Part shown: piece by piece, positions 1 to 64,000 of the stretch
Position numbering within the stretch: the first letter of the stretch is position 1
How the letters are laid out: each line of letters begins with the position of its first letter
The notes under the pieces: generated by a model
Database searches by the model: none
What the model was told of the DNA's origin: nothing
Seen by the model: only the letters and a program-made list of their open reading frames with translations
Position numbers and translations under genes: made by a program
From: Candidatus Velthaea sp.
GTDB taxonomy: Bacteria > Vulcanimicrobiota > Vulcanimicrobiia > Vulcanimicrobiales > Vulcanimicrobiaceae
Length of the DNA stretch: 64,000 nt
Assembly (NCBI GenBank): GCA_050012475.1
Contig: JBEKHC010000001.1
Coordinates: 64,001-128,000 of the forward strand
Reading direction: 5' to 3'

Positions 1-1
1 C

Positions 2-181
2 GGCATCGTTCCAGCGTCGATTTGCGGTGGCACGTACGCGCCGGTGTTTTGCTTTTTCGCCTACGCGAACGGCCAGCCGACAACCGGCTTCGAGATCGAT
101 GCCGATCAGCGCTTCGCGGTCAGTGTTGCCGACGATGCCGACGCGGTCGATGCCGGACCGGCGATCGTCGAAATCGCGTAG
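2..181 (+). CDS. 3' end of a hypothetical protein truncated by the window edge
   Basis: Open frame from base 2 (GIVPASICGGTYAPVFCFFAYANG...PAIVEIA) ending at TAG 179-181, convergent with the next gene. Confidence 0.45.
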   Translation, partial: GIVPASICGGTYAPVFCFFAYANGQPTTGFEIDADQRFAVSVADDADAVDAGPAIVEIA

Positions 182-200
182 CGGCCGCGCGCGGGGACGC

Positions 201-656
201 TTATCGGACGAGGCGCCGAACGGGCAGCGTCGCGCAGGTCGTGCTTCCCGCTTCAGCAGCGCCGGGCAAACTCAAGTCGCGGGCCAGCGATTTGATGATG
301 AACAGCCCGCGGCCCGACTCGGCCAGCGGATCGGCAGGTAAGCACACCGGCGGTGCGACGTAGCGCTTCGCGTCGCTCACCGAGAGCTTGGGAAATTCAC
401 CGCCCCAATCGAGGCGGATCGTGACCGGCCCGTGGGCGTGCCGGATGAGGTTGCCAATCAACTCGACGCAGATGAGTTCGGCCGACGCGAAGTCGCTGTC
501 CGCAGCGCCCTCGCGGCGCAACAATTCCATGAGTTCACCCTGCATTGCGCTCGGGTAGATGTCCCCCACAGACTTGAAATGCCACTCCACGCGTGAACCT
601 CGGTACGGAGTATACCCGTTGCGACCGTGCTCATTTGCTCGGTGTGTAACTATCAT
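201..656 (-). CDS. ATP-binding protein, anti-sigma/RsbW-like HATPase
   Basis: ELIGNLIRHA (N-box) and LAESGRGLFII (G-box) motifs; start uncertain. Confidence 0.75.
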   Translation of the reverse strand: MIVTHRANEHGRNGYTPYRGSRVEWHFKSVGDIYPSAMQGELMELLRREGAADSDFASAELICVELIGNLIRHAHGPVTIRLDWGGEFPKLSVSDAKRYVAPPVCLPADPLAESGRGLFIIKSLARDLSLPGAAEAGSTTCATLPVRRLVR

Positions 657-732
657 AAGCCAGAGCTGCCCAATTTCCTGAATACATCAGTCGGCGCGGC
701 GAAACCACGGAGGAAAAGGTTTCCATGCCCGC

Positions 733-2289
733 GTGATTCTATCGCATGTTTGCCCTGGAGCGCAGTCGGCGCACGTGACGCCCGCGGCCCCGTTATTGGA
801 GGTTCGGGCGCTTTCGAAGGGCTTTCCCGGCGTGGCGGCGCTCAGCGACGTGAGCATGACCATCGAAAACGCGGAAGTTCACTGCCTGCTCGGCCAAAAC
901 GGCGCCGGCAAGAGCACGTTGATCAAAATTCTAGCAGGCGCTCAGTCGCCTGATCGCGGCGAGTTGCGCTGGTGCGGTGAATCGGCGGCCTTCGCGCAGC
1001 CGACCGACGCGCTGGCGCGCGGTATCGCCACCATTTACCAGGAACTGGATCTGATCGGCGGTCTATCGGTCGAGGACAATATTTTTCTGGGTCACGAGCC
1101 CCAGACGTTCGGCTTTTCGCGCCGCAATGCGATCCGCACTGCCGCCCGCGCGCTGCTCGAACGCTTGGGGTGTCCGTCGATTGCCCCTGGTGCGATCGTC
1201 GAATCGCTGTCGTCCGCCGAGCAACAGCTGGTGAGCGTGGCGCGCGCGCTGTCGTATCGCGCCCGGCTGCTGATCATGGACGAGCCGACGGCCGTGCTCG
1301 ACCGAGGCGAGGTCGAAACGCTGTTTCGGATCATTCGCGAGCTGGTGGCCGACGGCGTGGCCATCATCTATATCTCGCACCGGCTCGACGAGATTCGCGA
1401 GATCGGCGACGTCGTGACCGTGCTCAAAGACGGCCGGACGATCGGTGAGCGGTTGCCGGCGCGAACGACGTCGACGCCCGAGCTCGTCCGACTCATGACC
1501 GGTCGCAGCGTCGAATATCCGTTTCCACCACGACCCCCCGTCGAGCAGGCCGATTCCCGGCCGGCGGTGTTGCAAGTGATGCAGCTATCGCGCGCCGGAG
1601 CATTTACCGACGTGTCGTTCGACATTCGCGCGGGTGAGATCGTCGGTTTGGCCGGGCTCGTGGGCTCCGGCCGCTCCGAGCTGCTCGAAACGATCTACGG
1701 CGCCGCCCGCGCCACCGCGGGCAGCGTTCGGGTCGGGGGCAGCCCCTTGCCCGGCGGATCGACCGAGGCTTCCGTCGCGCGCGGGATCGGCCTGGCTCCC
1801 GAAGAGCGCAAGCGCCAAGCGCTGCTGCTCGACGACAGCGTGTACCACAACGTATCGCTGCCGTCGCTGGGGCGCTTCGCGCGCGGCGGCTGGATCGATG
1901 CCCGGCGTGAATTGGCGGCGGCGGCCGGCGTTCTGACATCGCTCGACGTTCGTCCGGCCGATCCGCAGCGCATCGTGCGCGAACTCTCGGGCGGCAATCA
2001 ACAGAAGGTCGTCGTTGCGCGCTGGCTGCTGCGGGAATGCGCGTTGCTGATGCTCGACGAGCCGACCCGGGGCGTCGACGTCGGCGCGCGCGCAGATCTG
2101 TACGCGCTCGTGCGAACGCTGGCCAACGACGGCATCGGGATCTTGCTCGTCTCGAGCGAGATTCCCGAAGTCTTGGGCTTGGCGGACCGCGTGCTCGTGC
2201 TGCGCGAAGGACGCATTATTCATCAGGCGCCGGCCGGCGAACTCGACGAAGCGCGCGTGCTCGATCTGATCATGGCCGGACACGCATGA
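733..2289 (+). CDS. Sugar ABC transporter ATP-binding protein (RbsA/MglA family, two ABC domains)
   Basis: GQNGAGKST, LLIMDEPT, LSGGNQQKV, LDEPTRGVDVG; true start may be GTG 775. Confidence 0.95.
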   Translation: MILSHVCPGAQSAHVTPAAPLLEVRALSKGFPGVAALSDVSMTIENAEVHCLLGQNGAGKSTLIKILAGAQSPDRGELRWCGESAAFAQPTDALARGIATIYQELDLIGGLSVEDNIFLGHEPQTFGFSRRNAIRTAARALLERLGCPSIAPGAIVESLSSAEQQLVSVARALSYRARLLIMDEPTAVLDRGEVETLFRIIRELVADGVAIIYISHRLDEIREIGDVVTVLKDGRTIGERLPARTTSTPELVRLMTGRSVEYPFPPRPPVEQADSRPAVLQVMQLSRAGAFTDVSFDIRAGEIVGLAGLVGSGRSELLETIYGAARATAGSVRVGGSPLPGGSTEASVARGIGLAPEERKRQALLLDDSVYHNVSLPSLGRFARGGWIDARRELAAAAGVLTSLDVRPADPQRIVRELSGGNQQKVVVARWLLRECALLMLDEPTRGVDVGARADLYALVRTLANDGIGILLVSSEIPEVLGLADRVLVLREGRIIHQAPAGELDEARVLDLIMAGHA

Positions 2290-3260
2290 GCCGGCCGATC
2301 GTTGCCGCCACGCTTCCCCGTTCGCTGCGCAGCCGTTTGTTCGGTGCCCATAACATCGGGTTGATCGCGGCGTTCGTTGCGATCGTCGCGGCCGGTTCGC
2401 TGCTGTCGCCGTATTTCTTGACCGCGTCGAACGTGCTGACGATTCTGACCACCGCTTCGGTCATCGGCGTCATCTCGGTCGGCATGACGTTCATCATTTT
2501 AGCCGGCGGCATCGATCTGTCCGTCGGCGCGATCGTTGCGCTGGCCGGCGTTTGCGCGACGACTCCCGCGAGCCAGTCGCTGGGGTGGCTGACCATGGTC
2601 GCCATTTGCATCGCCGTCGCGGCAATCGTCGGACTGCTCAACGGCGTGCTCATCGCCTACGGGCGAATGGTGCCGTTCATTGCGACGCTGGCGATGCTCG
2701 TCGCGGCGCGCGGGCTCGCGCAGCACATCTCGGGCGGCGTGCCCCAAACCGTCGACGATGCGACGTTCAACGACATCGGTTCGGCGCTCGTGTTGGGTGT
2801 GCCGTTGCCGGTGTGGGTGTTTGCTGCGGTCGTCGTCATCGGTTGGGTCGTGCTCAATCGCACGACGTTCGGCCGGCGCACGATCGCGATCGGCGGCAAC
2901 CCCGAGGCCAGCCGGCTCGCCGGGATCAACGTCGCACGGCAGACGCTCGTCCTCTACGTGCTGTCGGGCGTGTGCGCCGGCGTCGCGAGCGTGCTGCTCA
3001 CGGCGCGCTTGACGTCGGGATCGAACGATGTCGGCAACCTGTACGAGCTCGATGCGATCGCGGCGGTGATCATCGGCGGAACGCGGTTGACCGGAGGGCG
3101 CGGAACCCTGGCTGGCTCGATCGTCGGCGTGCTCATCTTCACCCTGATCAGCAACATCTTCGTGCTCGAAAATCTCCCCTCCGACATCCAGAGCATCGCC
3201 AAGGGCGTGATCATCGTCGCTGCCGTGCTGCTGCAGCGCAGAAGTGGTTCTTCAAAATAG
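2286..3260 (+). CDS. Sugar ABC transporter permease (RbsC family)
   Basis: GGIDLSVG, FGRRTIAIGGN, YELDAIAAVIIGG; ATGA overlap with the upstream stop. Confidence 0.95.
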   Translation: MSRPIVAATLPRSLRSRLFGAHNIGLIAAFVAIVAAGSLLSPYFLTASNVLTILTTASVIGVISVGMTFIILAGGIDLSVGAIVALAGVCATTPASQSLGWLTMVAICIAVAAIVGLLNGVLIAYGRMVPFIATLAMLVAARGLAQHISGGVPQTVDDATFNDIGSALVLGVPLPVWVFAAVVVIGWVVLNRTTFGRRTIAIGGNPEASRLAGINVARQTLVLYVLSGVCAGVASVLLTARLTSGSNDVGNLYELDAIAAVIIGGTRLTGGRGTLAGSIVGVLIFTLISNIFVLENLPSDIQSIAKGVIIVAAVLLQRRSGSSK

Positions 3261-3280
3261 CCCAAACGAAAGGTCGAATC

Positions 3281-4267
3281 GTGAAAAGATCAGAGCTGGT
3301 CCAAGGTGCCGCCGTCGTCGCGGCCGGTGCGGCGTTCGCCGGAACGGCGACGCTCGCCGACGTCCAGGCCGCGCACGCGCAAAGCGGGAAGAAGATCAAC
3401 ATCGGATTTTCCGCGCCCGGTGCCAATCACGGCTGGCTGGCCGCGATTACGAAAAACGCCAAAGCGCAAGCGGCGAAATACCCCGACGTCGAACTCGCGT
3501 TGACCGAAGGCAATTCGACTTCGGCCGAACAGATCGGACAGATCGAAACACTGATCAATCGCAAAGTCGACGTGCTGGTGATCTTGCCGCAAGAGGGTCA
3601 GGCGCTCACCGCAGTGGCGATCAAAGCCATGCGCGCCGGAATTCCGGTGGTCAATCTCGATCGCATCTTCAGTTCGCCGCTGGCGTACCGCACGTGGATC
3701 GGCGGCGACAACTACGGGATGGGTGTCTCGGCGGGAAACTATATCGGTCAGACGCTCAAAAAGGGCAAAGTCGTCGAGATCGCCGGGCTTGATTCGCTCG
3801 AACTCACCAAACAGCGCAGCGCCGGGTTTGCCGACGCGCTCAAGGGCTATCCGGGCATCGAGGTCGTCGCGCGTCAGGCCGCCGATTTCACCCCCGATAC
3901 GGGCGAACGCGTGATGGCCAACGTATTGCAGGCCCAGCCGCACATCGACGCGGTGTGGAATCACGACGACGATCAGGGCATCGGCGTCGAGGCAGCGATT
4001 CGCAATGCGCACCGTTCGGAATTCTTCATGGTCGGCGGTGCGGGATCGAAGCACGCGATGGACGTGATCCGCTCGGGCGGCATCATCAAAGCCACGGTCC
4101 TGTATTCGCCGTCGATGGCGGCGTCGGCGATCAACTTGGCACGGCTGATCGGCATGGGTCGCGGCCTGTCGGAGACCGCCGAGAAAGTCGTTCCGTCGTC
4201 GATCACGCTGTATTCCGCGGTCGTCACCAAAGAGAACGTTGCCCAGTACGCCGACGTCGGTTTCTAG
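3281..4267 (+). CDS. Sugar ABC transporter substrate-binding protein (RbsB-like)
   Basis: GTG start after AAGG; Tat-like signal MKRSELVQGAAVVAAG..AHA; AGIPVVNLDR and GGDNYGMG motifs. Confidence 0.92.
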   Translation: MKRSELVQGAAVVAAGAAFAGTATLADVQAAHAQSGKKINIGFSAPGANHGWLAAITKNAKAQAAKYPDVELALTEGNSTSAEQIGQIETLINRKVDVLVILPQEGQALTAVAIKAMRAGIPVVNLDRIFSSPLAYRTWIGGDNYGMGVSAGNYIGQTLKKGKVVEIAGLDSLELTKQRSAGFADALKGYPGIEVVARQAADFTPDTGERVMANVLQAQPHIDAVWNHDDDQGIGVEAAIRNAHRSEFFMVGGAGSKHAMDVIRSGGIIKATVLYSPSMAASAINLARLIGMGRGLSETAEKVVPSSITLYSAVVTKENVAQYADVGF

Positions 4268-4273
4268 CCCGGC

Positions 4274-5242
4274 ATGAACATTTGCGTCGTCGGCTCGACG
4301 ATGGTCGACCTCGTTACGCGCGTGCCGCGGTTGCCGCAGGCGGGCGAAACGTTGGCGGGATACTCGTTCTCGCTGGGCTACGGTGGGAAGGGCGGAAACC
4401 AAGCGGTCACCGCCGCGCGGCTCGGCGCGCACGTCACGCTCGTCACGCGCATCGGCACCGACGTTTTCGGTGACGGTGCGTTGGCGAATTATCGCGCCGC
4501 CGGTTTCGACGTGCGTTACGTGCTGCGCACCGCGCAGCACGCAACGGGCGTTGCGACGATCCTCGTCGACGATGCCGCGCAGAATTGCATCGCGATCGCG
4601 CCGGGTGCGAACGCCCAACTTTCAGACCAGGACGTTCAAGGGGCAAGCGCCGCGATCGGTGCCGCCGACGTCGTCGTGTGTCAGCTCGAAGTCCCCGTGG
4701 CCGCGGCCATCGCGGCCTTCCGCATCGCGCGCGCCGCCGGCGTCAAGACCATCTTCAATCCGGCGCCCGCAGCGCCGGTTCCGGATGAAATCTGGCAACT
4801 CACCGACGTCGCGACGCCGAACGAAACCGAAGTCGAACTGCTGACCGGGATTCGCGCCGACAGCGACGAGCATGCCGAGCGCGCCGCGCGCGCGTTGCTC
4901 GAGCGCGGGGCGCGTGCGGTGATCCTGACGCTGGGAACGCGCGGCTCGCTGGTCGTGACGCCGGAAGGCACCGATCGCATCGCACCGGTGAGCGTCGAAG
5001 CAGTCGACTCGACCGGGGCGGGTGACGCCTACGTCGGAACGCTCGCCGTCTGCTTGGGTGCGGGATTCTCGCTGGTCGATGCGGCGCGGCGCGCGAATCT
5101 CGTCGCTGCGTTATCCGTCACTCGCCCCGGAACGCAAACGTCGTTTCCGGATGCGGCGCAAGCGCGGGAATTTCTGGGCCGCTACAATCTCGAATTGCTG
5201 CCCGACCCTCCGGCGCAAAGCACTGCGCCCACCGTAGCTTGA
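4274..5242 (+). CDS. rbsK: Ribokinase (PfkB family)
   Basis: GGKGGNQAV, NPAPA, PNETE, DSTGAGDAYVG. Confidence 0.88.
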   Translation: MNICVVGSTMVDLVTRVPRLPQAGETLAGYSFSLGYGGKGGNQAVTAARLGAHVTLVTRIGTDVFGDGALANYRAAGFDVRYVLRTAQHATGVATILVDDAAQNCIAIAPGANAQLSDQDVQGASAAIGAADVVVCQLEVPVAAAIAAFRIARAAGVKTIFNPAPAAPVPDEIWQLTDVATPNETEVELLTGIRADSDEHAERAARALLERGARAVILTLGTRGSLVVTPEGTDRIAPVSVEAVDSTGAGDAYVGTLAVCLGAGFSLVDAARRANLVAALSVTRPGTQTSFPDAAQAREFLGRYNLELLPDPPAQSTAPTVA

Positions 5243-5321
5243 GCGAACACATCGAAAGCCTGCCGCCGCTGGGTCGCGCGATCCACCTGCGCGTTCTTGG
5301 ATAAAAGGGACTTGGGACGAA

Positions 5322-6569
5322 ATGACAACAACTTCGGAATCGCAAAGCGCGACCGCACGACCGAAGCCGTCGATCGGCGTCGGTATGGCCGGCTACGCCT
5401 TCATGGGCGCCGCACATTCGCAAGCCTGGCGGACCGTGGGCCGGGTGTTCGACTTGGCCCTGGCCCCCACGATGGTTGCGATTGCCGGCCGGAACCGGAC
5501 CGCGGTCGCGGCGGCCGCGGAACGCTTTGGCTGGCAGTCGTTCGAGACCGATTGGCATCGCTTGATCGAGCGGGCGGATATCGATCTCGTCGACATCTGT
5601 ACGCCGGGTTCGTCGCACGCTGAGATCGCGATCGCTGCGTTGCGCGCCGGAAAGCACGTGCTATGCGAGAAGCCGCTGGCGAACACGCTCGCCGAAGCCG
5701 AAGCGATGACGCTCGAAGCCGATCGCGCGGCGGAACGCGGCGTGCGCACGATGGTCGGCTTCAGCTACCGGCGCGTCCCGGCAATCGCGTTCGCGCGCCA
5801 GATGATCGCCGAGGGGCGGCTGGGGACCATCCGCCACGTCCGCGCGCAGTATCTGCAAGACTGGATCGTCGACCCTCAATTCCCGCTGGTCTGGCGGTTG
5901 CGCGCCGAAGAAGCCGGATCGGGCGCGCTGGGCGACATCGGCGCGCATATCATCGACGCGACGCAGTTTATTTTGGGCGACCGCATCGCCGGCGTGAGCG
6001 GATTATCGGAAACCTTCGTCAAGGAGCGGCCGCTCCCGGCGCAGAGCGCGGGCGGCGGCCTGCAAGCGACGGGTGCGGCGGGCCGCGGAGCCGTGACCGT
6101 CGACGACGCTGTCGTTTTCATCGCGCGCTTCGCCGGCGGTGCGCTGGCAACGTTCGAGGCGACGCGGTTTGCGACGGGTCGAAAGAATTCGCTGCGGCTG
6201 GAGTTCAACGGCGAGCTGGGTTCGCTCGCGTTCGATCTCGAGGCGTTCAACGAACTCCACTATTTCGACCGCAGCGGACCCGCGACAACGCAAGGTTTCC
6301 GGCGCATCCTCGTCACCGAGCCCGAGCATCCGTACATGGCGGCGTGGTGGCCGCCCGGGCATATCATCGGCTACGAACACACCTTCACCCACGAAGTCCG
6401 CGACCTGCTTGAAGCGATCGCCCAAGGGCGCGATCCGGCGCCGGCGTTTCGCGACGGACTGCAAGTGCAGCGCGTGCTCGACGCGGTCGGCCGCAGCGCT
6501 GCCGCGAACGCAGGTTGGATGGCCGTTCCGCTCGACAACGCCGTTTTGACTGGAGGCCCACAGAAATGA
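5322..6569 (+). CDS. Gfo/Idh/MocA family NAD-dependent sugar oxidoreductase (levoglucosan dehydrogenase-like)
   Basis: [39 protein letters not shown]. Confidence 0.9.
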
Positions 6570-7570
6570 GACCGATGACGCTCTTCACCGGACAATGGGC
6601 GGATCTGCCGCTGCGCGTCGTGTGCGAGAAGGCTGCGGCGTGGGGGTACGACGGACTCGAGCTTGCCTGTTGGGGCGATCACTTCGAGGTCGACAAAGCG
6701 CTGGCCGACGATTCTTACGTGGGCGAGAAACGACGGCTTTTGGAGTCGTACGGTCTGGGCTGCTGGATCATTTCCAATCATTTGGTGGGACAAGCGGTGT
6801 GCGATCACCCGATCGATCTGCGCCATAAGAACATTTTGCCGCCGCGCATTTGGGGCGACGGCGACCCCGAAGGCGTTCGCCGCCGGGCTGCCGAGGAGAT
6901 GAAAGACACGGCGCGCGCGGCGGCAAAATTCGACGTGAAAACCGTCGTCGGCTTTACGGGCTCGAAGATCTGGATCACGCTCGCAGGTTTTCCACCCGTG
7001 CCGCCCGAGATGATCGACGACGGCTATCGGGATTTCGCCGACCGCTGGAATCCCATCATCGACGTCTTCGATTCCGTCGGCGTGCGCTTTGCGCACGAAG
7101 TCCATCCGTCCGAAATCGCATACGATTACTGGACGACGAAACGCGCGCTCGAGGCGATGTCGAACCGGCCCGGTTTCGGTTTGAATTTCGATCCCAGTCA
7201 CTTCATCTGGCAGGATCTCGACCCGATTGCGTTCTTGCGCGATTTCGCCGATCGCATCTATCACGTCGACTGCAAAGAGTCGGTCCGTCATCTCGACGGA
7301 CGCAACGGCCGGTTAGCGTCGCATCTGCCCTTCGGCGATCTGCGCCGCGGCTGGGATTTCGTCTCCGTCGGCCACGGGGACGTGCCGTGGGAGCACTGCT
7401 TTCGCATGCTCAACGCGATCGGATACGACGGCCCGATCTCCGTCGAGTGGGAAGATTCGGGCATGGATCGCGAACTGGGCGCACCCGAAGCGCTGGCCTT
7501 CTTGCGCAAGCTGAACTTCAGCCCGCCGGCCACGGCGTTCGACGCGGCGTTCGCGAGTTCGAGCGCCTAG
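6566..7570 (+). CDS. Sugar phosphate isomerase/epimerase, xylose-isomerase-like TIM barrel
   Basis: [35 protein letters not shown] metal-site motifs; ATGA overlap. Confidence 0.88.
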
Positions 7571-7622
7571 GCAGACCGGACTTCGCGACCAGCGGTGTGC
7601 GCTCGCGCACGGCTGTGCTGGC

Positions 7623-7650
7623 TAAGGCTTCTTTGTCAACTCTCCGATAC
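7623..7650 (+). promoter_or_regulatory. Putative sigma28 (FliA/SigD/WhiG)-like promoter
   Basis: TAAG-N16-TCCGATAC versus consensus TAAA-N15-GCCGATAA; aligns with the paralog promoter at 12062. Confidence 0.5.
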
Positions 7651-7706
7651 AAGCCGTACGGCGCTCGTAAAGCGTCGGTAAATTTCGCGCCCGGAGAGCC
7701 GAACAA

Positions 7707-8879
7707 ATGCCAGTCTCGCCAGCCCGCTCCCACGTCGCACGCCTTGCAGCGTTTACTCTGGCCGCCGGCTTGACCGCCTGCGGCGGGGGCGGCGGCAGCG
7801 CCGCGCTGAGCCCGGCTCTTCGTCCGGCGTCCAGTGCCCTGGGCGCGCTGGCGCCGACGGGTGCAGCGCGCTACTCGCTCGGGTTGGTCAACGCGGCTCC
7901 GGCGGAGATCGCGCAAATGCCGCACATCCGGCACGAGCTCTCGCTCACGACGCTTCCGGCGGCTGTCGATCTCTCGGCGAAAATGCCCGCAGTCGGATAC
8001 CAGGGCCAAGAAGGTTCGTGCGTCGGTTGGGCGACCGCGTATGCGATGCGCGGCTATGAGGCGCGTCAGGACGTGTGGTCGAGCATCGCGCCGCAAAGCA
8101 CCGATCCGGCGGTGAATTTCAGTCCGGCATTCGTTTATAACCAACTCGACGGCGGCAAGGACGCCGGCATTTCCATTCCCGCGGCCCTCGCCTTGATGCA
8201 GCAACGGGGCGCCGCAACGTTAGCCGACATGCCGTATGTTGCCGGCCAGTACAAAACGCAGCCGTCCGCCGCAGCGTTTGGCGACGCCGCGCACTATAAA
8301 GTGTCCTCGTTCGGCAGCATCGCTCCGAGCGACCTGACGTCGATGAAAGCGCAGGTCGCCGCCGGCATCCCGGTGATGCTGGCGATCAAAGTCTACGCCA
8401 ACCTCTACGCGCTGGGCGCGAACCAAGTCTACACGGGCATCGCGGGGACCTACGAAGGCGGACATGCAGTTTCGGTCGTCGGCTACGACGACGCGAAGCA
8501 GGCCGCCAAATTCATCAACTCCTGGGGCACGTCGTGGGGCACGGCGGGATACGGCTGGATCAGCTATGCAGCGTTGAATCAAATTACGGTCGAAGCCTAT
8601 TCGGCCATCGACGATCATGGTGCGCCCAAGCCGGTCGCTACCGTAGCGCCGGCGACACCGCGGCTGGCAACGACGCCCACACCGGCACCCAAGCCCAAAG
8701 TGACGCCGGCGCCGACGCCCAAACCCAAAACGACGCTGACGCCGAAGCCGGCCCCCAAGCCGACGGCAATCGCGAAGCCGACGCCGAAGCCAGCCCCCAA
8801 GCCCACGGCAACCGCGAAGCCGAAGCCGGCGCCGACCTCGTCGCCCAAACCGAAGGCAAGCGCGACGCCGCACGGCTAA
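7707..8879 (+). CDS. Papain-like C1 cysteine peptidase lipoprotein with Pro/Thr/Lys-rich tail
   Basis: Lipobox [14 protein letters not shown] (Gln/Cys), GGHAV (His), NSWG (Asn); C-terminal PAPKP repeats. Confidence 0.9.
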   Translation: MPVSPARSHVARLAAFTLAAGLTACGGGGGSAALSPALRPASSALGALAPTGAARYSLGLVNAAPAEIAQMPHIRHELSLTTLPAAVDLSAKMPAVGYQGQEGSCVGWATAYAMRGYEARQDVWSSIAPQSTDPAVNFSPAFVYNQLDGGKDAGISIPAALALMQQRGAATLADMPYVAGQYKTQPSAAAFGDAAHYKVSSFGSIAPSDLTSMKAQVAAGIPVMLAIKVYANLYALGANQVYTGIAGTYEGGHAVSVVGYDDAKQAAKFINSWGTSWGTAGYGWISYAALNQITVEAYSAIDDHGAPKPVATVAPATPRLATTPTPAPKPKVTPAPTPKPKTTLTPKPAPKPTAIAKPTPKPAPKPTATAKPKPAPTSSPKPKASATPHG

Positions 8880-8943
8880 GCCGCCAAGACGTGCTGCTGC
8901 CTTTATTCGGCGGCACGTGCTGCTTGGCAGACCAAAGTCTTGA

Positions 8944-9024
8944 GTGCAGCGGGTGCCGACGCGTTAGGCTCAGAGGAGGCCCGTCGTCCGACCGGGCGCT
9001 CGCGCCGTCCTCGAGACGGCCTGA
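8944..9024 (+). promoter_or_regulatory. Candidate kup leader: short uORF plus two hairpins
   Basis: GTG CAG CGG GTG CCG ACG CGT TAG (8944-8967), then GGAGG, hairpins GCCCG..CGGGC (8979-8997) and GCCGTC-CTCGA-GACGGC (9004-9020). Confidence 0.35.
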
Positions 9025-9048
9025 ACTCTCGTTTGGGTGCTCATTTTC

Positions 9049-10974
9049 ATGGCATTGCAGGGAATCGCGCAGGGAAATCCGATCGAGCGGCGTCAACCCG
9101 CCGCCTCGCACGGTAAGAGTCTCGGCCTGCCGGCCGGTCTGGCCGTCGCGGCGTTAGGCGTCGTTTTCGGCGACATCGGGACCAGCCCGCTCTATACGCT
9201 CAAGACCTGTTTTGACACCGCCGGCGCCGCTCCGACGGCCGAAAACGCGCTTGGAATCGTCTCGCTGCTTGTCTGGGCGCTGTTTTTCGTGGTCTGCCTC
9301 AAGTACGTCACGGTGCTCATGCGCATCGATCACGACGGTGAAGGCGGTATCCTCGCGTTGCTCGCGCTGGCCGAACCGCCCAAGGTTCATGGCTCGAAAA
9401 CCAAGGCCAGTTGGCTCGTGTGGGTCGTCGTCATCGGCGGCGCGATGCTCGTCGGCGACGGCATGATCACGCCCGCGATCTCCGTCATCTCGGCGGTCGA
9501 GGGGATCGGGGTCGCGACCTCGGCGGCGCAGCCGTTCATCGTGCCGATCTCGGCCGGTTTGCTGATCGCGCTTTTTTCGATCCAGTGGCGCGGCACGCAG
9601 AGTGTCGGCCGGGTTTTCGGCGCGGTAATGGTCGCCTGGTTCATCGCGATCGCGCTGACCGGCTTGGTTTCCGTCGTCAAGCATCCGGCGATCTGGGCCG
9701 CGCTCGACCCGCGGCATGCCGTCGGCTTCGCGACGCATCACGGCATGATGGGATTCTTGGTTTTCGGCGCGGTCGTGCTGTGCGTTACCGGCGCCGAGGC
9801 GCTCTACGCCGACATGTCGCACTTCGGCCGCAAACCGATTGCGCTGGCATGGTACGGACTCGTGCTCCCGGCGTTGCTGCTCAACTATCTAGGCCAGGGC
9901 GCGGTCGTCATTGGCGACCCGAGCGCGCTGGCGTCACCGTTCTACGCTTTGTCGACGGGCCCGATGCTGTGGCCGATGGTCGCCCTGGCAACCGCTGCAA
10001 CCATCATCGCCTCACAGGCGCTCATTTCGGGAGCGTTTACGATCACGGAGCAAGCCATCGCGCTGAACTTGAGCCCGCGGCTGGCTGTGCTCCACACCTC
10101 GCGCGACCAGCGCGGCCAAGTATACGTGCCGGTCATCAACATGGCGCTTGGGTTCGCGTGCTTGTCGCTGGTCCTCGCATTTCGCAGCAGCGACCGGCTC
10201 GCGGCGGCTTACGGACTCGCGGTTGCGTGCACGATGGCCGCGACCGACATCGCGTTTTACATCGTCGCGACGCGCGTCTACAAGTGGTCCAAGAAGTGGG
10301 TCGTGCCGCTCGTCGGGACGTTCCTGACGCTCGACGCAACCTTCATTCTCGCCGGCTTGCCGAAATTTTTCGACGGCGCTTGGATACCGCTCGCGATCAG
10401 CGCGCTCGTCATGGCGATCGCGATCACCTGGCTGGAAGGGCGCCGCGGCGTTGCTGCGGTCTTGACCCAGCAACAGATCCCGGTTGCGGAATTCCTCGCC
10501 GAATATCCGGCGCTGCGGCAAAAGGCGGAAGGCACGATGGTGCTGCTCACCGGCGATCCGACCGGCGTCCCGTTCGTGCGCAATCACCGTTGGATCGTAC
10601 CCCGGCTCGATCGCGAGCGCGTCGCACTGCTGACGATCGTTACCGCCGCGCGTCCATACGTCGAGGAGTACGAACGGGTCACGATCACGCGCCCGTGCGA
10701 CCGGTTCGCGCAAATTTCGGCGTCGTTCGGCTACATGGAACGACCGCGCATCAAACCGATTCTCGACGCCTGCAAACTGCGCAACTTCGATATCGACAGC
10801 GACACGACGACGTTCATTTACGCCGATCCGATCATCTTGCGCAAGATCAACGGGCTGCCGCGTTGGCAGCGCCGGCTCTTCGGCTTCCTGCACCGGCTCT
10901 CCAAACCGCTGGCCGAAGAACTACGCATCAAGCCCGAGCGCCGTATCGAACTGGGCTTGGAGGTCGACGTTTAG
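9049..10974 (+). CDS. kup: KUP/HAK/KT family potassium uptake protein
   Basis: GVVFGDIGTSPLY, GEGGILAL, TPAISVISAVEG, TGAEALYADMSHFG. Confidence 0.95.
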   Translation: MALQGIAQGNPIERRQPAASHGKSLGLPAGLAVAALGVVFGDIGTSPLYTLKTCFDTAGAAPTAENALGIVSLLVWALFFVVCLKYVTVLMRIDHDGEGGILALLALAEPPKVHGSKTKASWLVWVVVIGGAMLVGDGMITPAISVISAVEGIGVATSAAQPFIVPISAGLLIALFSIQWRGTQSVGRVFGAVMVAWFIAIALTGLVSVVKHPAIWAALDPRHAVGFATHHGMMGFLVFGAVVLCVTGAEALYADMSHFGRKPIALAWYGLVLPALLLNYLGQGAVVIGDPSALASPFYALSTGPMLWPMVALATAATIIASQALISGAFTITEQAIALNLSPRLAVLHTSRDQRGQVYVPVINMALGFACLSLVLAFRSSDRLAAAYGLAVACTMAATDIAFYIVATRVYKWSKKWVVPLVGTFLTLDATFILAGLPKFFDGAWIPLAISALVMAIAITWLEGRRGVAAVLTQQQIPVAEFLAEYPALRQKAEGTMVLLTGDPTGVPFVRNHRWIVPRLDRERVALLTIVTAARPYVEEYERVTITRPCDRFAQISASFGYMERPRIKPILDACKLRNFDIDSDTTTFIYADPIILRKINGLPRWQRRLFGFLHRLSKPLAEELRIKPERRIELGLEVDV

Positions 10975-11801
10975 CAGTGTTTGCTGCACGCGCGCGGATG
11001 CTTTACATGAAATCGTCTCGTGGTCGCAAGTGACGGTCTTGCTCGAGTAATCGAAACGGTAGCGCAGGTTGTCCGAGACCGCAGTGAAACCCAATCCCCG
11101 GTACAACGAGTTGGAAGCGGCGTTGCCTAGGTCGGCAAAGAGCACGCATCGCTGGCCGTTGCGATGGGTTTTGATTGCAAGCCCGCTGACGCACGCGCCA
11201 GCGTACCCGCGATTCCGATACTGCTCGGGCGTATAGACGCCTTGGACGCGTCGAACTCCGGCGGCCGCCGCAGAGAGGGCAGCCATCGACACCGGACCTC
11301 CGTCGTCCCAAAGCCACAAGCCGTCCGATGCCATCCCGTCGTCGACGTTTCTTTGCGGATTGCCGCGTTCGTCTACCTCGGCGTAGAATGCCGTCATCCA
11401 TCCAACGAGCAGGTCTTGCTCGCCGGGCATCGGGCGGCGCAGACTTCCACGCACCGCAACTCGGTCGCGCAAATCATGAAGTTCGTACAGACGCAGTCCT
11501 CGGACCGGAACAGCGCCGCAGCGCATCCGCTCCGTCCAGCACGTGGCGAACGCCAGCGCCGTGAGCGCTTCTCCGATCGCTCCCGGAAGTACGATACCGT
11601 CGGCGACGATCGCATCGACGATTGCGTGGACGGCCTTCGAGTTCATCGGCGTAAACGTAGCGGCAAAGTCCAGCGGCGACTGCAAGACGATGCCGGTTAC
11701 GTTGCGATCCTCGGTCGCGATCCAGTACCGGCCAGGTTCCGGCCGAGCGCTTCCGCTAACACCGATGCGGCTTCGTCGGTCGATCTGCCTTTGACGGTCA
11801 T
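10921..11801 (-). pseudogene. GNAT family acetyltransferase with apparent 5' frameshift/deletion
   Basis: GNAT motif VYTPEQYRNRGYAG..SNSLYRGLGF; plausible N-terminus MTVKGRSTDEAASVLAEA (ATG 11801) is in a different frame from ARPEPGRYWIAT; the frame runs on into kup. Confidence 0.55.
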
Positions 11802-12061
11802 GGACCTTCGGTTCGCCGACAGCACCATGCGCAACTCGCCAAGCCCATTGCGCTCGAGTCGAGTTTGGGCGCACTGCGCGCATGACGGCTGACAGCGGTT
11901 CGATTGCGACTCGTCGTCCGAGTAGGACCACATAAGGCCGACGTATGGGGCAAATTTGTGCGTATCGTCGGCCGTCGCGGTACGCCTGAGTCCTCGACGG
12001 CGGGTTCGTCAACAATGGTCGGTGTGCCGCTCATTGTGTTTGGGCGCACGCTGTTGAGCGT

Positions 12062-12088
12062 TAACGAGCGGCGGCGGCTTGCCGATAT
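12062..12088 (+). promoter_or_regulatory. Putative sigma28-like promoter
   Basis: TAAC-N15-GCCGATAT. Confidence 0.55.
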
Positions 12089-12148
12089 ACCGGAAGAAGC
12101 GCCCGTAAAGCCTTCGTAAAACTTTTGCTTGGAGAGCCTTACATTACA

Positions 12149-13624
12149 ATGCGATCGTCCTTCACTCGATCAGCGATAGCGCGCTGCGCCGTGTTTGCCC
12201 TGGCCGGGAATCTCGCGGCCTGCGGCGGAGGCGGCGCCAGCAGCACGATCGCTCCTGCGCGCTCGAGCACCGTACCGTCCGCAGCGAACCGATTCTCGTT
12301 GGGCCTCGTCGCCGCGAAGCCGGCGGAAATCGCGCAAATGACGCACATCCGGCATCTGCTCAGCGTCACGACGTTACCCGCCGCGGTCGATTTGTCCGCG
12401 AAAATGCCGAGCGTGGGCGATCAGGGACAAGAAGGTTCGTGCGTCGCGTGGGCTTCCGCATATGCGATGCGCGGCTATGAAGCGCGCCAAGACGTCTGGG
12501 CCGCGATCGCTCCGAAGAGCACGGATCCGACGCTCAATTTCAGCGCGTCATTCATTTACAATCAGCTCAACGGCGGTCAGGATGCCGGCATCTCGATTCC
12601 CGCGGCGTTGAACCTCATGGAGCAAAAGGGAGCCGCGACGCTGGCGGACATGCCGTATGTGGCGGGCCAATTTACCACGCAACCCTCCGCTGCCGCTTTG
12701 AGCGACGCGACGCACTTCAAGCTCTCGTCGTACGGTTACATCGCGCCGACGGATTTCACGTCGATGAAAGGCCAACTCGCGGCCGGTATTCCCGTCATCC
12801 TCGCGATCCAGGTGTACAGCAACTTTTTCGGGCTCGGCCAAAATCAAGTGTACACCGGCGCCGCCGGAACGTACGAAGGCGGCCACGCGATCGCGGCCGT
12901 CGGCTATGACGATTCGAAACAGGCGGTCGAAATCATCAACTCATGGGGACCGTACTGGGGAACCGCGGGCTATGGTTGGATCAGCTATACTGCGTTGAGC
13001 CAAATCGGGCTCGAAGCGTATTCGGCGATCGACGACCACGGTGCACCACCAGCACCCGTTCCCAGCCCCACACCGACCGCGACCCCGGCGCCGTCCCCAA
13101 CCGCAACCGCCAAACCGTCGCCGACGCCGAGCACGACGCCAACCCCATCGCCGTCACCGACCGCGACGCCGAAACCGTCGCCGACACCGACGTCGACGCC
13201 GACCGCGACGCCGAAACCGTCGCCGACACCGACACCGACGCCGAAACCGTCGCCGACGCCGACACCGACGCCGGTTCCGACCGCGACGCCCAAACCGTCG
13301 CCGACTCCGACGCTCAAGCCGTCACCGACACCGACGCCCAAGCCGTCGCCGACACCGACGCCCAAGCCGTCGCCGACACCGACGCCCAAGCCGTCGCCCA
13401 CCGCGACACCGAAACCGTTACCCACCGCGACACCGAAGTCATCGCCGACCGCGATCCCCAAGTCGTCGCCGACCGTGACGCCCAAACCAGCGCCGACGGC
13501 AACGCACAAACCAACGGCGCCGCGCAAACCCTCACCGACGCCCAAACCTTCGGCGAAACCGACCGCCGAAGCGTCGAGTACTCCACACCCCTCACCGTCT
13601 CCGGCGGCGGCATCCGGCCGGTAA
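12149..13624 (+). CDS. Second papain-like C1 cysteine peptidase lipoprotein with long Pro/Thr-rich tail
   Basis: Lipobox [23 protein letters not shown]; close paralog of 7707..8879. Confidence 0.9.
13050..13610 (+). repeat. Coding tandem repeats (PKPSPTPT)n
   Basis: 24-nt units such as CCCAAGCCGTCGCCGACACCGACG repeated within the peptidase tail. Confidence 0.9.
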
Positions 13625-13680
13625 TTCTGCCCTGCGATAATGGACCGCACGAGTGAGCCGTGCGGTCCATTCCATGCAAC

Positions 13681-13770
13681 GGGCGACTTGGGCGAAGCCC
13701 GAACCTGCGACAGCGGCTTGGGCGAAGCCTAGACTGCGACGGCGGCTTCGGCGCAGCCGAAACGCGAGGG
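13681..13770. repeat. REP-like short palindromic tandem repeats (about 30-nt period)
   Basis: CTTGGGCGAAGCC at 13687 and 13717, degenerate copy at 13746, between convergent genes. Confidence 0.6.
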
Positions 13771-13790
13771 GTCCAGCGAAGCTGAACCCT

Positions 13791-15461
13791 CTACAGCAAG
13801 GTTTTGCGCATGTCAGCCAACAGGGCCGCGAGATGAGCGCAAAAGCGCGCGGCAGCCGCTCCGTCGATCACGCGGTGGTCGTACGACAGCGACAGCGGCA
13901 AGATCAAGCGCGGTACGAAGGCCTTGCCGTCCCACACGGGTTTGAGCGCGCTGCGCGACACGCCCAGGATCGCGACCTCGGGCGCGTTGATGATTGGCGT
14001 GAACGACGTTCCGCCGATGCCGCCCAAACTCGAGATCGTGAATCCGGCGCCGCTCATCTCCGCCGGGCCCAGCTTGCCATCGCGCGCTTTTTTCGCCAGC
14101 GCCGACGTCTCGGCTGCGAGTTCGAGCACGCCTTTCTTGTCGACGTCGCGGATGACTGGAACGACGAGCCCGGCCGGCGTGTCGGCTGCAAAGCCCAGAT
14201 GAAAATACTTCTTGAGCACCAGGTCGTCGCCGTCGAGCGAACTATTGAAGTTGGGGAAACGCCGCAGCGCCGCCACGGCCGCTTTCATCAGCAGCACGAG
14301 CATCGTGACTTTGACATCCTTGAACTCGGCATTGAGCGCTTTGCGAAACTCCTCGAGTTCGGTAACGTCGGCATCTTCCTGTTGCGTGACGTGCGGGATC
14401 ATCACCCAATTGCGGGCGAGATTGGCACCGGAGATCTTCGCGATGCGCGAGAGCGGCTTGCGTTCGATCGGGCCGAACTTCTCGAAATCGATCTTCGGCC
14501 AAGGCAGCACGTTCAGGCCGCCGGTGCCGGCACCGGGCGACGGTGCCCCGACCGGCGCGGGCGTCGCCAACGCGCGTTTGACGTGCTGCTGCACATCTTC
14601 GCGGGTCACGCGCCCGTTGGGTCCGCTGCCGGAAACGCCGTGCAAATTCACGCCGAGTTCGCGCGCAAAGCGCCGGATCGCCGGACTGGCGTGCACCGGA
14701 CCGGCAGCCTCGCCGGCATCCGTCGCGGCCGTGTTCCCGTTGGTCGAGGGTGGCGCCGGAGCGACGATCGCCGCGAGCGCCGGTGCGGGCCGCTCCGGCT
14801 CGGGCGGACGCGCCGAAGCTGCTTGACCGTTCGCCGGTGCCGACGGCGAGGCGCCCACGCCGCCGATGCGGGCCAACAGCGAGCCCTGAGAAACTTTGTC
14901 GCCGACTTTGACCACCACGTCGCTCACAACGCCGCCCACGAGAGCCGGAACTTCCATCGTTGCTTTATCGGACTCGAGTTCGACCAGCGGCGCGTCCTTT
15001 GCGATCGTATCGCCGGCTTTGATGAAGACCGAGATCACCGGCACGTTCGAGAAGTCGCCGATATCCGGCACGACCAGATCGGCGGTTCCGCCGGCGGACG
15101 AAGCGGTATCGGGTCGAGCGATTTCCGCGGCTTCGTTCGCGCTCGCGGCGGATGCGGGGGCGGCGCCGCCCGCGGCTGCCGCGATCGGCTCGCCGGGGAC
15201 GGCCGCCGGCACGGCATCCTCGACGACTTCGACATTCGCGAGAATGCTGCCGGTCGAGACGCGGTCGCCGATCTTGACCTTCACCTCGCGAACGATGCCG
15301 GCTGCCGATGCCGGCACTTCCATCGTTGCTTTGTCCGACTCGAGCGTCACCAGGGGCGCGTCCTTGCCGATGCGATCGCCGCTGGCGATCATCACTTCGA
15401 TGATCGGAACGTCTTCGAATCCGCCCAGATCGGGAACGGTGAGTTCGATCGTTTGCGCCAT
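13791..15461 (-). CDS. aceF: Pyruvate dehydrogenase E2, dihydrolipoyllysine acetyltransferase (two lipoyl domains)
   Basis: Two LESDKATMEVP lipoyl motifs, HASPAIRRFARELGV binding domain, SYDHRVIDG. Confidence 0.95.
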   Translation of the reverse strand: MAQTIELTVPDLGGFEDVPIIEVMIASGDRIGKDAPLVTLESDKATMEVPASAAGIVREVKVKIGDRVSTGSILANVEVVEDAVPAAVPGEPIAAAAGGAAPASAASANEAAEIARPDTASSAGGTADLVVPDIGDFSNVPVISVFIKAGDTIAKDAPLVELESDKATMEVPALVGGVVSDVVVKVGDKVSQGSLLARIGGVGASPSAPANGQAASARPPEPERPAPALAAIVAPAPPSTNGNTAATDAGEAAGPVHASPAIRRFARELGVNLHGVSGSGPNGRVTREDVQQHVKRALATPAPVGAPSPGAGTGGLNVLPWPKIDFEKFGPIERKPLSRIAKISGANLARNWVMIPHVTQQEDADVTELEEFRKALNAEFKDVKVTMLVLLMKAAVAALRRFPNFNSSLDGDDLVLKKYFHLGFAADTPAGLVVPVIRDVDKKGVLELAAETSALAKKARDGKLGPAEMSGAGFTISSLGGIGGTSFTPIINAPEVAILGVSRSALKPVWDGKAFVPRLILPLSLSYDHRVIDGAAAARFCAHLAALLADMRKTLL

Positions 15462-15473
15462 TGCGATGCGTCC

Positions 15474-18182
15474 TTAAACCGTGACCGGATTCGGCTTGTT
15501 CGGATCGATGCCGTATTTTTCGATCGCTCGCGCCGCTTCTTCGGCGGCCACTTTCCCTTCAGCGGCGAGCTCCCGCAGCGCCGCCAGGACGATCCAGTGC
15601 CGGTCGACTTCAAAGAATGACCGCAACTTCGCCCGCGCGTCGCTGCGGCCGAACCCGTCGGTACCCAGTGCGTGAAAGCGCCGATCGATGAACGGCCGGA
15701 CTTGTTCGGCGAACATTTTCACGTAATCGCTGGCCGCGACGACCGGTCCGGCGTGACCAGCCAACTGCTGCTCGACGAACGGCACTTTGGGCGATGCCAG
15801 CGGATGCAGCATATTTTGGCGCTCGGTTTCGAGCCCGTCACGTCCCAACAGCGTGAAGCTCGTGACGCTCCAGACGTCGGCGGTGACGCCGAAGTCGTCG
15901 CGCAGCAGCGTCGCAGCGGCTTCCACTTCGCGCAAGATCGTCCCCGAGCCCAACAATTGGACGCGCGGAGCATCCGGCTTGACGGGCTCGCCGGCGCGCA
16001 ACAGATACATCCCGCGCAAGATGTCGCCTTCGACGCCGGCAGGCATCGCGGGATGATGGTAGTTTTCGTTCATCACCGTGATGTAGTAGTAAACGTCTTC
16101 CTGGTCGACGAGCATGCGCCGCAAACCGTCTTGGATGATGACCGCCACTTCGTATCCGTAGGTCGGATCGTAGGGGACGCAGTTCGGGATCGCGGACGCG
16201 AACAGGTGGCTATGCCCGTCCTCGTGCTGCAGACCCTCGCCGTTGAGCGTCGTCCGGCCGGCGGTACCGCCGATGAGGAAGCCGCGTGACCGCATATCCG
16301 CCGCGGCCCATGCGAAGTCTCCGATGCGCTGGAATCCGAACATCGAGTAGAAGATGAAGAACGGAACCGTCTGCACGCCGTGCGTCGAATACGATGTGGC
16401 CGAGGCGATCCAGGACGCCATCGCGCCCGCTTCGGTGATGCCCTCTTGGAGGATCTGGCCGGATTTGTCTTCGCGGTACCACATGAGCTGATCGGCGTCT
16501 TGCGGCCGGTAGAGCTGGCCTTGCGGCGCGTACATCCCGAGCTGGCGGAACATCCCCTCCATGCCGAACGTGCGCGTCTCATCCGAGACGATCGGCACGA
16601 TGCGCGCGCCGATCGTTTTATCGCGCACGAGGACGCCCAGGCTGCGCACGTAGGCCATCGTCGTCGAGATCTCGCGTTCGCCGGTATCTTCGAGCAGCGC
16701 CGCAAAGGCCGACAGCGGCGGTACCGCCAGCGGTTTTTCAACGTTGCGCCGGCGTTGCGGAACCGTGCCCAGCGCCGCGATCCGCTCGCGCAGATACTGC
16801 ATCTCGGGCGAATTGTCGGGCGGCTTGATGAACGGCACATCGTCGACGAGTTGCGCGTCGGAGACGGGGATGGCGAAGCGGTCGCGAAACGCGCGAACTT
16901 GTTCGACGACCATCTTCTTGGTGTTGTGGGCGACGTTCATCCCTTCGCCGGCCGTGCCCAGGCCGTAGCCTTTGATGGTTTTGGCCAGGATGACGGTCGG
17001 ACCGCCGGTAAACTCGGTCGCCGCTTTGTAGGCGGCGTACACCTTATACGGATCGTGGCCGCCGCGGTTGAGCCGCCACACGTCGTCGTCCGACATGTGC
17101 TCGACGAGCTTGCGCGTTTCGGGTGTCTGGCCGAAGAAGTGTTCGCGCACGTAGGCGCCGTTGCGCGATTTGAACGTTTGGTAGTCGCCGTCGATGGTCT
17201 CGTTCATGAGCCGCACGAGCGTGCCGGTCTGATCGGCGGCAAACAGCGTGTCCCAGCGGCGGCCCCAAATGACTTTGATGACGTTCCAGCCGGCGCCGCG
17301 GAACACGCCCTCGAGTTCCTGGATGATCTTGCCGTTGCCCCGCACCGGGCCGTCGAGCCGCTGCAGGTTGCAGTTGACGACGAAGATCAAATTGTCGAGG
17401 CCTTCGCGTGCGGCAAGCGCCAAGCCGGCGAGCGACTCGGGTTCGTCGACTTCGCCGTCGCCCAAGAAGCTCCACACCTTGCGATTCGACGTATCGGCCA
17501 GTCCGCGGTTGTGCAGATACTTCATATAGCGCGCGGCGTACACCGACTGCAGCGGGCCCAGGCCCATCGAAACGGTGGCGAATTGCCAGAAGTCGGGCAT
17601 CAGCCAGGGGTGCGGATAGGACGAGAGCCCGCGCCCGTCGGTCTCTTGCCGGAAATGCTTGAGCTGATCTTCCGTGATCCGGCCTTCGAGAAAAGCGCGC
17701 GCGTAGACACCGGGCGAGGAATGGCCCTGAAAATAGACCAGATCGCCGCCGTGCGTCGCCGACGGGGCGTGCCAGAAATGGTTGAACCCGACGTCGACGA
17801 GGGTGGCCGCCGACGAGAACGTCGCGACGTGGCCGCCCAGATCCGAACCGAGCTTGTTGGCCTTGACGACCGTCGCCATCGCGTTCCAGCGCACATAGTG
17901 ACGCAGCCGCTCTTCGATATCGTGATCCCCCGGAAACGGCGCCTGCCGCCCGACGGGGATCGTGTTGATATACGGCGTGGTGAGCGCGAGCGGCAAGTCG
18001 ACACCCCGCACGCGGGCGCGCTGCGAAAGCGCGTCGAGAATCTCACGTGCACGGTCGGCGCCTTCGGCCGAAATGAGCCCATCGAGTGCTTCGACCCACT
18101 CTTGCATCTCTTGCGGATCGGCTTGCGGTGCAGCGGTGCTGCTCCCGTTCGAGGACGTTGTCGGGCGTGGCGTATCGATCAT
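15474..18182 (-). CDS. aceE: Pyruvate dehydrogenase E1, homodimeric type
   Basis: YFQGHSSPG, SSYPHPWLMP, GDGEVDEPES, NLQRLDGPVRGN, GEGLQHEDG; start at ATG 18182 or GTG 18203. Confidence 0.95.
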   Translation of the reverse strand: MIDTPRPTTSSNGSSTAAPQADPQEMQEWVEALDGLISAEGADRAREILDALSQRARVRGVDLPLALTTPYINTIPVGRQAPFPGDHDIEERLRHYVRWNAMATVVKANKLGSDLGGHVATFSSAATLVDVGFNHFWHAPSATHGGDLVYFQGHSSPGVYARAFLEGRITEDQLKHFRQETDGRGLSSYPHPWLMPDFWQFATVSMGLGPLQSVYAARYMKYLHNRGLADTSNRKVWSFLGDGEVDEPESLAGLALAAREGLDNLIFVVNCNLQRLDGPVRGNGKIIQELEGVFRGAGWNVIKVIWGRRWDTLFAADQTGTLVRLMNETIDGDYQTFKSRNGAYVREHFFGQTPETRKLVEHMSDDDVWRLNRGGHDPYKVYAAYKAATEFTGGPTVILAKTIKGYGLGTAGEGMNVAHNTKKMVVEQVRAFRDRFAIPVSDAQLVDDVPFIKPPDNSPEMQYLRERIAALGTVPQRRRNVEKPLAVPPLSAFAALLEDTGEREISTTMAYVRSLGVLVRDKTIGARIVPIVSDETRTFGMEGMFRQLGMYAPQGQLYRPQDADQLMWYREDKSGQILQEGITEAGAMASWIASATSYSTHGVQTVPFFIFYSMFGFQRIGDFAWAAADMRSRGFLIGGTAGRTTLNGEGLQHEDGHSHLFASAIPNCVPYDPTYGYEVAVIIQDGLRRMLVDQEDVYYYITVMNENYHHPAMPAGVEGDILRGMYLLRAGEPVKPDAPRVQLLGSGTILREVEAAATLLRDDFGVTADVWSVTSFTLLGRDGLETERQNMLHPLASPKVPFVEQQLAGHAGPVVAASDYVKMFAEQVRPFIDRRFHALGTDGFGRSDARAKLRSFFEVDRHWIVLAALRELAAEGKVAAEEAARAIEKYGIDPNKPNPVTV

Positions 18183-18315
18183 GGCGGCTCCGATATTTGT
18201 CACATTGAATCGCTGGTCCCACCAGTATAGGGATCGGGCCGCCAAGTACCAGCGCCGCGACGTTTCACGAAAGCAGACATGGGAGGGGCTGGTTTGCGTC
18301 CAAATGGCTGGGACG

Positions 18316-19764
18316 ATGATGCGCAATGGATGGTCGGACCTAGCCGTTGAGATCGATCGCACGAGCGCCGTGCCCATCTACCGTCAAATCGTCGAGCGTT
18401 TGCGCGAACTGATTCTGACCGGCGCGCTGCCCGAGGGAACGCGGCTGCCGCCGGAGCGAAGTCTGGCGGCCGTTCTCACCGTCAATCGCAGCACCGTCGT
18501 GCACGCCTACCGCGATCTCGCGGTCAGCGGATTGATCGACCAGCGCGTCGGATCGGGTTCACGGGTCGCCGTACTCGAGCCCGATCATCCCGAGCGCAGC
18601 GCGGTGGTCCCGTGGTGGCAGACACTGCCGCCTTGGCGCTCGGGCCGGCCTCCGGCGCTGCTCGAAGAACTCGCGGCCGTCGAACGCCGCGACCGCATCG
18701 CCTTCGTCGCCGGCATTCCGCCGCCGGATCCATCGCCGCACGGCGATTTGGGGCGATCGTTCGCTCGGGTGGCCGAAAATCACCGAGCGGTCGCGGGCTA
18801 CGGCGAAAGCGAAGGCTACCCTCCGCTGCGCGAGGCAATCGCCGAACGCTTGCGCTTCCGCGGCGTGCGCAGCACCGCCGCCGACGTGCTCGTGCTGACC
18901 GGATCGACGCAAGGCATCGCGCTCGTCGCGCAAGCGTTGGCCGAACCGGGCGACGAAATCGTCGTCGAAGCGCCAACGTATCCGGGTGCGCTGCAAATCT
19001 TTGCCGTGCAGGGTCTGCGCGCGGTCGCCGTGCCCGTCGATGAAAGCGGGCTGCGCGTCGATCACCTCGAGGCCGTGCTGAGCGCTCGCCGGCCGCGCTT
19101 CATTTACACGATGCCCGCCCTGCACAATCCGACCGGCGTAACCCTGAGCGAAGCACGGCGCGAACGGCTCATCGCGCTGGCCGCGCGCGCCGGCGTGCCG
19201 ATCGTCGAGGACGATCCGTACGGCGACCTGGCGCCGGCGCACAGCACCCCGCTCGTTGCGCGCAACCCCGCCGGCGTCATCCACCTGGGCAGCTTCAGCA
19301 AGACGATCGCGCCGTCGCTGCGGCTGGGATATGCGTGCGCCCCGCGCACGATCTACGAGCGTCTGCGGCTGCGGAAACAGGCCGGCGACCTGGCGACCTC
19401 GATGTACGTTCAAGCCGCCGTGCGTGATTATTTGCTGACCGTCTACGACGCGCATTTGCCGCGGCTGCGGGCCGAACTGGAGGCGCGCCGCGCGGTCGCC
19501 CTGGATGCCGTCGACACCTATTGGCCCGCTTCGATGCACATCGTGCGGAACGGCTCCGGATTCTATCTTTGGGTGACCGCGCCGGACGGCGTGCGCGCGA
19601 GTGCGCTGCTCGAGGCTGCCGAGCGCCGTGGTGCGTCGTTCCTGTGCGGCGAACCGTTTTTCGCGCCGCCCGGCGGCGAGCGCAATTTTCGTCTCGCGAT
19701 CACCCCGATGCCGGCGGCCGCAATTGCCGAGGGCATCCGGCGCATCGGCTCCGCTCTCGGTTGA
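18316..19764 (+). CDS. MocR/GabR-family regulator (GntR HTH plus PLP-dependent aminotransferase-like domain)
   Basis: PIYRQI..LPPERSLA..VNRSTVVHAY HTH; HNPTG, VEDDPY, SFSKT. Confidence 0.92.
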   Translation: MMRNGWSDLAVEIDRTSAVPIYRQIVERLRELILTGALPEGTRLPPERSLAAVLTVNRSTVVHAYRDLAVSGLIDQRVGSGSRVAVLEPDHPERSAVVPWWQTLPPWRSGRPPALLEELAAVERRDRIAFVAGIPPPDPSPHGDLGRSFARVAENHRAVAGYGESEGYPPLREAIAERLRFRGVRSTAADVLVLTGSTQGIALVAQALAEPGDEIVVEAPTYPGALQIFAVQGLRAVAVPVDESGLRVDHLEAVLSARRPRFIYTMPALHNPTGVTLSEARRERLIALAARAGVPIVEDDPYGDLAPAHSTPLVARNPAGVIHLGSFSKTIAPSLRLGYACAPRTIYERLRLRKQAGDLATSMYVQAAVRDYLLTVYDAHLPRLRAELEARRAVALDAVDTYWPASMHIVRNGSGFYLWVTAPDGVRASALLEAAERRGASFLCGEPFFAPPGGERNFRLAITPMPAAAIAEGIRRIGSALG

Positions 19765-20666
19765 CGACGGCGTCCGGCGCGCTGCTCGCGTGGTACGCGC
19801 GTTTCGGACGCACGCATCTGCCGTGGCGGCGCACGCGCGACCCGTATGCGATCGTCGTCGCCGAATTCATGCTGCAGCAGACCCAAGTCGATCGCGTGCT
19901 GCCGCTGTATGCTGCGTTTGTCGAACGTTTCGGCACGTTTGAAGCCCTCGCTGCGTCCGACGCCGGCGACGTGATGCGCGCTTGGCGGGGGCTGGGCTAC
20001 AATTCGCGCGCGCAGCGGTTGCGGCTATTGGCGCAAACCGTCGTGCGCGAGCATCGGGGAGCGCTGCCGCGCGAGCGCGACGCCTTGCTCGCGCTGCCCG
20101 GTATCGGTCCGTACACGGCGGCAGCCGTGCGCGCCTTCGCGTTCGACGAAGACGATGTTGCGCTCGACACCAACATTCGCCGGGTCGTGCACCGGCTGCG
20201 GTTCGGACTCGAGTTTCCGGCCCGCGCGAGCGAGCGCGCCGTAGACGCCGCCGCGACGGCGCTGGTCCCAGCGGGACGCGGCCACGATTGGAACTCGGCG
20301 ATGATGGACTTGGGCGCGACGATCTGCACGTCGCGCGCGCCCAAGTGTTTGCTGTGCCCGCTGGCCAAGGACTGCGCCGCCGCGCCGATCGACGCACCCC
20401 GGCTCGCGGAGCTGGCGAAAACGGCGGCGCGCCGTTCGCCCCAGGAAGCGCTGCCGTTCGTCCGGACGACGCGCTTCTTGCGCGGCCGAATCATCGATCG
20501 GCTGCGTGACCTGCCGGCAGCCGCCGGTTTAACGCTCGACGAGTTGCAGGTCGATCTGCGCGCGGCCGTGCCCGCCGACCGGCTTGCCGAGATTCCCGCG
20601 CTCGTTCGCGCGCTCGTTAGCGAGGGCTTGGTGGTGCTCGACGAGCGCGGCGTTCGCTTGCGGTGA
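19761..20666 (+). CDS. mutY: A/G-specific adenine glycosylase, short form without NUDIX-like C-terminus
   Basis: LPWR, EFMLQQTQV, WRGLGY, LPGIGPYTA, Fe-S motif CTSRAPKCLLCPLAKDC; TTGA overlap. Confidence 0.88.
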   Translation: MTTASGALLAWYARFGRTHLPWRRTRDPYAIVVAEFMLQQTQVDRVLPLYAAFVERFGTFEALAASDAGDVMRAWRGLGYNSRAQRLRLLAQTVVREHRGALPRERDALLALPGIGPYTAAAVRAFAFDEDDVALDTNIRRVVHRLRFGLEFPARASERAVDAAATALVPAGRGHDWNSAMMDLGATICTSRAPKCLLCPLAKDCAAAPIDAPRLAELAKTAARRSPQEALPFVRTTRFLRGRIIDRLRDLPAAAGLTLDELQVDLRAAVPADRLAEIPALVRALVSEGLVVLDERGVRLR

Positions 20667-20679
20667 TTCGGGCGTCACC

Positions 20680-21225
20680 TCAGCCGAACCAGGCCGGCAG
20701 GTCCGCGTAGCGCTCTTCTTTCCACGGGTCGCCGTCGTTGTGGTAGCCGCGAACCTCCCAAAACCCCTTGACGTCGTGGTCGAGAAACTCCAGCCCGTTG
20801 ATCCACTTCGCACTCTTCCAAAAATAGAGCTTGGGCACGAGCATGCGGACGGGTCCACCGTGGATGGGCTCGAGCGCCTGGCCATCGAATTCGTATGCCA
20901 CCAGGCAATCCTCGCCCAGCATCGCTGCGAGCGGCAGATTCGTCGTGTAGTCGTTGTCGGCGTGCTGAACCACGTGGGTTACTCCCGCGTCGGGCCGCGC
21001 GCGTCCGACCAAATCACGAAACAGCAAGCCGCGCCATTCGGTTGAGGGGAGCGCCCGCAGCTCATCGAAACTCAGCGCGAACGGCTCGTCGACCAGCCCG
21101 AAGACGCGCAAGCGCCACGTTGCCCGGTCGAAGCGCGGTACGTTGCCCACGTGCAGTACCGGAAAGCCGGTCGTGACGGCTTGGCCGGGCGGTACCGTCG
21201 CGTCTTTTTGTTTGAAGAACGGCAT
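20680..21225 (-). CDS. Sulfite-oxidase-like molybdopterin oxidoreductase, apparently missing the Mo-ligand segment
   Basis: PPGQ..FPVLH, HGGPVRMLVPKLYFWKSAKW, GFWEVRGYH; no DxHCVxxWS motif. Confidence 0.8.
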   Translation of the reverse strand: MPFFKQKDATVPPGQAVTTGFPVLHVGNVPRFDRATWRLRVFGLVDEPFALSFDELRALPSTEWRGLLFRDLVGRARPDAGVTHVVQHADNDYTTNLPLAAMLGEDCLVAYEFDGQALEPIHGGPVRMLVPKLYFWKSAKWINGLEFLDHDVKGFWEVRGYHNDGDPWKEERYADLPAWFG

Positions 21226-21278
21226 GCCGCATCCGACGTCCGCGAAGGCAGCAAGAGTTGCGCCGCCAACGTTTGGGC

Positions 21279-21971
21279 GTGGCCATTCCGTTTCCGACCC
21301 GTAAAGTAACGCGCAAGGTCGCGCTCGCCGAGCTCGCGATTCTCGAAGCCGCGTATCCGGCTGCGGTCACCGCGCTGAACTATCGTAACCCGTTCGAGTT
21401 GCTCGTCGCGGTCATTCTGTCGGCCCAGTGCACGGACGCGCGCGTGAATCTCACCACGCCCGCGCTGTTTGCGGCCTATCCCGACGCGGCGGCCTTGGCG
21501 GGCGCGAACCTCGAAGACGTCGAGAAGATCATCAAATCGTGCGGTTTCTTTCGCATGAAGGCGAAGAATATCGTCAACGCGGCGCGCGCGCTGGCCGAGC
21601 GGCACGGCGGCGAGGTGCCGCGCGAACGCGAAGAGCTCGAAGCGCTGCCCGGCGTCGGGCGAAAAACCGCCGCCGTCGTGCTCTCGGTCGCCTTCGAGGG
21701 CGCGGCCTTTGCGGTCGACACGCACGTCTTCCGGGTCGCCCACCGGTTGGGACTGACGGTCGGGAAAACGCCGCGCGCCGTCGAGGACGATGTGACCAAG
21801 CTCGTTCCGCCCGCGCAGTGGCGGCACGCTCACCATTGGCTAATCCTACACGGCCGCGCGATCTGCAAAGCACCGACGCCATGGTGCGATCGCTGCCCGG
21901 TCACGATGTGCCCGTCGCGCTCGCTGGTGGCAAAGTTCAAGCGCGACGCTCTGCGCGCCCGCACGGCCTGA
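21279..21971 (+). CDS. nth: Endonuclease III
   Basis: LVAVILSAQCTD, LPGVGRKTA, AVDTHVFRV, C-terminal 4-Cys cluster motif. Confidence 0.93.
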   Translation: MAIPFPTRKVTRKVALAELAILEAAYPAAVTALNYRNPFELLVAVILSAQCTDARVNLTTPALFAAYPDAAALAGANLEDVEKIIKSCGFFRMKAKNIVNAARALAERHGGEVPREREELEALPGVGRKTAAVVLSVAFEGAAFAVDTHVFRVAHRLGLTVGKTPRAVEDDVTKLVPPAQWRHAHHWLILHGRAICKAPTPWCDRCPVTMCPSRSLVAKFKRDALRARTA

Positions 21972-21981
21972 AGCCCGGGGT

Positions 21982-22530
21982 TCAGAAGCGCATCGGGCCG
22001 GGCGCGTCGAGGTGCGGCGGACGCGGAAGCTCGGCGTCGCCCGCAATGGCCTTGAGCAGGCCGGCCGCGGTCAGCGCTTCCCCGTAGCCGGGCTCGGTCG
22101 AAAGCTTCGAGAGATTGAGCAGGGCCGGAGCATCCGAGCCGGCGTCGAACTGGTATTCGCCATCCAGGTCCAGGCCGCTCACGAGGACGAGCTGCCGCTC
22201 GCTGTCGAGATCGAGGGCAACGCGCCGGCCCGCGAAGCGCAGGCGCAGGCGCAGTGGTTTTTCGAGCCGGACGAAGGTCACGCCGTTTTTGCCCAAGATC
22301 GAATTGAGCCGCCTCGACCCGAGCGCGAGCGCCTCGGCTAGGGCCGCGAACGCGGCTTCGGCGTCGCCGGCATCGCCGGCCGGGGCATTTTGCGTCGCCG
22401 AATCGATCGCCGCGCCGAGGTCGGCGCGGGCGCGCAGTTTCATCGCCATCGCCACGATTGGGTTTTGTTCGGGCTGGTCGTCGTTCATCGCTAGTTTGCC
22501 ATCCTTGCCATCGCGATTCTTTCCGCTCAC
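21982..22530 (-). CDS. Hypothetical protein
   Basis: Protein-like ORF filling the gap; start may be ATG 22488 (MNDDQPEQ). Confidence 0.65.
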   Translation of the reverse strand: MSGKNRDGKDGKLAMNDDQPEQNPIVAMAMKLRARADLGAAIDSATQNAPAGDAGDAEAAFAALAEALALGSRRLNSILGKNGVTFVRLEKPLRLRLRFAGRRVALDLDSERQLVLVSGLDLDGEYQFDAGSDAPALLNLSKLSTEPGYGEALTAAGLLKAIAGDAELPRPPHLDAPGPMRF

Positions 22531-22613
22531 CTGGCCAGCGTGCCCGTCAGCTTCGCCGTCCGCTCGCGTTCCGGCGGGATTCTGATCGGCAGATGGCTGA
22601 TGCGTGACGCCGT

Positions 22614-23060
22614 ATGAAGTGGGAGCAAGGGGCGTCGGCGATCTCGAGCGCGCCTCCGCAGGCAGTTTGGGACGTCCTGCTCGACGGGCGGCGCTGGAGC
22701 TTTTGGAATCCCGGCGCCGAGTGGATGTGGCTGGAGGGCGCGGTCGAGCCGGGGACGCTCGTCACGATCAAACTTCAAGGCGTCAGGCAGACGGCGCTGC
22801 GGATCGTGGAAGCGCGTCCGCCGCAGTGCTTTGCGCTTGCTTTGGCGATCGGACCAATCGCCCGGTTCGAGATCGTCTGGACGCTCGCCATACAAGGGAG
22901 CGGCACGCGCATCGATACGGCCGTCGCGATTGCGGGGATTGCTGCGGGCTGGCTGCTGCGGCGCCCGGCGCAGCGGGTGGCGGAGGCGCTGCCCGGGCAT
23001 GTCGAACGGCTGGCTGCCCGCGCTCAGGAGGAGGAAGAAAAAAACGCGCGGCTCCAATGA
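22614..23060 (+). CDS. SRPBCC (polyketide cyclase/dehydrase-like) protein
   Basis: ISSAPPQAVWDVLLDGRRWSFWNP N-terminal motif. Confidence 0.75.
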   Translation: MKWEQGASAISSAPPQAVWDVLLDGRRWSFWNPGAEWMWLEGAVEPGTLVTIKLQGVRQTALRIVEARPPQCFALALAIGPIARFEIVWTLAIQGSGTRIDTAVAIAGIAAGWLLRRPAQRVAEALPGHVERLAARAQEEEEKNARLQ

Positions 23061-23068
23061 ACCGCGCG
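23038..23068 (-). terminator. Intrinsic terminator downstream of the Lys-rich microprotein
   Basis: Minus strand CGCGCGGTTC-ATTG-GAGCCGCGCG followed by T7. Confidence 0.75.
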
Positions 23069-23108
23069 CGAATGAGGAATTATTGCTTTATTGAACCGGT
23101 TGAAGAAC

Positions 23109-23159
23109 CTACTTCTTCATTTTCTTTCCAGCCTTCTTCGCTTTTTTCTTTTTTGCCAT
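23109..23159 (-). CDS. 16-aa Lys-rich microprotein MAKKKKAKKAGKKMKK
   Basis: ATG preceded by strong SD GGGGTGA at 7-nt spacing; followed by a terminator; too short for the ORF track. Confidence 0.6.
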   Translation of the reverse strand: MAKKKKAKKAGKKMKK

Positions 23160-23392
23160 GTGATCATCACCCCCTGGTCTGTTAAAATTGACAGCCGGCG
23201 TTGGACGGCGGTTGTACCGAATAAACGCAGTGTACTCTCGGGCAGTTCCGCGAACCGCGGACCAACCCTGCGAATTTGATTAGAATCCAATGATGACGAG
23301 CAAGGGTAAACTTGTCGTCAAATTCGGCATGCTCCGGCTTTCGCGGAGCGCATGCCGGGTTATGCTTCGCCTTACGTGGAAACCATGGGTGG

Positions 23393-24403
23393 ATGCCGAT
23401 CATCGAGACCCGCGACCTGCGCAAAGTTTTTCGGTCGCTCAAACGCGAGTCGGGGGTTCTCGGTACGCTGACGACGTTGTTTTCGCGCACGTACGAAGAG
23501 AAGGTCGCCGTCGACAACGTTACGATGTCGCTCGACGCGGGCGAACTCGTCGGCTACATCGGACCGAATGGAGCCGGCAAATCGACGACGATCAAGATGC
23601 TGACCGGCATTCTCGTTCCGACCTCGGGTACGATTCATGTCGCCGGCTTGGTGCCGCACGAAAAACGCAGTCAGAACGCGGCGAACATTGGGGTAGTTTT
23701 CGGTCAACGCAGTCAGCTGTACTGGGACCTCCCGCTGCGCGAATCGTTCGAGCTGCTGCGGGCGATTTACGGCGTGCCGCGCGACCGCTACCGACAGAAC
23801 CTCGCCCACTTCGCCGAAATCCTCGATCTCGATCGCTTCATGGCCACGCCCGTTCGCCAGCTGTCATTGGGCGAACGGATGCGCGGCGACTTTGCTGCCG
23901 CGATGCTGCACGATCCGCAGATCGTGTACCTCGACGAGCCGACGATCGGCCTGGACGTGGTGGCCAAGGAAGCAATTCGCAATTTCATCTGCGAGATAAA
24001 CAGCGAGCGCGGCACGACCGTCATTCTCACGACGCACGATCTCGCCGACGTCGAGCGGCTGTGCAATCGGATCGTCCTCATCGACAAAGGCACGATCATT
24101 TACGACGGCTCGGTCGAACGGCTGCGGACCGAGTACGGAACGCACCGCACGCTCGTCGTAACCCTCGCCGAATCGTACGCTGACGTCGACGTCGAGGGCG
24201 CCGAATTCGACGGCCGCGAAGGCAACGTCGTTCGCTTGCGCTTCGACCGCCGCACCTTGAGCGCTGAAGCGCTGATCCGCCGGGTCACCGAACGCTTCGC
24301 CATCACGGACGTCTCGATCATCGAACCGGATATCGAAACGATCGTCCGCCGCATCTACGTCGAGGGTTATCAGGAGCAGCTGCCCGCGACGCAAACGCTG
24401 TGA
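23393..24403 (+). CDS. ABC-2 type exporter ATP-binding protein
   Basis: GPNGAGKSTT, VFGQRSQL, LSLGERMR, LDEPTIGLD. Confidence 0.93.
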   Translation: MPIIETRDLRKVFRSLKRESGVLGTLTTLFSRTYEEKVAVDNVTMSLDAGELVGYIGPNGAGKSTTIKMLTGILVPTSGTIHVAGLVPHEKRSQNAANIGVVFGQRSQLYWDLPLRESFELLRAIYGVPRDRYRQNLAHFAEILDLDRFMATPVRQLSLGERMRGDFAAAMLHDPQIVYLDEPTIGLDVVAKEAIRNFICEINSERGTTVILTTHDLADVERLCNRIVLIDKGTIIYDGSVERLRTEYGTHRTLVVTLAESYADVDVEGAEFDGREGNVVRLRFDRRTLSAEALIRRVTERFAITDVSIIEPDIETIVRRIYVEGYQEQLPATQTL

Positions 24404-25212
24404 TCTCGGCCGGCGCTCGATTTCGCCTCGAACCGTATGTCGAGTTCGCGAAAAAGGCGATCTCGCGCGAGGCGACCTACCGGTTCGACGTCTTCACCAG
24501 CATCGGCTCGCTCGCCGTTCGCGTCTATCTGCTGCGCATGGTGTGGACCGCGTTGTACGCCCACAACGCTGCGCCCGGCGATTTGCCGCTGCACGCCATC
24601 ATCACCTATTCAACGGTGGCGCTGCTGATGGGGCTCGTGCTCGATATCGACCAGACGCGCATCCTCCACGACAAGCTTCACGACGGCAGCATCGCCGGCG
24701 ATTTCATGAAGCCGATCAGCGTGCCGCTGTATTTGTTCAGTGACGGAACGGGGGAAGTGCTCTTCCACGCCTTTCTGATCGTGCCCGCGCTGCTGTTGTC
24801 GCTGCTTCTGGTGCACATCGACGTCCCGGCTCCAGCGGTCCTCGCTGCGTTTGGTCTGAGCTTTTTGCTCGGTTATTTCGTCGGCTTTTTCATCAACTTC
24901 ATTCTCAACTGCGTTGCGTTCTGGACGCTCGAAATCTCGGGCGTGCAAATGATCCTGACGTGGGTGACCGATCTCTTGGGCGGCGGCATCATCCCGTTGA
25001 TCTTGTTCCCGCTGGGTCTGCAGAAGGTCATCTTTGCTTTGCCGTTCGCCGCGATGTTCTCGACGCCGCTGCTCATCTACGTCGGCCGGATCCCTCCCGC
25101 CGGCTATCTCGCCGCGTTCGGCGTGCAGTCGCTGTGGTTGCTTCTGCTTGCCGGCGTCGCGACGATCATCTGGCGAGCGGGGGCGCGCCGGGTCGTGGTG
25201 CAAGGCGGATGA
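24400..25212 (+). CDS. ABC-2 family permease (DUF990-like)
   Basis: About 6 TM segments, ends VVVQGG; GTGA overlap. Confidence 0.88.
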   Translation: MISAGARFRLEPYVEFAKKAISREATYRFDVFTSIGSLAVRVYLLRMVWTALYAHNAAPGDLPLHAIITYSTVALLMGLVLDIDQTRILHDKLHDGSIAGDFMKPISVPLYLFSDGTGEVLFHAFLIVPALLLSLLLVHIDVPAPAVLAAFGLSFLLGYFVGFFINFILNCVAFWTLEISGVQMILTWVTDLLGGGIIPLILFPLGLQKVIFALPFAAMFSTPLLIYVGRIPPAGYLAAFGVQSLWLLLLAGVATIIWRAGARRVVVQGG

Positions 25213-26024
25213 CGCCCAAACTGCGGATGATGTTCGACGTCTACGCGCAATACTGGCGGATCAATCTGCTCACGACGCTCGAGTATCGCGCCAACTTCTT
25301 TATCTGGCTGGTCTTTACGTTCGTCTATCACGGGACCGCGATCGCGGCGCTGTACATCATCCTGCAGACATTTCCTTCGATGAACGGCTGGTCGTTTCGC
25401 GACATGGCGTTCTTGTACGGTCTGTGGATGCTGGGTCACGCCTTGAACAACACGTTCTTCAACTCGGTAGGCGACATCCCCGAGCATATCCGCGACGGCG
25501 AGTTCGATCGCTTTCTCGTGCGCCCGCTCGACGCGCTTTTTCAAGTGATCACCTTGCCCGGGCAGATATTCCCCGACGAGCTCGTCCTCGCCGTCAGCTA
25601 TTTTTGCGCGGCGGTCTGGTACGGCCACGTCCACGTCGATGCCGGATTCGTCATGCTCGTGCCGCTGATCGCGGCCGGCGGCGCGCTCATCGACCTCGGC
25701 ATCGGTTTGCTCATCTCGACGGTTGCCTTTTGGTTCATTCGCGTCGATGCGCTGCGCTGGATCGTGCTTCAGCTCGAACAGGAGTTCACCCGGTACCCGC
25801 TGACCATCTACTCGCGCGGCGTTCGGCTCGTGCTGGCCTTCGTGTTTCCGTTTGCGTTCATGAATTATTTTCCGGCGACGTTCTTTCTGCACAAAGCGGA
25901 GACCGGGCTGTCGCTTCCGCCCGCGGTCGGCCTCCTTACCCCCCTCATCGGCATCGCGTTCGTGGCCGTCGCTTACGTTTTCTGGCGCATCGGCCTCAAT
26001 CGCTATCAGGGCGTGGGCCACTAG
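25209..26024 (+). CDS. ABC-2 family permease (DUF990-like)
   Basis: EYRANF, GEFDRFLVRPL, YPLTIY, RYQGVG; ATGA overlap. Confidence 0.88.
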   Translation: MTPKLRMMFDVYAQYWRINLLTTLEYRANFFIWLVFTFVYHGTAIAALYIILQTFPSMNGWSFRDMAFLYGLWMLGHALNNTFFNSVGDIPEHIRDGEFDRFLVRPLDALFQVITLPGQIFPDELVLAVSYFCAAVWYGHVHVDAGFVMLVPLIAAGGALIDLGIGLLISTVAFWFIRVDALRWIVLQLEQEFTRYPLTIYSRGVRLVLAFVFPFAFMNYFPATFFLHKAETGLSLPPAVGLLTPLIGIAFVAVAYVFWRIGLNRYQGVGH

Positions 26025-26026
26025 CA

Positions 26027-26056
26027 GGGTGAAGCGGACTTACGTCCGCTTCACCC
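26027..26056 (+). terminator. Perfect 13-bp hairpin after the ABC operon
   Basis: GGGTGAAGCGGAC-TTAC-GTCCGCTTCACCC; weak U-tract. Confidence 0.55.
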
Positions 26057-26208
26057 GTGGCGTTTTCGGGCTTCGCCCAAAGCCGCGGGTGTCGCTTTGG
26101 CCTGCACCATAAGCCGCGGTGGCGTTTTGGGCTTCGCCCAAAGCCGCGGGTGGCGTTTGGCGGTGCGCGCCGTGCCGCGGGTGGCGTTTGGCGGTGCGCG
26201 CCGAGCCG
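26057..26208. repeat. Five REP-like tandem units of about 31 nt
   Basis: GTGGCGTTT-type starts at about 26057, 26089, 26119, 26150, 26181; GGGCTTCGCCCAAAGCCGC is nearly the reverse complement of the 13681 repeats. Confidence 0.65.
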
Positions 26209-26396
26209 AGGTCGCGCTTCGTAGCCTCGCGATCGACGCGTTGTCGAGCGTGACTTGCCACCTGAGCAGGACGTGTCACGCGGCGTGCCGCGCGGGTGTG
26301 TTGGGGCTCGCTTTAACGGTTGTGATGTAATGCTTGCGAGCGCGCACGCCGATCTATTCGTACACAGGACTGTGGAAAAATGTGTGTGCCTTCGGT

Positions 26397-26423
26397 TAAG
26401 TTCTTGCCCTGCTCCGCCGATAT
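26397..26423 (+). promoter_or_regulatory. Putative sigma28-like promoter
   Basis: TAAG-N15-GCCGATAT followed by hairpin GTCAGTGAGT-CCTT-ACTCGTACTGAC (26426-26451). Confidence 0.55.
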
Positions 26424-26477
26424 CAGTCAGTGAGTCCTTACTCGTACTGACAACTCAAGCTTCCGCCAGGAGAACCC

Positions 26478-27080
26478 ATGAATCTTAACCTTATCGCTCG
26501 TTTTGGCGTCCTCGTCGCCATCGTTGCCTTGCCGGCGTGCAGCGGCGGCGGAGTGAGCACGTCGAGCGCCGCCCCCCTTTCCGCGGTCATTCCGCAAACC
26601 CAGAGCGTCAAGCTCAAGTCCGAGAGCCTGCGCAGCGACATCGTTTCAAAGGTGTCGACAAGCAGCTTGCGCAGCGACGTCATCGCACCCGCCACGGCGA
26701 AGGTGTCGACGAGCAGCTTGCGCAGCGACGTCATCGCACCCGCCACGTCGAAGGTGTCGACGAGCAGCTTGCGCAGCGACGTCATCGCACCCGCCACGTC
26801 GAAGGTGTCGACGAGCAGCTTGCGCAGCGACATCGTTTCAAAGGTGTCGACGAGCAGCTTACGCAGCGACGTCGTCTCAAAGGTGTCGACGAGCAGCTTG
26901 CGCAGCGACGTCGTCCCCGCCAAGGCGACTGCGGCGGCCCATGCCTCCAGTCTTCGCCTCGTCGTCCCGGGCCCGGGTCCGAAAGCTGGCCCGAAGAGCC
27001 TGCGCAGTGACATCGTCAAGGCGAATACGTCCAGCGTTCGCTTAGGCGGCAGAATGGCCGTCGACCCCGATCATCGCTGA
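26478..27080 (+). CDS. Lipoprotein composed of repeated (KVSTS)SLRSD[IV][VI] cassettes
   Basis: AGGAG RBS; signal peptide with lipobox LPAC-SGGG; 8 copies of SLRSD[IV][VI]. Confidence 0.8.
   Translation: MNLNLIARFGVLVAIVALPACSGGGVSTSSAAPLSAVIPQTQSVKLKSESLRSDIVSKVSTSSLRSDVIAPATAKVSTSSLRSDVIAPATSKVSTSSLRSDVIAPATSKVSTSSLRSDIVSKVSTSSLRSDVVSKVSTSSLRSDVVPAKATAAAHASSLRLVVPGPGPKAGPKSLRSDIVKANTSSVRLGGRMAVDPDHR
26620..26915 (+). repeat. Coding tandem repeats of 51 and 39 nt
   Basis: AAGGTGTCGAC at 26649, 26700, 26751, 26802, 26841, 26880. Confidence 0.95.
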
Positions 27081-27121
27081 CGGTGTACCGAAAGACAACT
27101 CTGAAAGGATAAGGAGGAGAG

Positions 27122-30100
27122 ATGCGCGCTGTTAGTCGTTCGCCACGTTCGACGATCTGGCAGCGCGCTGCCCTCGTTCGTAACTTCGTCGAACTGCTGT
27201 CGACTCAAGCACCCGCCGGAGATGTCTGGTCGATGTGCTGTGAGCCGATCGCCAACCTCATGGAAGCCCGCGGCGTCTCGATCGTCTTTTGCGAAGAGAG
27301 CGGGGACCGCGTTGCTTGTCAGATGGTCGACGGCGTTGCGACTTTTCCCAAGGAGACCGGGTTGGCGCCCCACTCGCTTGCCGCCGACGTCATCGCCGCG
27401 AATGCTACCGTGATCCGCGAACGCCCGGACCCGACCCAAACCTCGATCGGCGTTCCAATTCGTTTCGGGACAGCGTTGCTGGGTGCGATCTGTGTGGAAA
27501 ACGCCGTTCGTCCCGATCGGGAACTCATTACCCTGCTTGAATCGTGCGCGCTTTCGGCGGGCGCGCGGATCAATACCGACGCGATGGTCGACAATACGGC
27601 GCGCTACGAGCGGCTCGCATTCACCGATGCGCTGACCGGGATTGCGAATCGCCGTCGATTCGACGAAACGCTCGCCCTCGAGTGGTCGCGGGCCGCACGC
27701 AGCGGTTCGTCGTTGACTTTGTTGATGATGGACGTCGACCATTTCAAGCTGTACAACGATGCGTACGGTCATCCGGCGGGCGACGTCTGTCTCAAACACA
27801 TCGCGAGCGCGATCAAAGAGAGTACTCAGCGCTCTGCCGACCTCGGTGCCCGCTACGGTGGCGAAGAGTTCGTTGCGCTTTTGCCCGGGGTCGATCTCGA
27901 AGGCGGAACGCGCGTCGGCGAGGCGCTGCAACTCAACGTCGCAACCCGCGACATCGCGCACAGCGGGTCGTCGTTGTCGCGCGTTTCGCTTAGCATCGGC
28001 GTTGCCTCGATGGTCCCCAGCTTCGACAGCCGCTGCGACGTGCTGCTCACGGCGGCTGATGCGGCGCTGTACGAAGCTAAGCGCAGCGGCCGCAATCGCG
28101 TTTTCGCGGTCGGGTACACGCCGCCGGTTCAGCCGCAGCCGGCGCTCGTGCGCAATGTCGCGGCGCTCAACAACCTGCCCCAACAGCATACGCGCTTGAT
28201 CGGCCGCGTAACCGAAGTCTCCGAGATCATCGAACTCCTCGAGGAGTCGCCGCTGGTCACGCTTCAGGCCTGCGGAGGTGCCGGCAAGACCCGCATCAGC
28301 GTCGCGATCGCAACCGAGATGAGTGCCGCGTTCCCGGATGGTACGTGGTTCGTGGATCTTGCCCGGGTGACCGATCCGGCCCTCATCCCCGGAACGATCG
28401 GTTCGCTTTTCCGGCTCGAGATCACACCGGGTGCAAACGCCGCTGGTTCGCTTGCACGAGCGCTCGCCGCCAAGAACACGCTGCTCGTCTTCGACAACTG
28501 CGAACACGTTCTCGAGGCGACTGCCGAAGTCGCCACGGCGTTATTGCAGACGTGCGGCGGCGTGCGGATCCTGGCGACGAGCCGGGAGCCCTTGGGTATC
28601 CGCGGCGAGACCATCTACCGGTTACCGCTCCTCGCGGTTCCGCCGTTGGACGCTCCGCTCGATGCCGAGAGAGCCACCGGCTACGAGGCCGTCGCGCTGT
28701 TCGTCGAACGAGCCAAGGCGGCGAAGCGTGATTTTCGCCTCACCGACGAGAACGCCGCCATCGTCGGCGCGATCGTTCGTCAGCTCGACGGGATTGCGTT
28801 GGCAATCGAACTCGCCGCCGCGCGCGTCAGCGTCATCAGCGTCGGCGAGATTGCCAAACGTTTGGGCGAACGCTTTCGGTTGCTCAAGGGCGGCGACCGA
28901 ACGGCATTGCCCCGGCAGCAGACGATGCGCGCGCTCATCGATTGGAGCTACGATCTGCTCTCGCTCGAGGAGCAGCTCGTCTTCCGCCGGTTGTCGGTTT
29001 TCGTCGGTGGCTGGACGCTCGAGGCGATGAGCGAGATTTGCGCCGGCGGTGAACTCGACGAAGACGACGTATTCGATTTGCTCGGCGGCCTCGTCCGCAA
29101 GTCGCTCGTCGTCGATACGATCGACGACTCGACGAGCCGCTATCGCCTATTGGAGTCGGTGCGTGAGTACGCCGGCGAGAAGCTCGATGCTGAAGCGGAG
29201 AGCGACGACCTGCACCGCCGTCACGCGCACTACTACCTCGTGCTGGCCGAAGCCGCGAAGTCGACGTACTACACGACGGCCTCGAAACAGTGGCTGCTCA
29301 AGTTTCTTCCGGAGTGGGAGAATTTCCGCGGCGCGCTGCACTGGTCGCTGGCTCTGGGCAAGGATATCAAGCTCGGGGCGACGCTGGCTGGTGCGCTCGT
29401 GATGTTCTTGTCCCACGTTTCACCCAATGAGAGCCTCCGCTGGACACGCATGGCGCTGGCGCGCTTGCCGGCCGACAGCGAACCCGCGATCGAAGCCGCC
29501 CTATGGTACGGCGTCGGGCGAGCCGCCGAAAATCTGCCTGCCGACCAAATGCGCGCCGCTGCCGAACGCGCCGTCGCGCTTGCGCGCGTCGCCGGCAATC
29601 AACAGTTGCTGGGTGAAGCGCTGCGTCGGCTCATGGTCGTCCTGGGCTGGTATTATCCCGAAGAACAGGCGTTCACCGCGGCCCTGGGGCAAGAAGCCAT
29701 CGAGTCGGCGCGCGCCTTGGGCGAGCCGATCGAAATCGCGCTGGCCCTGCGCAGTTTGAGCGTCTCAATCGATAACTCCGATGTCGCGCGCAAGCTGGCC
29801 GTTCTCGAAGAGAGCCTGACCCTGCTCTTGGCGCACGGCAACGATTTACAAACTGCCGTGGCCTTCATGTGGCTGGCTGAGTATGATTTCTGCTTCGGCG
29901 GAGCGCTCAAGGCTACGAGCTACGCCCGCGAAGCGATGCGGTCCGCCGAAGAATCGGGCTCGGGCAGCATGCTCGCTCAGATGGCCACGAACCTAGCCCA
30001 GTACGCAGCCGCCGAAGGCGACTGGGCAGCCACGCGCAAGGCGGCTGCCAACGCCGCCGAAGCCGCCGGTCAGCTCGGCATGGACGATCAGGTCACCTGG

Positions 30101-30367
30101 GCGATACAAGCACTGGCGATCGCGAGCGCCGGGGCCGGCGATTGCCAAACGGCCGCGCGGCTTCTGGGCTTTTGCGATAGCCGAACCGGTACGCTGCACA
30201 GTCAGCGCCAGGTGAACGGCGCCGAAGACATCTTGTATCGCCGGTTGCTGGCAACGCTCAAAGAAGAGCTTGACCCAGCGGTGATGGATGCTGAAATGAA
30301 GTGCGGCGTGGGTCTCACCGAAACCGAGGCGGTCCAGGCCGGACTCGCCGTCGCCCTAGCGGCCTGA
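27122..30367 (+). CDS. GAF-like / diguanylate cyclase (GGDEF) / STAND-type ATPase / TPR-like multidomain protein
   Basis: DALTGIANRR, DVDHFKLYND, RSAD I-site, RYGGEEF; NNLP..LIGR, ACGGAGKTR Walker A, LLVFDNCEH Walker B, LDGIALAIELAAAR; helical C-terminus; AAGGAGGAG RBS. Confidence 0.9.
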   Translation: MRAVSRSPRSTIWQRAALVRNFVELLSTQAPAGDVWSMCCEPIANLMEARGVSIVFCEESGDRVACQMVDGVATFPKETGLAPHSLAADVIAANATVIRERPDPTQTSIGVPIRFGTALLGAICVENAVRPDRELITLLESCALSAGARINTDAMVDNTARYERLAFTDALTGIANRRRFDETLALEWSRAARSGSSLTLLMMDVDHFKLYNDAYGHPAGDVCLKHIASAIKESTQRSADLGARYGGEEFVALLPGVDLEGGTRVGEALQLNVATRDIAHSGSSLSRVSLSIGVASMVPSFDSRCDVLLTAADAALYEAKRSGRNRVFAVGYTPPVQPQPALVRNVAALNNLPQQHTRLIGRVTEVSEIIELLEESPLVTLQACGGAGKTRISVAIATEMSAAFPDGTWFVDLARVTDPALIPGTIGSLFRLEITPGANAAGSLARALAAKNTLLVFDNCEHVLEATAEVATALLQTCGGVRILATSREPLGIRGETIYRLPLLAVPPLDAPLDAERATGYEAVALFVERAKAAKRDFRLTDENAAIVGAIVRQLDGIALAIELAAARVSVISVGEIAKRLGERFRLLKGGDRTALPRQQTMRALIDWSYDLLSLEEQLVFRRLSVFVGGWTLEAMSEICAGGELDEDDVFDLLGGLVRKSLVVDTIDDSTSRYRLLESVREYAGEKLDAEAESDDLHRRHAHYYLVLAEAAKSTYYTTASKQWLLKFLPEWENFRGALHWSLALGKDIKLGATLAGALVMFLSHVSPNESLRWTRMALARLPADSEPAIEAALWYGVGRAAENLPADQMRAAAERAVALARVAGNQQLLGEALRRLMVVLGWYYPEEQAFTAALGQEAIESARALGEPIEIALALRSLSVSIDNSDVARKLAVLEESLTLLLAHGNDLQTAVAFMWLAEYDFCFGGALKATSYAREAMRSAEESGSGSMLAQMATNLAQYAAAEGDWAATRKAAANAAEAAGQLGMDDQVTWAIQALAIASAGAGDCQTAARLLGFCDSRTGTLHSQRQVNGAEDILYRRLLATLKEELDPAVMDAEMKCGVGLTETEAVQAGLAVALAA

Positions 30368-30378
30368 AACGTTCGCCG

Positions 30379-32220
30379 TTAGACCGCGCGCACGTCGGGT
30401 GCCAGCGGCGGATCGAACGGCGCGCCGTTGCGATAGCGTGCCAACTCAATTGCGCTCAGCGCAACCGAGGCATGCGCGACCACCCGCGCGAGGTGTTCGC
30501 GTTCTTCGGGATCGAGATCCAGCCCGCTGACGTTGTGACCGTACATCACGATGCCCAGCACGGCCCGGTCGAAAAAGATCGGCGCGGCGAACGTGAGCCG
30601 CTCACCGGGAAATGCGCGGGCGATGATCCCGCTGTCCTTACTGCTGAAGCTCAATGCGCCGCGCGTACGCGTGAGCTTGCGGGTCAATTCGTCGTCGGCC
30701 GCCAACCGGGTGATGCAGTCGCTGGGCCAGTTGTGCTCGTACGATAAAGCGTAGTCGCCGGAGGGAAGCCGGGCGAGAAAGCCGCCGAAAGAAAGCTGCA
30801 GCGCGTGCGCGGCGTCGGCAAGCAGTGCCCGGTACACGTCGTCGCGCGCTTCGGCGTCGAGAATGTATCCCTCGATGAGTTCGAGCGCCCGGCGCTGATC
30901 GCGCCGGTTACGGAAAATGAAACGATCGACGACGTGCTGCAGAATCGGATTGATCTTGCCGGTCGCCGCTCCGATTCCCATCGACAGTAAAATGATGAAC
31001 CCGTACGCGACGTCGGTGTTGTTATAGAATACGTAGGTGCCGACTTCTTCGATGACGCTCACCGTCCCGAACGCGGCGGCGGTCAGAGCGACGTACACGA
31101 TCGCGCGGCTCACGACGAAGTCGACATTGAAGAAACGCTGCCGCAACACTGCAATCCCGACGCCGACGATCGGCACGATCGTCGCCGACACGAGGATACC
31201 GTTGACCCAGGGCGGTATCCAGCGCGGGAACAGTTCGTCCGAAGCCAGCCGCGCGGCCGCCGCGAAAAGGAACGTCGCAACGATCCAAACGATGCGCTGC
31301 CGCTCGATCCCGCGCGCGCGTACGAACGCGATCACGAACGTGACCGTGGTGAGCACGGTCAGGACGTCGGCGGCGGTCGTCGAGAAACGGCCGATACGAC
31401 CCGCCGGCTCACCGGCGTAGGTGAGCAGCCACGCGCCGTACGCGTCGACCGTTCCCAACGCCAGCGCGGTCGCCGCGCAAAGCAGCGCGAAGACGCGCTC
31501 GCGCCGCGCGTCGGCGTCGCCGTCGATCAAGCACAGCGCAAAGAGCAAGAGCGCCGGACGCGCAGCACCGCGAAGCGTGTCCCCGAACCATTGCGGAATC
31601 GGCCGCCAGGGGTTGGGAACGATGAGATCCAGATACGTCGTGGGCGCTTCGGCGCCTAAACAAAAGACCAAGAACGCTGCCGTCGCGATGCCGGGCTTGA
31701 CCAAAAAGAGAATCGCGCCGATCGCGATCGAAATGATGAAGATGGTGATGCGCAAGACGGCGAAGAACCGGCTCGCGGGCGACTCGGGCCGCGCGACGAG
31801 ATGCAGCACCTGAACTCGTCCGTTTCGCTCGACCGGCAAGAACCGGTCGGGGTTGTCATACGTGAAGCCGACGCCCGCGAGCCCGGGCTTGCGATCGTAG
31901 GGCTTGATCCGATCGATCCGCACGCGATCGTGGATGGCGATACGGTCGGGCCGCGACGGCTGCTGCTTGTCGTTTTTGGATCGCGGTCGCGCGGGGCTGC
32001 GGCGGGCTGCTTCCGGGCGAGCATTCGTTGCATGCGCGCTCAGGACGACGCCGTCACCGTCGGTGACGTAATCGAAAACGTTGAGCGGATAGACGACGCG
32101 CACGAGGTCGGGGACGACGCGGGCCAGGGCGAACGCGACGAAGATCCCGACGAGAACCAAGCGCACCCACTGCGCGCGGTTCAAATAAACCCGGGGCAGG
32201 TCGGCTTCGAGATCTTTCAC
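30379..32220 (-). CDS. Multi-pass membrane protein with C-terminal GAF-like domain
   Basis: N-terminal TM, extracytoplasmic loop, many TM helices, then GAF-like ..APIF..LGIVMYG..DLDPEEREHL; start GTG 32220 uncertain. Confidence 0.7.
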   Translation of the reverse strand: MKDLEADLPRVYLNRAQWVRLVLVGIFVAFALARVVPDLVRVVYPLNVFDYVTDGDGVVLSAHATNARPEAARRSPARPRSKNDKQQPSRPDRIAIHDRVRIDRIKPYDRKPGLAGVGFTYDNPDRFLPVERNGRVQVLHLVARPESPASRFFAVLRITIFIISIAIGAILFLVKPGIATAAFLVFCLGAEAPTTYLDLIVPNPWRPIPQWFGDTLRGAARPALLLFALCLIDGDADARRERVFALLCAATALALGTVDAYGAWLLTYAGEPAGRIGRFSTTAADVLTVLTTVTFVIAFVRARGIERQRIVWIVATFLFAAAARLASDELFPRWIPPWVNGILVSATIVPIVGVGIAVLRQRFFNVDFVVSRAIVYVALTAAAFGTVSVIEEVGTYVFYNNTDVAYGFIILLSMGIGAATGKINPILQHVVDRFIFRNRRDQRRALELIEGYILDAEARDDVYRALLADAAHALQLSFGGFLARLPSGDYALSYEHNWPSDCITRLAADDELTRKLTRTRGALSFSSKDSGIIARAFPGERLTFAAPIFFDRAVLGIVMYGHNVSGLDLDPEEREHLARVVAHASVALSAIELARYRNGAPFDPPLAPDVRAV

Positions 32221-32552
32221 GCCCCGGCGTTTTACCCAATCGCCGGCCGTTGCCGGCGTCGCGACGTCGCGGCGTCGGTTTCGCCTTCTTTGCGCACCGC
32301 TGCGTAAGCGCTGCGCGCGATAAGCTCGCCGCTGCAGACCTCGTGCTGCGCAAGCGGCTTGCCGCACGTGCCGGCGTTGCTGAGATCGTTGGTCGCAGGG
32401 GTCGAGCGCGGCGCGTGATTTGCGGCGCAACTTCTCGCGGAACCGTCGTGAACCGGGTCGTGACTGCCCGCTGCACGGTCGTCTGAAAGAAATGTTCGGA
32501 AAATATCAGGTCCGTCAGATGCGCGGCGCTTCCGGGGCGCGAAAGGCAGGGC

Positions 32553-34532
32553 ATGGATACCATGCCGAGCAGCCTTGAAAGCTGGACGCCGTCCCCCGAG
32601 CAGATCGCGGAAGCCAACCTGACCGCGTTTCTCCAAAGGTCGGGGCAGCCCGATTACCACGCGTTGCTTGCCGCCGTCAAGGCCGATGTGCCGGGCTTCT
32701 ACGAACGCATCGTGCGGACGCTCGATCTGCGTTGGGACCAGCCCTGGAATACGGTGCTCGACCTGTCGCGCGGCAAGCCGTTCGCGACCTGGTTTCCCGG
32801 CGCGCAGTTCAACGCCGCCGCGAATTGCCTCGACCGTCATGTCGACGCCGGACGCGGCGGGGACCGCGCTTTGAGCTGGGAGGGTGAGGACGGCGGGGTC
32901 CGGACGTTTACCTTTACCGAATTGCGCGACGCCGTCGCCCGGCTTGCAGGCGCGCTGCGCGCCCTGGGCGTGGGCGAAGGCGACACGGTCGGAATCTTCA
33001 TGCCGCTGTTGCCCGAAACCGCGATCGGCCTGCTCGCGATCGCGTATCTGGGTGCGATCGCTGTTCCGGCCTTCTCGGGCTACGGCCCCGACGCGTTGGC
33101 GTCGCGGCTGGCCGACGCGCGGGCCAAAGTGTTGTTGACCGTCGACGGCGTGAGCCGCCGCGGCAAGGGCGTCGCCACGAAGTCGATCGTCGATGATGCG
33201 CTGCGGAACGCGCCGTCGGTGAAAAGCGTGCTGGTCTTCGACCGCGTCGGGGTCGAGGTTCCCATGCAGAGCGGCCGCGACTTCTCTTGGCGCGAGCGGA
33301 CCGCGGCCGCAACTCCGCTTGCGACCTACGTGCGAACGTCGGCCAACGCCCAAGTCATGCTGCTGTACACATCGGGCTCGACGGGCAAACCCAAAGGCGC
33401 GAACCACGTGCACGCCGGGTTCCCGTTGAAGTGCATGATCGATCAGCACCTGTGCATGGACGTCAAGCCCGGTGACCGGATGTTGTGGTTCACCGACATG
33501 GGCTGGATGATGGGCCCATTTCTGGTTTTTGGCTCACTGGGTCTGGGCGCGTCGATCGTGCTCTACGAGGGGACCCCGGATTATCCGACGCCCGACCGGC
33601 TGTGGAACATCTGCGCCACGCACGGTGTCACGCATCTGGGGATCGCGCCGACGGCGATCCGGTCGCTTATGGCGCACGGCGACGACTATCCGCGCCGCCA
33701 CGATTTGTCCGGGCTGCGCATCCTGGCCAGTTCCGGCGAGCCGTGGAACACCGAACCGTGGAAATGGTTTGCGACAAACGTCGGACGCGGTGTCGCGCCG
33801 ATCATCAATTACTCGGGCGGCACGGAGATCGGCGGCGGCATCATCGGCGCGTTTCCGACGATGCCGCTGGTTCCCAACAGCTTCCACGGCCCGATACCCG
33901 GGATGGTCGCCGACGTGTACGATGTCGCTGGTAAACCCGTTCGCGACGCCGTCGGCGAATTGGTCATCACCGAGCCGTGGCCCGGAATGACGCAGAGCTT
34001 TTGGAACGGCGATCCGAGCTCGCGCGACGACGAACGGTTCATCGCGACGTATTGGAACCGGTTCGAGAACACGTGGGTCCACGGCGACTGGTGCATCGTG
34101 GAGCCGCAAGGCGACGCCGAGTACTGGTTCATTCGCGGACGCAGCGACGATACGATAAACGTCGCCGGCAAACGCGTCGGTCCCGCGGAGTTCGAAAGCG
34201 CCGTCGGTGCGCACCCGAAGGTCAAAGAGGCTGCCGCCATTGCCGTTCCCGACGCGGTGAAGGGCGATGTCGTCGTCGTGCTCGCCGTTTTGCGCCAAGG
34301 CTCGGACGAAAGCGAGGCACTGCGTGCGGAACTCGTCGCGTGCGTCGATCGCGCGATGGGCAAGTCGCTGCGACCCAAGGCCATCCATTTTGTGGACGAT
34401 CTGCCCAAGACGCGCAACCTAAAGGTCATGCGGCGCGTGGCTCGCGCGCGTTATTTGGGCCTCGCGGATCTGGGCGATCTGTCGGCGCTCGAGAACGTCG
34501 CCTCCCTGGACGCGATCGACAAGCGCCGCTGA
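32553..34532 (+). CDS. AMP-dependent acyl-CoA synthetase (acetate-CoA ligase-like)
   Basis: YTSGSTGKPKG, GWMMGP, SGGTE, GRSDD, LPKTRNLK. Confidence 0.9.
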   Translation: MDTMPSSLESWTPSPEQIAEANLTAFLQRSGQPDYHALLAAVKADVPGFYERIVRTLDLRWDQPWNTVLDLSRGKPFATWFPGAQFNAAANCLDRHVDAGRGGDRALSWEGEDGGVRTFTFTELRDAVARLAGALRALGVGEGDTVGIFMPLLPETAIGLLAIAYLGAIAVPAFSGYGPDALASRLADARAKVLLTVDGVSRRGKGVATKSIVDDALRNAPSVKSVLVFDRVGVEVPMQSGRDFSWRERTAAATPLATYVRTSANAQVMLLYTSGSTGKPKGANHVHAGFPLKCMIDQHLCMDVKPGDRMLWFTDMGWMMGPFLVFGSLGLGASIVLYEGTPDYPTPDRLWNICATHGVTHLGIAPTAIRSLMAHGDDYPRRHDLSGLRILASSGEPWNTEPWKWFATNVGRGVAPIINYSGGTEIGGGIIGAFPTMPLVPNSFHGPIPGMVADVYDVAGKPVRDAVGELVITEPWPGMTQSFWNGDPSSRDDERFIATYWNRFENTWVHGDWCIVEPQGDAEYWFIRGRSDDTINVAGKRVGPAEFESAVGAHPKVKEAAAIAVPDAVKGDVVVVLAVLRQGSDESEALRAELVACVDRAMGKSLRPKAIHFVDDLPKTRNLKVMRRVARARYLGLADLGDLSALENVASLDAIDKRR

Positions 34533-34559
34533 AAATCATAAGCAGGGCGCGGTAATATG

Positions 34560-34568
34560 TGGTAAAAT
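34560..34568 (+). promoter_or_regulatory. Putative extended -10 promoter
   Basis: TGGTAAAAT in an AT-rich gap upstream of the LuxR-type gene. Confidence 0.35.
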
Positions 34569-34633
34569 ACCCCATGATGGGCAGTTTATTTGTTGCTTCA
34601 TCCGCGCTTTTACGGCTCGAAGAGTAAGGCTAC

Positions 34634-35617
34634 GTGATCGTGGATACTGGGCTTCGACCTCCCACGGATGCGCGCATCCGCGGAACCGTCGCGATGCGTA
34701 TCGTGGGCGAACTCATTACCCGTCTCGCCGGTGGTGAAGGCTGGGAGTTCGCGGCGTTCGACCGCGACGATGAGATCATCGTGACGGGCTCGTCCGGCCA
34801 AGCGACGCCGGACATCGCGTCGTTGCGGGCCGAGGTCCGCTTGCAGCGCTTCGGCGGGACGTCGTTGCCCCACGTGAGCACGGCGCTCTCATCGGAGCAG
34901 CGCCGCTCGCTGTACGTGATCTTCGGTGAATTCGGCGACCGCATCGCGATCTTGCGCATCACTCGCCCCGCCAACGGGAAGCCGTTTGTCGCGCGCGACG
35001 GCGCCGGGATCGAACGTTTCTTCCGCCAGCACGCCGAAGCGATCGCCGCCTCGATCTTCGAGTTCGACAGCGAGCACATCGACCGACTCGCGGTCCGGCG
35101 GGCCGCCCCGATCGCCTTCACGATCGACACCAAAGGAACGCTGGTGTCGACCATCGACGAAGCCGACGGTGAAGGGTCGTCGCTGCGCACGCATCTGATG
35201 CCGCGCAACGGCGAAGTCCCCGTGGTTCTGCGTTCGGTCATCGCCGATCTGCTCGAACGCTATCACGCCGGCGTCGCGCCGAGCGAGCTGGTCAGTATTT
35301 TGCCGTTCGCGCTCGTTCGGCTTGCCCCGCTGCGCTCGCGCTCGCCCCAGGCGGTCCTGCTCGTCACCATTGAGTGGCTGCGCAGCCGAGCGTCGCTCGA
35401 GATCACCGCGGCCCAGTACTCGATCAGTAAGCGCGAATTGCAGGTGCTCAGCGCGATGCTGCGCGGCGCCGCCGTCGCTGAGATTGCGGCCGAGTTGTCG
35501 ATCTCGGAGTCGACGGTCGTCTTCCACCTCAAGCGCATGCTCAAAAAGACACTGTCGAAGAATCGGACCGAACTTGCGGCAAGGATGTTAGGCTACGAAA
35601 TCTCCGCCGTCTCGTAA
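34634..35617 (+). CDS. LuxR-type HTH transcriptional regulator
   Basis: C-terminal SKRELQVL..EIAAELSISESTVVFHL. Confidence 0.8.
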   Translation: MIVDTGLRPPTDARIRGTVAMRIVGELITRLAGGEGWEFAAFDRDDEIIVTGSSGQATPDIASLRAEVRLQRFGGTSLPHVSTALSSEQRRSLYVIFGEFGDRIAILRITRPANGKPFVARDGAGIERFFRQHAEAIAASIFEFDSEHIDRLAVRRAAPIAFTIDTKGTLVSTIDEADGEGSSLRTHLMPRNGEVPVVLRSVIADLLERYHAGVAPSELVSILPFALVRLAPLRSRSPQAVLLVTIEWLRSRASLEITAAQYSISKRELQVLSAMLRGAAVAEIAAELSISESTVVFHLKRMLKKTLSKNRTELAARMLGYEISAVS

Positions 35618-35649
35618 ATAGGGCGACTTTTCCGCCAGCTCTTCGTTGC

Positions 35650-35880
35650 ACTCGGGTTCGTGTGCCTTAGCACACTTCACCCGAGCGCGCCTCGATCTGA
35701 CGAAAAATTCGCCCTATTTACAACCGGTGGTTGGTGGATTTTTCTACCGGCTCTCTGAGATTTTTCTGCCGGGTTCTGTGGGCTTGGGATCGTGTGCTTT
35801 GCACACTCCCAAGCGCGGTTCGATCTATTCTGCCGGGTCTGTGGGCTTGGGATCGTTTGCGGTGCATACTCCCAGCGCGG
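35650..35880. repeat. Three degenerate hairpin repeats between convergent genes
   Basis: CTTGGGATCGTGTGC-TTT-GCACACTCCCAAG at about 35783, tandem copy at about 35845, related CTCGGGTTCGTGTGC..GCACAC..CCCGAG at 35651. Confidence 0.7.
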
Positions 35881-35991
35881 GGGTCTTGAGATGACGGGCG
35901 ATTTGCCCTGGTGCAGTCGCTTTGGGGGCGGCTGCGTGGGTTTTGCTTGGTGGCTTGGTTGGCTGGTGAGCGGGTTTCTTGCTGATTTGGA

Positions 35992-37821
35992 TTAGATGGC
36001 GACTTCTTCGGGTTCGTGCGCCTGGTCGCGGAACTGTTTGAAGTAGAGTTCGGCGTAGATCCCGTTGCGGGCCAGCAGGGCGGCGTGCGTGCCCGATTCG
36101 ACGATCTTGCCGTGGTCGACGACGAAGATGACGTCGGCGGAGAGAATCGTCGAGAGACGGTGCGCGATGACCAGGCTCGTGCGGCCGGCCATCAACGGAA
36201 CGAGTGCGGCCTGAATGAGCGCTTCGTTGTTGGAGTCCAGCGCGCTGGTGGCTTCGTCGAGGATGAGGATGCGCGGATTCTTGAGCAGCACGCGCGCGAT
36301 GGCCAGCCGCTGGCGTTCACCGCCCGAGAGCTTGTGGCCGCGCTCGCCGACGATCGTTTTGTAGCCGTCGGGCAGCCCGGCGATGAAATCATGGATGTTC
36401 GCGGCGCGCGCCGCGGCCACGACGTCGGCTTCGGAGGCATCGGGCTTCGCGTAACGCAGATTGGCGGCAATCGTGTCGTGGAACAGATACGTTTCTTGCG
36501 TCACGATGCCGACGTTTTCGCGCAGCGACGCCAGCGTCACGTCGCGGACGTCGTGGTTGTCGACGCGCACGACGCCGCTCTGCGGATCGTAGAATCGCGG
36601 CACGAGCTGGGTGATCGTGGTTTTGCCCGCGCCCGAAGGACCGACGAAGGCCGCCATCTGGCCCGGCGCGATGCGGAAGCTGATGCCGTCGAGCGCGGTT
36701 CGGTCCGGCGTGTAGTTGAAACGGACGTCCTCGAACGAAACCTCGCCGCGAACGGCTCCCAGGACGAGCGCCCCCGGTTTCTCCGCGCCTTCGGGCTGCA
36801 TATCGAGATACTCGAAGATTCGCTCGAAGACCGCCAGCGCACTGATGATCTGCACCTGCACGCCGGCCAGCGCCGAAGCCGGGCCGTACAGCCGCGAGAG
36901 GAACGCCACGAACGCCACGATGGTGCCGACCGAGAGCGCGGAGTTGATCGCGAAATAGCCGCCGGCAAGCCAGACGAACGCCGGACCGATGATGACCATT
37001 GCGGCGATCGCGGCCATGAACCAGCGGCCGACCATCGCCAAGCGGATCTCGAGCGCCATCAAGTCGGTGCCGACGTCGAGGAAGCGCTGCTTCTCGAACG
37101 GTTCACGCACGAACGACTTGATCAGCGTAATGCCCGAGATCGAGAGGGTCTCTTGGGTGATCGATTCGATCTCGTCGCGCTTGACCCGGGTCTGCTTGCG
37201 AATATCGTACATGCGCCGTCCGACCGGTCCCAGCGGCAAAATCATCAGCGGGACCACGGCGATCGCCACGAACGCCAAGCGCCAATCGAGCACGAAAATC
37301 GTCACCAGCGTCGTTGCGATCATCGCGATGTTGGTGACGATCGAGACCAGCGTTCCGGTGACGACGTTGTCGATGTTGTCGACGTCGGAACTGACCCGGT
37401 TCATGATCTCGCCGGTTTTGGTGTTGGTGAAGAACGACAGCGGCATCCGGTGCAGATGGGCGACCAGACTCGTGCGAATGTCACGCATGATCCCTTCGCC
37501 CACGAACGAGTTGAGGTAGCCCTGGTACACGCCGATCAGGCCGGCCGCCAAGGCGCTGATGACCATGCCCGCCACGTTGACTGCCACGCCGCCGACGGCG
37601 TGCTGGGGGATCGCGTCGTCGATGAGCCATTTGGTGAACAGCGGCGGGAGCAGCCCGAGGATCGAGCCGGCCAGGATGCACAGCAACACCAGTGCTTCCT
37701 TGCGCCAATACGGAACGAAGAAGGCCCCGATCCGGCGCCATTCGGCTTTGCGCTTGATCTTGGGCTTATCTGGGCTGAACATGTTCGACCACATGAGGTG
37801 GGTCGGAGGGCCGCCTAACAT
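35992..37821 (-). CDS. ABC exporter, fused permease/ATP-binding (MsbA/MdlB family)
   Basis: TM domain, GPSGAGKTT, LSGGERQR, ILDEATSALD. Confidence 0.93.
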   Translation of the reverse strand: MLGGPPTHLMWSNMFSPDKPKIKRKAEWRRIGAFFVPYWRKEALVLLCILAGSILGLLPPLFTKWLIDDAIPQHAVGGVAVNVAGMVISALAAGLIGVYQGYLNSFVGEGIMRDIRTSLVAHLHRMPLSFFTNTKTGEIMNRVSSDVDNIDNVVTGTLVSIVTNIAMIATTLVTIFVLDWRLAFVAIAVVPLMILPLGPVGRRMYDIRKQTRVKRDEIESITQETLSISGITLIKSFVREPFEKQRFLDVGTDLMALEIRLAMVGRWFMAAIAAMVIIGPAFVWLAGGYFAINSALSVGTIVAFVAFLSRLYGPASALAGVQVQIISALAVFERIFEYLDMQPEGAEKPGALVLGAVRGEVSFEDVRFNYTPDRTALDGISFRIAPGQMAAFVGPSGAGKTTITQLVPRFYDPQSGVVRVDNHDVRDVTLASLRENVGIVTQETYLFHDTIAANLRYAKPDASEADVVAAARAANIHDFIAGLPDGYKTIVGERGHKLSGGERQRLAIARVLLKNPRILILDEATSALDSNNEALIQAALVPLMAGRTSLVIAHRLSTILSADVIFVVDHGKIVESGTHAALLARNGIYAELYFKQFRDQAHEPEEVAI

Positions 37822-37883
37822 CTCTGCTTACGACACCGGCGACGAGGTGGGGGTTCCCGCTCGGTTGGGGGGATGATAGGCCA

Positions 37884-39008
37884 ATGATCCAGAGTTTGCT
37901 TCGCCACGATCTGACGCAGGCGCAGCATGACGGTTTGCTCGCGGTGATCATCATCGTCTTGGCGCTGGCGGTGGGCATCGTCGTGCATCGCGTCGCGTTC
38001 GGAATTCTGACCAGGCTGGCAAGCAAGCGCGAACTGACCTTTGGGATGATCGTCCGCCGCTTGAACCGGCCGGCAGCCTACATCCTCCCGTTGCTTGCGG
38101 TGCTGGCGATCGTCCCGGCGTTACAGCTGCCGGCCGCTTGGGTCAGCCGCGTCGAACACCTCACCGTCATTCTCACGATTGCAACTGCGGCGTGGGGAAT
38201 GGTCGCGCTGGTCATGCTGGGCGCCGACTACACGAAGGGCTATGGGGGCAAGCCCAGAGAGGACGACCTGCGCTTCCGCCAGATCGAGACCCGGGTCAAC
38301 ATTCTCAGCCGCGTCGCGGTCACGATCGTGGTGATCGTCGCGACCGCGACCTCGCTGATGACGTTTCCGGCCGTGCGCGCAATCGGCGCGACGCTGCTGG
38401 CGTCAGCCGGTCTGGCCGGTTTGGCCGTCGGCCTGGCGACGCGGCCGCTGCTCGAAAATCTCGTCGCTGGGATCCAGATCGCGCTGACCCAGCCGATTCG
38501 GATCGACGACGTGGTGATCGTCGAGAAAGAGTTCGGCCGGGTCGAGGAGATCACATCGACCTACGTCGTGGTCGCGCTGTGGGACCGGCGCCGGATGATC
38601 CTGCCGCTTACCTATTTCATCGACAAGCCGTTCGAGACGTGGACGCGGCATACCACGGATTTGATCGGCGTCGTGATGCTCTACACCGACTACACGATGC
38701 CCGTCGACGCCTTGCGCAGCGAACTCGATCGCGTGCTGGTAGAAACGCCGCTGTGGGACGGCGACGTCAAAGCCGTGCAAGTCACCGACACCAACATGCA
38801 CGGCATCGAAGTTCGCATTTTGGTCAGCGCGCGCAACGCTCCGACGCTCTTCGATCTGCGCTGCTTCGTGCGCGAGAAGCTCATCGCGTTCGTTGGAGAA
38901 CGCTATCCGTCGGCGTTGCCCGCGATGCGCATCGAAGCGCCGGCGCTCATGGAGCGGGCGAAAGACGCTCGCGCCATCGCCGAAGCTCTCGGGCGGCCTG
39001 GCGCTTAG
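37884..39008 (+). CDS. Mechanosensitive ion channel, MscS family
   Basis: LLASAGLAGLAVG, NLVAGIQIALTQPIRIDD, FDLRCFVREKL. Confidence 0.9.
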   Translation: MIQSLLRHDLTQAQHDGLLAVIIIVLALAVGIVVHRVAFGILTRLASKRELTFGMIVRRLNRPAAYILPLLAVLAIVPALQLPAAWVSRVEHLTVILTIATAAWGMVALVMLGADYTKGYGGKPREDDLRFRQIETRVNILSRVAVTIVVIVATATSLMTFPAVRAIGATLLASAGLAGLAVGLATRPLLENLVAGIQIALTQPIRIDDVVIVEKEFGRVEEITSTYVVVALWDRRRMILPLTYFIDKPFETWTRHTTDLIGVVMLYTDYTMPVDALRSELDRVLVETPLWDGDVKAVQVTDTNMHGIEVRILVSARNAPTLFDLRCFVREKLIAFVGERYPSALPAMRIEAPALMERAKDARAIAEALGRPGA

Positions 39009-39199
39009 GGCACCGTCCGGCGGGTAACGACCTCGACGATGTTTTGAATGCCGATCTGGAAGTAGTTCTTCGAGCTGTCGGGCGGATGCATCGATCCGCC
39101 GACGATGAGGCTCACCAGGACGATCGCGGCGCAGACGATCGGCATCGCGACGGTATTCCAAACGCTGGGCTGCGGTGCGCTTTTCCGTTCGCCGGTCAT
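39005..39199 (-). CDS. Small hypothetical membrane protein (64 aa)
   Basis: MTGERKS..; single TM AMPIVCAAIVLVSLIVGG. Confidence 0.5.
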   Translation of the reverse strand: MTGERKSAPQPSVWNTVAMPIVCAAIVLVSLIVGGSMHPPDSSKNYFQIGIQNIVEVVTRRTVP

Positions 39200-39266
39200 T
39201 CGGCGATGTTCGCTGACGGCGCGGTCGCATCCGCCCGGTGTCATCGCTCGATCGCCGCGTGCCGTG

Positions 39267-40181
39267 CTATTGCGGTGTTTTGGGCAAGCGCGCGACAAAG
39301 CGCGTCGTGTCTTCGAGGACGAGCGTTCCGCCGTGACGCCGGGCGATATGCCGGGCGATCGCGAGCCCCAGACCGCTGCCCGGGCCGTTCGGATCGGCTT
39401 TGAAAAAGCGCTCGAAGATGCGCTCGCGATCGGCCGGGTCGACGCCGGGACCGTCGTCGTCGACGCACAGCACGATCCAGCGCGTGTCGGCGCTGACGGT
39501 GACGCGCACGCGGGTGCGCGCATGGCGCAACGCGTTGTCGACGAGATTCTTGGTGAGCTGGCGCAGTGCGCGCGGTTCGCCGGTCGCGTACGCGCCCTCC
39601 GGCGGCGCCGCGAAGGTGACCTCGAGCGATCCCGGACGGTCGTTCGGGTCGCGCAGCACGGTCCGTGCCAGCGCGGCGACGTCGACGGGTTCGTGCAGCC
39701 GCCCTTCGTCCGGCGCCTCGCGGACGAGCGTCATCAGATCGGCGAGCAGCGCGGACGCCTCGAGCGCGACGTTCGCTATTTGTTGGAGCGCGCGCGACTG
39801 CGGGCTTTCGTCGAGCGGTGCCGCCTGCGCGACCGCCGCGATCGTCGCGAGCGGCGTTCGCAATTCGTGCGCCGCGTCGGCGGCGAAGCGTTCTTCGCGA
39901 GCGCGGGCGCGAACGAGGGGCTGGACCGAAACCCGGGCGAGGACGTAAGCCGCGATGCCCACGATGGCCGCCAACGGGAGATCGGCCAGCACGATCGTTT
40001 GCGCGGCGCGGCGCATCGTCGCGCCATAGGCGGCCTGGCCTTCGGGCAGTCCCAACAGCGGTTCGAGCGTCTCGTGGGCGGAGCGTGCAAAGAAAAGATA
40101 CGCGCCGGCGCTCAATGCTGCGAGCACGATCAGAAAGACGGCCAGATATGACGCGGTCAGTCGCGCGACTACTCGATTAAT
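39267..40181 (-). CDS. Two-component sensor histidine kinase
   Basis: FAADAAHELRTPL (H-box), NLVDNALRH, DDGPG, GSGLGL; the first TM extends upstream to an ATT codon at 40181. Confidence 0.88.
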   Translation of the reverse strand: MNRVVARLTASYLAVFLIVLAALSAGAYLFFARSAHETLEPLLGLPEGQAAYGATMRRAAQTIVLADLPLAAIVGIAAYVLARVSVQPLVRARAREERFAADAAHELRTPLATIAAVAQAAPLDESPQSRALQQIANVALEASALLADLMTLVREAPDEGRLHEPVDVAALARTVLRDPNDRPGSLEVTFAAPPEGAYATGEPRALRQLTKNLVDNALRHARTRVRVTVSADTRWIVLCVDDDGPGVDPADRERIFERFFKADPNGPGSGLGLAIARHIARRHGGTLVLEDTTRFVARLPKTPQ

Positions 40182-40837
40182 TTATACCCGATCCCCCAGA
40201 CGGTGACGATCCGCTTGCGAACTCCGGCGGCGGCGAGCTTGCGGCGGATCGCGCTCATGTACACGTCGACGATATTGCTTTGACCGTCGAAGGCGTCGCC
40301 CCACACGCGTTCGAGGATTTGCTCGCGCGAAACCGCCAGGTTGAGGTTGATCGCCAGATATTCCAACACGCGAAACTCCGTGGCCGCGAGCGTCACCGGC
40401 TTGCCCTTGTACGTGACGGTCCGGCCGCCTTGATCGATGACGAGGTCGCCCGCTGTCAGGGTTGCGTGCAGCGGCAGCCGCCCGCGGCGCAAGAGCGCGC
40501 GCAGCCGCGCCGCGAGTTCTTCCTCGACGAACGGCTTGACCAGATAGTCGTCAGCGCCCGCGTCCAGGCCGCGCACGCGATCCTCGACCGCGTCGCGTGC
40601 CGTGAGGATCAGGACCGGGGTCTGCACGCCGTGGTCGCGCGCGGCGCGGCAGATGGCGAACCCGTCGCGCCCGGGCAAGACGAGATCGACGACGGCGGCA
40701 TCATAACTTGCATCCAGAAGCGCGTCGAGCCCGCTGTCGCCGTCGGCGGCGACGTCCACGCCGAACTTGCGCCGTTCGAGCATCGTGCGTACGGCTGCGG
40801 CGATTTGGGCGTTGTCCTCGACGACCAGGATGCGCAC
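40169..40837 (-). CDS. OmpR/PhoB-family response regulator
   Basis: ILVVED, DLVLPG, GADDYLVKPF, SNIVDVY, TVWGIGY. Confidence 0.95.
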   Translation of the reverse strand: MRILVVEDNAQIAAAVRTMLERRKFGVDVAADGDSGLDALLDASYDAAVVDLVLPGRDGFAICRAARDHGVQTPVLILTARDAVEDRVRGLDAGADDYLVKPFVEEELAARLRALLRRGRLPLHATLTAGDLVIDQGGRTVTYKGKPVTLAATEFRVLEYLAINLNLAVSREQILERVWGDAFDGQSNIVDVYMSAIRRKLAAAGVRKRIVTVWGIGYKLIE

Positions 40838-40840
40838 GCG

Positions 40841-41974
40841 TCACTCCTTCGCCGGCCACGGGAAGCCGACCGTCAGCGCGCCTTCGAGGGTGGAGGTGCC
40901 GTTTTGAACGCGTTTGTTTTCAAGCAGCAGCCGGGCGTGCCGGCCGACCTGCGTCGCGGCATAGACGACGACGTCGCGCACGGCCGTCGGGGCCGCTGCG
41001 GCGTCGTAGCGCAGGCCGGCATAGGCGTGGTCGCCCAGCGCGTAGCGCAAGCGCAGGAAGCCGCCGCTCGAGCCGGCCTGCTCGCCGAAGCCGTCATCGT
41101 CGCCGTCGCGGCCCCACCACTGCTGACCCAGTAGGCTCCAGCGCTTGACGTGCAGGTCGGCCCCCAGCGCGCTGCGCCGGTAGTTGTCGACGAAGATCGC
41201 CCGGCCGGTGGGCGCGATGGCCCGCGCGCCGACGAGCAGATCGCCGCTGAAGGTAAGCCACGGCGTGGCTGCCGTGCGATCGAAAAGTCCGAACTCCGGC
41301 CGGTCGGGCCGCGTCGTGATCCCCGTATCGAGCGGTCGCCCGCCGTACGCGGCGCCTTTGAATTCGGCAACGGCGAGGGTGGCGGCAAGACGTGAGCTGC
41401 CGGCTTGCCGTTCGACCTCGAGACCCCAGCGCGGCTGGGCAAGGGTGAGATCGTCGAGTCCGACGTGTGTTTGTTCGTAGCCGTAGGGCGCGAGATCGTC
41501 GAGTCGCTGGCCCGGCGAATGGATCAACGGCAGCTCGAACAGACCGAATCGATACAGCATCTGCGTCGCTTCGTTGTACGTCGATAGATACGCCAAGTAG
41601 GTTCCCGACGGGCCGCCTTGCGCGCCGAGATTGTAGTGCAGAAACGCGGTGATCTTGCCAACGTCGGCATTCGAAAGCAAGACGCCGCCGGGCACGAAAC
41701 GTGCCGCGTTCGGCGCGGGATCCTTGTCGTATTCCAGCTGGTAGCGCAGCGCCACGAGCGTGGTCCCGTGCTTGGGAAGCGGCAGCCGATAACCGTGATT
41801 GCGGAAGAAGTTGCCGAACGCGTTGAGTTCGGGCAGGACCGAGTGACAAGCGCCGCATTGCAGACCGTAACGCTGAGCGAAGATCGGTATCGCTTGCGCC
41901 GGCTGCGTCCGCAGCGAGAACAGCATGCAGCACGCGGCCGCACTTGCCAGCGCCGCGCGCGCTAACAGCGTCAC
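40841..41974 (-). CDS. Cyc2-like monoheme cytochrome c / beta-barrel fusion outer-membrane protein
   Basis: Signal peptide ending AQA, then IPIFAQRYGLQCGACHSVLPELNAFGNFFRNHGY, then amphipathic beta-strand pattern ending ..LTVGFPW. Confidence 0.7.
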   Translation of the reverse strand: MTLLARAALASAAACCMLFSLRTQPAQAIPIFAQRYGLQCGACHSVLPELNAFGNFFRNHGYRLPLPKHGTTLVALRYQLEYDKDPAPNAARFVPGGVLLSNADVGKITAFLHYNLGAQGGPSGTYLAYLSTYNEATQMLYRFGLFELPLIHSPGQRLDDLAPYGYEQTHVGLDDLTLAQPRWGLEVERQAGSSRLAATLAVAEFKGAAYGGRPLDTGITTRPDRPEFGLFDRTAATPWLTFSGDLLVGARAIAPTGRAIFVDNYRRSALGADLHVKRWSLLGQQWWGRDGDDDGFGEQAGSSGGFLRLRYALGDHAYAGLRYDAAAAPTAVRDVVVYAATQVGRHARLLLENKRVQNGTSTLEGALTVGFPWPAKE

Positions 41975-41975
41975 C

Positions 41976-42458
41976 TTAGTGCACAAGGATCGCTGCCCGC
42001 ATCGGTGCGCCGTAGTGATAGAAGCAGCCGAACAGGTACGTTCCCGGCCGGTCCGCGACGAAGACCGGCGAGCTTGCGCCGGCGGCGAGATTGCCGCTCG
42101 ACCACGTACCGCTGGCGATCGATGTGCCGCTCGCGGACGGTGTGAGCGCCTGCGCGGTCAACGGAGAACTCGCGGGGAACGTCGTTCCCGCGACGGCGCT
42201 CGCGGTGTGCGCGAACGAATCTTGGTTGACGAATCGAATCTGCGTTCCCACCGGCACGCTGAGCTGCGCCGGCGCATACCCCGCCGACGTGCCCGGGGCG
42301 AGCGACGTTGCGGCGAACGCGGTAAGGCTGACGTCGATCGTCGTGACGCCGGCAACGGAAGCCGACATTGCGCCGGGCGCGCCGTCGGTGCACGCCGAGA
42401 GTCCGACGACACTTGCGCCGAGCATGCCGGCTGCGAGCGAGATGTGCAGGGAGTTCAT
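41976..42458 (-). CDS. Plastocyanin/cupredoxin-family type-1 copper lipoprotein
   Basis: Lipobox LSAC; NQDSFAH..PGTYLFGCFYHYGAPM gives H/C/H/M ligands. Confidence 0.85.
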   Translation of the reverse strand: MNSLHISLAAGMLGASVVGLSACTDGAPGAMSASVAGVTTIDVSLTAFAATSLAPGTSAGYAPAQLSVPVGTQIRFVNQDSFAHTASAVAGTTFPASSPLTAQALTPSASGTSIASGTWSSGNLAAGASSPVFVADRPGTYLFGCFYHYGAPMRAAILVH

Positions 42459-42462
42459 GCTG

Positions 42463-42547
42463 CGACGCTACGGTGCGCGGATGAAAAATCTCTGAACGTC
42501 TGGCGCTGCGGTGTTCAGGCTTTTTTCAGAGCGCGCACGTAGCGTCG
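42463..42547. promoter_or_regulatory. Mirror-image divergent promoter pair with OmpR-type direct repeats
   Basis: Plus TTCAG-N6-TTCAG-N10-TAGCGT; minus TTCAG-N6-TTCAT-N10-TAGCGT. Confidence 0.7.
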
Positions 42548-42573
42548 GGAGGCATATCGCATCGCCTGAAAGG

Positions 42574-43146
42574 ATGCCACTCGTGCTCGATCATCGCCAC
42601 GTCTTTCCCCTGGCCGCGACCCTCGCGGTTTCCGCGCTTGCCGCGTGCGGAGGCGGCGGCTCGTCATCATCGCTTCCGCTCACGACACCGAGCAGCCCGG
42701 TTGCCGCAACCGCCGTGCCGACGGCCGTTCCCACCGCGGCGCCGACGGTCGCGCCTGCCGCCGCGCCGCTCGCGACCGCGATGCTCGCGGGCGCGCCGGG
42801 TTTCGTCAACGCGCAATCGCACACCGTGTATGTTTTCGACGCCGATCTCGCTGCGCCGGGCACGTCGACGTGCAACGGACAGTGCGCCACGGTCTGGCCG
42901 TTTGTCCCGGCTGCGGCCAACGCCGCTTTCCCCGCACCGTTCACGGCGATCAAACGCGCCGACGGAACGCTGCAGTTAGCGTATGCCGGACGCCCGCTCT
43001 ACACGTACATCGCCGACAGCGCCCCAGGATCGATTGCCGGCAACGGCATCACGTCCTTCGGCGCGGTTTGGCATATCGCGCGGCCTACGGGAGCCGCCGG
43101 CGCGACACCGTCGCCGACGACTGCGCCAACGGCCGGACCGTATTGA
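42574..43146 (+). CDS. Secreted lipoprotein with Lipoprotein_15 (COG4315-like) repeats
   Basis: Lipobox LAAC; TVYVFDAD..STCNGQCATVWP, QLAYAGRPLYTY..GNG..W. Confidence 0.8.
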   Translation: MPLVLDHRHVFPLAATLAVSALAACGGGGSSSSLPLTTPSSPVAATAVPTAVPTAAPTVAPAAAPLATAMLAGAPGFVNAQSHTVYVFDADLAAPGTSTCNGQCATVWPFVPAAANAAFPAPFTAIKRADGTLQLAYAGRPLYTYIADSAPGSIAGNGITSFGAVWHIARPTGAAGATPSPTTAPTAGPY

Positions 43147-43664
43147 TGAAAATGACCGCTGCGCCGGTGCTCGTGCTTTGTTTGGCGAGCGCCGGCGTCG
43201 CACACGCGAGTTCGCCGGCCGATACGGTGCTCGTCGATCAGCGCGGCGCGGCGTTCACGTTGAGCGCATTGCGCGGCGCGCCGCTGATCGTCGCTTTTGT
43301 GGCGACGCGTTGCACCGACGCGTGTCCGCTCGTCGGCGCCTTGTTCGCGCAGCTTGCCCGGGCGCGCATCGCGGCCGAACTCGTCACGATAACGCTCGAC
43401 CCGGGCTACGACACGCCGTTCGTGATGTCGCGTTACGCGCGCGCCTGGGGCGCGTTGGCTCCGCACTGGCGCATGGCTTCGGGAAAACCGGCCGCTGTCG
43501 AGACGGTCATCGCTGCGCTGGGCGTGCAGCGCGCCGCCGCCGACGTGCACTCGACGTTCGTGTATTGCCTCGATGCGCGCGGCCGGCTGGTGCAGACACT
43601 CCCGCTGTCGACCGACACGGCCCGCGAGGTGCGCGTTTGGCTTGCGGGCGGCTCGCGGCACTAA
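43146..43664 (+). CDS. SCO1/SenC family copper chaperone
   Basis: LVDQRG, ATRCTDACP (CxxxC), TLDPGYDTP, conserved His in VHST. Confidence 0.85.
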   Translation: MKMTAAPVLVLCLASAGVAHASSPADTVLVDQRGAAFTLSALRGAPLIVAFVATRCTDACPLVGALFAQLARARIAAELVTITLDPGYDTPFVMSRYARAWGALAPHWRMASGKPAAVETVIAALGVQRAAADVHSTFVYCLDARGRLVQTLPLSTDTAREVRVWLAGGSRH

Positions 43665-44467
43665 AACCGGTCGCGCAAATCGAGCGCCAAACTGCGCAGC
43701 GTTACATCGGACGCGTCGCGGGCGGCGCGGTCGAACGCCGCGCGCGCTTCGGCGCGCCGGCCGAGCCGGACGAACACGGTCGCGAGCGCAAAGCGTGCGC
43801 GCGCGTAACCGGGGTCGATGGCAAGCGCGCGGTCGAGTTCGGCCTCGGCCGCCTCGAAACGGGAGCTGCGGATTTCGATCAGTGCCAGGTCGTAGTGCGC
43901 GATCGCGTAGGCCGGATCGCCCGCGGCCAAGGCGCGAAAATCAGCCCGCGCGGTCGGCAGATCGCCGCTGCGCAACGCGACGATGCCGCGCTCGTAGCGA
44001 GCCCGGGCCGACGCGGGTGCGATGGCGACGAACCGGTCCGCGGCGGTGCGGGCGGCCGCGATATCCCCAGCCAGCACGTCGGTGGTCACCAAGTTTGCCG
44101 CGGCCGCGGCGAAACCCGGATCGCGCTCGAGCGCTTCTTCGAGCAACCGTTTGGCGGCGCTGTACTCGCCGCTGCGGGCGCGCGCGATGGCCAGATCGTA
44201 GCGCGCCGTCGAGCCTTTGGGTTCGGGCGGATTCAGCTCGATGATGCGCTCGAATTCGGGCGCCGCGGCGGCCCAATCGCCGCGCCCTTCAGCGTCGAGT
44301 CCGCGCTTGAAACGCTCGTGAATCTCGCGTTCGACCGCCAGCGCCTGCAACCGGGCCGGATCCAGCGTGTGCGGAACGCTGGTCGTCGCCGGGTAGATCT
44401 GGGCAGCGACCGGCCCGGTCAGCGCCGCGGCCACGCCGATTGCGCCCAACACTGCGCCCAGCCGCAT
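43661..44467 (-). CDS. Secreted TPR-repeat protein
   Basis: Signal peptide; repeated A..ALxxDP.yA.A..nL motifs. Confidence 0.82.
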   Translation of the reverse strand: MRLGAVLGAIGVAAALTGPVAAQIYPATTSVPHTLDPARLQALAVEREIHERFKRGLDAEGRGDWAAAAPEFERIIELNPPEPKGSTARYDLAIARARSGEYSAAKRLLEEALERDPGFAAAAANLVTTDVLAGDIAAARTAADRFVAIAPASARARYERGIVALRSGDLPTARADFRALAAGDPAYAIAHYDLALIEIRSSRFEAAEAELDRALAIDPGYARARFALATVFVRLGRRAEARAAFDRAARDASDVTLRSLALDLRDRF

Positions 44468-44719
44468 TCAACGCCGATCCGCGGGCAGTTCGGCGGCCTG
44501 CGCACGCGCCGCGCGCGCCGCGTGTTCCGGAGTGCAGTCCCAGCCGACCCGGCCGGATTCGGTGATCGGCCCGAGCAAGTCCGCAGATGCGCTGGGTTGG
44601 AGTTGTGAGCGGGCCAGATCGTCCAAGGTGGCCTCGGCGCTCAGGGCGGCCCCGCCTGCCGCCGCCAGCACCGCCAGCAGCGTTAGGAGCACGGTCCATC
44701 GGAGCCCCAGACCAATCAT
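44468..44719 (-). CDS. Small hypothetical exported protein (83 aa)
   Basis: MIGLGLRWTVLLTLLAVLAAAGG signal-like start; stop abuts the TPR gene start. Confidence 0.5.
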   Translation of the reverse strand: MIGLGLRWTVLLTLLAVLAAAGGAALSAEATLDDLARSQLQPSASADLLGPITESGRVGWDCTPEHAARAARAQAAELPADRR

Positions 44720-44749
44720 CGGCGCATCATAGCATCCAATCGTGAAGCA

Positions 44750-46459
44750 ATGCTGAAAGCCGCCGCCGGCGCCGGAGCCCTCTTCGCGTTGGCCGCGGCG
44801 CTTCCGGCGCGTGCCGATACGCTCGTCACCGGGGCGATTCGGGATCAGGCCGGTGCGGCGATCGCGGGCGCCCGGGTGACGGCCTACGATGCTGCCGGGC
44901 AGCGGGCCGGAGCCGACGTCGCGATCGCCGACGGGACGTTTGCGATCGCCTCCCGGGAAAGGGTCGTTCAGATCGCGGTCGCGTGCGACTATTGCCGGCC
45001 GGTCCGGCGCGGGGTTGAAGCGGGGATGCCGGTGATCGTCATCGTGCAGCGCTTCGCGGCGGTTACGGCAAACGGACCGTCTGCTGCCGATGTCCGCGCG
45101 CTGCCGTACCGAAGCGCGGCCGATCTCGCATCGCTGCGGCCGTTCACCGTCGTCGATGGCGGCCGGATCAGCGACCGCGGTCTGGCTTACGACGGCAGCG
45201 TGCTCGTCGACGGTCTGCCGTTTTATCGCGTGTCCGATGCGAATGATTTGAGCGCATTGGTTCCCGCGCACGCCGTCGCTGCGCTGGCGGCCGACTCGCC
45301 GTTGGCCGCGCCGGTGTACGGCGGCTATGCCGGCGGCGGCACCTACGACGTGCAGCTGCGCGACGCCGACCTGGCGACCAGCCGCATCGATACCGGCGAT
45401 GCCTCCGACATCGATGCAAACGCGCAAACGGCGAATGCCGGCGCCCAGTACGCCGCCTCGTCCGATCCGGGGGACGACCGGCAAGCCGCGAGTGTCGACG
45501 GCCGGCTCCCGTTTGCCGGCGGAAATCTGTCGCTCGACGCTGTAGGGCTGGCGGATACGACGCTGCATGCGTCGGGCGCGAGTCTCTCCTACCTCACGGA
45601 GTCGCGTCGCTTCACCACGGCGGCGGCGGTGGACGCGACGCAAAGTGACGGCGCGTCCCTGCTTGCAGCAAGCGCCTTCGTGCGCAGCCGAGGTCCGCTG
45701 CAATGGGAATATGGCGCGCGCGCATTGCGCGCTACGAGCGAGCTTGGGACAGCGGTGGGAACGCAGTTCGATTCGGCGCTGTACGTGCGCGCGGCTCGTC
45801 AAAGCGGAGCAAGCCGGTTGTCCGCGTTGTTCGCGTGGGATCGCGGCGCCGATTCGAGCGTTGCCAACGTTACGCACGGCACGTCTGGCAGCGCGCTCGT
45901 CGGTTCGCTCGCCGACGACGTGAAGATCGGCGCGTTTTGGACGCTGCATGCAGGCGTGGTGTCGAGTCAGCGGATCCCGACGTTTGTCGAACTCTCGACG
46001 GTTTCGCTCGCCGTCGCCGCCGACCGGAGCCTGCTCTTCGAGCAGTCCGTAACGTATACCGATCTGCATCGCATGCGCGTCTCCGGGACGACGTACACCC
46101 AGCGCACGACCGGCTCGACGACCCTGCACGTCAACGGAATCGGCATCGACTCCGCCTGGCAAATCGCACCGCAACTGTCATTGCGCACGTGGGTGCTGCG
46201 CGCGAACAGCTCGTCGACTGCCGCGGTCGATCCGTTCCCGCCCTACGATCCCGGGACGCTCCCGAGCACGGCGTCGGCATTGACCCGCCGGCTCGTTTGG
46301 CTCAGCTACGACAATGGCTTGCGTGTTGACGCGCTCGTGCGCGGCGGCGCACTCGAGGGCGACGTCCGCATTCCGTTCAACGGGTTCGCCGCCTGCTCCA
46401 TCGGTACAACCCTGTACAAGGGCAGCCGCGTCACGACGTTTGGCTTGACGCTGCGTTGA
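44750..46459 (+). CDS. Carboxypeptidase-regulatory-like domain plus degenerate TonB-receptor-like barrel
   Basis: Signal peptide; VTGAIRDQAGAAIAGARVT; VLVDGLP plug-like motif; beta-rich C-terminus ending FGLTLR. Confidence 0.6.
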   Translation: MLKAAAGAGALFALAAALPARADTLVTGAIRDQAGAAIAGARVTAYDAAGQRAGADVAIADGTFAIASRERVVQIAVACDYCRPVRRGVEAGMPVIVIVQRFAAVTANGPSAADVRALPYRSAADLASLRPFTVVDGGRISDRGLAYDGSVLVDGLPFYRVSDANDLSALVPAHAVAALAADSPLAAPVYGGYAGGGTYDVQLRDADLATSRIDTGDASDIDANAQTANAGAQYAASSDPGDDRQAASVDGRLPFAGGNLSLDAVGLADTTLHASGASLSYLTESRRFTTAAAVDATQSDGASLLAASAFVRSRGPLQWEYGARALRATSELGTAVGTQFDSALYVRAARQSGASRLSALFAWDRGADSSVANVTHGTSGSALVGSLADDVKIGAFWTLHAGVVSSQRIPTFVELSTVSLAVAADRSLLFEQSVTYTDLHRMRVSGTTYTQRTTGSTTLHVNGIGIDSAWQIAPQLSLRTWVLRANSSSTAAVDPFPPYDPGTLPSTASALTRRLVWLSYDNGLRVDALVRGGALEGDVRIPFNGFAACSIGTTLYKGSRVTTFGLTLR

Positions 46460-46465
46460 ATCCAG

Positions 46466-46492
46466 TCATGACCGCGCAGCATCCGCCGATAA
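46466..46492 (+). promoter_or_regulatory. Putative sigma28-like promoter
   Basis: TCAT-N15-GCCGATAA (perfect -10, weak -35) just before ATG 46501. Confidence 0.45.
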
Positions 46493-46500
46493 CCCATTCG

Positions 46501-47223
46501 ATGATTCGAACGCGAACCGGGCGAGAACAACCGTTTTTTCTCAGCGTCGCGATCGTCGCCGTGAGCTTGGCGGAGGTCGGCGCTCTTGCCGATGAGCTTT
46601 CGCTCGCAGCGATCAACGCCAAAGTGATCGCGCGCCGAGCCGGGTCCCAGGCCGCCGGGTTCCAGCCGGTCACCGATTTCATCGACCAAACCGCTCGTGC
46701 GACCGCCAAACTCACCGCGGCGATCGGCGCGGGTACGTTGAGTGCTTCGCGATCGGCGGTTGCCGAGCGGCGGGCGTTCGAGGCGTTGCGGCTTTTGCGC
46801 CGGGCGGCGGCCGGCAAGGGAACCGGTGCGAACTCGCTGGACGCGGTTGTCGACCGGTGCGAGACGGCGCGGATCGCGCAGAGCCAATCCGTCACCGTCG
46901 CAGTCGGCGCCGTGGACGGCTTGCTGCAGGAGATCGCCGCGCACATGCGATCGATTTCCATTATCACCGTTCAGTCACGCGTCGAAGCGCAGCAAGCCGG
47001 TCCGTACCGGGCCGACCTGGAGGCCGTCGCTGCGTCGATGTCGGATGCCGCGGCGCGCGTCACCGACATCGTGCGGCAGGCTCGGCGCGAACTGCGCCAA
47101 GCGCTTGCGCAACGCGGGCGGCGGGGAATCGGTCGGCCCTCCGCGATGTCGCGGGAGTGTTGGGGCGGCGCGGAAAACATCCCGCAGCCGGACTTCCGGC
47201 TTTCGGGATGGAGCATCAGATGA
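46501..47223 (+). CDS. Soluble methyl-accepting-chemotaxis-like signalling protein
   Basis: LAAINAKVIARRAGSQAAGF resembles the MCP hairpin tip LALNAAIEAARAGExGRGF. Confidence 0.6.
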   Translation: MIRTRTGREQPFFLSVAIVAVSLAEVGALADELSLAAINAKVIARRAGSQAAGFQPVTDFIDQTARATAKLTAAIGAGTLSASRSAVAERRAFEALRLLRRAAAGKGTGANSLDAVVDRCETARIAQSQSVTVAVGAVDGLLQEIAAHMRSISIITVQSRVEAQQAGPYRADLEAVAASMSDAAARVTDIVRQARRELRQALAQRGRRGIGRPSAMSRECWGGAENIPQPDFRLSGWSIR

Positions 47224-47438
47224 GCAACGTCAAGATTACTTTTGCGCAGAACGGACCGTATCTCGTCACCGGCCCGATCGATCTCGAAACACCCGACGGA
47301 CAGCCGATCGACATCCCGGCGGGCCGGACCACGGTGGCGCTGTGCCGCTGCGGAGCCTCCGTCAACAAACCGTTCTGCGACGGCACGCATAGCAAGATCG
47401 GCTTCAACGCCGCCAAGGCCGCCGTACCCGAGTCGTAA
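47220..47438 (+). CDS. CDGSH iron-sulfur domain protein
   Basis: NGPYLV, ALCRCGASVNKPFCDGTH; ATGA overlap. Confidence 0.92.
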   Translation: MSNVKITFAQNGPYLVTGPIDLETPDGQPIDIPAGRTTVALCRCGASVNKPFCDGTHSKIGFNAAKAAVPES

Positions 47439-47441
47439 ACT

Positions 47442-48473
47442 TCAGTTCGCTTTGCCGTTGCGCAAGCCGGCGAGCTCGCGGAACAGCTTGTTTTCTTTGT
47501 CGCTCAATTCGGTCGGCAGTTGGCCGACGAGGCGAACGTATTCGTCGCCGAATCCGGCATTCTTGAGTTTGGGCATGCCTTTTCCCGACAAGCGCAGCAT
47601 CTTGTTGTTCTGCGTGCCGGCCGGGATCGTCATTGTCACGTCGCCGGTCATCGTGGGGACGCGCACGTCGCCGCCGAGAACCAGATCGTAGATCGAAACC
47701 GGCAAATCGACGTACAGATCGTCGCCCTTGCGCTCGTACCGCTTGTCGCCGGTGAACTTCACGATGAGGAACAGGTCGCCGTTGGCACCGCCCCCCGCGC
47801 CGCTGCCGCCTTGACCGGTGAGCCGGATCCGCTGACCTTCGCGCACCCCTTTGGGAATGGTCACGTCGAAACGCTTGGTCTCGATCGTACGGCCCGTGCC
47901 GTGACATTGCGGACAAATCCCCTTGCCCGACGTGCCCGTGCCGCCGCAGCGCGGACAGCGATCCTCGAGCTGGAGCGAGACCGACTTTTTGCCGCCCTCA
48001 TACGCTTCGGCAAGGGTCAAATCGATGGTTGTTTCCAAATCCTGTCCACGCTCCCCCAAGCCGGTCGGACCGCTGGTCGGACGACGCCCGATGCCCGAAA
48101 AGAACATGTCGAAGAAATCCGAGAAGCCGCTCGGACCGCCGGCGGCACCGGCGCCGCCCGACGCGGAGCTGAAGTCGTTGAAGTCGTACGCGGCTTGCTG
48201 CTGGGCACGGCGATACGTGCGCTGCTGTTCGGCCTCTTGAGCCGCGCGCTGCCAATCACTGCCGAGAACATCGTACTTCTTGCGCTTTTCCGAATCGCCG
48301 AGAACTTCGTAGGCTTCTTGGATGTCTTTGAATTTCTCTTCGGCCTGACGCGCGTTGGTCGGATTGGCATCCGGATGCCATTTGCGGGCCAGCTTCCGAT
48401 ACGCCGATTTGATGTCTTTCTCGGGCGCGGTTTTCGGTACGCCTAAGATATCGTAGTAATTCTTATAGTTCAT
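47442..48473 (-). CDS. dnaJ: DnaJ/CbpA-family co-chaperone with only two CxxCxGxG motifs
   Basis: J domain with HPD, G/F region, CPRCGGTG and CPQCHGTG, C-terminal substrate-binding domain. Confidence 0.88.
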   Translation of the reverse strand: MNYKNYYDILGVPKTAPEKDIKSAYRKLARKWHPDANPTNARQAEEKFKDIQEAYEVLGDSEKRKKYDVLGSDWQRAAQEAEQQRTYRRAQQQAAYDFNDFSSASGGAGAAGGPSGFSDFFDMFFSGIGRRPTSGPTGLGERGQDLETTIDLTLAEAYEGGKKSVSLQLEDRCPRCGGTGTSGKGICPQCHGTGRTIETKRFDVTIPKGVREGQRIRLTGQGGSGAGGGANGDLFLIVKFTGDKRYERKGDDLYVDLPVSIYDLVLGGDVRVPTMTGDVTMTIPAGTQNNKMLRLSGKGMPKLKNAGFGDEYVRLVGQLPTELSDKENKLFRELAGLRNGKAN

Positions 48474-48548
48474 GGTTGAAAGCGACGTGCCCGCGCGCGC
48501 TTCGCGGCGTGCGGAAGTCGGACGGAACGAACGAGCGCGCGCACGGAT

Positions 48549-49097
48549 TTAAACGCTTTTGGCGACGATAACGTGAGCGGCGCGCAGAACGTCATCGCCC
48601 CAAATGTACGCCTTGGTCGCCTCTTCGAGAACGGTGTCCTCGGCGACGCCTTCGGGCGTCGGTTGCGTGCCGATCGCTTCGGCCAACCGCGGATCGAACG
48701 GCAAACCCTTGAGCGATACGGCTTTCACGCCTTCGGCGGCCAGCACGTTTTCGAATCCGCGCAGCGTCGCTTGCAGGCCGCCTTTGAGCCCTTCGTTTTC
48801 CGTATCGAACGAAAGCGCGCGTTCGAGATTGTCGATCACGGGCAGGAACTTGGCGATGAGCGCCTTGCGCCCCGACATCGCGATCTCGCCCAGCTGCCGT
48901 TCCATGCGCTTCTTGTAGTTCTCGAAATCAGCCATGGCGTAGAGAAACTTGTTGTAGTTTTCTTCTGCTTTGGCGTTGGCCGCCGCTAACTGGGTCTCGA
49001 GATCGGAATCGGCCGTTGCCGTCACGACACCATTGTTTATTGCGTCCGCAGTTGCCGTAGCTTCCGCGGACGCGTTCGTTACCTTGTCGTCGTTCAT
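48549..49097 (-). CDS. grpE: Nucleotide exchange factor GrpE
   Basis: ADFENYKKR, LPVIDNLERAL, FDP, VLRAAHVIV. Confidence 0.93.
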   Translation of the reverse strand: MNDDKVTNASAEATATADAINNGVVTATADSDLETQLAAANAKAEENYNKFLYAMADFENYKKRMERQLGEIAMSGRKALIAKFLPVIDNLERALSFDTENEGLKGGLQATLRGFENVLAAEGVKAVSLKGLPFDPRLAEAIGTQPTPEGVAEDTVLEEATKAYIWGDDVLRAAHVIVAKSV

Positions 49098-49172
49098 GAC
49101 GCTCTTTCTTTTACGAACGGAGGCAGCGAGGCGCGCCCGGTCGAGCGCACCTCGGAGATGCTTCACGCGGTA

Positions 49173-51029
49173 TTACTTGGCTTCTTTGAACTCGGCGTCG
49201 ATGACGTCTTCGTTCTGCGGCGCGCCTTCGGCCGGACCGTTCGGCGGCGTTCCGCTGCCGGGTCCCGCGCCGTCCGTTGCGCCGTTGGCCGACGCGCCGG
49301 TCTTGGCGTAGAGTGCCTCGGCGAGCTTGTAGCTCGACGCTTGCAGTTTCTCGGTGGCTGCCTTGATTTCGGCGGCCGTGCCGTTGTCCGACACGCGCTT
49401 GAGCTCGGCCAGGGCGGCTTCGACGTCGGTCTTGATCGTGGCGTCAGCTTTGTCGCCGACTTCCTTGAGCGACTTCTCCGTCGAGTAGATCAGCGAGTTG
49501 GCGGTGTTGCGGGTCTCCGCTTCCTCTTTCTTGCGCTGATCTTCGGCGCGCGCCGCTTCGGCGTCACGCACCATCTTGTCGATTTCGTCTTTGTTGAGAT
49601 TGGTCGACGCGGTGATGGTGATTTGCTGCTCTTTGCCCGTGCCCAGATCTTTGGCGCCGACGTTGACGATGCCGTTTGCATCGATGTTGAAGGTGACCTC
49701 GATCTGCGGTACGCCGCGCGGCGCAGCCGGAATGCCTTCGAGCCGGAAACGCGCGAGCGTCTTGTTGTCGCCCGCCATCTCGCGCTCGCCTTGCAGCACG
49801 TGGATGTCGACCGACGTTTGGCCGTCCTCGGCCGTCGTGAAGACTTGCGTCTTGCGCGTCGGAATCGTGGTGTTGCGTTCGATGAGTTTGGTATTCACGC
49901 CGCCGAGCGTCTCGAGGCCCAGCGAAAGCGGGGTGACGTCGAGCAGAACCACGTCGCGAACTTCGCCGGCCAGCACGCCGGCTTGAATCGCCGCGCCGAT
50001 GGCGACGACTTCATCGGGGTTGACCGATTGATTGAGCTCTTTGCCCGTCAGCTTCTTGACGAGTTCTTGGATCACGGGCATGCGGGTCGAACCGCCGACC
50101 ATGACGACTTCGTCGATCTTGGAGACGTCGAGCTTCGCGTCGTTGAGCGCGTTCTTGAACGGCTGCACGCAGCGGTCGGTCAAGCTCGCGGTGAGCTCCT
50201 CGAACTTCGCCCGGGTGAAGGTGAGGTCGAGATGCTTGGGTCCGTTTTGATCGGCCGTGATGAACGGCAGGTTGATGTTGGTCTGGACCACGCCCGACAG
50301 TTCGATCTTGGCTTTTTCGGCCGCCTCGGTGAGCCGCTGCATGGCCTGCTTGTCGCCGGACAGATCGATGCCTTGTTCCTTGCGGAATTCGGCGACGAGA
50401 TAGTCGACGATCTTCTTGTCGTAGTCGTCGCCGCCCAGGCGGGTGTCGCCGTTGGTCGACTTCACTTCGAACACGCCGTCGCCGACTTCGAGGATCGACA
50501 CGTCGAACGTGCCGCCGCCGAGATCCCAGACCAGGATGGTTTCGTTGCCCTTTTTATCCAGGCCGTACGCCAATGCCGCGGCAGTCGGCTCGTTGATGAT
50601 GCGCAGCACGTCGAGCCCGGCGATCTTGCCGGCGTCTTTGGTCGCTTGGCGCTGGGCGTCGTTGAAGTATGCCGGAACGGTGACGACGGCTTTGGTCACC
50701 CGTTCGCCCAAATAGGTCGAAGCGTCGTTGACGAGCTTCTGCAGGATCATCGAGCTGATCTCTTGCGGCGAGTAATCCTTGCCGTCGATCTTCGTCTTAT
50801 GATCCGTGCCCATCTCGCGCTTGATCGAGCTGATCGTGCGCTCGGGGTTGGTCACGGCCTGGCGTTTTGCCAGTTGTCCGACCAGACGTTCTCCGGTCTT
50901 GGTGAATGCCACCACCGAAGGCGTCGTGCGATTGCCTTCGGAGTTGGCGATAACGGTAGGGCTCTGGCCCTCCATGACGGCGACGACCGAGTTGGTCGTG
51001 CCGAGGTCGATTCCGACCACTTTAGCCAT
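49173..51029 (-). CDS. dnaK: Molecular chaperone DnaK
   Basis: [34 protein letters not shown]. Confidence 0.98.
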
Positions 51030-51215
51030 AAATCTGGTGATCTCGCTTTCCGAGCGCCGTGGACCATCCCCAAGGTGGCGAACCACCGGGAAGCCGTTGC
51101 CGGCTTCCGTTTTGTCAGGCCTTGCCGCTTATCGTCGCTCAAGGACCCGTGGGCTCCGGCTTCCCGGCCCCACGATTGAAGTAATACATGCCGCACCGCG
51201 GCGCACCGACTATCA

Positions 51216-51240
51216 TACGGCAAGCGGCGCGGTTTGTTCC
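51216..51240 (-). promoter_or_regulatory. Putative ECF-sigma promoter for dnaK
   Basis: Minus strand GGAAC-N16-CGTA, overlapping TATGAT. Confidence 0.45.
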
Positions 51241-51259
51241 AGTACTAGTGACAGAAAAT

Positions 51260-51286
51260 TTGGCACTCTGGTTGCAGCCTTACCAA
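51260..51286. promoter_or_regulatory. Degenerate CIRCE-like inverted repeat
   Basis: TTGGCACTC-N9-CCTTACCAA versus TTAGCACTC-N9-GAGTGCTAA, upstream of dnaK. Confidence 0.45.
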
Positions 51287-51324
51287 ATTGAGATGCTTTT
51301 CGAGCTCCCGGCGTTATCACGGCG

Positions 51325-52011
51325 ATGCCGCTCTTGGGACTCGCCTTCGCTCTGTTGGGAGTAACGCTCGGTTCGCCGGCCGCAGAACTGCGGGCCAAGT
51401 TCGGCGATCCGCTGCTCGTCGAGCGGGTCTCCGCTATCTCGCGGACCGCCGATTACTTGCGGGCCGACGACCCGTCGGCGGTCCTGCGCATAACCGAGCG
51501 CGATGGGGTCGTGTTCGCGGTCGAGATCGAACGCGAACGCCCCGAGCCGACGGCCGGGATCGGCGACGGCTACGGCATCCTGCTCGGCATGGCGCGTTCG
51601 GCGGTCGAGGCCAAACGCAGCGGCAAGCCGGCCGTCGAAACCATGAACACGCTCATCTATCCGGAAGATCCGAACGACGACGCCTCGACGATCTACCGCT
51701 TCGACGGCGACATCCTCGAGGGCATCAAGCTCATCGGCTCGGGTTCATCAGCCGCCGGGAATCCGTCACTCCCGCACCTGGCCGAAGCGACCGGCGCCGG
51801 CTATGCCGACGCGATCCTCGATTTCTCGGCCAGTGTGCTGGTGAGCGACCACTTTCGCGACCGCTACCTCATCGTCCACGGCTGCGATACGAGCGGCCGC
51901 CGCTCGACGATCGACCGGCGGGACGGCCGCACGTACGCCGTTACCAGCGCGACCTGCAACGATAAGCCGCGCACGTTCTACTTCGATATCAGCCGGGCGC
52001 AGCCGCACTAG
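51325..52011 (+). CDS. Hypothetical exported protein
   Basis: Hydrophobic N-terminus; two internal (G/L)xxLGx..A(E/V)..AKxG repeats. Confidence 0.7.
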   Translation: MPLLGLAFALLGVTLGSPAAELRAKFGDPLLVERVSAISRTADYLRADDPSAVLRITERDGVVFAVEIERERPEPTAGIGDGYGILLGMARSAVEAKRSGKPAVETMNTLIYPEDPNDDASTIYRFDGDILEGIKLIGSGSSAAGNPSLPHLAEATGAGYADAILDFSASVLVSDHFRDRYLIVHGCDTSGRRSTIDRRDGRTYAVTSATCNDKPRTFYFDISRAQPH

Positions 52012-52038
52012 CGGCAGTCACGCTCGACCGGCCGGCGC

Positions 52039-53382
52039 TCAAAAGATGCTCGCGATCAGGTCGGAAACCTCGTGCGCGGCCGCGACCGCGCCTTTGCCGA
52101 TGTCTTTGCCGACGGTCGCCGCGTCATGTGCGGCGCCGTTGATGATCGCTTGCCCGGTCTTGCTCTCAAGCGCCTTGGTGGCGAGGTACGAAGCACCCAC
52201 ACCGAGCGCGACTGCGCCGACGGCTGCCAGGCCGACTGGTCCGGTTGCGGCGACCACCGCTGCGTCCGCCGCGATCTCGCCGATGCCGAGCCCGGCCCCT
52301 GCGGCCGCGGCATCGGTCCCGATGCCGGCCGCAGCCGCGGCGTCTCCCGCGACGTTCGTCACGACGTCGCCGGCCACGGTTCCCGCGACGTTGGCGACGC
52401 TCGCGTCCGCGACGCTTTTGCCGCTCGCGACGTCGACGGCGGTGGAGGCAACGGTCAGCGCGGCGCCGACGAGCGGAACGTCGCGCAGAACGCCGACGCC
52501 ATTCTTGAGCAGCCCCTTGGACAGCGTTTCGGCCGAGGCGGCCTCGGAGCTCCCCACCTTGGTGAAATCTCCGACGGAGGCGCCGATGATGTCGGCGCCC
52601 TTGCGGACGAGGCTCTTTCCCGCTGCTTCGGCGATCGCCGTATCCGCCTTCGCCGCTGACCTGAGCTTGACCGCGAGGTCCGTCCCGTCACTGCGGATCG
52701 CGGGCGGCAGCGCGTTGATGGCCTTGTCGGCGCTGCTGCTCCAGTTGTTGTAAGCGCTGCCGACGGCCGCTTTTGCTTTGCTCGCCAAGGTACCGAGTGG
52801 ACCGCGGAGGACGCCCGGCGCTGCGGCAACGGCGCGATCGATCGTCGCCCCGGCGGAGCGGCCTGCCGACCGGGCGATGGCGTCGAGCGGCGCCTTCACG
52901 CCGTCGAGAAAGCGCGCCGCCTGGTTTGCCGAGTCGAGCTGGTCGGCGAGAAGCCGGGCGCCGGCACTGTCGCCGTGGGCCCCGCCGGCCAGCCGTTCAC
53001 CCAGGGTGCGCTCGCCCTTAGCGAGCTTGGCGAGATCCTTGATCGCGCTTTGACGCTCGGAAATCGTTTGCGTCGACCAGTTGGCGAGCGTCTTCTCGAC
53101 GTTGTCCGCCAGCGCACCGTTCGCTTTCGCGGCGTCTTCGTACGCTTGCACGATCGCGTGCGGAGCGGCCGCGGCACCGGCCGCGAAATCGGCGATGTTC
53201 GTCGCGTTCTGCTCGATCAGCCGTTCCGGGGCTGAAGCGACGGAGTCCGGCCTCACGTGCGGCGGCATCGCTTTGGGCACGGCCGGCGGCTTCGCCCAAA
53301 AGGCCGGCGGCTGCGCCCGCAAAAGCGGCGGCTCCGGCGATGGCGGCGGCAAGGCGGAGCGGGAGGTGATCGCGGAACTCAT
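52039..53382 (-). CDS. Ala/Gly-rich hypothetical protein with hydrophobic C-terminal helices
   Basis: AAGGTG RBS; Ser/Pro-rich N-terminus; VPLVGAALTVAST and GPVGLAAVGAVALGVG segments. Confidence 0.7.
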   Translation of the reverse strand: MSSAITSRSALPPPSPEPPLLRAQPPAFWAKPPAVPKAMPPHVRPDSVASAPERLIEQNATNIADFAAGAAAAPHAIVQAYEDAAKANGALADNVEKTLANWSTQTISERQSAIKDLAKLAKGERTLGERLAGGAHGDSAGARLLADQLDSANQAARFLDGVKAPLDAIARSAGRSAGATIDRAVAAAPGVLRGPLGTLASKAKAAVGSAYNNWSSSADKAINALPPAIRSDGTDLAVKLRSAAKADTAIAEAAGKSLVRKGADIIGASVGDFTKVGSSEAASAETLSKGLLKNGVGVLRDVPLVGAALTVASTAVDVASGKSVADASVANVAGTVAGDVVTNVAGDAAAAAGIGTDAAAAGAGLGIGEIAADAAVVAATGPVGLAAVGAVALGVGASYLATKALESKTGQAIINGAAHDAATVGKDIGKGAVAAAHEVSDLIASIF

Positions 53383-53486
53383 CGATGTGGCACCTTTCCG
53401 GCAGACGCGAATGCTTCTGCCGGCCCTATCGCGTGCAAGCCCCGAAAAGTCAAGGCCGCTCGAGCCACCCGATCGCCGCGGTCACC

Positions 53487-53547
53487 GGCGGTGCGAATCG
53501 AATGGCGGTGCGAATCCAATGCGGCGCGAATCCAACGCGAATCCAAA
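53487..53547. repeat. Four short direct repeats GCGAATC[CG]AA
   Basis: Copies at 53493, 53510, 53526, 53537. Confidence 0.75.
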
Positions 53548-53578
53548 ATGAAGAGGCGCCGGTTCGGCTCGGCGCCTC
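53545..53578 (-). terminator. Intrinsic terminator of htrA
   Basis: 9-bp stem GAGGCGCCG..CGGCGCCTC followed on the minus strand by TTCATTTT. Confidence 0.65.
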
Positions 53579-53605
53579 GTCATGTCGCAGTCGGGACGTT
53601 CCCGG

Positions 53606-54844
53606 TTACGGGCCGCCGTTGGGATCCTGCTGCTGCGGTTGGCCGAAGCCGGGCGGGGCTTCGCCGATCTTCACGCTGACGAGCTTTTTGAGCCCGGCGC
53701 TGAAGACTTGCATGGCCGCGCTCTGCCCGGGTTTGAGCGCGCGGATCGCTTTGGTGAGCTCGTCGGGCGAATTGACCGGTTTGCCGTCGATCGAGGTGAT
53801 CACGTCGCCGGCTTGGAGGCCGGCTTGGTCGGCGGGGGTGCCTTGATAGACGCCGCTCACGACCACGCCGGTCTTGCCCTGGTAGTTGATTTGCGCGCGG
53901 ACGTTGTCGTCGAGCGCCTGCAGCGCGACGCCGATGTAAGGGATGCCGGTGCCGGTCGAGTTGGCCTCGAGGGTTTGGCCCGGATTCTTCAGGAGCAGCG
54001 CGACTTGCTGTTTCATGATGTTGACCGGGATCGCGAAACCGATCCCCTGCGCGCCCGCTTGCGGGTTCGCGGTCGACTGATTCACGCCGATGAGCCGCCC
54101 CTGCACGTCGACGAGCGGGCCGCCGGAATTACCGGGATTGATCGGCGCGGACGTTTGCATGAGCCCCTTGAACTGGCGCGCCTGCTCGCCCTCGCCGCCG
54201 ATCGTTTCATCGCGGTTGAAGCCCGAAACGACGCCGACGGAGACCGACTGCTTAAGCTCGAAGGGTTCGCCGATGGCAATCGCCCATTGCCCGGCGGCCA
54301 GCTTGTCGCTGTCACCCAGCTCGATGGGTGCCGGCAGCTTTGCGTAGTTGCTGACCTTGATCAGCGCGAGGTCGGCGGCCGGATTACGCGAGTAAACCGT
54401 CGCCTTCTTGCGATCGCCGTTGGCGAAGATCACTTCGATGTCCGACGTTCCGCTGGGAACGACGTGTGCATTGGTGACGATCATTCCGGACTTGTCATAG
54501 ACGAAGCCCGAGCCCGAGGCTTGCGCATGGTAGCGCTGCACGCGGCCGACCGATGGTCCGCCGCCGAAGAATTGTGAAAACGGATCGGCCGGGATCACCC
54601 GCGTGCCGTTGATGGTGACGTCGATGGCGACCACCGCCGGCTGCACCCGTTTGACCGCATTGACGATCCGGTCCTGATCGCTCGTGCCACTTCCCATCAG
54701 AGGCGCCGCGCTGACGGCAGGCGGCGTATTGTTCGGTCCTGCGACGTTGGCAAAATGCGTGCTGGCAAAGAGCATCATCGAAAAGCTGCCGACGATCGCT
54801 CCGACGAGGCCGACGACCGCCGTCCCGAAAAATCGAGACTTCAT
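53606..54844 (-). CDS. htrA: HtrA/DegP-family serine protease with one PDZ domain
   Basis: TNAHVV, DLALIK, INPGNSGGPL, PDZ ..PADQAGLQAGDVI. Confidence 0.92.
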   Translation of the reverse strand: MKSRFFGTAVVGLVGAIVGSFSMMLFASTHFANVAGPNNTPPAVSAAPLMGSGTSDQDRIVNAVKRVQPAVVAIDVTINGTRVIPADPFSQFFGGGPSVGRVQRYHAQASGSGFVYDKSGMIVTNAHVVPSGTSDIEVIFANGDRKKATVYSRNPAADLALIKVSNYAKLPAPIELGDSDKLAAGQWAIAIGEPFELKQSVSVGVVSGFNRDETIGGEGEQARQFKGLMQTSAPINPGNSGGPLVDVQGRLIGVNQSTANPQAGAQGIGFAIPVNIMKQQVALLLKNPGQTLEANSTGTGIPYIGVALQALDDNVRAQINYQGKTGVVVSGVYQGTPADQAGLQAGDVITSIDGKPVNSPDELTKAIRALKPGQSAAMQVFSAGLKKLVSVKIGEAPPGFGQPQQQDPNGGP

Positions 54845-54944
54845 GTTTGGTGGTTCTCCAATGGTTGGTGGGAAGAGTGGAAACGTTCGCTACCCTATAC
54901 AGGGTTTGGCGAGCCGGGGTGACGGATCGCGCCCAGATTTTTCC

Positions 54945-55712
54945 TCATTTTAATCCGTTTTGCAGCGCTGCTCCGGCGAGCGGAAAAACTCCCGTCCCCG
55001 CCAAGATGACCAGCGCCGCAGCGATCGCGCTGCCGCGAGGCAACCGAGCGACGATGATCATCCCGGTCGCGAGCAGTACGCTGTCCCAAACGGCGAAGAC
55101 GTTGATGGCGCTGAGAAAGGCTGCGGCCGGCTTGGCTTCCGGCGAGACAAACGTACCCAGACCGGGGACGGCGTTCGCAACGTCGGCCGACGACGGGAAG
55201 GCGTCCGGCCCGCGCAGCAGCGCGATCGCGAGCAGCGCGACCGAGGCGATCCCGGTGCCGACGACGGCCGCATTGACCGCCAGCGCCCAGAATTTTTTGA
55301 ACGTCCCGTCGCCGCCCCCCAGGGCGTTCGCGGCCAGCATGACCAGGGCTTGCAGCGCGCAACCGCCGGCCAACACGAACGGGATCAGCAGGAACGAAAA
55401 GCCGGTGAGCGTTTTGGCCAGCCCGAGCTGCTGCGCAATGAGCGCGTTGCGGGCGTCGGCCGGCATCTGCGCGATTTGCCCGGTAGCAGCGAACCGCGCC
55501 GGCAATTCGCGCTCGAGCACGTGCAGCCAAATCGGGTTCATGGCCAAGGTCGCGATCATCCCGAGCAGCGCTGCGATGGCGAAGGCCCAGCCCCAGGTCG
55601 GGGCCTCGCGCAGTGCCGCGCATGCCGCTCGAGGCGCGATCGCGATGTCGAGCGCCGTCTGCAGCCCGGCGCGAGCGCCGGCGGGCCGCACCGGCTCAGC
55701 CCCGGCGGGCAT
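54945..55712 (-). CDS. Yip1-domain (YknW-like) membrane protein
   Basis: DIAIAP..LREAPTW, about 5 TM segments, INVFAVW; overlaps the ATPase gene end. Confidence 0.7.
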
Positions 55713-56415
55713 CGGTCGCGACCGTCGCTTCGTCGGCCACGACCAAACCGTCGCGGACGCGAATGACGCGTTTGGCGTGGGCGGCGATATCTTCATCGTG
55801 CGTCACCATGATGATCGTTCGACCCGCGCGGTTGAGCTGTTCGAAGAGCGCCATGATCTCTTCGCTGGTCTGACTGTCGAGATTGCCGGTCGGCTCGTCG
55901 GCTAACAAGACGGCGGGATCGTTCACCAGCGCGCGCGCGATCGCGACCCGCTGTTGCTGGCCGCCGGACAGTTCGCTGGGCTTGTGGTCGAGCCGGTCGC
56001 CCAGGCCGACTTCGCGCAACTGTTCGGCCGCGGCGGCGTTGCGCGAACGCAGCGATGTCCCCGCATAAAACAGCGGCAAGGCCACGTTCTTGAGCGCCGA
56101 GGTGCGCGCGAGCAGATTGAAGCCTTGAAACACGAAGCCCAGTTTCTTGAGCCGGATCGCGGCCAAAGCGTCGTCGGTCAAGGTGCCGACATCGATGCCG
56201 TCGAGTTCGTAGCGGCCCGTGGTCGGCCGGTCCAGGCAGCCCAGCGTGTTCATCAGGGTCGACTTTCCCGAACCCGACGGTCCCATGATCGCAACGTATT
56301 CACCGGACGCGATGCGGAAGCTCACGCCGCGCAAGGCGTGCACTTCGATGTCGCCGAGCACGTAGGTTTTGGTCACGCCAGTGAGCGCAATGACCGGGCG
56401 CGCGGCGTCATTCAT
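55696..56415 (-). CDS. MacB/LolD-type ABC ATP-binding protein
   Basis: [34 protein letters not shown]. Confidence 0.95.
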
Positions 56416-57601
56416 AGCGCAGCGCCTCGATCGGATCGAGCGTTGCCGCGCGGTAGGCCGGATAGGTCCCGAACGCCAGCGTGACGAGCGTCGCGAAACC
56501 GGTCGCGATCGCCGCCGAGCGCAGCCACGGAATCGGCGCGACGACGCCCGAAATCTGCACCAGGGCGAAGTGATTGACCGCCGCGCCGATCGCCAGGCCC
56601 AAGATCAGCCCGATGGCGCAGCCGATCGACGACAGGAGCAGCGCCTCGATGAAAAATTGGGCCAGCACTTGTCCGCGCGTGGCGCCGATGGCTTTGCGCA
56701 AACCGATTTCGCGCGTTCGTTCGGCGACCGAGACGAGCATGATGTTGAGGATCCCGATCCCCGCCACGAGCAGCGAAACGGCGCCGATGAGGCCGACGAT
56801 GAGCGTCAGGCCGGTGAAGATGCCGTCGATGGCGGATGAAAAGGTCTTGCGGTCGATCGTTTGATACAGCGCGCGGCCGTGTTTGAGCCGGGCGAAATAG
56901 GCCAGCGTCGCGTTCTCCGTTTCCGCCAGTCGCGCCGGATCGTCGACGAGAAAGCGGGCTCCGGTCAGCGGGCGTCCGCGCGCGTAGTCGCGCTCGTACG
57001 CGGTGTACGGGATGAGCACGTCGCTTTGAATGATGTTGGGCGCGATTCCGCCGTTGGGTTTGGCGAGCACGCCGACGATCGTATAGCGGCGTTCGCCGGC
57101 GCGGATCGAACGGCCGACCGGATCGCCGTCGAGCTTGAGTTTTGCGTACGCGTTGTCGAGCAAAATGCAGACGTGCGCGCCGGCGTCGACTTGGGCGCGC
57201 GAGAATCCATCACCAAAGCGGATCGGGGTCGTCACGAAGCGCCGGTCGGAGTCGGCCGACAGCCGCAGTTTGGCTTCGGTCGCGCCCAAGCGCATGGTGA
57301 GCGCCGTCGCGCCCAGCGGCACGCCGGCGGCGACGTTGGGGATGCTGCGCGCTGCGCGGTCGATGTCGGCCACGCTGATTGCGGCGCGGGTGAAATCCGC
57401 TTGGCGCGCGTTGGGAAAGATCGTGAACGATTTGTCGTTGACCGCTCCCAGCACGCCGGTCACCGCGCCCGACATTCCCGAGCCCAGAATTTGGATTGCG
57501 ATCACCGCCATCACGCCGATGATCAGCCCCAGCGTGGTCAGGAACGAACGGGTCTTGTTGGCCCACAGAACGCTCAGGGCTTCGAGCACGTATTGAACCA
57601 A
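56408..57601 (-). CDS. MacB/FtsX-type ABC permease
   Basis: [40 protein letters not shown]. Confidence 0.93.
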
Positions 57602-57613
57602 GCTACGCCCGCA

Positions 57614-58804
57614 CTACGAGCGCAACGCGGAGATGGGATCGAGCCGGCTGGCGCGCAGCGCGGGGTAGGTGCCGAAGACCGTCCCCACCAGGGTCGAAAA
57701 ACCGACCGCGACGGACACGATCAAAAGGTACGGAATCGGCGCCGGGCCGACCAGCGCGGCGATCGAGCCGTACGCTGCGACGACGGCAAAGAATCCGATC
57801 GCCGTCCCGATGCCGCCGCCGATGAGCGAGAGCAGGATCGCCTCGAGCAAAAACTGCAGCGCGATATCCGCGTTGCGCGCGCCGATCGACTTGCGCAGCC
57901 CGATCTCGCGCGTTCGCTCCGTTACCGAGACGAGCATGATGTTCATGATGCCGATGCCGGCGACCACCAGCGCCACGCCGCCGATCGCGGTCAGGCCGTT
58001 GGCGATGACGCCCAGCACGGTGTTGAAGGTCTGCAAGTTCGCCGTATTGTCTTGCACGACGTATTTCGCGCCGGGTCCGTGGAGGCGCCGCAGCACGGCG
58101 GTGACGTCGTCGCCGATCTCGGCCACGCCGATGCCGTTGGCGGCGTACAGGCTCAGTCCGTCCGTCGGCCCCGGCGCGATGTCGTGAAACATCGTGTACG
58201 GCAGCGTGAAAAAATCGTTGGCGCCTGCGGAGTTGAACAGGCCGCCTTTGATCTCGGCCCAGATGCCGACCACGGTGCAGCTCGACCCGCCGACCCGCAA
58301 GACTTGGCCCAGCGCGGGTCCGTCGAACATCCGCTGCGCCAGCGCGCGCGTGAGGTTGCAGACGCGCGCGCCGGTGGTGAGATCGGCCGTGCTGATCCGG
58401 CGTCCCGCGAGCATGACGATCGAGTCGGGATGATAATCGCCGTCGGACACCCCGAAGGTCGTGTACTTGCGGTTCCCCACCCGCAAGCTGAATTGGCGCT
58501 GATAGGCCGGTTCGATATCTTTGAGTTTGCCCGCCAGTGCCTCGCCGGCGATCCGGGCGTCGCGGTACTGGATCGCCGCGCTTTGCGGATCGTTCTGATC
58601 CGGATCGACGCTGACCGAAACGCCCGGATCGCCGAACGAATCCAGCGTTCCGCTGATGCCGCCCGATGCCGCTTTGCTGATGCCCAGCACCGCGATGATC
58701 GACGACGTCCCGATGATCATGCCCAGCAGGGTCAGCAGCGAACGGGTGCGGTTGCGCCAAATCGCTTCGAAGGCTTCCGCGATATACGCGCCCAGCCGGC
58801 TCAT
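57614..58804 (-). CDS. MacB/FtsX-type ABC permease (paralog)
   Basis: RSLLTLLGMIIG, GIGIMNIMLVSVTERTREIG, PISALR. Confidence 0.93.
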   Translation of the reverse strand: MSRLGAYIAEAFEAIWRNRTRSLLTLLGMIIGTSSIIAVLGISKAASGGISGTLDSFGDPGVSVSVDPDQNDPQSAAIQYRDARIAGEALAGKLKDIEPAYQRQFSLRVGNRKYTTFGVSDGDYHPDSIVMLAGRRISTADLTTGARVCNLTRALAQRMFDGPALGQVLRVGGSSCTVVGIWAEIKGGLFNSAGANDFFTLPYTMFHDIAPGPTDGLSLYAANGIGVAEIGDDVTAVLRRLHGPGAKYVVQDNTANLQTFNTVLGVIANGLTAIGGVALVVAGIGIMNIMLVSVTERTREIGLRKSIGARNADIALQFLLEAILLSLIGGGIGTAIGFFAVVAAYGSIAALVGPAPIPYLLIVSVAVGFSTLVGTVFGTYPALRASRLDPISALRS

Positions 58805-60363
58805 CCCGCGCCGTTGCTCGCGCTGGGCGCCGGCGACGGTTCCGGCGCGGCTTTCACCGCGACATTGTCGGCGATGGCCGGGTTCCGGTCGACGACGACG
58901 GTGTCGCCCGGTTTGAGACCGTGCGTGATGACGGTTTGCGTGTCGTTCGTCGCTCCGGCGACGACGTTCGTTTTGAGCGTGCGCCCGTCGGCGGGGCGGA
59001 CGACGAAGACGTACGGCTTGCCGTTGTCACGGCGAATCGCCTCGCTGGGCAGCGCGATCACGTGCGCTTCATCGACGGTCACGATGTCGACGTCGACGTT
59101 CATGCCGTCGCGCAGAAACGGCAGCGAACCCTGCAGCTTGATCGTGGTGATGATCTGGCGCGACGTGTTCGCAGGATCGTCGCTCTTTTGCGCCACCTCG
59201 CCGATTGCCGCCACGCGTCCGTCGATCGTGCTGCTGCCGAGGTCTTCACCGCTGATGCGTGCTGCTTGACCCAGTTTGACTTGCGAAATGTCTTGTTCGT
59301 CGACGCGCGCCCGGACGATAAAACCGGTATTTGCCGCCAGCGTCACGAGCGGTTGTCCGGCGGACAGATTGTCTCCGGGCTGCAGCGGGCGCAGCGAATC
59401 GTTCGTTTGCACGGCGATCGTTTGCACGATGCCGGCGAACGGCGCCACGATGGACAGCCGCGCGACCTGGTCTTGGGCATAGCGCAGATCGTTGAGCCGC
59501 GCGGCGGCATCGCCGCGCGCGGCCACCAGGTCACCGGCCTTGTTTTGCTCGGATTCGAGTTTGGCGGCGGCGAGCGCGGCTTGTGCTTGCCGCACGGCGT
59601 CGCGCGCCGCGCGCACGCGGTCGGCGAGCACCGAGACGTTCTGTGAAAGCTGCGTGTACGTGTCTTGGCGCTGGCGTTCGGCCTGGTCGGCGGCGATTTG
59701 CGCTTGGGCGAGGCGCGCGGCTTGCTGGCTGAGCGTATCTTTGGAGATGGCTTTGTTCGCGTAGAGGTCCTTGTCCGCATCGTAGATGCGCTGGGCTTCG
59801 CTCAAACTCGTGCGCGCGTTGGCTACGCCGGCGTCGGCGCCCACGCGCTGGGATTCGGCGGTGGCGCCGCCGTACCCCAACCCCGATTGCGCACCGTTCT
59901 TCTGATCGGTGATGGCCTGGTTCAAATTGAATTTGGCCTGCTCGAGGTTGAACTCGGCTTGCACCACGCTGGATTGGTTTTGTGCCGGCAGCACCGCGTT
60001 GGTCTCGGCTGCCGACGATGCGCGCCCGCGCGCCGCGTCGTAAGCGGCCTGCGCGCCTTCTTCGCTGCTGACCAGTTGCGGATTCGAGAGCTGGAAGAGG
60101 AGCTGGCCGGCCGCGACGCGGTCGCCGGGTTTGACCAGCACGCGCGCGATATCGCCGGGCACGAGCGTCGACAGCGTTCGAATTTGCGGCCGCTGCACGA
60201 CGCCCGTCTCGGGCAGGCGGGTGATGAAACGGCCGTAGGCTGCGGTGGCGAGCTTGGCTTCGATCGCGGCATCCCGGGGATGCCCTGCGGCGAACGCGCC
60301 GATCGCGACGATCGCGATGAGCCCGGCGACCAGTGCGACGAGATTGCGGCGGCGGCGAATCAC
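58801..60363 (-). CDS. Periplasmic adaptor / membrane fusion protein (MacA-like) with long coiled coil
   Basis: N-terminal TM, VKPGDRVAAGQLL, IVAPFAG, VDEQDI..GQ; GTGA overlap. Confidence 0.88.
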   Translation of the reverse strand: MIRRRRNLVALVAGLIAIVAIGAFAAGHPRDAAIEAKLATAAYGRFITRLPETGVVQRPQIRTLSTLVPGDIARVLVKPGDRVAAGQLLFQLSNPQLVSSEEGAQAAYDAARGRASSAAETNAVLPAQNQSSVVQAEFNLEQAKFNLNQAITDQKNGAQSGLGYGGATAESQRVGADAGVANARTSLSEAQRIYDADKDLYANKAISKDTLSQQAARLAQAQIAADQAERQRQDTYTQLSQNVSVLADRVRAARDAVRQAQAALAAAKLESEQNKAGDLVAARGDAAARLNDLRYAQDQVARLSIVAPFAGIVQTIAVQTNDSLRPLQPGDNLSAGQPLVTLAANTGFIVRARVDEQDISQVKLGQAARISGEDLGSSTIDGRVAAIGEVAQKSDDPANTSRQIITTIKLQGSLPFLRDGMNVDVDIVTVDEAHVIALPSEAIRRDNGKPYVFVVRPADGRTLKTNVVAGATNDTQTVITHGLKPGDTVVVDRNPAIADNVAVKAAPEPSPAPSASNGAG

Positions 60364-61766
60364 GTGCGCAGATCCACGATCGCCACCGGATCCAGCGTTC
60401 CGACCGCCACGCGCAGATGGACGACCGCGCCGATGTAGCTGACGCGGGCGTTCACCAGATCGTTCTGCGCCGACAGATTGTCGCGCTCGGCCTGGGTGGC
60501 GTCGGTCAACGAGATCAGCCCGTTCTTGTACTGCAGTTGGGCGATCCGGGCCGACTCGGCGCCCAGTGCGGAGGCCTGTTTGGCGGTTGCGAGATTCGCA
60601 TACGCCGTCTGCGCGCCGCGTTGGGCCTGGCGCACGTCGGTTTCGACCGCGTAGCGGGTCGTGTCGAGTGCGGCTTGCGCGGAATCGATCGCGGCGCGCG
60701 CGGCGCGGTGCTGGGCGTGCCGCGAGCCGTACTCGACCAAGCCGATCTGCAGCGTTTCGGTCGCCCCGATCTGCCAAAAACCCGTGCTGCCGCGCGGACC
60801 CAACGGGAAAGGCTGACCGGTTGACGGATTGGTCAGCGCGCTTTGGGTCGGGATGAATTGGTTGCCAAACGCGGCATTGATCGAAAGCGCCGGCAGCCGG
60901 TCGCTGTCGATGATCGCGTCGGCGAGCCGTGCGTTCGCGACCGCAGCGGCGGCGCCCGCAATATCGGTGCGGCCGGCTTCCGCAGTCGCGATGAGCTCGG
61001 CCAGCGGCGTCGTCGACGGCGCCGGTTCGGGCAGCACGTCCTCGAACACGAAGGCTTGCTCGGGCGGTGCGCCGACGGTCTGCGCCAGCGACTCGCGCGC
61101 CGTCGCTTCGTCGGACTGCGCGGTCGCAAGTGCCGCTTGCGCGCGCAGCGCATTGACCTGCGAGCGCAGCACGTCGACCCCCGCAGCGCGGCCGACGCGT
61201 TCGTTGTCGCGCGCAACGTCCAGCAGCGCTTCTTGATAGGTTTGGTCGACGGCATCGAGGCGGACGGTTTCGCGCCGGACCGAGACGGCGTAGTACGCGC
61301 TGCTCACGTCTTGCGCCAGCTGCTGCTCGGCATGACGCAGGTCGTCGCGATCGGTTTCGACTTGCCGCTTGGCGCGCTGGCTCGTGATCTGGTTGGCCGA
61401 ACCGTTGTAGAGCGTCCACTGCGTGCCGAGTTGCGCCGTATTTTCCGAGAACGTCGTGATGCTGTTGGTCGTCGCCGGACCGATGCCGAACTGTTCGAGC
61501 GATCCGATCGAGCCGTTCGACTGTTTGGTGAGCTGATTTTGCAGCTCTCCGGTAAGCGGCGGATACTCGGCGGCGTGGTCCTTGGCGTATTGCGCTTCAT
61601 CGTTGGCCAGCGTCGCGCGCCGGCTGGCGATCGAGGCGTTGTGATCGAGCGCGAATCGAACGGCCGAACGAACGTCGAGCGGCTGCTCCGGCGGCGGTGA
61701 CTGGGCCCCGACGGGCCGCGCGCAGCAGCACACCGCGATCAGCGCGGCGATCCGGGCGAGGCGCAC
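60360..61766 (-). CDS. TolC-family outer membrane efflux protein
   Basis: AVRFALDHN, VSSAYY, QYKNGLISLTD; start GTG 61766 is approximate. Confidence 0.88.
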   Translation of the reverse strand: MRLARIAALIAVCCCARPVGAQSPPPEQPLDVRSAVRFALDHNASIASRRATLANDEAQYAKDHAAEYPPLTGELQNQLTKQSNGSIGSLEQFGIGPATTNSITTFSENTAQLGTQWTLYNGSANQITSQRAKRQVETDRDDLRHAEQQLAQDVSSAYYAVSVRRETVRLDAVDQTYQEALLDVARDNERVGRAAGVDVLRSQVNALRAQAALATAQSDEATARESLAQTVGAPPEQAFVFEDVLPEPAPSTTPLAELIATAEAGRTDIAGAAAAVANARLADAIIDSDRLPALSINAAFGNQFIPTQSALTNPSTGQPFPLGPRGSTGFWQIGATETLQIGLVEYGSRHAQHRAARAAIDSAQAALDTTRYAVETDVRQAQRGAQTAYANLATAKQASALGAESARIAQLQYKNGLISLTDATQAERDNLSAQNDLVNARVSYIGAVVHLRVAVGTLDPVAIVDLRT

Positions 61767-61866
61767 GGTTACGCGTTTGCCGGAGCGGCGGGGCGCGGAC
61801 GCGTTCGCTTGGGCTGCCTCACGAGGTTCGGGAGCGGCTGCAATGATGGCGCTGGGCGATACGTCG

Positions 61867-62211
61867 TCACGGCTCAACGGTTCGGCGCGCGGGTCCCGTC
61901 GCTTTCTGTTTGGGGCGCGGCGGATCGGCCAACAGCGCATCGACGCTGAGGCGGTGTTCGATGACCGCGCGGGCGCGCTCGAGGCCCTCTTCGCGCAATT
62001 CGAGCATCCGCAGCCGCAAATACATCACGGTCGAGCGCCGCACCCGGGGTGAAAACAGCTCGATTTGGCGTTCTGCCGAGGCCGGCGTCCGGACCGCGTG
62101 GGGCGAGCGCGGTGTTTCGCTTGCTGGGGACGGCAAGGCCTGGGTCCAGAGCGCAAATGATAGGAAACTGACCAAAAAAGCGGGCGAAGCTCGCCGGATA
62201 GTTAACCTCAT
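61867..62211 (-). CDS. Hypothetical exported protein
   Basis: MRLTIRRASPAFLVSFLSFALWTQA signal-like start; fills the gap upstream of tolC. Confidence 0.45.
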   Translation of the reverse strand: MRLTIRRASPAFLVSFLSFALWTQALPSPASETPRSPHAVRTPASAERQIELFSPRVRRSTVMYLRLRMLELREEGLERARAVIEHRLSVDALLADPPRPKQKATGPARRTVEP

Positions 62212-62256
62212 ACGATTCCCGATCACGCGCGACGGGGTCACATCAAGGACGGAATT

Positions 62257-63966
62257 TTGCAAGTTAGCGGTCAGTCGTACGCAGATACCCTCGTCGTCCC
62301 ACCCCCGCCCCAGGAAAGTTACCTGCGCATCATCCCGCTCGGCGGATGCGGCGAGATCGGCCGGAACATGACCGTGGTCGAAACGAACGACGATCTCATC
62401 GTCGTGGACTGCGGCTTGATGTTTCCCGACGACGAGATGTTCGGCGTCGACATCGTCATCAACGATTTCTCGTATTTGCGCGAGCGCGCCGACAAGTTTC
62501 GCGCGCTGCTCGTCACGCACGGACATGAAGATCATATCGGCGGGATTCCGTACTTGCTGCGCGAGTTCACCGTCCCGGTCGTCGGCACGCCGCTCACGCT
62601 GGCGCTCATTCGCGCCAAACTCAAAGAACACAAGCCGGCCGAACTCAATTTCGTCACCGTCAACCCGGGCGACAAAGTCACCTACGGCGGCATCGAAACC
62701 GAATTCATCCACATCAACCACAGTTTGGCGGGCGCGTGCGCACTGGCGATTCACACGCCGCAGGGCACGGTCTTCCACACCGGCGACTTCAAGTTCGATC
62801 AAACCCCCATCGACGGGAAGCCGGCCGACTTCGCGGCGATCGCGCGCGTCGGCCAAGCCGGCGTGCTGTGCATGCTCGCCGATTCGACCAACGCCGAGCG
62901 CCCGGGCCACACGCTGTCCGAACGGATCGTCGGCGAAGCCTTCGCCAACATTTTCGCGCGCGCCAAAGGCCGGCTGATCGTCACCTCGTTCGCCTCGAAC
63001 GTGCCGCGCATTCAGCAGGTCGTCGACCAATCGCAGCGCTTCGGCCGCAAAGTGGCGTTCTTGGGCCGTTCGCTCTCCAACGTCGTGCATTACGCCACGG
63101 AGCTCGGCTACCTCGACATCCCGCCGGGGATGATCATCCGGCTCGAAGCCGTCGACGATTATCCCGCCGACCAAATCGTGGTCATGACGACGGGTTCGCA
63201 GGGCGAGCCGATGTCGGCGCTGACCCGCCTCTCGGTGCGCGATCACAAGAAGCTGCGCATCGTTCCCGGCGACACTGTCGTCATCAGCGCAACGCCGATC
63301 CCGGGCAACGAGAAAAGCGTCTCGAAAACGATCAACAACCTTTACCGTTTGGGCGCCAACGTGATCCACGGCTCGACCGGGATGGCGCATGTTTCGGGAC
63401 ACGCGTCGCAAGAAGAACTGCTGCTCATGCTCAACTTGGTGCGGCCCGACTACTTCATCCCGGTGCACGGCGAGTACCGGATGCTCGTCACCCACGGCAA
63501 CCTCGCGCGCCAAACCGGCGTTCCCGGCGACAACGTGTTCGTCATCGAGAACGGCGACGTGATTCAGTTCACCCACGAAACGGTCGGCAAGGTCGGGCGG
63601 ACGTACGGCGGCAACGTCATGGTGGACGGTTCAGGGGTAGGCGACGTGGGCGACGCGATTTTGCGCGACCGCAAGCATCTCGCCGGCGACGGGATCATGA
63701 TGGTGGTGGTCACCGTCGATGCCGAAGAAGCGCGGGTCGTGGCCGGACCCGATCTCGTGTCGCGCGGCGTCTTCTATTTGCCCGAGTCGGGTGCCGTGAT
63801 GGAAGAACTCAAGGCGAAGCTGACCCGGATTCTCGACGATTGCTCGGTCGAAGGCATCCGCGACGTCGGTACGGTGAAAGAACACATCCGCAACGGGCTT
63901 TCGAAGGCGATCTTCGAGCGCTCGCGGCGCAAGCCGATCGTCATCCCGGTCGTCATGGAAGTCTAG
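62257..63966 (+). CDS. rnj: Ribonuclease J
   Basis: IIPLGGCGEIGRNM, THGHEDHIG, HTGDFK, TGSQGEP, HVSGHAS, PVHGE. Confidence 0.96.
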   Translation: MQVSGQSYADTLVVPPPPQESYLRIIPLGGCGEIGRNMTVVETNDDLIVVDCGLMFPDDEMFGVDIVINDFSYLRERADKFRALLVTHGHEDHIGGIPYLLREFTVPVVGTPLTLALIRAKLKEHKPAELNFVTVNPGDKVTYGGIETEFIHINHSLAGACALAIHTPQGTVFHTGDFKFDQTPIDGKPADFAAIARVGQAGVLCMLADSTNAERPGHTLSERIVGEAFANIFARAKGRLIVTSFASNVPRIQQVVDQSQRFGRKVAFLGRSLSNVVHYATELGYLDIPPGMIIRLEAVDDYPADQIVVMTTGSQGEPMSALTRLSVRDHKKLRIVPGDTVVISATPIPGNEKSVSKTINNLYRLGANVIHGSTGMAHVSGHASQEELLLMLNLVRPDYFIPVHGEYRMLVTHGNLARQTGVPGDNVFVIENGDVIQFTHETVGKVGRTYGGNVMVDGSGVGDVGDAILRDRKHLAGDGIMMVVVTVDAEEARVVAGPDLVSRGVFYLPESGAVMEELKAKLTRILDDCSVEGIRDVGTVKEHIRNGLSKAIFERSRRKPIVIPVVMEV

Positions 63967-64000
63967 CCGCTATCGGGTTTCGCCGAGCGACGCCCTTGCG

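Follow-up and report, generated by a model that had tools for sequence, protein, structure and literature searches.

A sigma28-linked gene pair in Candidatus Velthaea encoding a motif-repeat lipoprotein and a STAND-TPR diguanylate cyclase: a candidate peptide-signalling unit

Our analysis of a 64,000-nt stretch of Candidatus Velthaea sp. DNA (the window) gives good support for a gene pair of which the first member encodes an exported, lipid-anchor-type and unstructured lipoprotein whose short cassette has been maintained by selection, while the second is predicted with good support from its sequence to encode a diguanylate cyclase that is cytoplasmic, under STAND control and intact in its catalytic motifs. 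We tentatively favour the reading in which the lipoprotein is a multi-cassette propeptide whose released peptides would tune the cyclase, in a way that resembles RRNPP systems but lies outside them; a close rival, possible too if held with somewhat more doubt, takes it for an envelope repeat protein. An earlier sequence-only reading, which proposed a polyprotein pheromone precursor or an amyloid-like repeat acting on an NLR-like cyclase, is partly supported as a whole. The host is a diderm, flagellated member of the Eremiobacterota (Ca. Velthaea group) with BamA in its genome, and a Gram-negative envelope has been described for this host group (PMC9758169). The bacteria in which the system has been seen form a small uncultured group from peat and soil. 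Its features in the window are the following:

26396..26423, + strand: sigma28 (FliA)-type promoter, −35 TTAAG, −10 GCCGATAT, by likeness to native flagellin promoters
26432..26443, + strand: 5' leader element GAGT-N4-RCTC, a possible 4-bp hairpin, conserved in four loci
26468..26472, + strand: RBS AGGAG of the lipoprotein gene, from sequence; AGGAG/AGGGG kept in L124–L126
26478..27080, + strand: candidate propeptide gene, multi-cassette lipoprotein of 200 aa (sequence, homologues, AF2 model)
26478..26540, + strand: signal peptide and lipobox-type site ALPA/C (Cys21), by sequence pattern; the family's most conserved part
26625..26915, + strand: seven SLRSD[IV][VI] cores in 17- and 13-aa units, from core positions and tandem-period analysis
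26949..27050, + strand: SLRLVV (26949), eighth core SLRSDIV (26997) and SVRLGG (27033) with diverged flanks, from sequence
27111..27117, + strand: strong RBS AAGGAGG of the cyclase gene, from sequence, in the 41-nt intergenic gap
27122..30367, + strand: predicted cytoplasmic diguanylate cyclase, 1081 aa, GAF-GGDEF-STAND(NBD-HD1-WHD)-TPR (domain search, AF2, Foldseek)
27149..27577, + strand: GAF-like domain, aa ~10–152, then a helical linker (Pfam GAF E 0.003, under cut-off; alpha/beta fold in the model)
27617..28099, + strand: GGDEF with RSAD I-site (aa 237–240) and GGEEF (aa 246–250) (PF00990 E 8e-47; WspR-like fold)
28169..29191, + strand: STAND NOD module (Walker A ACGGAGKT, Walker B DNCEH; model, Foldseek)
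29201..30361, + strand: arm and TPR-like helical sensor, aa 694–1080 (AF2 model; Foldseek 6MFV)

The first gene agrees with the sequence-only reading in its essentials. Its 200-aa open reading frame holds eight SLRSD[IV][VI] cores (aa 50, 63, 80, 97, 114, 127, 140 and 174), of which the first seven start at 26625, 26664, 26715, 26766, 26817, 26856 and 26895, and no recognisable folded domain: Pfam and NCBIfam gave nothing above cut-off, and the AF2 model, weak because its alignment had 6 rows, is unstructured except for the signal helix (pLDDT 46). KVSTS precedes six of the eight copies, in 17- and 13-aa units that correspond to tandem periods of 51 bp (x3.6) and 39 bp (x2.9), while the core stays intact, as had been claimed, in the two copies flanked by KSE and GPK (KSESLRSDIV, GPKSLRSDIV). 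Two variant S[LV]RL cores had been overlooked, SLRLVV (aa 158) and SVRLGG (aa 186), and cores of this type also occur in the homologues P0002, P0007, P0008, L124 (SVRI) and L125 (SVRM). Export is predicted by pattern match from a hydrophobic core and a lipobox-type ALPA/CSGGG at Cys21, in which the Pro at −2 is non-canonical and is seen as well in another lipoprotein of the same genome. Contigs from two RNA libraries, which may contain DNA, cover the lipoprotein gene from 26448 (X12) and bridge both genes (X13, 26992–27547). A joint pointing to a shorter variant in X12 rests on one contig with a 21-nt side and is too weak for use.

The motif [SN][LV]R appears 10 times in the lipoprotein against 0.6 expected in shuffles, and none of 10,000 shuffles reached 10, the motif having been picked post hoc from the same data and the shuffles disregarding tandem duplication. 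It is improbable that these repeats arose by slippage as filler in a lipoprotein that the cell can do without, their motif being devoid of function. Tandem copies 94–98% identical at the DNA level would fit such an origin, as would the different unit number of P0001 (123 aa, possibly an assembly collapse) and the failure to find the gene in 347 other family genomes searched. Nevertheless, the cores persist with synonymous changes amid unalignable flanks: over the five codons of the core, non-tandem copies depart from the array by 8 changes, all of them synonymous (3 in the window, 3 in L124 and 2 in L125), counted on copies chosen by core match with one frameshifted L124 copy excluded. Moreover, [SN][LV]R recurs in homologues of just 32–48% identity, and promoter, leader and RBS are all conserved. 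A general role for S[LV]R in lipoprotein processing in the genome was not supported; of 50 candidate lipoproteins selected by a custom pattern filter, no other holds more than one [SN][LV]R. The genome also encodes a low-complexity S/T/P lipoprotein, C98 (128 aa), and the L125 spacers are of a similar kind.

Homologues of the lipoprotein are few (P0001, P0002, P0007, P0008, P0012, L124, L125 and L126), with lengths of 104–210 aa and up to 10 cores. The cassette is centred on [SN][LV]R in gene-specific variants (SLRSD, SVRTD, NLR[ST][SD], SVR[AG]D, SLIAN), each uniform within its gene and common to tandem and non-tandem copies, and the L125 core is without the Arg. The locus-specific cores anticipated by the earlier reading were recovered, SVRTD and SLIAN standing at other loci. 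Word-indexed protein searches returned only P0001, P0002 and P0006, and ESM Atlas matches to the precursor were all ≤0.80. Genome contigs yielded one unrelated 29% match and another scan none in 195 stretches, while family-wide profile searches, of limited sensitivity because 10–21 candidates were scored per genome, gave signal-peptide matches only (6 of 150 and 8 of 347 genomes; 13 of 14 such loci inspected). P0009, P0011, P0013 and L127 looked unrelated on inspection by eye, and P0010 showed a short N-terminal match and no cassettes.

The GAF-GGDEF-STAND-TPR gene with a strong RBS reported 41 nt downstream is indeed present, its start at 27122 lying 41 nt past the lipoprotein stop. The GGDEF assignment (E 8e-47) and the GGEEF and RxxD motifs suggest an active diguanylate cyclase with an I-site, and the NBD-HD1-WHD-arm-sensor order with Walker A and B is that of a STAND NTPase with a TPR sensor; the first Gly of Walker A, near-invariant among relatives, is Ala383 both here and in the orthologue L002. 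Pfam gave NB-ARC under the cut-off (E 0.02) and no match for its TPR models, the sensor being recognised in the AF2 model (pLDDT 90) as a helical-hairpin array at aa 694–1080, with the STAND-TPR protein 6MFV as best Foldseek match. The full-length Eremiobacterota relatives examined have the same architecture, and N-terminal matches to GAF-GGDEF-STAND-TPR proteins were found in 45 of 348 family genomes. The alternative of an amyloid-like repeat, either templating the NLR-like protein in the manner of BASS/Bell pairs or acting as a secreted functional amyloid, draws on the collinearity of a small gene with its adjoining STAND-TPR gene and on repeats rich in Ser, Thr and Val, but the two proteins have no 5-mer and only two 4-mers in common, the cyclase begins with a GAF domain, the partners would lie on opposite membrane sides and several homologues have Pro-rich spacers. 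This alternative fails the shared-motif test that defines BASS pairs; templating is not supported, and we regard the reading as very unlikely.

The sigma28-like promoter placed ahead of both genes by the earlier reading also held up. The promoter at 26396–26423 has AAGTTCTTGCCC in common with one native flagellin promoter, TTAAGTT...CCGAT is unchanged across the window, L124, L125 and L126, and FliA and three flagellins are encoded in the genome, so that membership of the FliA regulon is predicted from likeness to native sites in a FliA-positive genome. The sigma28-like motif was commonest at spacings of 15–16 nt (17 and 9 sites vs 2–7 at others). A search of 353 genomes with the promoter pattern gave matches in 3, an exact one in the window and two others, each with one mismatch, within unrelated genes, a rate on a level with that of a reversed-pattern control; six viral-contig matches were unrelated. 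A scan for sigma70 promoters and terminators found none. A structured leader RNA was discarded, as there was no Rfam match and no covariation, and a longer stem was unsupported.

The cyclase directly follows the precursor in all three precursor loci with visible downstream DNA (window, L124 and L125), L126 being outside this count as its contig stops within the precursor. In L125 the upstream neighbour differs, yet the promoter-precursor-cyclase order is the same; the core is different too. The recurrent precursor-receptor association that had been proposed stands only in part, since precursors lie upstream of the orthologous cyclase in L124 and L125, but all within one small clade, and no cassette-bearing secreted neighbour appeared at 100 other STAND-TPR loci or at the 13 other STAND matches in this genome. 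The window and L125 form a clade with support 98/94, and since all three loci with the pair are closely related, their adjacency may be a matter of inheritance. In L002, a full-length cyclase orthologue (66% identical) from G139, the sister and nearest outgroup, the sigma28-like site ends 7 nt ahead of the cyclase start, the precursor is absent between the ABC-2 genes and the cyclase, and the 94%-complete genome gave no profile match. Its TPR region (64–67% identical to that of the window cyclase) is as conserved as its NBD (65%), which fits one ligand common to both. A second TPR sequence, paired with a different core, was not recovered. Among 17 relatives L002 alone has the sigma28-like site, which is thus limited to this clade, and the precursor is limited to part of it.

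These observations weigh on the close rival introduced above, in which the lipoprotein would be a co-regulated and disordered envelope protein, tethered to the membrane, with a repeated motif for binding a partner outside the cytoplasm; that partner could be a component of the flagellum or envelope, a protease (with the motif as its substrate or decoy) or a glycosylation enzyme, and the cyclase would sense something else. Its sharing of the sigma28 promoter would then stem from an insertion of the gene, in one clade, into the gap that separates promoter from cyclase. L002, with promoter and cyclase but no lipoprotein and with its TPR conserved, agrees with such an insertion, as does the site that separates the ABC-2 genes from a 683-aa gene and varies within the genus (G076 has no gene there, G116 an unrelated one, and G139 the cyclase along with other genes); a lipid anchor suits a tethered role, and low-complexity lipoproteins like C98, with L125 spacers alike, are at home in this genome. 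However, the wholesale change of core between relatives, its uniformity within each gene and the loss of the Arg in L125 would be left unexplained, and in the few contexts seen no family member stands apart from the cyclase.

The upstream ABC-2 exporter was rejected as part of the system, since it is also present in 3 of 3 same-genus genomes that have no precursor. This bears on a further alternative, a multi-core RiPP precursor modified by enzymes encoded elsewhere. Graspetides, for example, have Ser/Thr/Lys-to-Asp crosslinks. Lys, Ser, Thr and Asp within the repeated cores would suit such a product, as would the upstream ABC-2 exporter, but the ABC-2 genes stand also in the same-genus genomes that have no precursor, no maturase family was found among the scanned window ORFs (34 + 5, selected long ORFs), Asp is missing from several cores (P0002, P0012, L125) and a Sec lipoprotein signal takes the place of a leader, making this the least probable of the readings and a highly unlikely one.

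The peptide reading is favoured by the lack of a folded domain, the recurrent pairing, the gene-specific cores, the 13 SBP_bac_5 peptide-binding proteins of the genome and the cytoplasmic TPR-STAND receptor; no dedicated protease adjoins the two genes. In this scheme, FliA would drive precursor and cyclase as a unit, the lipoprotein would be exported to the periplasm and cleaved by proteases into several copies of a 5–13-aa peptide, and Opp/Dpp-type permeases would bring the peptide in to bind the TPR sensor, or the GAF domain, of the cyclase. The STAND class with the PH0952/MalT fold switches through inducer-triggered multimerisation (PMC6468293), and the peptide might likewise shift the cyclase between a closed monomer and an oligomer uniting the GGDEF domains, altering c-di-GMP. 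Expressed in the flagellated state, the unit could act with some delay as a signal to self or kin in the motile-to-sessile switch, with gain set by cassette number and pherotype by core sequence; a lipoprotein-type signal in a diderm cell disfavours spread from cell to cell. That the locus represents a new wiring in a diderm phylum, in which a FliA-made, lipid-anchored polyprotein gives up to 10 pherotype-specific peptides that are imported and flip an NLR-like STAND-TPR-cyclase, is conceivable, though we hold it with reserve.

If the cores do regulate the cyclase, peptide signalling would extend to Gram-negative Eremiobacterota and be coupled to c-di-GMP via an NLR-like switch, the bacterial signalling STAND-TPR proteins, a large class most of whose members are orphans, would gain a natural peptide ligand, and studies of STAND activation would gain a short synthetic ligand with an easy enzymatic read-out. 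The differing cores of L124 and L125 and the precursor-less L002 offer natural controls, and L002, like any other orthologue lacking a precursor, would in that case be an eavesdropper or an orphan receptor. If the cores do not regulate the cyclase, the locus still defines a new small motif-repeat lipoprotein family together with an NLR-like cyclase linked to sigma28; we found neither described in the open-access literature.

Among known systems, the locus resembles RRNPP(A), especially Rap-Phr with duplicated pheromones (PMC11343458, PMC10075063), in having an exported repeat-core precursor beside a cytoplasmic TPR regulator, peptide permeases at hand and variant cores in a single precursor; RRNPPA propeptides with 1–4 repeated pheromones are on record (PMC11343458). 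The genes are adjacent, as in RRNPP pairs, in the window (41 nt), L124 and L125, L002 being without a precursor, and the TPR receptor is recognised from the modelled helical-hairpin array (6MFV) in place of a Pfam match. In size, by contrast, the 200-aa precursor exceeds the 10–100 aa given for RRNPP propeptides (PMC10075063), the family's 104–210 aa and up to 10 cores comparing with 10–100 or 50–120 aa and 1–4 repeats, and the 1081-aa receptor, with its STAND ATPase and cyclase output, differs from DNA- or protein-binding receptors of 250–500 aa. RRNPP secretion is defined by Sec, SPI at the strict level and a lipoprotein signal at the relaxed level; the lipobox-type pattern with its hydrophobic core here may correspond to the latter. 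Signalling by imported peptides has been described in Bacillota (PMC10075063), to which RRNPP(A) belongs, whereas the host here is a diderm outside that phylum and the receptor-peptide link is putative. BASS pairs, whose defining motif occurs both at the C-terminus of the effector and at the N-terminus of the NLR (bioRxiv 10.1101/2020.01.06.895854), share with the locus a small collinear gene adjoining an NLR-like gene, but here the partner is exported and has no Bell or other effector domain. No multi-core RiPP maturase was seen among the long window ORFs scanned. The NOD-arm-TPR architecture of the cyclase is that of PH0952/MalT (PDB 6MFV; PMC6468293), with a GGDEF output where PH0952/MalT and AfsR regulators act on transcription; the cyclase has no SARP or HTH domain. 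For STAND-TPR regulators such as Streptomyces AfsR, the natural activating signal is regarded as still to be identified (bioRxiv 10.64898/2026.09.02.748808). AfsR too has a small and variable gene with repeats beside it, afsS, whose transcription it activates through a SARP DNA-binding output; the repeat gene of the present locus, by contrast, is placed upstream, with a sigma28-like promoter and an export signal. The uncharacterised Eremiobacterota GAF-GGDEF-STAND-TPR cyclases have the same architecture as the window cyclase, the sigma28-like site being particular to this clade and the precursor to part of it.

What the sequence-only reading described was confirmed on the sequence: a pair of ORFs separated by 41 nt, eight SLRSD[IV][VI] cores arranged in units of 17 and 13 aa, and a strong RBS. 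The locus is arranged as follows.

26396-26423: sigma28-type promoter, TTAAG-N15-GCCGATAT, a sequence match to native flagellin promoters
26478-27080, forward strand: precursor gene, encoding a 200-aa multi-cassette lipoprotein
27122-30367, forward strand: cyclase gene, encoding a 1081-aa GAF-GGDEF-STAND-TPR protein

Two extra variant cores, SLRLVV and SVRLGG, raise the [SN][LV]R motifs of the precursor to ten, against 0.6 expected from shuffles for a motif picked post hoc. As claimed at the outset, no folded domain was recognisable, with no library match above cut-off and no fold in the predicted structure (pLDDT 46, shallow alignment). Among 50 pattern-picked lipoprotein candidates of this genome, the precursor is the sole one with more than one [SN][LV]R motif. 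Of 1,587 secreted-looking ORFs, five, the precursor included, contain a 5-mer repeated three times; the remaining four are of low complexity or likely spurious. That it is a RiPP precursor is hardly credible, given that no maturase appeared among the scanned window ORFs and that the upstream ABC-2 exporter lies outside the unit. Elsewhere in the genome, contig C98 (2631-3017) encodes a 128-aa lipoprotein made almost entirely of PTxAP/PTAT repeats, adjoining other lipoprotein genes.

The promoter has 12 bases in common with that of one native flagellin, the same site type occurs at all three flagellins of the genome, the motif is enriched genome-wide at 15-16 nt spacing, and the TTAAGTT and CCGAT blocks are invariant across four precursor loci; the proposed sigma28 assignment is therefore well supported as sequence. 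The precursor is covered by contigs from RNA libraries, one of which bridges both genes; this indicates presence, not co-transcription. The three flagellin genes lie in tandem (C93, 4408-7950), and every one of them has its own sigma28-like promoter and a leader that is conserved and hairpin-like (GAGGCCATGAnGGCCTC). Intergenic GC-rich repeats with a period of ~31 bp (4.3 and 3.2 copies) occupy 26057-26208, in the gap that separates the promoter from the ABC-2 genes, and a different short repeat is found at the matching position of L126, another precursor locus.

The cyclase contains a strong GGDEF domain (E 8e-47) in which GGEEF and an RxxD I-site are both present; its GAF and NB-ARC matches fall under the Pfam cut-off, and the Pfam TPR model gave no match. 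The predicted structure (AF2, pLDDT 90, 40-row alignment) bears out the layout first proposed, with a modelled GAF, linker helix, GGDEF, NBD-HD1-WHD and a helical array at 694-1080. Full-length relatives whose loci were examined have an identical architecture, the nearest being the orthologue of the precursor-less locus L002 (66%), and the N-terminal profile was matched in 45 of 348 family genomes. In Walker A, Ala383 replaces a near-invariant Gly in both the window cyclase and L002. GGDEF domains function as dimers, so that inducer-triggered STAND multimerisation would suit such an output. The best PDB match of the model is the STAND-TPR protein 6MFV, and inducer binding leads to multimerisation in STANDs of this class (PMC6468293). 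Amyloid templating, the alternative reading offered initially, lost ground and is now very improbable, since the precursor and the cyclase have no motif in common. Within the cyclase cluster, a 437-aa version (P0004) goes out of frame soon past Walker A, by strain variation or assembly error, and L125 has GRDAF at the GGEEF position near its 3' end, a short way from where the contig stops, through either sequencing error or degeneration of the active site.

Profile and word searches recovered the precursor homologues P0001, P0002, P0007, P0008 and P0012, and the metagenome scan yielded at least three true precursor loci among the at least four matches listed. P0001, the same gene with fewer units (123 aa, on a 761-bp contig), is a natural variant or an assembly collapse. 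The signal peptide is common to all family members, as is a cassette centred on [SN][LV]R whose variant is gene-specific (SLRSD in the window, SVRTD in L124, NLR[ST][SD] in P0002, SVR[AG]D in P0007, and SLIAN, with loss of Arg, in L125); a second core type, S[LV]R[LIM], recurs in most of the genes. In the window and L124, the first and penultimate cores match their own gene's variant despite orthologous, non-tandem flanks. Non-tandem cores and arrays of the window, L124 and L125 differ by 8 synonymous and 0 non-synonymous changes, a count that omits one frameshifted L124 copy and is subject to ascertainment. These two observations are our best evidence that the cassette may be recognised by a partner that varies among lineages; neutral slippage as the origin of the repeats seems improbable.

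The recurrence of the pairing stood in part. In three loci (window, L124 and L125) a precursor is directly followed by an orthologous cyclase; the L126 contig stops within the precursor. At L125 the order promoter, precursor, cyclase has persisted despite a different upstream neighbour. The tree, from which L124 was omitted because of frameshifts, groups the window with L125 (98/94) and places L002 as sister (100/100); the paired loci are close kin, which counts against the weight of adjacency. The claim did not extend to L002 or to the same locus in G139, of the same genus, where no precursor occurs in the interval before the cyclase and no profile match was obtained genome-wide. Nor was a cassette-bearing neighbour present at 100 other STAND-TPR loci (ORFs no longer than 400 aa, inside 700 nt), at 26 of 28 family loci for which a host ORF was recovered (in three the host was uncertain or upstream DNA was missing) or at 13 other STAND hits of the window's genome. 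These absences point to the sigma28 site and the cyclase as the conserved unit, the precursor having been either gained in the subclade or lost in L002, whose TPR region is 64-67% identical, comparable to the NBD (65%). Of two further genomes of the genus, G076 has nothing at this site and G116 an unrelated gene. The sigma28-like site of L002/G139 (L002 around 4966-5003; contig C8 of G139) has a -10 box that ends 7 nt ahead of the start codon (ATG) of the cyclase, whose transcript may therefore be leaderless here. Next to the window cyclase, 30379-32430 (reverse strand) encodes a membrane protein of 683 aa whose C-terminal part is GAF-like and which matched nothing in Pfam or NCBIfam; all four genomes of the genus keep it beside the site, G139 as two separate matches. 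The thirteen further STAND hits (contigs C12, C40, C78, C2, C29, C18, C49, C38 and C33) mostly have TPR-like C-termini, with HTH, TIR-like or other N-terminal outputs; C40 carries a tandem pair and C12 a GGDEF-STAND protein without TPR. A STAND-TPR gene on an Acidimicrobiales contig (L073) is immediately followed, at 7264-7944, by the gene of a low-complexity protein of secreted appearance, built of ETTIP and DDDAD repeats and unrelated in sequence to the precursor family.

The genome encodes BamA, FliA, three flagellins and 13 SBP_bac_5 proteins, and the envelope of Vulcanimicrobium, a cultured relative, is Gram-negative (PMC9758169). Given BamA and this envelope, the exported lipoprotein would be exposed to the periplasm or the surface; the cyclase, modelled without a membrane segment, is probably cytoplasmic. 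The main rival explanation, doubtful though by no means negligible, holds that the precursor stays tethered in the envelope, binds an extracytoplasmic partner through its motif and has only its promoter in common with the cyclase; slippage, amyloid templating and a RiPP rank lower. Our preferred reading, itself tentative, is a propeptide-receptor pair. The anatomy, the promoter, selection on the core and adjacency within the clade are observed; beyond these, the exported precursor would be cleaved in the periplasm, and the released peptide would be imported by Opp/Dpp and bind the cyclase sensor, changing STAND oligomerisation and hence c-di-GMP. With a diderm envelope and a lipid anchor, the signal would more likely be self-timed or short-range than classical quorum sensing. 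Two paralogous papain-family (Peptidase_C1) proteins are encoded at 7707-8879 and 12125-13624; the first, a lipoprotein-like ORF downstream of a sigma28-like site (C1:71622), is a candidate sigma28-controlled exported protease for precursor processing.

Overall, this signalling model is plausible and cheaply testable, with its chances nearly balanced. No description of the pair was found among the top-ranked results of searches in an open-access library, and candidate tables of STAND or RRNPP proteins in supplements may bear on its novelty; the locus is real, lineage-restricted and, as far as searched, undescribed. The STAND-TPR regulator AfsR of Streptomyces and its small repeat gene afsS resemble the pair in layout only (bioRxiv 10.64898/2026.09.02.748808). 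Of the five published criteria for RRNPP systems, the peptide-receptor systems of Bacillota, the pair departs from two, propeptide size and receptor size (PMC10075063), and for this reason it is not classed as a member. RRNPP systems with duplicated pheromones do exist, as PMC11343458 describes, and the window pair would work alike.
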